Below are positions 1 to 29,158 of a stretch of 29,158 nucleotides of DNA, piece by piece. The stretch covers positions 1 through 29,158 of the forward strand of contig JBFMCE010000053.1 of assembly GCA_040754655.1 (NCBI GenBank). The letters run 5' to 3'. This DNA is from Bdellovibrionota bacterium. Its GTDB lineage: Bacteria > Bdellovibrionota > UBA1018 > UBA923. The notes beneath the pieces were generated by a model. It did not search any database and was not told where the DNA came from. It was given only the letters and a program-made list of their open reading frames with translations. Position 1 is the first letter of the stretch. The number at the start of each line of letters is the position of its first letter. Made by a program: the position numbers and the translations under genes.

Positions 1-487
1 GGAAAGCCTTGTCGCCAGAGAAACCCGAAGGTTTTAACCACTCGCCAAGGCCTCCCACACCCAGCATATCCCCAACGACCGTCGCAAGTACCGGCCCAAT
101 CGGATGAACATTATAAACGTCAACGCTCAAATAAAAAGCCAGGGCCATCGCACCAAGAAGTTGCCCCGCAAAAACAATCCCCCTTAAAGTGTCGTGTCTA
201 TCAATAAAATCCCAAACATTCGGAGAATGTTGAAGAAGAGCGCCATTCAAGCGAGATTGAAACGTATATTGATCGATGTGTCTTGGGTTGAATTCTAAAA
301 ACTCTGTCAATTCCGCAGCTAGACGACGCACCGCGCTCTCGGCCTCGTTCTGACTTAGTTCTAAACTTTGATTTTTAACCAGTACCGGAAGATTCTCTGA
401 AGGAGGAGCCGCTCTTACGCTTTCATTTGGCAGAACAGAACTGAGGATTAGAAAACAAAAGAAACCAAAAAACTTAAACCCACGCAT
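1..487 (-). CDS. Hypothetical exported/membrane protein (3' end runs off the window)
   Basis: Not in the ORF track. Hand translation from ATG 487 is open to the edge (162 codons): MRGFKFFGFFCFLILSSVLPNESVRAAPP..., a signal-peptide-like N-terminus and a later hydrophobic segment (IVFAGQLLGAMALAFYL). GAAGGG SD-like motif upstream. Confidence 0.7.
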   Translation of the reverse strand, partial: MRGFKFFGFFCFLILSSVLPNESVRAAPPSENLPVLVKNQSLELSQNEAESAVRRLAAELTEFLEFNPRHIDQYTFQSRLNGALLQHSPNVWDFIDRHDTLRGIVFAGQLLGAMALAFYLSVDVYNVHPIGPVLATVVGDMLGVGGLGEWLKPSGFSGDKAF

Positions 488-597
488 GTGTCTACGCCCT
501 TCATTGTACAAACTTGATAAGGCCGCTATCATGCCTGACGTATTTGGTCAAAGCTCCTCAACCGCTCTATCTCAATTGATTATATAAACTTGCAGTC

Positions 598-1569
598 TTA
601 GCGCTTCTTGGGCGCGGTTTTGCGGGCAGACTTCTTGCTCAAAGCTTTCTGTTTACCCACCCGACGTCGGCTACGACTAGCTGTTGCGCGTTTCCCGCGC
701 GAAACTTGTTTTGCATGTTGGATGATCATCTTCGCGATATTGAGTCCCGTCGCTGCCTCAATACCTTCAAACCCCGGAGATGAATTCACTTCTAAAATCT
801 TTGGTCCCGTGAGCGATTCGAGCATATCAACGCCCGCGACCGTAAGCCCCATCGCTTTGGCAGCCTGAACCGCAAGTTTCTTGTATTGGTCTTTAAGATC
901 GATTGGCGTGCCTTCTCCGCCACGGTGAATATTCGACCTGAATTCCCCTTCTTTTGCTTGGCGCCTCATGGCCGCGACCACCTTGTCGCCAATCACGAAC
1001 GCCCTCACGTCTCTGCCGGCGCTCTCTGCGATATACTGCTGCAAAATCACGTCTTGTCCTAAACCCCACATCGTATCGAGCACAGACTCAGCGGAGGTTT
1101 GGCTCTCGACCAACATCACGCCAACACCTTGGGTGCCTTGCAGCAGCTTCATTACAGCAGGAGCCCCGTTGATGTGACGAAGCGCTGCCTTCGTTCCGCG
1201 GCTGCCGCGCATGAGTACGGTCGTGGGGATGTCGTAGCCTTTTTCAGCCAGCATCTGCAAGCAACGCAGCTTGTTCCTTGACACGGCGATGCCGTGAGAG
1301 CCGTTGATGACGCGGACTCCGAGCATCTCAAACTGTTTCACCACCGCCAAGCCATAGTCAGTAATCGATGTGCCAATGCGGGGCAGTACGACATCAAGGT
1401 GCGGAATTGGCCGCTCGTGCACGAGAACATGGTTCACTTCCCTTCCAACAACGACTTGGCAATCGAGCGGATCGAAAACAAAACACTCGACACGGAGTGC
1501 CTTTGCCTCTTTTAATAGTCTTTGAATGGAGAAAAGTTGCCGGTTGCGCGATAGAATTGCTAATCTCAT
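598..1569 (-). CDS. rimK: RimK family alpha-L-glutamate ligase (ATP-grasp)
   Basis: MRLAILSRN start, DVVLPRIG, RNKLRCLQ, GTQGVGV, EFRSNIHRGG and EVNSSPG motifs; extra K/R-rich C-terminal tail. Confidence 0.93.
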   Translation of the reverse strand: MRLAILSRNRQLFSIQRLLKEAKALRVECFVFDPLDCQVVVGREVNHVLVHERPIPHLDVVLPRIGTSITDYGLAVVKQFEMLGVRVINGSHGIAVSRNKLRCLQMLAEKGYDIPTTVLMRGSRGTKAALRHINGAPAVMKLLQGTQGVGVMLVESQTSAESVLDTMWGLGQDVILQQYIAESAGRDVRAFVIGDKVVAAMRRQAKEGEFRSNIHRGGEGTPIDLKDQYKKLAVQAAKAMGLTVAGVDMLESLTGPKILEVNSSPGFEGIEAATGLNIAKMIIQHAKQVSRGKRATASRSRRRVGKQKALSKKSARKTAPKKR

Positions 1570-1588
1570 GGGAATAAAGACCTACAAC

Positions 1589-2836
1589 ATGGCGAAGATC
1601 AAGCACAGGGTAATTTTTTGCATCGCTTTTTATACGCTGATGATTGGCTGTTCAACACAACCAACGGCGTCTTCATCTGAACACCCAGTGGTCATTCCTG
1701 CGGCAGCCGCGGAAGCTGTCACGACAGCCTGCAAAAAATGGCGTTTTTTCCCGCAGGCTCATATCTCGCATGTCAGCCTGTCAAAAAACGCCAAACATGT
1801 TCTAGTTTCAACCAGCGACCCTTTGCGGGCCCAGCTTTTGACAAAGCAAGGCAAAGTCAAATGGAGCCGCCCTCTCAAGCAACCGGTCAGGGCGCAGGCG
1901 ATTTCTGAAAGCGGCGATTTGATTGCACTGAGCACGTATGACAACAAGCTGCAGGTCTTTGACTCGAGCGGACGCAAGAAATGGGAAAGAGAACACTTAG
2001 GACGCCCAATCATTCTTGAAAGAAAGAAGCTTGTTCTCTTATTCAATGATGACGATGCCGACGCCAAGACGGCTTTCATCACCTACGATTTTTCAGGGCG
2101 CAAAGTAGGTGAGGTCAAAGCCTCACGGTTTGAACCTCTTGAAATGGCGATCGCAGAGAATCAAGAATTTGTCGCCTTGATCGGCTCGAAAGGAAACATC
2201 ACAACTTACGCCACCGAGGGAAAACCTCTCTGGCAAGAGCTCACCTCAAAGGGAAGCGGGGCCATCGCACTGACAGCAAATCCAAATCCACGCGTCTTTG
2301 CCCTGGGCGCGAAAGAACTTTCTGGTTTTGAACTTGGTTCATCAAAAAAGTGGGTAAACCTGTGGAAAACTTCGCTCAAACGCCGCTTTGAGACTATAAA
2401 ACCCGTTGGCAATGCGGTTTTTCTTTATGGGAACAGCCAACAAGGCCAAGCTCTCGCAGCACTTGATGCTACAACCGGAAAACTTCTCTGGGAGAGATTC
2501 TACCCACTGCCAGCAAACTACTCTTCACTTGTATTCACCAACTCGTCTTCTCAGACCTCAGCAAAAGAGCCTCTAAGACAATATGCTTCTGTCGCCATCG
2601 ACGATGGCGTGCAAGCGGGCATGCTTCAGATCTTAGGCGTGAACCTGCAAGGAAATGCTCTTTGGAAGGCTGCTATCGAAGCTGAAAGTGGGATCTACTC
2701 TTATGATCTCAGCTCGAAGCCTGAAGCCCTGGTCGTCGGTGCTGGCGAGCCTGGCAATGGGTTCATCGAGTTCTACCGATTTGAAAAAGGACTTTGCGGA
2801 AAAACGAATAAGAACTCACCCCCACTCAAGTTTTGA
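1589..2836 (+). CDS. Lipoprotein with PQQ/WD40-like beta-propeller repeats
   Basis: Start moved to ATG 1589 (MAKIKHRVIFCIAFYTLMIG-C lipobox). Repeated G-x-x-x-W blade motifs: GKVKW, GRKKW, GKPLW, DATTGKLLW, GNALW. Confidence 0.75.
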   Translation: MAKIKHRVIFCIAFYTLMIGCSTQPTASSSEHPVVIPAAAAEAVTTACKKWRFFPQAHISHVSLSKNAKHVLVSTSDPLRAQLLTKQGKVKWSRPLKQPVRAQAISESGDLIALSTYDNKLQVFDSSGRKKWEREHLGRPIILERKKLVLLFNDDDADAKTAFITYDFSGRKVGEVKASRFEPLEMAIAENQEFVALIGSKGNITTYATEGKPLWQELTSKGSGAIALTANPNPRVFALGAKELSGFELGSSKKWVNLWKTSLKRRFETIKPVGNAVFLYGNSQQGQALAALDATTGKLLWERFYPLPANYSSLVFTNSSSQTSAKEPLRQYASVAIDDGVQAGMLQILGVNLQGNALWKAAIEAESGIYSYDLSSKPEALVVGAGEPGNGFIEFYRFEKGLCGKTNKNSPPLKF

Positions 2837-2988
2837 GGCTAAAGAAGTCGGCCCCAAGTTTGTTTGAGAGATAAGGTAGTACGGCAAAATCGCACCAAAC
2901 CACGGTAATCATTGCCGTTTACCCGCAACCGGACATTTTATTTGTTCATCCCACAGGACATTTGATGTGTTACCTACACACGGAAAAT

Positions 2989-3017
2989 CATTTGTTGACC
3001 AATAACATCAACAAATG
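2989..3017. promoter_or_regulatory. Perfect 10-bp inverted repeat, putative operator
   Basis: CATTTGTTGA (2989-2998), 9-nt spacer, TCAACAAATG (3008-3017); overlaps the -35 box and spacer of the promoter below. Confidence 0.65.
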
Positions 3018-3023
3018 TATAAT
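2995..3023 (+). promoter_or_regulatory. Sigma70-type promoter for the methyltransferase gene
   Basis: TTGACC (2995-3000), N17, TATAAT (3018-3023). Confidence 0.75.
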
Positions 3024-3071
3024 GCCGATAATTTTTGTTTATACGGTGCATAAAACATGATCATTGGCGGC

Positions 3072-4835
3072 ATGCGCATTTTTCTTTTACTCGCAGTACT
3101 CTTCGTTTCGACGAACTCAGCGCATGCTGGCTGGTTCGGCGATCTCTTTAAGAAATCCGGTAAAACAGCTCCGAACTCGGTCCCTGAGGTGACCATAACC
3201 TCTGGCAATACTTGCGAAAACAATCTCACACCGCCACCGTCAGCTGGCGCATCTAAAGAAATTAGCGCCCATTCTGAAGCCCATGACGCACATGTCTCGG
3301 ACTTAATCAAAGCTCACGAATGGGCCAAAGAGCTTAGGGCTTCTCGACAACAAGGCACATATACCTCGGATCTCGTCAAAGCTTACGAACGAGCTCAGGA
3401 ATTCGAAGCTGCTCGCCAAAAAGAGGACCCGCGCAAGCGTGAACACGAGCTTGAAGAAGACGCACCTCGGCCTAAGGGGATTATTTCAGCCGAGACCCAA
3501 GCAAAAATCGTAGCCTATCGTTTGCATCAAGAACGCTACACTCCGATCAGACAGTATGAACTCGCCCTAAAAGCAGCTATCGAATCGTTGCCGCTTGAAA
3601 AGAAATTCGATCCCACGTGGATCGGGCCCATGGGATTCCCGCACATCAAACAAGGCGGCGGCCACGCGATGCTTGCTCAATTGTTAGAGATGCCAATGCT
3701 TAGAATGGCTCTGCACCTCAGGCTGCGTGGCTTGGACATGGTCGCGGAAGAGCTCATCATGAGATTCTTTGAACCTTCAAAAAACAGCGTGGCATTTCAA
3801 ACAATGACCCCAGAAGCGATAGAGCAACACTTGACGTTACGCGCAGAACTTCACAAAGAAGTATCCCGCGCGATCAACAAACTTTCTAACATCGTTGAAC
3901 TGCAAGAGGCCTTCGTCTCGCTGGTGCATCGCGAGGTTCACCTGGATGAAGTCTTCGTGAAAAATGAGATCGCCTCTAAGACGCAGATCCCTCAAGTGCG
4001 CAGTGAAGGCACTGAGATGCTGCCTCTTTTCCGATTCAGGCCCCAACAACTTCATGCCGCTCGCCTTGTGCTTCAATACGGAAATCTCTATCCGGGCGCA
4101 AAGGTTCTTGAAGTAGGCTTTGGTACTCTTGCGATAGGAAAAGCGTTGCAAACGGTAGCCCAAAACGCAGGACTTTCGATCGAATATGTTGGCGTGGATC
4201 CGGCTCCAGTTTCGAAACGCTCCGCCCCTGAACTGTCTGGCATGAAGATCTTTACCGATCAGTTCCCCGGCAGTTCAATGACGAGCATTGGCATTACTCA
4301 AGCAGGTCCCTACGACGTCATTTTTGCCGTAGACGTCTTCAAGCCCAAGGAATACGTCGATGGACCCGCTTTTCAGGTGCGAGGTGATCGAATTGAATTC
4401 TTGCGAGAGCTCAGGAAGAAGTTGAAACCCGGAGGCATTTTCCTCACGATAAGCGACCATGGCGCGCCAATGCTCTTTAAAGCAAGCGAGCTTGGCCACC
4501 TGATGAACAGACCAAGCACCGGAAGAGACGCCGGCTTCATCATCGAACGCCATCAATACAACGACTTCGTTCAACTGCGTTTTAGCGAGGCCGAACACCG
4601 GCTCTTTCCTGAGACGTCAAACCACCAGACCCTCGGACGCATGAGCTTAAGCATCATGAGAAACCCAGGAATCAATGAAGCCCAGTTAGCGCACGTCTTG
4701 AAAACTGAAAAAGAGCTTGCAGAAGAGCTCTTTCCCCAAAAATACGAGCAGTCAACGGAAGGCGGCTCATCACCTGCCGCAGCAAACCCAACGGGTGAAG
4801 TCTCTTCAGAAACAACGACCGAAGATCTTCAATAG
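3072..4835 (+). CDS. Signal-peptide protein with C-terminal class I SAM-dependent methyltransferase domain
   Basis: MRIFLLLAVLFVSTNSAHA|GWF Sec signal (alternative ATG at 3057). Methyltransferase motifs VLEVGFG, YVGVDP, PYDVIFA and LKPGG. Confidence 0.7.
   Translation: MRIFLLLAVLFVSTNSAHAGWFGDLFKKSGKTAPNSVPEVTITSGNTCENNLTPPPSAGASKEISAHSEAHDAHVSDLIKAHEWAKELRASRQQGTYTSDLVKAYERAQEFEAARQKEDPRKREHELEEDAPRPKGIISAETQAKIVAYRLHQERYTPIRQYELALKAAIESLPLEKKFDPTWIGPMGFPHIKQGGGHAMLAQLLEMPMLRMALHLRLRGLDMVAEELIMRFFEPSKNSVAFQTMTPEAIEQHLTLRAELHKEVSRAINKLSNIVELQEAFVSLVHREVHLDEVFVKNEIASKTQIPQVRSEGTEMLPLFRFRPQQLHAARLVLQYGNLYPGAKVLEVGFGTLAIGKALQTVAQNAGLSIEYVGVDPAPVSKRSAPELSGMKIFTDQFPGSSMTSIGITQAGPYDVIFAVDVFKPKEYVDGPAFQVRGDRIEFLRELRKKLKPGGIFLTISDHGAPMLFKASELGHLMNRPSTGRDAGFIIERHQYNDFVQLRFSEAEHRLFPETSNHQTLGRMSLSIMRNPGINEAQLAHVLKTEKELAEELFPQKYEQSTEGGSSPAAANPTGEVSSETTTEDLQ
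3297..3425 (+). repeat. Degenerate in-frame tandem repeat, 69-nt / 23-aa period
   Basis: SDLIKAHEWAKELRASRQQG versus SDLVKAYERAQEFEAARQKE; copies start at 3297 and 3366. Confidence 0.7.
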
Positions 4836-4844
4836 GTCGTAATT

Positions 4845-5159
4845 TTAGCCCGATGAAGCGCGATTGCGGTGCAGGTGGTCTTTCACGATCTCTTTGTGCT
4901 TTCGAAGCTGCTTTTCGATCTTCTCGACGACCTCGTCGATTGACTGATAGAGGTCAGGGGTTTTCGCCTGAGCGAAGTAATCGATATGAGGCCCATGCAC
5001 CCTGAGATCAGCGACGTGATTGTCGGCCTCTACGAATAGCACCCAATTCGCCTCGATCGCGTCACTCACGAATTTGTCGAGCCTTTCGCTCTTTTCCTGG
5101 ACGTGCAGTTTAATGGCTTCGGTAGCATCCATTTGCTTGAATGTGATGTGTACTCTCAT
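4845..5159 (-). CDS. hpf: Ribosome hibernation promoting factor (short HPF/RaiA)
   Basis: MRVHITFKQMDATEAIK...DLYQSIDEVVEKIEKQLRKHK; directly downstream of rpoN; AAGGAGG SD. Confidence 0.92.
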   Translation of the reverse strand: MRVHITFKQMDATEAIKLHVQEKSERLDKFVSDAIEANWVLFVEADNHVADLRVHGPHIDYFAQAKTPDLYQSIDEVVEKIEKQLRKHKEIVKDHLHRNRASSG

Positions 5160-5188
5160 GATTTCGAGCCTCCTTCGCGTTAAAAGAG

Positions 5189-6685
5189 TTAAAACACTTT
5201 TTTGCGCTTCGACGAAGAAAGAATGCCCAGCATGTCGCGGTACTTCGCGACAGTTCGCCGAGCGATTTCGATATTCTCTGCCCGCAAAAGCTCTACAATG
5301 CGTTGGTCTGAGAGAGGCCGTGACGCGTCTTCCTTGGAAACCATCTGGCGTATTTTTTCTTTCACCGCTTCCGAAGCCACATCCGCTCCGCCGTCGGCTG
5401 ACGAGATGCTGCTGTTGAAGAAATACTTCAACTCGAAAATCCCGACGGGAGTGTGAACGAACTTATTCGTGGTCACGCGGCTTACCGTTGATTCGTGCAT
5501 TCCGATATCGGCAGCGACATCTTTCAAAATCATCGGCTTCAAAAACCCGACGCCCTTCTCAAAGAAATCGCGTTGGTGCTTCACGATGCTTTCAGTGACC
5601 TTGTAGATCGTCTTTTGCCTGTTATGGATGCTTCGGATCAGCCAGACTGCTGAGCGCAGCTTGTCTTGGATGTATTCCTTGGTGACGTTGCCTTCTTGCT
5701 TGGCGCTCGACAAAACATTCCTGTAGTAGCTCGACACCCGAAGCTTCGGCATCCCGTCTTCATTCAAAGTGATGACGAACTCGCCCCCCACTTTGTACAC
5801 ATAAATATCCGGTGTGATGTACTGGGTGTTGTCGCTTGAAACAAACGAACGACCGGGTTTGGGCTCGAATTCCAAGATGATCTTCGTCGCTACGATCACT
5901 TCGTCTAAAGTCACGCTCAAAGACCTGGCGATGCTTTGGTAGTTCTTTCTCTCAAGATCATGCAAATGATGCTGAATGATCTTTTCAACCATCTCGTTTC
6001 TAGGCTTCAAGAATTGAGCCTGAACCGCAAGGCATTCTTGAAGGTTGCGCGAGCAGACGCCAATCGGGTCAAACCGCTGCATCATCCTCAAGATTTCGTT
6101 GGCGTCTTCAGCGTCAATGCTGGCTTCTTTCGCAAGGTCTTCTACCGGCATGAGAAGGTAGCCGTCTTCGTTCAAGTTTCCGACGACAAGCTCGCCTAGG
6201 CGCCTTTCATCTTCTTGAAATTGACTCAAGCTCAACTGCCAAAGTAGGTGATCGGTAAGAGTCGTTGTTTTTGTGAGGATGTTCTCAAAGCTCGGCAGGT
6301 CTTCGGTGTTGAGCCTGACCGAAGGCAATGTCGAATTGTTATTGAGGTCTTCAACATACGCTTCCCAATCAAATTCTTCTTTCCCCTGCAGAAGCTTTTC
6401 TTGTTGATCTTTGCGAACGGCAAATTCATCGCCTTGCGTGGTCTCAGCAGCTGGCGCATCAATGCTTGGGTCGCTTGATGCCTGCCTGTCGGTATTCTCA
6501 ATGCCTTCAGGGTTATCAACCGTCTCAGCGATCTCCTCAAGTAGGGGATTCTCCATGAGCTCTTGATTGACGACCTCGGCCAGTTCAAGACGGTTGAGCT
6601 GCAATAGCTTGATTGCCTGCTGCAACTGCGGCGTCATGACTAACTGCTGGCTTAATTTTAGGGACTGTTTGATCTCAAGTGCCAT
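5189..6685 (-). CDS. rpoN: RNA polymerase sigma-54 factor
   Basis: QQLVMTPQLQQAIKLLQL region I, HESTVSR helix-turn-helix, RpoN box ARRTVAKYR. Confidence 0.98.
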   Translation of the reverse strand: MALEIKQSLKLSQQLVMTPQLQQAIKLLQLNRLELAEVVNQELMENPLLEEIAETVDNPEGIENTDRQASSDPSIDAPAAETTQGDEFAVRKDQQEKLLQGKEEFDWEAYVEDLNNNSTLPSVRLNTEDLPSFENILTKTTTLTDHLLWQLSLSQFQEDERRLGELVVGNLNEDGYLLMPVEDLAKEASIDAEDANEILRMMQRFDPIGVCSRNLQECLAVQAQFLKPRNEMVEKIIQHHLHDLERKNYQSIARSLSVTLDEVIVATKIILEFEPKPGRSFVSSDNTQYITPDIYVYKVGGEFVITLNEDGMPKLRVSSYYRNVLSSAKQEGNVTKEYIQDKLRSAVWLIRSIHNRQKTIYKVTESIVKHQRDFFEKGVGFLKPMILKDVAADIGMHESTVSRVTTNKFVHTPVGIFELKYFFNSSISSADGGADVASEAVKEKIRQMVSKEDASRPLSDQRIVELLRAENIEIARRTVAKYRDMLGILSSSKRKKVF

Positions 6686-6697
6686 AATTCAACGTCG

Positions 6698-7447
6698 TTA
6701 CAGTCGAAAGTTTTCTCCCAAATAAGCCTCCCGAGCTTTTGCGCTTTGCGCAATATGCTCGGGGGTTCCGTATTCTAAAATCATACCATCTGACAAAATA
6801 TACCCCAAATCACAAATACCCAAGGTCTCTCGCACATTATGATCAGTAATCAGGATACCCAAGCCTCTATTTTTTAATTTCTTAATGATTTCTTGTATAT
6901 CCGCGACAGCTAAAGGATCAACCCCGGCAAAAGGCTCATCGAGTAACAAAAAAACTGGGTTTAACGCAAGCGCTCTGGCGACTTCAACACGGCGTCTTTC
7001 CCCTCCTGAGAGCGTATACCCTTGTTGTCTTGCTACGTGTCGAATATTGAAATCTTCCAGCAGATTTGAAAGAGCTTCGCGACGCTGGGCTGTGGTTAGA
7101 GGAGTATTCTCAAGTACGGCGAGCAAGTTTTCTTCAACCGTCATCTTACGAAAGACACTCGGTTCTTGGGCAAGGTATCCCACGCCCATGATTGCTCGGC
7201 GGTGCATAGGAAGTTCGGTGATCTCTTTGCCGTCAAGTAGAACGCGGCCCGCATCAGGGCGAACCAAACCCACGACCATGTAGAAAGACGTCGTCTTGCC
7301 AGCTCCGTTTGGGCCCAGCAAACCTACGACTTGCCCGGAACTCACGCTAAAACTGACTTCGCGCACGACCGTGCGTTTGCCGAAAGTTTTGACGAGTTTT
7401 TCCGCTTCGAGTTTTCTAATCTCTCGCTGTTCCTTCGTGGTATGCAT
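6698..7447 (-). CDS. lptB: LPS export ABC transporter ATPase
   Basis: GPNGAGKTT, LSGGERRR, LLDEPFAGVDP, ITDHNVRETL, YLGENFRL. Confidence 0.97.
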   Translation of the reverse strand: MHTTKEQREIRKLEAEKLVKTFGKRTVVREVSFSVSSGQVVGLLGPNGAGKTTSFYMVVGLVRPDAGRVLLDGKEITELPMHRRAIMGVGYLAQEPSVFRKMTVEENLLAVLENTPLTTAQRREALSNLLEDFNIRHVARQQGYTLSGGERRRVEVARALALNPVFLLLDEPFAGVDPLAVADIQEIIKKLKNRGLGILITDHNVRETLGICDLGYILSDGMILEYGTPEHIAQSAKAREAYLGENFRL

Positions 7448-8447
7448 TCGCGTGACTCACCTCTACCAGATTCTTCTTTCGGTAGATCGTGATCAGTTCT
7501 CCTGTCAATGTGTCATGTGCCTGATAGGCCGATGGAAACCCCGATAACAAAATCTTGTCTTCTTGCGTCAAGAAGTCGGCTCTCTGACTTGTAGCATACT
7601 TAAGCCCAACTTCCCCTTTTTTCACGTCGGTTTCTTTTATCAGAACATCTTCATAAGCCGTCATGTATTTTACGACGCTTGCATTCGAATCATAAGTCGC
7701 TTCTTGGCGGCGAGAACGAACAAACAACGTTCCTTGGTGCGATTCCACGAATCGGTTAGCGCTGGCCATTGAAAAATACGCCACCTTAGTAAAACGATCA
7801 ATTTTCGACTTGTCCGACCTGACATCTGTCGTTTCATTAGCCGCAAGCCTTCGCAGCTTCACACGGGCCTGATTGTGGATGAAGATATCCGATCCTGATT
7901 TGCTTGCCGAAAAGCCGACTCCCCACATCTGCATGAGTTCTTCTTTTTGAGGAATCGCCTCGCCGTAAAAAGACTCTGTCGAAGAAATGGCGCCCTGTTT
8001 GGCGGAATAATGCGCCTTGGTCGTCTTCAACCAAAACCCGTCGGGGAAGGTCACTTTGACATTTCCAATGAGGTTTAAGTCTCGCTCGCCCATCCCATAA
8101 TGAGCCTCGTCACCTTCAATCAAAGTGACTTTGCCCTGCGGATCAAACATGCGGATTCGCGCGTTGCGCGCTCTGACCACTCTCGACTTCTCAAAGAGAA
8201 TGGCTTTCGTGGCATTGAGTTGCCAATGCTTCATTTCACCTTCGACAGCCGTATAGTGAAACCCATCGATGGTATAGCCCACCTCATCCTTGTACTTCTG
8301 AGCGGTGACCATTGTTTCAAGGGAATCAAACATCCCAGTCGTGGCTTGTTCACCCGTCTCAAGGCTGGTTGGGCGCAAAAATAGGATTTCCACGATGACG
8401 AGAACGCAAACCAGGCAAACAAATAGGAAATTAGGCCTTTTAATCAT
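7416..8447 (-). CDS. lptC: LptC with a C-terminal LptA/OstA-like jellyroll extension
   Basis: N-terminal TM segment, LptC-like WQLNATKA and LNLIGNVKV; C-terminal ATSQRADF...KILLSGFPSAYQAHDTLTGELITIY resembles LptA; lies between kdsC and lptB. Confidence 0.8.
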   Translation of the reverse strand: MIKRPNFLFVCLVCVLVIVEILFLRPTSLETGEQATTGMFDSLETMVTAQKYKDEVGYTIDGFHYTAVEGEMKHWQLNATKAILFEKSRVVRARNARIRMFDPQGKVTLIEGDEAHYGMGERDLNLIGNVKVTFPDGFWLKTTKAHYSAKQGAISSTESFYGEAIPQKEELMQMWGVGFSASKSGSDIFIHNQARVKLRRLAANETTDVRSDKSKIDRFTKVAYFSMASANRFVESHQGTLFVRSRRQEATYDSNASVVKYMTAYEDVLIKETDVKKGEVGLKYATSQRADFLTQEDKILLSGFPSAYQAHDTLTGELITIYRKKNLVEVSHANAYHEGTARD

Positions 8448-8980
8448 TCTTCAACTGCGCACTTGCGGATAAGGTCGGCGATCTCGCGAACCGCGCCAAA
8501 ACCCCCGGGTTCGACGGTGATGTAATGAACAGCCTCTTTCACTTCGACCACGGCATGGGGAACTGTTGCAGAAAATCCCACTGCCTTCAAGACTGGAATA
8601 TCGAACAGGTCATCGCCGACAAAAGCCATTTGCTCATGCTTTAGCCCGGTCGCTTTCACGATCTTCTCTAATGCTATGATCTTGTTCTCATCACCTAAAT
8701 AACAATGCTTTATACCCAGGAACTGAGCGCGCTCCCGCACTGATTTTGAATCGCCGCCGCTAATGACCGCGACGTCGATGCCCGACCTCATGAGCAGCTT
8801 CAAGCCATACCCATCTTTTACGCTGAAAGCCCTTGTCCATCCGGTGCCTTCAATCCACCAAATACGGCCATCGGTCATGACTCCATCGACATCAAGGATG
8901 AGCATTTTGATGCGTTTCAATCGATTGCGCAAATCGCCGGACAAGCTTGTGAAAGGGTCATTGTGGATGGTTTTGGTCAT
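8444..8980 (-). CDS. kdsC: KDO 8-phosphate phosphatase (HAD)
   Basis: LDVDGVMTDG, FSVKDGYG, VGDDLFD. ATG 8980 with a GAGAG SD is preferred over TTG 8998. Confidence 0.93.
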   Translation of the reverse strand: MTKTIHNDPFTSLSGDLRNRLKRIKMLILDVDGVMTDGRIWWIEGTGWTRAFSVKDGYGLKLLMRSGIDVAVISGGDSKSVRERAQFLGIKHCYLGDENKIIALEKIVKATGLKHEQMAFVGDDLFDIPVLKAVGFSATVPHAVVEVKEAVHYITVEPGGFGAVREIADLIRKCAVEE

Positions 8981-9062
8981 AATTTTTCTCTCTATCAAGG
9001 GTATCGCGCCGGAAACCGGAATTAAAGCAGATAAAAGATTCCTAGTTCATGGGAACGCCTTC

Positions 9063-10124
9063 TCAGGTTCCCTTGGCAAGCTTCACGTAGGCCCTCGAGA
9101 AATCAATGAACCGAGCGTCTGGGTTTGCCCAGTTCAATCGAGACTCAATAAATGTCGGCCAGAACGAATCGCTCAAAGACTCTATTTTAGTTCTCACCCA
9201 TTCCGGCAAATCAAACGCCAAACCTGTGGTTCTTTCGAAGACCATCGCCGCCATGAGGGCGGCCCAAAACCAATCAGGCTTTGCGAACAACCCCTGAATT
9301 TGCTTTAACCGCGCCCAATCCAAATTGCCGCGTTCTTGATCGAGAACCATGACAAGATCGAGAAGGTGAATCGCGCTGCCGAGAAGCCCTTCAATGGCGA
9401 ACCTTCTAATCGACATCAATAAAAGATCTGTCCTGTCGAGTTGCAAAGCACCCGGTATTTGCGAAGAAGCTGTCGCTCTATCCCACATGCTGCGCTCGAC
9501 ATCGGTCGACCAGTTCTTGGCCGATTCCCATAGAACGCCGTGAAGTTGAACCGAATGCTCAACACCCATGGTTACTTTCGCGAACCGGTACCCCTCATTC
9601 TTGTCGCGGCTCGAGTAACCAGAGGTTTCCAGAATTTTCGTTATTGAATCGCGCGCGCTCAAGGTCGGAGTCCAAAGAGTAAGTTCTTGAACCATCCTCG
9701 GATTGCTGGCGCCCGCTCCCCAGCGCTCATAGAGCGGTCTTGCTTGGGAATCTCCAATGAGGATCACCGCAGATCCAAGTTGCGGGCCAAACAACCAACT
9801 CATCTCTTGCGAGATGATCTCGTTTCTGCGGCGAGCGACCTCGACTTGCTCGTAAAATCCTTGCCCTAAAATCGGTTCGAGGGCCTTTCCAAAAACCGTG
9901 ACCACCAAACCATGCAGTCGATTCTGAAAGAGAACCTGGCGCAACACTTCTGCTGTTTCTGGCGTGATGTTTTGCAACCTGGGAAGCTCTGCGGTCGTAC
10001 TAGGACCCGCTAAGGCCTTCCAAACGACACTATTCACCCATTCCTGAATGACGATGTCTTCAGTGCCCCACTTTTGACGCTCAAAAACCTTCTCGCTGGA
10101 TGGTTTTTTCGCTTTGGCTTTCAT
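9063..10124 (-). CDS. NTP_transf_5-like nucleotidyltransferase family protein with degenerate catalytic motif
   Basis: Pattern ILIG...LY...PRMVQELTLW / VQLH / MWDRA / DLLL / LLDL / LDWARL follows the family layout; ATGA overlap with the kdsA stop. Confidence 0.6.
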   Translation of the reverse strand: MKAKAKKPSSEKVFERQKWGTEDIVIQEWVNSVVWKALAGPSTTAELPRLQNITPETAEVLRQVLFQNRLHGLVVTVFGKALEPILGQGFYEQVEVARRRNEIISQEMSWLFGPQLGSAVILIGDSQARPLYERWGAGASNPRMVQELTLWTPTLSARDSITKILETSGYSSRDKNEGYRFAKVTMGVEHSVQLHGVLWESAKNWSTDVERSMWDRATASSQIPGALQLDRTDLLLMSIRRFAIEGLLGSAIHLLDLVMVLDQERGNLDWARLKQIQGLFAKPDWFWAALMAAMVFERTTGLAFDLPEWVRTKIESLSDSFWPTFIESRLNWANPDARFIDFSRAYVKLAKGT

Positions 10125-10942
10125 TGGGTTTCGCAGGCATTCCGAATACGTTGCAAAGACTCCAAGAAGGCTGACACCTCTTTAAGAGGAAAAGCATTGG
10201 CGGCATCGCTCTTGGCTTCGCTGGGACGAGGATGGGTCTCGATGAAAAGCCCGTCGATGCCCACGGCGACCGCGGCTCGAGCCAGGGGTGCGATGAATTC
10301 CCTTCGCCCGCCAGTGACTTTGCCTCCCTGGGCGCCACCGGGCAATTGCACAGAATGAGTGGCGTCAAAGATCACGGGCACGCCGTTCTGCCTCAAAATC
10401 GGAAAACTCGTCATATCGACGACGAGGTTGTTGTAACCAAAAGAAGAGCCTCGTTCAGTCAACCAAAGCCACCGCGGCTTGCGCTCTGAAGTTACCGCTT
10501 CGACCTTCTCAACCACGTTCGCCATGTCCCAAGGCGCCAGAAACTGGCCCTTCTTCACGTTAAGTGAAATACCGTTTTTATGCGCTTGCCGCGCGGCTTC
10601 TTGAATAAGATCGGTTTGCCTGCACAAAAACGCCGGGATTTGCAAGGCATCCACGACCTTCGCGGCTGCTTCGCATTGGCCAGCCTCGTGAACATCAGTG
10701 ATCACCTTAAGACCGAATTTTTTCTTGATCTTGCCCAGCATTTCAATTCCGCGCTCCAAGCCAGGCCCCCTGAAAGAGTCATGGGCGCTTCTATTTGCCT
10801 TGTCGAATGAGGCCTTGAAGTAAAGCTCCCATCCTTTGAACGGTTGGACGGCTTCCTTCAGCCACCCGGCTACTTCATCAAGCAGGCCTTCAGACTCGAT
10901 CACGCAGGGGCCTGCTATGAGGATGAAAGGTTTGTCCGCCAT
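10121..10942 (-). CDS. kdsA: KDO 8-phosphate synthase (metal-dependent type)
   Basis: IAGPCVIE, KASFDKANRS, QIPAFLCRQTDL, KKGQF, FDATHSVQ. Confidence 0.97.
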   Translation of the reverse strand: MADKPFILIAGPCVIESEGLLDEVAGWLKEAVQPFKGWELYFKASFDKANRSAHDSFRGPGLERGIEMLGKIKKKFGLKVITDVHEAGQCEAAAKVVDALQIPAFLCRQTDLIQEAARQAHKNGISLNVKKGQFLAPWDMANVVEKVEAVTSERKPRWLWLTERGSSFGYNNLVVDMTSFPILRQNGVPVIFDATHSVQLPGGAQGGKVTGGRREFIAPLARAAVAVGIDGLFIETHPRPSEAKSDAANAFPLKEVSAFLESLQRIRNACETQ

Positions 10943-10944
10943 AC

Positions 10945-12570
<1,626 letters not shown>

Positions 12571-13305
12571 TTACACTAGCATCGCGCGACGCACGAATTC
12601 AAGGTCTTCATGAGTATCAACGCCGGGAGTTGCATGATCGGCTTGAGCTACCCCTATCGGAATACCATAATAAAGCGCTCGCAATTGCTCTAACGACTCC
12701 GCGGCTTCCCAAGGAGAGGGTTTGAATTCAGTGAATTTCAACAAAATCTCTCGGGTATAAACATACACGCCAAGATGATGGCGAAGAGCGGCTTGAGAAA
12801 AGTCGCCCGGCAGCGCGCCTCTTGAATAAGGTATTGGAAACCTTGAGAAGTAAACCGCCCGCTCATCGGCCGCAACCAAAACCTTCACTACGTTGGGATT
12901 GCGCAAAGCAGCCTCATCTTTAAGCGGGGCCGCTGGGGTTGTTATCGGGAATCGGCCGCTTTGGACAAGCTCGACACACCTCTCAACGCACTTTGGATCG
13001 AGCATAGGCTCATCGCCTTGCACGTTGACGAAAATACGATGCCGCTTTTGCCGCGCCACGGCTGCGACCCTGTCGGTACCCGAATTCAGTGTCGCGGGCG
13101 TCATGACCGCTTCACCACCGAATTTGACCACAGCTCGAAAAATCTTTTCATGATCGGTGGCGACAATCACATCGCTCACGTCCCTGACCTGGCATGCGCG
13201 TTCATACACGTGCTGAACCATGGGTTTGCCATTGATGTCGAGAAGAGCCTTTTCGGGCAAACGAGTGCTTCCCAGTCGAGACGGGATCACGATACAAACT
13301 GACAT
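12571..13305 (-). CDS. kdsB: CMP-KDO synthetase
   Basis: IPSRLGSTRLPEK, SGTDR, VNVQGDEP, YFSR, ESLEQLRAL. Confidence 0.97.
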   Translation of the reverse strand: MSVCIVIPSRLGSTRLPEKALLDINGKPMVQHVYERACQVRDVSDVIVATDHEKIFRAVVKFGGEAVMTPATLNSGTDRVAAVARQKRHRIFVNVQGDEPMLDPKCVERCVELVQSGRFPITTPAAPLKDEAALRNPNVVKVLVAADERAVYFSRFPIPYSRGALPGDFSQAALRHHLGVYVYTREILLKFTEFKPSPWEAAESLEQLRALYYGIPIGVAQADHATPGVDTHEDLEFVRRAMLV

Positions 13306-13391
13306 GCCCTTAGCTTTAACACAGATTTGGCCATAATAATCGATTTAGTGTCGCAGGGACATGAAGTGATTGAGGGCCGCCAGTTGATACG

Positions 13392-14756
13392 TTAGGCCGC
13401 TTTTTTCTCGGCGATATAGACGCTGTTTCGAGTCGATCGTTTGACGCTGTACATGGCGTTGTCAGCCGCTTCGATGATGTCGCGCTTGCTTATGGCGTGT
13501 TCAGGACATGAAGCGACTCCGATGCTCACGGTGAGCCTGATATTGAGCGACTCCTTTGCAAGAAAGTAGTTTCCTTCGACTCCCTCACGGATGCGCTCGC
13601 CAACGGACTCGGCCAAATCGGTCGCCGCATCGTCAAGCAAAACGACGAACTCATCACCGCCGTACCGAAATGCGACATCTCCTTTGCGCAGGTTGCTTCT
13701 GATGATCTCTCCCATCTCAAAGAGCAGCTTCGTGCCCACGAGGTGGCCGTGAGAGTCATTGATGCCTTTAAACCTATCGACATCGATGAAGAGCACCGAG
13801 AACTTTTTCGTTTTATCTTTTTCCCAGCGCTCAAAGTATTGGTCGAGGCAAAGATGCAAGTATCGCGTGTTATAGAGGCCTGTCGGCTCGTCAAGATAGA
13901 GCAAGTGCCTGACGCCGCGGTAGTTTTGGATATTTCGCCCGGTCATCTGGATCTGGGCCTGCAGGAGCCTGAATCGCGAATCCACCTCATCCGAGGGAGT
14001 AGTCCAGTTCGGCGCGATGCATACGGCAAAGTATTTCGCGTCGCCAACGCACCTGAATTCAAAGATCGCGATCTCGGGCGCGCCGTTCGATTTCGTGATG
14101 ATCCGCATCGGGTGCTTTTCACCATCGCTCGACTTCAAGAGATTGTGCCGATCCACCAAAACTTCCACCACATCGACATCGGCGTCTGAAGCGGTCTTGA
14201 CGTAAGAGGTCTTGTTTCCGGACGCCTTATAGAGAGCCAAGCCGCTGCAGCCGGTTTCCCTTCTGAGGTAGCTTGTCACGGAATCAAAAATCTTCTCTTC
14301 CTCTAGGCAACCCGAGATGAGCTGGCAGCAATTAAGAAGCAACATCAACCCGGTGACGATCTGATCGCCCGTGTAAAGATCTCGTCGATCGAGGCACCTT
14401 CGCACCGCGAGCTTGAAATGCTCCGGGTTATAAGGTTTCTTGAAATACTCATCTGCGCCGTACCGAAGGGCCTTCACGGCTTCCTCGATCGTCGCGAACG
14501 CGGAAGTCAAAATCACGCTGGTGGATGGAGAACCTCTCTTCACGCGCTCAAGAACCGTCAACCCATCCATGTCACCGATGCCGCAATCAGCGATCACCAG
14601 TTGGTAGTTGGTGCGCGATACAAGTTCAACGGCCCTTTCCCCAGAGTTGGTCGAGTCGACCTTGGCTCTAACGACGTCTCGAATCAGCTCCATCGCCAAT
14701 TCGGTTTGCCTTGAATCACTCTCGACGATCAAAACGTTGGGGGTAGAAAGTGCCAT
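13392..14756 (-). CDS. REC-(middle domain)-GGDEF dinucleotide cyclase, Hypr/GacA-like (candidate 3',3'-cGAMP synthase)
   Basis: REC domain with D57 and KP; DEPTGLYN; DVDRFKGINDSHGHLVGT (Thr342 at the conserved Asp); RKGD I-site; RYGGDEF. Confidence 0.9.
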   Translation of the reverse strand: MALSTPNVLIVESDSRQTELAMELIRDVVRAKVDSTNSGERAVELVSRTNYQLVIADCGIGDMDGLTVLERVKRGSPSTSVILTSAFATIEEAVKALRYGADEYFKKPYNPEHFKLAVRRCLDRRDLYTGDQIVTGLMLLLNCCQLISGCLEEEKIFDSVTSYLRRETGCSGLALYKASGNKTSYVKTASDADVDVVEVLVDRHNLLKSSDGEKHPMRIITKSNGAPEIAIFEFRCVGDAKYFAVCIAPNWTTPSDEVDSRFRLLQAQIQMTGRNIQNYRGVRHLLYLDEPTGLYNTRYLHLCLDQYFERWEKDKTKKFSVLFIDVDRFKGINDSHGHLVGTKLLFEMGEIIRSNLRKGDVAFRYGGDEFVVLLDDAATDLAESVGERIREGVEGNYFLAKESLNIRLTVSIGVASCPEHAISKRDIIEAADNAMYSVKRSTRNSVYIAEKKAA

Positions 14757-14765
14757 CGTGTTTCC

Positions 14766-16409
14766 TTAAGCTGCGTTGGTGTCCTTATCCAACTGAGGGG
14801 GCTTCTCAGCGCTCGACTGTTCCGCGTCGGTTTCGATGATTCCGAGCGCAAGCCTTAAGACTTTTGCGATCCTCTCGAGTTTGTCTTGACCGGCTCTCAT
14901 GTTTTGTTTTTCGATTTCGAGTTTGTCTTGAAGGGTGTCGTAATTAAACTCAAGCAAGTCGATTTTTCGTTTAAGTTCGAGAATCTTGTTCTCCCGCGCG
15001 GAGATCAGGGTTTCACTGTCTTTCTTCAAGATCTCGAGCTTGCTTTCAAGCTCTTTTTCCCGAACCCTGATCTTTCGAATGTCGAGCCTTACTCGTTCCT
15101 TCAGTTTTTCATACTGCTCCGCTGAATCCGTGAGTTTTTCTTCAAGGAACTTGATCCGGTCGATTTTTGTTTTGACCTCGAACCGAAGCTGCTCAAGATC
15201 TCCTTCGCGGCTTTTGCCCGCATGCCTAAGCTCTTCCTGCTGTTGCGAATGCTTTCTCTTCAGGTCCGCGAACTGATGCGCCAGATCCTCGTTCTGAAGA
15301 TTGAGCCTCTTGATCGTCTCTTCAGATTTGGCGAGTTCTTCTTTGGCATAAGAGAGCTGAGCGGTAAGCACTGCGATGTCTTGCTCGCGCATCGACACGT
15401 ATTTTTTCAGGGCGTCGGCGCCGTCGGACTGCTCTGCAGAGTTGAATTGTTGAAGCAGTTGTCCCCTTGTGCCTTCAAAGTTATTCACCAACGGTATTTG
15501 TTGATTGCCTTGATGCAACGATTGGCCGGCGAAAAGATAGGGCAGGTCCTTCGCCGCTTCTTCCTCACTGACACCCGCGGCGCCCACTTCGGCGATCACC
15601 GAATCGTTTTGCAAAGGCGCCAGGGGTACTGGTTTTTGCTCCTCGAGAGACAGTTTTATGCTTGGATTTGATTGCTGGCCCTTGGCCTTCTCTAGAGGTT
15701 TGTCTGCATCCGCGAACGAAACACGCAACCCCGTGCCCTCAAGCTTTACTTCCGCGACGGGAATATCGATGCCACTCAGCTCTGAAACTGGCGCCGCAGG
15801 AGCCGATTCCACGATGTCACCAGGCGTGGATTCCTCTTCATCGTCAAAAACATTGGCGGGCATCTCAAGATCGAGGTCGCCGGGAAGTTCTTCTTTGATG
15901 TTCAAGAGCTCATCGGCCTGATGCAAAGTCACGTTCGACGCGGAAAAACTCGCGGTACTTTTGGTGCCTGCCGCCTGCACGACTTTCGATTCGGTCATGA
16001 CGGTTGCAGCAGGTTTTGTCTGGGCAAGCTTTTGACCCGTGACCGCCTCGATCACGGAGACAAGCTCTTCCAGCGGCGTCTTCTTGTTGAAATAGGCGTT
16101 TGCACCCGATTCCGTCTTCTGATGGCGGGCGAAGTCTACTTTTTGCCAAAGGGCGGATAAGATGATGTAAGGCACATCCGACGTATGCGCGTCTTTTCGT
16201 ATCGTTCGCGCCAATTCCAGGCCAGCCTCGCCCCCTTCCACAAGCTCGCGCGAAATCAAAACGATGTCTATTGCCGCCGGGTCTTGTTTTATAGCCTGGA
16301 GCGCGGCTTCAACCTGGGCAAAAACCACGCACTCCACGCCGCCTTGTGAACAGCGCCGGGCAAAAACAGAGCTAAACGACGGATCACTGTCAACCACTAT
16401 GATCTTCAT
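14766..16409 (-). CDS. FrzS-like pseudo-receiver + acidic linker + long coiled-coil protein
   Basis: REC fold with Ser53 at the phospho-acceptor position, FARHQKTESGANAYF segment, ~190-aa heptad-rich C-terminus ending in LRLALGII. Confidence 0.75.
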   Translation of the reverse strand: MKIIVVDSDPSFSSVFARRCSQGGVECVVFAQVEAALQAIKQDPAAIDIVLISRELVEGGEAGLELARTIRKDAHTSDVPYIILSALWQKVDFARHQKTESGANAYFNKKTPLEELVSVIEAVTGQKLAQTKPAATVMTESKVVQAAGTKSTASFSASNVTLHQADELLNIKEELPGDLDLEMPANVFDDEEESTPGDIVESAPAAPVSELSGIDIPVAEVKLEGTGLRVSFADADKPLEKAKGQQSNPSIKLSLEEQKPVPLAPLQNDSVIAEVGAAGVSEEEAAKDLPYLFAGQSLHQGNQQIPLVNNFEGTRGQLLQQFNSAEQSDGADALKKYVSMREQDIAVLTAQLSYAKEELAKSEETIKRLNLQNEDLAHQFADLKRKHSQQQEELRHAGKSREGDLEQLRFEVKTKIDRIKFLEEKLTDSAEQYEKLKERVRLDIRKIRVREKELESKLEILKKDSETLISARENKILELKRKIDLLEFNYDTLQDKLEIEKQNMRAGQDKLERIAKVLRLALGIIETDAEQSSAEKPPQLDKDTNAA

Positions 16410-16417
16410 CGTTCAAT

Positions 16418-16445
16418 ATATCGGCAGTTCACGAACGGAAGTTGA
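16418..16445 (-). promoter_or_regulatory. Putative sigma28 (FliA)-type promoter
   Basis: Minus strand TCAAC-N15-GCCGATAT, then 8 nt to the ATG at 16409. Confidence 0.55.
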
Positions 16446-16470
16446 CAACGAAAACTCAGCATTGTTCAAT
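16442..16470 (+). promoter_or_regulatory. Putative sigma70-type promoter
   Basis: TTGACA (16442-16447), N17, TTCAAT (16465-16470); ATG 16481 follows 10 nt later. Confidence 0.55.
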
Positions 16471-16480
16471 GTTTAGAAGC

Positions 16481-17218
16481 ATGTCTGAGATCAAAGTTCT
16501 TCTCTACAAAGAAAACAACACCCCGCGAAGCATCGCATTAAGCACTGGAATGATTTACAGAACTTTGATCGCCGCGTGCATCTTCGGCATTTTGATTCTT
16601 CTAAGCGTCGCTTTGGCAGCAAAATACTACGTGTTGAACCGGGCAAAAATGTCCCACTCCCTGGCAACGGAGGTCACGAGTTCAGACCGCGAAATCGGCC
16701 CTTCCAATTCGACCGAAGATCAAGTGCGAACGCTGCGAGATCAAGTCGACCAGCTCAACGCCCAGTTGATCAATGCAAACGCCACGAAAGCGGCGCCTCG
16801 GGAACTGGATAAGAAAAACCCGGCGCTTGCCCTGTTCACGCCCATCATCACGGATCACGCTCAAAAACAGGAACAGGTAACGATCGGCAATTTCAGGTAT
16901 TCGAAAACCAATGGCAAGTCTCCGGCGACACTCACCTTCGAGCTGCACAACGCGCATCCCGGAGAAACAACCGAGAAAGGCTATATCGTAGTATTGGCGA
17001 GAACAGACAACGCTCTTCATGCTTATCCCAATGCCTTCAGCACCACGGCACCCTACTTGCTCGATTTCGAAAAGGGCGAAACCTTTCAAGTGGCTCGCTT
17101 CCGACTGGTGAACGCCCAATTCAATGTTGACGCTCAACGCTTCCAGGTTTTGATTTTTACGCGCAAAGGAGAGTTGCTCATCAACATGCTTCATGAGGTG
17201 AAGAGCAGTGGAAGCTGA
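16481..17218 (+). CDS. Single-pass membrane protein with coiled coil and beta-rich C-terminal domain (possibly DUF6776-like)
   Basis: TM segment LIAACIFGILILLSVALAA, coiled coil QVRTLRDQVDQLNAQL, beta-rich C-terminus; overlaps the bactofilin start by 11 nt. The track's TTG 16442 is the -35 box; ATG 16469 is an alternative start. Confidence 0.65.
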   Translation: MSEIKVLLYKENNTPRSIALSTGMIYRTLIAACIFGILILLSVALAAKYYVLNRAKMSHSLATEVTSSDREIGPSNSTEDQVRTLRDQVDQLNAQLINANATKAAPRELDKKNPALALFTPIITDHAQKQEQVTIGNFRYSKTNGKSPATLTFELHNAHPGETTEKGYIVVLARTDNALHAYPNAFSTTAPYLLDFEKGETFQVARFRLVNAQFNVDAQRFQVLIFTRKGELLINMLHEVKSSGS

Positions 17219-17579
17219 TAGCTTGAACATCATCACAGCCGGGACGAAGCTAGATGGCACGGTCGAATTCAAGGACTATACCCGTTTTGAAGGGTTCATT
17301 TCAGGGACGTTGCGCGGCCTGCCCGGCAGCGAAGTGGTCATTGGTGAGCAAGGGGTCATCGAAGGCAGCGTCGAAGGCGATATCTTGATCATCGATGGTT
17401 TCGTGCGCGGCACGATCACCGCCACGACGAAGGTCATCATCAGCGAAACCGGGCGCGTGATCGGCGAGATCCATTCACCCAATATCGCGATCAAGTTTGG
17501 CGGTTACTTTGACGGCTCCTGCGCCATGGACTCTCTCAAAGATACTTCCGCGGAGCCTCTTGCCGATACTTCATCTTAG
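17208..17579 (+). CDS. Bactofilin (polymer-forming cytoskeletal protein)
   Basis: IITAGTKLDGTV, VVIGEQGVIEGSV, IIDGFVRGTI, GRVIGEI, GGYFDGSCAM beta-helix repeats; GTG start. Confidence 0.93.
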   Translation: MEADSLNIITAGTKLDGTVEFKDYTRFEGFISGTLRGLPGSEVVIGEQGVIEGSVEGDILIIDGFVRGTITATTKVIISETGRVIGEIHSPNIAIKFGGYFDGSCAMDSLKDTSAEPLADTSS

Positions 17580-18945
17580 CTTTTCGCAATTCGGCGGAAA
17601 TCGCCTTCGGATCGCCAGCAATCACGGTCGTCATTTGATCCAAACGAACGTATTTTTTCACCGCCGCTCTGAGCCCTTCCAATGTGACCTTATTGATCGA
17701 GCTTTGATAGGTGTCTAGGAAATCAATCGGAAGCCCGTTGAGCAACCCGCTGAAAAATGTGCTCGCAATCACATAACGGTTTTGCAGAGCCAACGGAAAA
17801 GAGCCGTTGATGAAGTCTTTTGCGAATTGAAGCTCCTCCTGGGAGATGTTTCCACCCGCGAAATCTTTCATGAGTTTATTCACTTCCAAAAGCAATTCCG
17901 AAACCTTTTCATTGCGCGTCGAGGTTGAAATCGTAAATATGCCTGTTTCGGCTCCAAAGTCGAACCCCGCGCTGATTCCATAAGTGAGGTTCAGTTTTTC
18001 CCGAATCACCTGGTTCATCCTCGAAAGGTAGTAACCGCTCAAGATGGTTTCAGCGACTCGCAGCTCAAAAAACTCAGGGATCAATCTCTTCGGCCCGAGG
18101 AATCCCATCCTGATGTGCGCTTCCGAAATGCCGGGGCGCTCGAGCAGAAGGACCTCGTTTCGAGCAAGCTTCCAAGACGGGAAAACCCATTTTCTGCCCT
18201 TGCGGGGCGCTGTGCCGCATTTCTCGCAAGGAAGAAGCTCAAGATTCCTCATGACCTTCGCCGCGATTTCACTAGCCCGTTTGCCGCCAACCACCAAGAC
18301 CTTAAGGCGATCCGTGCGCAGGAGATGGGAATAGTATGCGCGCACCTCGGCCAAGGTCAGTTTTTTCACATCGTTCTTAAACCCAGAACTTGGTCTTGCC
18401 CGCGATGTCCCGTTGAAAATCAACAAGTCCAAGACGTGGCTTGCGATGGCCCCCGGCGAGTCGGGCAACTGTTCGATGCTATCGACGTGGTTTGCTTTGA
18501 GCCTTAAGAAGGGCTTTTCAGGAAAGGTTGGCGTTGTGATCTGATTGAACATGAGATCTACGATCTCATCGACATGCTCATTCAAACCATAGGCCGTCAC
18601 GAAGGTACGGTCGTCTGAGACCGAGAAATCTATGCCTGCAGCCAAGTCATCTGTTTTCCTAAAAATGGCGTCCTCATCCATGCCGGGAATGCCTCTCCTC
18701 AGCATCGCCGTTGAAAAGGCTCCGATGCCCGATTTCAACTCGGGATCCCATTCACTTCCTCCCGAAAAAACCAGGTCGACCTGAAAGATGGGTAGATTGG
18801 GGCTTGGAAAAAAATAAACCGGTATCCCATTCCTGGTTTTCAAGACCTCATGCTCAGGAACGATCGTTCGAGCTTGGCTTGTCGCCGCGAATAGAGGCAG
18901 CAAGAATAAGAGCGATGCGAAAACAGTTCTAAGAACGGCCTTCAC
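17536..18945 (-). CDS. M16B peptidase family, non-catalytic subunit, exported
   Basis: Signal peptide (SQA|R); M16 layout without HxxEH; SRMNQVIREKLNLTYGI substrate-binding R/Y motif; GTGA overlap with the partner gene. Confidence 0.88.
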   Translation of the reverse strand: MKAVLRTVFASLLFLLPLFAATSQARTIVPEHEVLKTRNGIPVYFFPSPNLPIFQVDLVFSGGSEWDPELKSGIGAFSTAMLRRGIPGMDEDAIFRKTDDLAAGIDFSVSDDRTFVTAYGLNEHVDEIVDLMFNQITTPTFPEKPFLRLKANHVDSIEQLPDSPGAIASHVLDLLIFNGTSRARPSSGFKNDVKKLTLAEVRAYYSHLLRTDRLKVLVVGGKRASEIAAKVMRNLELLPCEKCGTAPRKGRKWVFPSWKLARNEVLLLERPGISEAHIRMGFLGPKRLIPEFFELRVAETILSGYYLSRMNQVIREKLNLTYGISAGFDFGAETGIFTISTSTRNEKVSELLLEVNKLMKDFAGGNISQEELQFAKDFINGSFPLALQNRYVIASTFFSGLLNGLPIDFLDTYQSSINKVTLEGLRAAVKKYVRLDQMTTVIAGDPKAISAELRKAKMKYRQEAPRKYL

Positions 18946-20309
18946 TTGCCGCCTCTCTTGCTTGCTCCGGGCTTCATGACCGCCACAACCCTATTTTCCT
19001 TTCGTAAATACTTCATGGCCATTTCCTGCAGGTCTTTCGGCGTGACTTGATGATACGCATCAAGCACCTTGTAAACATGGCGATAATCGTTCCAGTAAAA
19101 CTCGCCGCTCGCCAACCAACTCGCGATCCCCGCGGGCGATTTCGCTTCGTTCACGGTGGCGTAAATCAAGGCATTCTTCACACGCGCCAGTTCGTCCTCA
19201 GATGGAGGGGTTCTCTGGATTTCCTCGATGAGGCGATCAAGCTCGCGTTCGACGACTTGCGCCCCGATTCCATGCTTCATCTCAGCCCAGATGAAAAAGA
19301 GAAAGGGAAACCGCTTGAACGATGCGTCGGCTCCGACATTCAAAGCGATGTGCTTCTCGCGAACAAGCCTGAGATTGGCTCGACTGCTGCTCATGCCAAA
19401 CAAAGTCCAAGCCAGCATTGAAAGCTTTTCGGCGTCTTCGCTGTACATCGACGGAACGTAATATCCCATCACGATCGACTCGGCCTTCACCGGCCGATAA
19501 ATCTCAGAACGCGCTTCCTTGCCCGAGGTCTTCTCTTCATCCAGTTTTATCTGCGGGACAGGATGCCCTTTGATCGGGCCATAGTATTTCCTGATCCACT
19601 CGCGCGTTTTTTGGTAATCAAAGTCGCCCGCAATCGTAATGACGGCATTGGCGGGTTGGTAATAGGTCTTAAAGAATTCGACGCACTCCTCGAGTGAAAG
19701 CCTGTTCAAGTCTTCTTGATAACCGATGATCGGCCAACCGTAAGGATGCTTAGAAAACGCCATCTTTTGAAGATGTTCAATCAATTGGGCGGTGAAATTG
19801 CTGTCAACGCGGAGCCTACGCTCTTCTTTGACCACCTCACGCTCTGAATCAAGGTCGGCCTTTGTGAAGCGCAAATTAGACAGCCGGTCAGCCTCCATCT
19901 CGATCACCATTTCAAGATGCTGGGACGCGATGACCTCGTAATAGACGGTCGCGTCTTGCTGGGTGAAAGCGTTGACCACGGCTCCCTTGCTCTCAAGCCT
20001 TTGATAAAATTCCTTCGCGCTGAACCTTGGCGTCCCCTTGAACATCATGTGTTCAAACAAATGCGCGATGCCGGTTGAGCCGGGCTTTTCCCAAGCCGAG
20101 CCCACTTTGAACCATGTCGTATAACTCACGACTGGCACTGACCGGTCTTCCACGTAAAGAATGGTCAGCCCGTTCGGCAGAACGTCGCGGCGCACTTTAA
20201 AATCAGGGGTCCAATACTTCGACGAAGCTGAACCCAAAAAAGAAGATGAACAGCCAGAGGAAAAAACCACCAAAATGAAGGAAATCAGCGCGGCCCGGAT
20301 TGAAAACAC
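18942..20309 (-). CDS. M16B zinc peptidase, catalytic subunit, probable lipoprotein
   Basis: LPNGL, GIAHLFEHMMFKGT (HxxEH), NAFT, EREVVKEERR; lipobox-like SSG-C. Confidence 0.92.
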   Translation of the reverse strand: MFSIRAALISFILVVFSSGCSSSFLGSASSKYWTPDFKVRRDVLPNGLTILYVEDRSVPVVSYTTWFKVGSAWEKPGSTGIAHLFEHMMFKGTPRFSAKEFYQRLESKGAVVNAFTQQDATVYYEVIASQHLEMVIEMEADRLSNLRFTKADLDSEREVVKEERRLRVDSNFTAQLIEHLQKMAFSKHPYGWPIIGYQEDLNRLSLEECVEFFKTYYQPANAVITIAGDFDYQKTREWIRKYYGPIKGHPVPQIKLDEEKTSGKEARSEIYRPVKAESIVMGYYVPSMYSEDAEKLSMLAWTLFGMSSSRANLRLVREKHIALNVGADASFKRFPFLFFIWAEMKHGIGAQVVERELDRLIEEIQRTPPSEDELARVKNALIYATVNEAKSPAGIASWLASGEFYWNDYRHVYKVLDAYHQVTPKDLQEMAMKYLRKENRVVAVMKPGASKRGGK

Positions 20310-20312
20310 GGT

Positions 20313-21308
20313 CTAGACCCAGCCATTTTCCCGATACCAGGCAACGGTATGCGCCATCCCTCTTTGCAAGTCCCACTTTGGCTTGAACCCCAAGACGCTT
20401 TGGGCATGATCACTCGAGAAAATCCAGTAGTCTGGATCAAGCTCGTTGAGTTTGTCCAAGGTCAGCGGAAATTGCTTTTTCAAAACTTTGCCGGCGACGC
20501 TGTAAGCCGCCGCGATGCTCAGCCAAACAAAACGCGGCAACGGCAACCTCAAGGGACGCTTCCCCAGAGCATCCGCCATCGTCTTCATCACTTGGGTCCA
20601 ACTGTGGACTTGACCGTCGCTCAAGAAAAAAACCTCGTAGCGCTTCTGGCTCTCGGCAAGACCTGCTAACAAGATGCCGTCCACCAAGTCTTCAACATAG
20701 ATCATGCTGAAGTACTTTTCGCGCGTTTCATTTTTGGCCGGAAAAATCGGCGCGACACCCGAATTGACAAGCTTCACGAACTCAAAAATCCCGCGGTCAC
20801 GAGGTCCATAGACGGCCGGGGGCCGTACGACCGTCACCGGGAAAATACCGGCAAACGCCTCGAGTTGTTTTTCACCGCCGAGCTTGCTTTCCCCATACGC
20901 CGAAATGGGTAGAGCGGTATCGGATTCGCGTTTAGGGCTTAACGATAGCGCTGGTCCCGTCGCGGCGACGCTGCTCACGTACACAAATCGCTTTAAACCC
21001 GGGTTTGCTTCGGCGCATGCCTTCGCTAAATTACCGGTACCCGTGGCGTTGTGGAGAAAAAACTCCTCTCGTGACCTTGCGCTTATGCTCCCTGCGACAT
21101 GAAAAACGACGTCGATTCCTTTTACGACTTCTTTGAGCGAGGCTGCATCGCACAAGTCCCCAAGCGCAGTTTCAAAATCAAGGCCTTGCAAATTCCCACG
21201 GGGGCTTGTTTTCCTCAAGAGGGCCCGGACTTTGATGTTCTTGGCATTCAACTGCCGAATCAATTCGCTTCCGATAAAGCCGCTTCCGCCGGTTACCAAT
21301 GCTTGCAT
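20313..21308 (-). CDS. NAD-dependent epimerase/dehydratase (extended SDR)
   Basis: VTGGSGFIG, VFHVAG, YGESK (YxxxK), RPPAVYGP. Confidence 0.92.
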   Translation of the reverse strand: MQALVTGGSGFIGSELIRQLNAKNIKVRALLRKTSPRGNLQGLDFETALGDLCDAASLKEVVKGIDVVFHVAGSISARSREEFFLHNATGTGNLAKACAEANPGLKRFVYVSSVAATGPALSLSPKRESDTALPISAYGESKLGGEKQLEAFAGIFPVTVVRPPAVYGPRDRGIFEFVKLVNSGVAPIFPAKNETREKYFSMIYVEDLVDGILLAGLAESQKRYEVFFLSDGQVHSWTQVMKTMADALGKRPLRLPLPRFVWLSIAAAYSVAGKVLKKQFPLTLDKLNELDPDYWIFSSDHAQSVLGFKPKWDLQRGMAHTVAWYRENGWV

Positions 21309-21316
21309 AAGAAAAA

Positions 21317-21345
21317 GTTCTATGAGACACGCCCTCTGAAGTCAA
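21317..21345 (-). promoter_or_regulatory. Putative sigma70-type promoter directly upstream of the epimerase ATG
   Basis: TTGACT-N17-TAGAAC-N8-ATG; no SD. Confidence 0.45.
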
Positions 21346-21364
21346 TCCAACTCAGGCTCAATCT

Positions 21365-22201
21365 ATGCAAGATCCAGCATATCCTTCACCGAAATGGTGG
21401 CCAAGAGTTCCACGTACCAAGCCGCCCAAACCTATCCGCGGCACGATATTGACCGTTTTAGGTTGCGGTACATCAACCGGCGTTCCATTACTCGCTTGTC
21501 GATGCGCCACTTGCAGGTCAAAGGATCCTCGCAACAACCGAAGCAGGGCAAGCGTGTTCGTGCAGGCAAAAGGCTCAACCTTCTTGATCGACACCTCGCC
21601 TGACCTCAGGCTTCAATGCATGAGAAATAAGATCTTCTGGGTGGATGCCGCTCTATTTACCCATCCGCATGCGGATCACATTCATGGGCTGGATGATCTT
21701 CGGAGCCTCAACTTCCTCATGGCCAAACGCATTCCGTGCTACGGAAACTCGTGGCTGATCGAGAGTTTGCAGAACAAATTCGACTATATTTTCAAGAAAA
21801 CGCAGATCGGCGGAGGAAAACCCATGCTTGATCTTCATGTTCTGACGCGGCCGAAAATGATCGCGGGCGCCAAGGTCATTCCGCTTGAGTTGATCCATGG
21901 TCGAATGCCCGTGCTGGGATTTCGCATCAATGATATTGCTTACATCACCGACTGCAGCTATATTCCCGACCGAACTTTTAGGTATTTGAAAAATTTGAGT
22001 GTTCTCGTGTTGGACTGCTTGCGTCCTGCGCAGCACGAGACGCATTTGAACGTTGAAGCATCGCTTGCGATTGCCAAAAGAATCGCAGCCAAGCGCACGT
22101 ACCTTACCCATATGGGTCACGAGCTTGAATACAATGCATTTAAGCGTTCATTGCCTCGAGGAATAGTGCCAGCGTATGACGGTCTTAAGATTCGAGCCTA
22201 G
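21365..22201 (+). CDS. PhnP-like MBL-fold metallo-hydrolase
   Basis: LGCGTSTGVP, CRCATC, LIDTSPD, THPHADHIHG, YITD, LTHMGH, AYDG. Confidence 0.92.
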   Translation: MQDPAYPSPKWWPRVPRTKPPKPIRGTILTVLGCGTSTGVPLLACRCATCRSKDPRNNRSRASVFVQAKGSTFLIDTSPDLRLQCMRNKIFWVDAALFTHPHADHIHGLDDLRSLNFLMAKRIPCYGNSWLIESLQNKFDYIFKKTQIGGGKPMLDLHVLTRPKMIAGAKVIPLELIHGRMPVLGFRINDIAYITDCSYIPDRTFRYLKNLSVLVLDCLRPAQHETHLNVEASLAIAKRIAAKRTYLTHMGHELEYNAFKRSLPRGIVPAYDGLKIRA

Positions 22202-22248
22202 GGCCACAAAGCAAAGCATATCGATAGAGCCAATAAGGAGGCTAAAAA

Positions 22249-23355
22249 ATGATCGTAGGGGTACCAAAAGAGATTAAGAACAATGAAAACCGAGTCGGAA
22301 TGGTTCCATCGGGTGCGAGAGCCCTGAAGCAACATGGCCATACCGTACTGGTTCAAACTCAAGCAGGCCATGGCATCGGCATTTCAGACGAAGACTACGT
22401 TAAGGCAGGCGCCACGATCGTAGGCTCGGCGAAAGAAGTCTACGCGAAAGCAGAGATGATCGTGAAGGTGAAAGAGCCTTTGCCGGAAGAGTACAATCTG
22501 CTTCGTGAAAATCAGATCTTGTACACCTACCTGCATCTCGCTCCGGCGCCTCAGCTCACCAAGGCTCTCATGGAGCGCCGAGTGATCGCGATCGCTTATG
22601 AGACGATTCAGGCTGAAGACGGATCGCTTCCGCTTCTCACCCCGATGAGCGAAGTGGCCGGCCGTATGTCGACCCAAATCGGCGCCCACCTCTTGGAAAA
22701 AGCCAACGGCGGCAAAGGAGTTCTCCTTGGAGGCGTGCCGGGCGTACCTCGCGCAACAGTGACCATTCTTGGCGGCGGCATTTCAGGCACTAATGCAGCG
22801 AAGATCGCAGCCGGCATGGGGGCTCAGGTCAATATTCTTGATGTGAGCGCGAAACGCCTTGAATATTTGGATCATATCTTTGGCGGAACCGCGCAAACTT
22901 TGTTTTCAAACTACGAGAACATCGAGAAGTCTGTAAGAGAATCTGACCTTGTCATCGGTGCTGTCCTGATCGCAGGCGCAAAAGCCCCGAAACTTGTGAG
23001 CAAAGACCTTGTTTCAGAAATGTCCCCGGGTTCGGTGATTGTTGATATCGCCGTTGACCAAGGTGGTTGCATCGAAACATGCACTCCGACCAGCCACGAC
23101 AATCCGACTTACACGGTGGATGGGGTCATTCATTACGCTGTTCCTAATATGCCAGGAGCCGTAGCCAGAACCTCAACCTACGCGCTCACCAATGTCACCA
23201 TGAAATACGGGTTGATGCTTGCCGACCTTGGCTTCAAAGAAGCGGTCTCGAAGGATCCAGCTCTTTATAAAGGCGTGAATGTCTACAACGGCAAGGTAGC
23301 TTACCTTCAAGTCGCGAAAGACTTAGGCCTGCCCTATGAGCCTGTGAGAGTCTAG
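22249..23355 (+). CDS. ald: Alanine dehydrogenase
   Basis: GVPKEIKNNENRV, YLHLA, PLLTPMSEVAGR, DIAVDQGGC, NMPGAV; AAGGAGG SD. Confidence 0.98.
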   Translation: MIVGVPKEIKNNENRVGMVPSGARALKQHGHTVLVQTQAGHGIGISDEDYVKAGATIVGSAKEVYAKAEMIVKVKEPLPEEYNLLRENQILYTYLHLAPAPQLTKALMERRVIAIAYETIQAEDGSLPLLTPMSEVAGRMSTQIGAHLLEKANGGKGVLLGGVPGVPRATVTILGGGISGTNAAKIAAGMGAQVNILDVSAKRLEYLDHIFGGTAQTLFSNYENIEKSVRESDLVIGAVLIAGAKAPKLVSKDLVSEMSPGSVIVDIAVDQGGCIETCTPTSHDNPTYTVDGVIHYAVPNMPGAVARTSTYALTNVTMKYGLMLADLGFKEAVSKDPALYKGVNVYNGKVAYLQVAKDLGLPYEPVRV

Positions 23356-23360
23356 TCGCC

Positions 23361-24803
23361 TTGCATGTGATAGGCGTTGCTGAGCTTGGATTGTTGCTGC
23401 TTTCCCTGCTGGGCTCTCTCGCGTGGGCTTTGCGTCTTTACAGCAATTGGACTTTTGATTTTGGCTCTTATTACGTGGCGGCCCAGTTTGCTTCCGAACA
23501 ATACCAAATGTTTCGGGATCATATCGACCACAAGGGCCCTGTTTACTCGCTGTTTCTCAAAATGATCGGATTGGTCATTGGGTATGGGAGCTGGCAAGCT
23601 TACATCTCATTAGCCGTTACCGCGTGGATTTTTCTTCTTTCGATGCTCTGGATCGCTAAGCAGCATGGCAGAAGCATCCGGGAACGTGCATTTTACCTCT
23701 TTTTAGGGCTTGCATCGCTTGTGTTTCAAACGCCCAACAGTTCATTGCCCCTCTTGCAGCTGACCACCCTTTTTCTTTTCTTTCAGTGGGGATGGAAGGC
23801 TTCCCGGAAAACAACGCTTGATTGGAAAACGGCCTTTGCGATGTCGTTTTTCTTTGCACTCAGTTTTCTCAACCGCATCGATTCTGTTTTCTATTCTCCA
23901 TTGTTTTTGGTGGTCGCATTGACGCGCGCGCGAACCGACGCTTTTGGCAGCAGGTTACTTAAGCTTGGGCTCACCAGCATCATCGCGATAACGGCAATCG
24001 TTGCGATTTCTGTGGTTTCACTGCACATTTCTTCCGTACGCGACATGATGGAAGTCAATTTCATCGTAAACCGTGACTATCGCCTCATGGCCACGGGTTA
24101 TGCCGTGACTTTGGAGCGTTTGTTCTTTAGGCCATTGCACCTAAAGCTTGCCCTGCAAAACGGCCTGATTTTAAGTTTGCTGCTTACGCTCTATTCACAG
24201 CGTCGCAGCCTGAATAGGCAAGCATTCAAGCGTTGGAAAAAAAGGCCTGAGTTCTTCTTTCTCTTTTCGATCGCCGTCCTCTGCATAGGGCTTTACATCT
24301 ACACTTGCTCTGAAAAAGATTACCATTTGCTCATCTTGTATCCGCTGTTCTTTTTTGTGATCGCTTTTGAACGCTCGCGATGGATTCATCGCCTCGTGTT
24401 GGTCGCGCTGCTTTCAGTTCCCTTTGCATTTGACGTGTATTCCAGAGGTCTGAAAAGCCTTCATTTTAGCTTCAAATCACCGGCGGAACAGGAGCTGATA
24501 GAAGTGTTACAAGATCATCCAAACTATTTAAGCCTCTTTGGAGCGCCTTGGGTTTATTCACTCACTGGAATGCGGCCTCGCTTCGGCGCAGTAACGCACG
24601 TTTACTTGAACCGCATTTTCGCGGACCTGCAAGCCGCTAGAAAACTGAGAAATGAACTTAAGTTTTTAAAACCAGGCGACGTTGTCATCGTAGATGCTGG
24701 CAACGCTAAAACATCAGTCATTGATGAGTATTCGCAGGTAATGGCCAATAGCGAGGTCATCAAAACGATTGGCAACGCTTATGAAGTAAGAAGGCTGCGG
24801 TAA
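23361..24803 (+). CDS. Polytopic membrane protein, GT-C-like (ArnT/PMT_2-type) glycosyltransferase
   Basis: Many hydrophobic segments; first-loop D...Y...RDHIDHKGP motif; soluble C-terminal domain. Start uncertain (TTG). Confidence 0.6.
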   Translation: MHVIGVAELGLLLLSLLGSLAWALRLYSNWTFDFGSYYVAAQFASEQYQMFRDHIDHKGPVYSLFLKMIGLVIGYGSWQAYISLAVTAWIFLLSMLWIAKQHGRSIRERAFYLFLGLASLVFQTPNSSLPLLQLTTLFLFFQWGWKASRKTTLDWKTAFAMSFFFALSFLNRIDSVFYSPLFLVVALTRARTDAFGSRLLKLGLTSIIAITAIVAISVVSLHISSVRDMMEVNFIVNRDYRLMATGYAVTLERLFFRPLHLKLALQNGLILSLLLTLYSQRRSLNRQAFKRWKKRPEFFFLFSIAVLCIGLYIYTCSEKDYHLLILYPLFFFVIAFERSRWIHRLVLVALLSVPFAFDVYSRGLKSLHFSFKSPAEQELIEVLQDHPNYLSLFGAPWVYSLTGMRPRFGAVTHVYLNRIFADLQAARKLRNELKFLKPGDVVIVDAGNAKTSVIDEYSQVMANSEVIKTIGNAYEVRRLR

Positions 24804-24873
24804 GTTTGAGTTAAAACACTGCGCTTTGACCACGAGCGATAACTATTATGAAGAATCTTTATCGCCGAATCCT

Positions 24874-24902
24874 TTGCACCCCGCTCAAATCGCATTTATA
24901 CT
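24874..24902 (+). promoter_or_regulatory. Sigma70-type promoter with leaderless geometry
   Basis: TTGCAC (24874-24879), N17, TATACT (24897-24902), N7, ATG 24910; no SD. Confidence 0.65.
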
Positions 24903-24909
24903 TTTATCT

Positions 24910-25446
24910 ATGGCAGCAGAAGGCGGTGGCGCAGCAGAAGAAGCAGGCGGCGGGGAAGCCCCGAAACCAAGGGCAAAACCCAGCCTGCAAATGATCATTC
25001 TTTTGGCAAATATGGCGTTGGGCCTAGCCGCGCTTGGCGTGTTCGCGTACACGAAATTGCTCTACCAAAAACCTGCAATCACTGAGCAAGCTGAGCTTCA
25101 GAAAAAAGAAGAAGAAGCAAAAGCCAGTTCGGCTCCTGAAGGGCCAGTGATGGTGGACTTCGATCAATTGGTCGTAAATATTGCGATGACCTCAGGGAAA
25201 GCCCACTATGCGACGCTTGTTTTCGCTCTTGAGTGTCGCGATCAGGAGATCGCCAGCCAGGTCAAAACCAAGAAGGCGCTCTTTATTGACAAGGTCATTT
25301 CTTCATTAGCGAAACGGCAGGTCACCGAGCTCAATACCATCCAAGGCAAGCTGCTTCTCAAGACCGAGCTCTTACGAGAGTTCAACTCGATCTCTACGCC
25401 GGGTGGGATCAACAATCTCTACTTCTCAACTTTTATAGTGCAATAG
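24910..25446 (+). CDS. fliL: Flagellar basal body-associated FliL family protein
   Basis: MAAE N-terminus, one TM segment, FDQLVVNI, GKLLLKTEL, C-terminal NLYFSTFIVQ. Confidence 0.88.
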   Translation: MAAEGGGAAEEAGGGEAPKPRAKPSLQMIILLANMALGLAALGVFAYTKLLYQKPAITEQAELQKKEEEAKASSAPEGPVMVDFDQLVVNIAMTSGKAHYATLVFALECRDQEIASQVKTKKALFIDKVISSLAKRQVTELNTIQGKLLLKTELLREFNSISTPGGINNLYFSTFIVQ

Positions 25447-25511
25447 GCTCTTCTCATATCAATGCATCTGCCGCATCGGACAAACTGCGATTAGAAGATC
25501 CTAACTCATTA

Positions 25512-27041
25512 CTAGAACGTGATGCCGACTTTTACTTGCGACGCGAACATAAAGTCCGTGTTAAATCGGGCAGGATTGCTCAAGTTGGTGAATGCAAAAT
25601 AATCCCCTGGGAAGAAAAAGCCAAAATCCCAGCCGAAAGTCACGTTTTCATCCCATTGGAATCCAAGGCCATAGTCCATTTCCCAACCCATGAACGAGGA
25701 TTGATTGCCAATTCCATCAAAAAACTGGCGGCTTTCGTGATTGTAAAACCTTCGATTTGCCGTGGCCACCTCGTCAGCGAATGCAAAAGCAAAGGTGCCC
25801 TTCAAGGTCCACTTGTCGAGTTTCGCTTTTGGAGTGATTGAGAAGTAATTGGCATTCACAATCGTCGCATCATAAGGCGAATTCAGGTTCGCTGCCGCAA
25901 CCGTATCCGGGTTGTTATTCGATAACCCATAGAGGTTGTAGTGGAACATGATAAGGCCTAAGTCATAATTCCGATTGAGATAGATCGCCCTAAATTTATT
26001 GTCACCTGCAGAACCCGGAGGTTGACCAGGAACATGGCCAGCTTTCAAATCCACATCCCAAACATCTGATGTGTAGCCACCCTCAAAAAGCACGGCGAAA
26101 GCCTTGTATTGAAATTCATTCTGGCCATCGATCGCACCTAAATCACCGTTGAAAAGCGGAAGCTCGCCGCCGATCCAGAAACGCTTCCACTTCTTCTTGG
26201 CGTAGAAGTCGAACAAATTGTAATTGATCCGGGTTGAACCTAGCGGATTGCCTGCAGCATCGCGCGCAAAAGCGATCGACTTTTGCGAGGGATTGCCAGT
26301 GCGTTTAGTCCACATCATGCCGAATTCAAAATCATCTTCTGAATTGTCATACTTCACCGCAAGATCGTAGTCAGTGATGTCGTCATGGCCTTGCGCGGTA
26401 TTTCCGTTGATCGTGGCGCCACCAACATTGTTACCCGTAGCTACTTTTACCAAAGCAGGTTGGATGTAGAAGTTCCCGAACTTGCTGGTCAATCGAATCA
26501 TGTCACCAGTGCTTTGATAACGGTCAAAGAGGTCATCGCCTGCGTCCCAGATACCACCCAAACCCCAGTCGATTGGCGCACGTCCCAATTCAATCGTCCC
26601 AAAATCAGTCTTCAGGTTAGCCCAGTAACGCTGAGCACCAACCACAAAATTATCGCGGCTAGAGTTCGTGAAAATCAACGGTTCATTCCCTGAAGAAGGA
26701 AAACTTCGCCCCAAAAACCCATAAATTGGGCTCCCTAAGTGAAGCTCGCTGCGGATATCGACGCTATCATTGACGATTACCTTGGGTTTTAATCGAAAAA
26801 ATGCCGAGTACCAGACGACATTCTTTTCGCCGACGCCAGGAACGTAAGGAGAACCTGCGTTGCGGAAACCAGGATCATTGTCGTAGCCAGGACGGCTTCG
26901 ATCAAGCTGGTAGTTGTTTAACCAGTGGTTGTCGAACCAAAACTGCCCGCTCCAATCGAGCTGAATAGCATGCGCCATGCGCAGCCCCGCAGTAGTGGTA
27001 ATGCCGACCATGAACAAAGCGATGCTGATCCAACGTTTCAT
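25512..27041 (-). CDS. Outer-membrane beta-barrel protein (possibly TIGR04551/alginate-export-like)
   Basis: Signal peptide (AHA|IQ), amphipathic aromatic strands, GRAPIDWGLG, GWEMD, C-terminal beta-signal VKVGITF; GAGAGG SD. Confidence 0.8.
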   Translation of the reverse strand: MKRWISIALFMVGITTTAGLRMAHAIQLDWSGQFWFDNHWLNNYQLDRSRPGYDNDPGFRNAGSPYVPGVGEKNVVWYSAFFRLKPKVIVNDSVDIRSELHLGSPIYGFLGRSFPSSGNEPLIFTNSSRDNFVVGAQRYWANLKTDFGTIELGRAPIDWGLGGIWDAGDDLFDRYQSTGDMIRLTSKFGNFYIQPALVKVATGNNVGGATINGNTAQGHDDITDYDLAVKYDNSEDDFEFGMMWTKRTGNPSQKSIAFARDAAGNPLGSTRINYNLFDFYAKKKWKRFWIGGELPLFNGDLGAIDGQNEFQYKAFAVLFEGGYTSDVWDVDLKAGHVPGQPPGSAGDNKFRAIYLNRNYDLGLIMFHYNLYGLSNNNPDTVAAANLNSPYDATIVNANYFSITPKAKLDKWTLKGTFAFAFADEVATANRRFYNHESRQFFDGIGNQSSFMGWEMDYGLGFQWDENVTFGWDFGFFFPGDYFAFTNLSNPARFNTDFMFASQVKVGITF

Positions 27042-27145
27042 CAAAAACCTCTCGGGAATGAAAAAACCGAAGCTTGTTTGCTTTTAAGGATTAAGAAGTC
27101 ACTATATAAGAATAAGTTAGTCAAGCCTTACAGGACACCAGGAAC

Positions 27146-29158
27146 GTGAATTTACCCCAAAGGACGACTTTTCAGAAAATTGGATTAAAACGGATTCTCG
27201 GGTGGGGCTTTGTCAGCTCATTGGTGGGTTTGGCCATCTTTTCTGTGTATTGCGGCATCCTGTTTCATGAACTTGAAGCTCTGATGGCTCAAGAAACAAA
27301 CTCACGTCCCTCGATCATCTACTCTGATTTTTTTGTCCTAAAAAAGGGCGATAACTTTGAAAACACTTTCCTGACCGAACGACTCCGTGATTTGCGAATC
27401 CCTTTCATGAAAACCGAAACTGAGATTGAATGGAAGAATCCAAACTTTGAATACCCCTCTTCGGTTGTGCCTGCCGACTCAGAGTTGCGCGCAAGCCTTG
27501 GCAAAAAAGTTAAAATCGAAATCGATGAGGGCAGGATTGAGTCTATCGAGATAGACGGTGATGATGTCGACGCCGTTCTCATCGAACCCGTGCCGGTTGC
27601 ACAGCTCTCTGGCTCGAACCGCTCGATTCGCGACTATGTGCCGCTGGATAAGATTCCCACCAGGCTTTTACAGGCAATAATCGCCATCGAGGACCAGAGG
27701 TTTCTCGAACATTCTGGTTTTGATCCCCGAAGCTTTGCCCGCGCGGTTTGGGTCAATTTGCGTGAGCGCGCCCTAAGCCAAGGCGGCAGCACGATCACGC
27801 AGCAACTCGTGAAAAACCTGTTGGGCACCTATCAAAAAACCTTATTCCGAAAAGTAAGAGAACTCATCTTGGCCCTGCTCATGGAAGCTCGGTACAATAA
27901 AGATGAGATCTTAGAGAAGTACCTCAACGAAGTTTACGTAGGTCAGATCGGTTCACTAGAAATTCACGGCGTGGCCGAGGCTGCGCGTTACCTCTACAAC
28001 AAACAGCTCGAGTCTCTATCGATGGCTGAGATGGCGCTGATCGCAGGCATCATTCGAGGTCCCGCCTATTACTCGCCGTCGCGCCACTTAGATCGCGCGA
28101 TTGAACGCAAGAACACGGTTTTGAAGAAAATGGCCGAGCTCAAGCTGATCACCCAGAACGAACTGAAACTTGCTTTGAATGAGAAGCTGTCGTTCGTGCC
28201 TCCTTCACTTGTCAATAATAAGGCACCGTACTTCGTCGATTACGTGAAATCGCAGGTGCTCGAGCAACTGGGGGAACGAATTTCGGCTGAAGACCTGAGT
28301 ACCGAAGGGCTCAGGGTCTTCACGACGCTTGACTTGCCTCTGCAACGGCGAGCCGACCAAGCCGTGCTTACAACTGTGCGTGAGCTTGAGGGGCGTTACA
28401 AGATCTCTCGTCCTTTGAGGTTAGAAGGCTTGCTTGTGGCGGCCGAGCATTCGACGGGATTTGTTCGCACTTTGGTCGGCGGAAGATCTTATGCCGAAAC
28501 GACCTTCAACCGGGTGCTCAATATGAAACGCCAGGTAGGAAGCACGTTTAAACCTATTGCTTACCTTGCGGCCCTTCTCAAGGGATCTGATAGCTCTGGA
28601 ATCCGTTACACAGCGGCCTACATGATTGACGATGAGCCTTGGAAATACACTTGGGAGAACAAAAGCTGGTCACCTAAGAATTATGAGCGGGAATACCGTG
28701 GACACATCACGCTTCGCGAGGCATTCGCCAACTCTGTGAATATCCCGATGGCCAAGATCGCGACCGACACCGGAATGAACCATGTGGTTGAAGTGGCAAA
28801 GAAATTGGGCATTCGAGAACCCCTGACACCGGTACCCTCTCTGAGTCTTGGGTCGATTGACCTCAAACCTTTTGAACTCTTGCAAGCCTATTCAACGATT
28901 GCCAATCGTGGGCAACGCGTTGAACTCACGACAGTGCGCGCGATTACCGATGAAAATGGGCGCACCCTTGCTCGTTTCATTCCCGAGGTTGAGCAGGCTC
29001 TCGAACCTGCCGTAATGGATCTTTTAGGGGACCTGCTCAAGAGTGTAGTCAAAGAAGGCACAGCGAAGAGCTTAGCTGCGATGGGATACTCTAAAGTTAC
29101 CCGAGGAAAAACCGGTACCACGAGTTTTTCTCGAGATGCTTGGTTCGCAGGTTATTCG
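27146..29158 (+). CDS. mrcB: Class A penicillin-binding protein, PBP1B-like (3' end runs off the window)
   Basis: Not in the ORF track. Hand translation from GTG 27146 gives a TM segment, EDQRFLEHSG, QGGSTITQQLVKN, RKVRE, STFK (SxxK), SVN (SxN) and GKTGT...AWFAGY. Confidence 0.88.
   Translation, partial: MNLPQRTTFQKIGLKRILGWGFVSSLVGLAIFSVYCGILFHELEALMAQETNSRPSIIYSDFFVLKKGDNFENTFLTERLRDLRIPFMKTETEIEWKNPNFEYPSSVVPADSELRASLGKKVKIEIDEGRIESIEIDGDDVDAVLIEPVPVAQLSGSNRSIRDYVPLDKIPTRLLQAIIAIEDQRFLEHSGFDPRSFARAVWVNLRERALSQGGSTITQQLVKNLLGTYQKTLFRKVRELILALLMEARYNKDEILEKYLNEVYVGQIGSLEIHGVAEAARYLYNKQLESLSMAEMALIAGIIRGPAYYSPSRHLDRAIERKNTVLKKMAELKLITQNELKLALNEKLSFVPPSLVNNKAPYFVDYVKSQVLEQLGERISAEDLSTEGLRVFTTLDLPLQRRADQAVLTTVRELEGRYKISRPLRLEGLLVAAEHSTGFVRTLVGGRSYAETTFNRVLNMKRQVGSTFKPIAYLAALLKGSDSSGIRYTAAYMIDDEPWKYTWENKSWSPKNYEREYRGHITLREAFANSVNIPMAKIATDTGMNHVVEVAKKLGIREPLTPVPSLSLGSIDLKPFELLQAYSTIANRGQRVELTTVRAITDENGRTLARFIPEVEQALEPAVMDLLGDLLKSVVKEGTAKSLAAMGYSKVTRGKTGTTSFSRDAWFAGYS

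Follow-up and report, generated by a model that had tools for sequence, protein, structure and literature searches.

A predicted threonine-type Hypr GGDEF protein of a Bdellovibrionota bacterium and the conserved gene upstream of it

The gene at 13392..14756 of contig JBFMCE010000053.1 encodes a GGDEF protein with a threonine at the base-selectivity position, where PleD carries an aspartate. The question addressed was whether this protein is a diguanylate cyclase, the label that its homologues carry in public databases, or a Hypr enzyme that makes 3',3'-cGAMP. The contig belongs to a Bdellovibrionota assembly of 3.78 Mb in 196 contigs (GCA_040754655.1, ~90% complete), and the window, the whole stretch of DNA that was analysed, is 29,158 nucleotides long. 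The original prediction, made from the DNA alone, held that replacement of this aspartate by serine or threonine defines Hypr enzymes. This is already known, being the definition given in PMC6456294 and PMC9140294, the latter of which refers to Hallberg 2016 for the statement that 'either a serine or threonine' confers specificity for ATP plus GTP. With Hypr enzymes, a GGDEF domain can no longer be equated with c-di-GMP. They are reported as rare; the figure quoted in PMC9140294 is 0.17% of GGDEF domains. Whether threonine equals serine at the site bears on all automatic predictions of cGAMP signalling from sequence.

Domain layout and active-site residues

On reading the DNA, the coordinates and motifs that had been predicted (ACG for Thr342, GGDEF and RKGD) were all found to be correct, and the predicted REC-middle-GGDEF protein of 454 aa agreed with both the ORF listing and the Pfam domains. 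Conservation is given over 118 aligned homologues, taken from a homologue search with 120 listed proteins after the fragments P0028 (278 aa) and P0110 (326 aa) were left out. The features of the gene were as follows.

13392..14756 (-): cyclase gene, 454-aa ORF with an ATG start, predicted REC / GAF-like / GGDEF
14403..14735 (-): REC domain, residues 8-118, Pfam PF00072 (Response_reg), E 4.3e-20
14586-14588 (-): codon of the REC phospho-acceptor Asp57, kept in 104/118 homologues
13902..14384 (-): middle domain, residues 125-285, predicted to be a divergent GAF-like fold whose last part, a long helix (255-285), runs into the GGDEF domain
13425..13898 (-): GGDEF catalytic domain, residues 287-444, Pfam PF00990, E 2.8e-40
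13866..13868 (-): codon of Thr297, the cross-dimer position (GacA Tyr304), with 'NTRY' aligned over GacA 'NYRY' and PleD 'NRRY'
13731..13733 (-): ACG codon of Thr342, the base-selectivity position (PleD D344, GacA S347/S348)
13677..13688 (-): RxxD I-site, R357-K-G-D360, five residues N-terminal of GGDEF
13647..13661 (-): GGDEF motif (ggc ggt gat gag ttc) with central Asp368

The start codon is preceded by GGAAA, and the stop of the upstream gene lies 9 bases before it. A scan for promoters and terminators gave the same counts as in shuffled sequence. Besides Asp57 the receiver contains Ser85 and Lys107-Pro108, with Lys107 kept in 114 of the 118 homologues.

Solved structures were searched with the cyclase sequence. 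The best match was 6d9m, T4 lysozyme fused to the GGDEF domain of Geobacter metallireducens GacA (E 9.8e-43, 149.8 bits, query residues 286-449), whereas the next isolated GGDEF domain scored 92.6 bits. PleD entries came lower (E 3.6e-30), their GGDEF stretch alone scoring 86.9 bits. Identity to the GacA domain was ~47% over 164 residues, counted from the phmmer alignment, and 41% over 196 columns in Foldseek. GacA (GSU1658 in Geobacter sulfurreducens, Gmet_1914 in G. metallireducens, PDB 5VS9/6D9M) is the founding Hypr GMP-AMP cyclase.

An alignment with PleD and GacA had been proposed as a check on the assignment of Thr342. In the phmmer alignment the query 'gindshghlvgT' lies over 'gvndthghlvgS' of GacA (6d9m) and over 'kindtfghdigD' of PleD, which places Thr342 in the column of PleD D344 and GacA S348. 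The aligned serine was taken as Ser348, giving an offset of 130 between chain and Gmet numbering and putting Thr297 at the position of Tyr304. In GacA, Ser348 contacts the Watson-Crick face of the base and Asn339 its sugar face (PMC6456294). The same source describes GGDE[F/Y] as exclusive in natural Ser/Thr enzymes, and finds that at the cross-dimer position 94% of predicted diguanylate cyclases have arginine. The combination of Ser/Thr with the central aspartate is the 'Goldilocks' pairing. Where a Hypr enzyme has the cross-dimer arginine it makes more c-di-GMP; with Tyr, Ser, Ala or Gln instead, cGAMP is the main product. These four are the residues that PMC6456294 reports as tested at the position, and threonine is not among them. 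The published Hypr sequence signatures that were examined are all present in the query, namely Thr342, central Asp368, Asn333, a residue other than Arg (Thr297) at the cross-dimer position, and an RxxD I-site.

The middle domain (residues 125-285) gave no meaningful match to a Pfam family or to a PDB sequence. An AF2 model of the whole cyclase had a mean pLDDT of 90.1. Foldseek with this model was dominated by REC and GGDEF matches, with PleD at the top, and was uninformative for the middle domain. The middle domain alone was modelled with AF2 from 24 orthologues (pLDDT 84.8, pTM 0.80), and Foldseek matched this model to GAF domains (3k2n, the Nlh1 GAF 4g3k, 3cit, phytochrome GAFs and the Lcd1 GAF) with E 4e-5 to 6e-4 and TMq 0.5-0.64. 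A structure search of the ESM Atlas returned GAF-bearing clusters at TM 0.61-0.73, the top row being a 455-aa REC+GGDEF cluster from Thermodesulfobacteriota. The models thus predict a GAF fold for the middle domain. As the molecule name of 6d9m in the PDB is 'response receiver sensor diguanylate cyclase, GAF domain-containing', the overall architecture is predicted to be that of GacA, with an N-terminal REC, a GAF-fold middle domain and a C-terminal GGDEF domain with an RxxD I-site.

PleD of Caulobacter vibrioides, the canonical REC-REC'-GGDEF protein, resembles the query in its length, N-terminal receiver, C-terminal GGDEF domain and I-site. It differs in Asp344, a cross-dimer arginine, a GGEEF motif and a second receiver-like middle domain. 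The query lacks the corresponding PleD-type features: it has Thr342 rather than aspartate, its middle domain is modelled as a GAF fold, and against the NCBIfam PleD equivalog NF007135 it scored 177.5 bits, compared with a cut-off of 474. Only the generic GGDEF model of NCBIfam passed its cut-off.

The selectivity position in homologues and relatives

The 118 homologues come from Bdellovibrionota and Bacteriovoracia metagenome-assembled genomes and are named 'diguanylate cyclase' or 'cell cycle response regulator'. With these names, and with only the generic NCBIfam model passing, the expectation that automatic annotation would mislabel the protein was borne out. Position 342 is Thr in 115 of them, Ser in 3 and Asp in none, so the threonine is not a chance substitution. 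GGDEF with its central aspartate and Asn333 are each found in 118/118. The cross-dimer position 297 is Thr in 111, Ala in 5, Ser in 1 and Val in 1, and is never Arg. In the I-site, Arg357 is kept in 112/118 and Asp360 in 118/118. The catalytic residues D325, D327, N333, G366-F370, K439 and R443 are invariant or nearly so.

Distribution was examined across 401 sampled Bdellovibrionota genomes, 140 of which had matches at E <= 1e-40. Full-length orthologues (query ~7-450, E <= 1e-65) were found in ~53 genomes, all of them of the window's own order; in family f4 there were full-length matches in 0/17 genomes. In other classes of the phylum the matches covered the GGDEF domain only or, where full-length, were weaker, at 28-34% identity. 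When 29 orthologous loci were fetched, 28 had threonine and one (L117) had serine. The two residues interchange within the clade, in L117 and in 3 of the 118 homologues, which suggests that they are equivalent there.

Twenty further Bdellovibrionota relatives were read, giving Ser in 16, Thr in 3, one unread and Asp in none. Among REC-middle-GGDEF proteins from other classes, seven were examined (L142-L148): six have serine and one (L147) was unread. In family f22 there is a distinct, short Thr-type (339-356 aa). Outside the phylum, loci were taken from a contig scan with generic peptide patterns. The 10 most similar loci among the matches listed, from Acidobacteriota, Myxococcota and Eisenbacteria, were all Ser-type ('GHLxGS' with GGDEF); Asp-type domains stood lower among the matches listed, and no Bdellovibrionota were among them.

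A tree of 129 GGDEF domains was built by a quick maximum-likelihood search, with rows other than GacA and Bd0367. The clade of the query holds 31 rows, 29 with Thr and 2 with Ser (SH-aLRT 91). The enclosing clade holds 58 rows, comprising 32 Thr, 25 Ser, 1 unread and no Asp (SH-aLRT 85), and the five Asp-type GGDEF domains of the same genome fall outside it. Support for membership of the Ser/Thr clade is moderate. Threonine arose at least 2 times in this tree.

An exhaustive search of 1.84 billion proteins was also run, and the best 150 cluster representatives (50% identity) were scored. The selectivity position was Ser in 104, Thr in 14, Asp in 17, Asn in 6, Gly in 5, Arg in 2 and Glu in 1, with 1 incomplete, so that Ser or Thr was found in 118 of the 149 readable representatives. 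GGDE[F/Y] accompanied 117 of these 118 Ser/Thr rows, and GGEEF 13 of the 17 Asp rows.

The protein is therefore classed as a Thr-type Hypr GGDEF. The original prediction of a Thr variant of GacA agrees with the match scores (149.8 bits for GacA, 86.9 bits for the GGDEF stretch of PleD), with the modelled GAF fold and with a clade nested among Ser-type relatives. The finding opens no new kind of system. Its worth lies in a large and uniform Thr clade, spread over ~53 sampled genomes of one order and 14 of the best 150 clusters, in the presence of a Ser-type alongside a Thr-type enzyme in one genome, and in a conserved coiled-coil partner gene.

Predicted product and competing readings

The protein is probably able to make 3',3'-cGAMP, its predicted product. 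In the mechanism proposed, two GGDEF domains would meet through the long helix after the GAF-like domain under the control of receiver Asp57. Each half-site would bind one purine NTP, the central Asp368 would keep Mg2+ at a matching distance, and the non-Arg Thr297 across the dimer would not favour guanine; by these three features the enzyme could join ATP and GTP into 3',3'-cGAMP. Side products would be c-di-GMP and perhaps c-di-AMP, and feedback or cross-inhibition by cyclic dinucleotides may act at the RxxD site. Threonine is beta-branched and bulkier than serine, so the product ratio could differ from that of Ser-type enzymes. A threonine mutant may have been discussed in earlier work. An assay of a natural Thr-type enzyme was not found in the literature searched, which did not include the founding paper of 2016.

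Of the eight GGDEF matches in the assembly, five are Asp-type proteins with GGEEF and a sixth is Asp-type but has no motif that could be read; the other two are the window protein and a Ser-type protein, L006.

L006 1069-2019 (on contig 57): Ser-type REC-GGDEF protein of 316 aa, 'NDKHDHLFGS' with GGDEF, Bd0367 architecture

Bd0367 (DgcA of Bdellovibrio bacteriovorus HD100) is like the window protein in coming from the same phylum and in being a receiver-controlled Hypr-type GGDEF with an intact I-site. It is unlike it in being REC-GGDEF with Ser214 and without a middle domain (PMC9140294). As the genome has its own Bd0367-type protein in L006, the window protein is a paralogue of the Bd0367 type and not the Bd0367 orthologue. 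PMC9140294 reports Bd0367 to be the sole cGAMP synthase of Bdellovibrio bacteriovorus; this result has no bearing on the window protein, since full-length matches to the latter are confined to the window's order. L006 alone could supply cGAMP in this genome. Full-length matches to L006 (E <= 1e-48) were found in ~25 of 116 genomes of the order. Several holders of the Thr-type gene (G335, G065, G165, G314, G149, G284 and G197) gave no match at E 1e-30 in this search, which covered L006-like proteins.

Downstream parts of a cGAMP system were sought in the same genomes. A GEMM-I match was present in 88 of 116 genomes of the order, nearly always single, and the own genome has one GEMM-I riboswitch (contig 179, 63.6 bits). 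In 31/31 riboswitches read (own genome plus 30 others in the order), G stands immediately 5' of the first paired 'GC', at the position that we take to be G20 in the Rfam model. On this presumed mapping of G20, no cGAMP-type (A20, GEMM-Ib) riboswitch was found among the 31. The own genome also gave 14 HD-GYP-like matches. At what is presumably the location of the Rxx(K/R) motif, four were readable, as RPYR twice, RPFR and RSYS, and no Rxx(Q/N) was found at this presumed position in the four. To our knowledge, neither a cGAMP riboswitch nor an Rxx(Q/N) HD-GYP protein is required of every Hypr system. At position 20 of GEMM-I, G marks a c-di-GMP riboswitch and A a cGAMP riboswitch (PMC6140456), and Rxx(Q/N) marks cGAMP-specific HD-GYP phosphodiesterases (10.1101/600031).

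These parts bear on the main rival reading, itself unlikely, in which the protein is Hypr-like in sequence but its chief role in the cell is that of a diguanylate cyclase, with c-di-GMP as the messenger made in vivo, either with Thr342 taking ATP poorly or with conditions that favour GTP. The G-type riboswitches of the order, the lack of an Rxx(Q/N) HD-GYP among the readable motifs of the genome and the intact I-site are all consistent with it. It also has precedents, in that the Ser-type Hypr enzymes Cabther_A1065 and Ddes1475 make more c-di-GMP (PMC6456294) and Bd0367 makes both messengers in vivo (PMC9140294). However, aspartate stands at position 342 in 0/118 homologues while the central aspartate of GGDEF stands in 118/118, which is the Ser/Thr-type pairing and not the Asp-type one. 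The cross-dimer residue is not Arg, the residue linked to more c-di-GMP in PMC6456294, and the genome is already provided with five Asp-type GGEEF cyclases.

It is improbable that the protein makes chiefly another cyclic dinucleotide, be it c-di-AMP or one from another purine NTP, through a shift away from guanine by Thr342 and Thr297 together. The pair is fixed in the clade, and Hypr enzymes yield some c-di-AMP in vitro and can use further purine NTPs (PMC6456294 and PMC9140294). Nevertheless, the literature searched gave no precedent for such an enzyme, GacA binds GTP better than ATP (PMC6456294), and Asn333, the other base contact, is unchanged.

GacA remains the closest known system to the predicted cGAMP synthase. 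The two share the order receiver / GAF-like / GGDEF with an orphan receiver, the 'GHLVG' context, the central aspartate of GGDEF, the sugar-face asparagine, a non-Arg cross-dimer residue and the RxxD I-site. They differ at the selectivity position (Ser348 in GacA, Thr342 here) and at the cross-dimer position (Tyr in GacA, Thr here). GacA is from Geobacter, whereas the present protein is from Bdellovibrionota and has a conserved pseudo-receiver/coiled-coil gene upstream; no GEMM-Ib riboswitch was found for it on the presumed mapping of G20.

The upstream pseudo-receiver/coiled-coil gene

The cyclase gene lies in a minus-strand run composed of a pseudo-receiver/coiled-coil gene, the cyclase gene, kdsB, pyrG, kdsA, an unnamed gene, a gene for a KdsC-like HAD phosphatase, an lptC/A-like gene, lptB and rpoN. 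The absence of a cognate kinase from the window, part of the original prediction, held in a Pfam search of the window ORFs of >= 150 aa, among which neither HisKA nor HATPase_c was found. The new point of the locus is the conserved gene at the head of this run.

14766..16409 (-): upstream partner gene, 547 aa, 9 bases from the cyclase gene, Pfam REC at 3-120

Its product is a pseudo-receiver followed by a low-complexity linker, then a conserved coiled coil. Ser53 aligns with the phospho-acceptor position of PhoB, which we take to be Asp53. The coiled coil has 29 invariant columns in 26 sequences. A homologue of the gene lies directly upstream of the cyclase in 28/29 orthologous loci, the 29th locus being cut off. 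This pairing, together with the intact I-site, would suit a catalytically silent GGDEF domain acting as a nucleotide receptor or as a scaffold with the coiled-coil partner, a reading that is very improbable in view of the invariant or nearly invariant D325, D327, N333, G366-F370, K439 and R443.

For an active Thr-type cyclase, the conserved arrangement may reflect a functional link between the cyclase and the partner protein. A doubtful proposal is that the change of serine to threonine retunes the ratio of products and has become fixed in the lineage, and that the cyclase and its partner form a two-gene module in which the partner is a scaffold placing or gating cGAMP synthesis at a site in the cell, for example the pole, in predatory bacteria. 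The scaffold part of this proposal is suggested by partner coiled-coil homologues that adjoin Ser-/Thr-type Hypr genes in other Bdellovibrionota classes too; in 4 of 9 more distant Ser-/Thr-type loci (L155, L160, L161 and L162) such a homologue lies directly upstream.

Genes flanking the cyclase gene

The Thr-type cyclase gene is flanked on its own strand by the following features.

Window 14766-16409, (-): pseudo-receiver/coiled-coil gene, 547 aa (receiver fold, low-complexity linker, C-terminal coiled coil)
Window 5189-13305, (-): classical envelope cluster, downstream of the cyclase gene

In 28 of the 29 orthologous loci the pseudo-receiver/coiled-coil gene immediately precedes the cyclase gene, and a coiled-coil homologue was also found upstream in 4/9 more distant Ser/Thr-type loci. 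In the receiver fold the phospho-acceptor Asp is replaced by Ser53. The C-terminal coiled coil is very conserved, with 29 invariant columns across 26 sequences. The architecture of the protein presumably resembles that of FrzS of Myxococcus. The envelope cluster is ordered kdsB, pyrG, kdsA, an unnamed gene, a KdsC-like HAD gene, lptC/A-like, lptB and rpoN; at least 10 of the 29 orthologous loci, compared over short flanks, also have kdsB and pyrG after the cyclase gene.

Other Ser- and Thr-type GGDEF proteins

L006 1069-2019 (own genome, contig 57), (+): Ser-type REC-GGDEF gene, 316 aa
L140, L141, L152, L161 and L162 (genomes G133, G066 and G249, family f22): short Thr-type GGDEF, 339-356 aa

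In the 316 aa protein the selectivity position is Ser (NDKHDHLFGS), the cross-dimer residue is Met and a GGDEF motif is present. This Bd0367-like protein is a second candidate Hypr enzyme beside the window cyclase in the same genome. The gene for a two-receiver TPR protein overlaps its start by 8 bases.

The f22 proteins carry NDGHGHLVGT and GGDEF, with a coiled-coil homologue encoded upstream. They belong to a different family of the same phylum, are separate from the window cyclase and form their own well-supported clade adjoining a Ser-type protein, so Thr arose at the selectivity position at least twice.

GEMM-I riboswitch and HD-GYP-like proteins

L009 136-236 (own genome, contig 179), (+): GEMM-I (c-di-GMP-I) riboswitch, 63.6 bits

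This is the single GEMM-I riboswitch of the genome. Of the order's 116 genomes, 88 have a similar riboswitch, almost always as one copy, and all 31 that were read were G-type at the presumed G20. The next same-strand ORF begins ∼295 bases downstream. With its CxxxCxxC motif it resembles a radical-SAM protein of the QueE type, which is uncommon beside a GEMM-I riboswitch.

HD-GYP-like (PF13487) matches numbered 14 in the 3.8-Mb genome (L122-L133). In most of these proteins GFP stands in place of GYP and the base-contact motif, presumed to be Rxx(K/R), is missing; many may thus have degenerated or changed their specificity.
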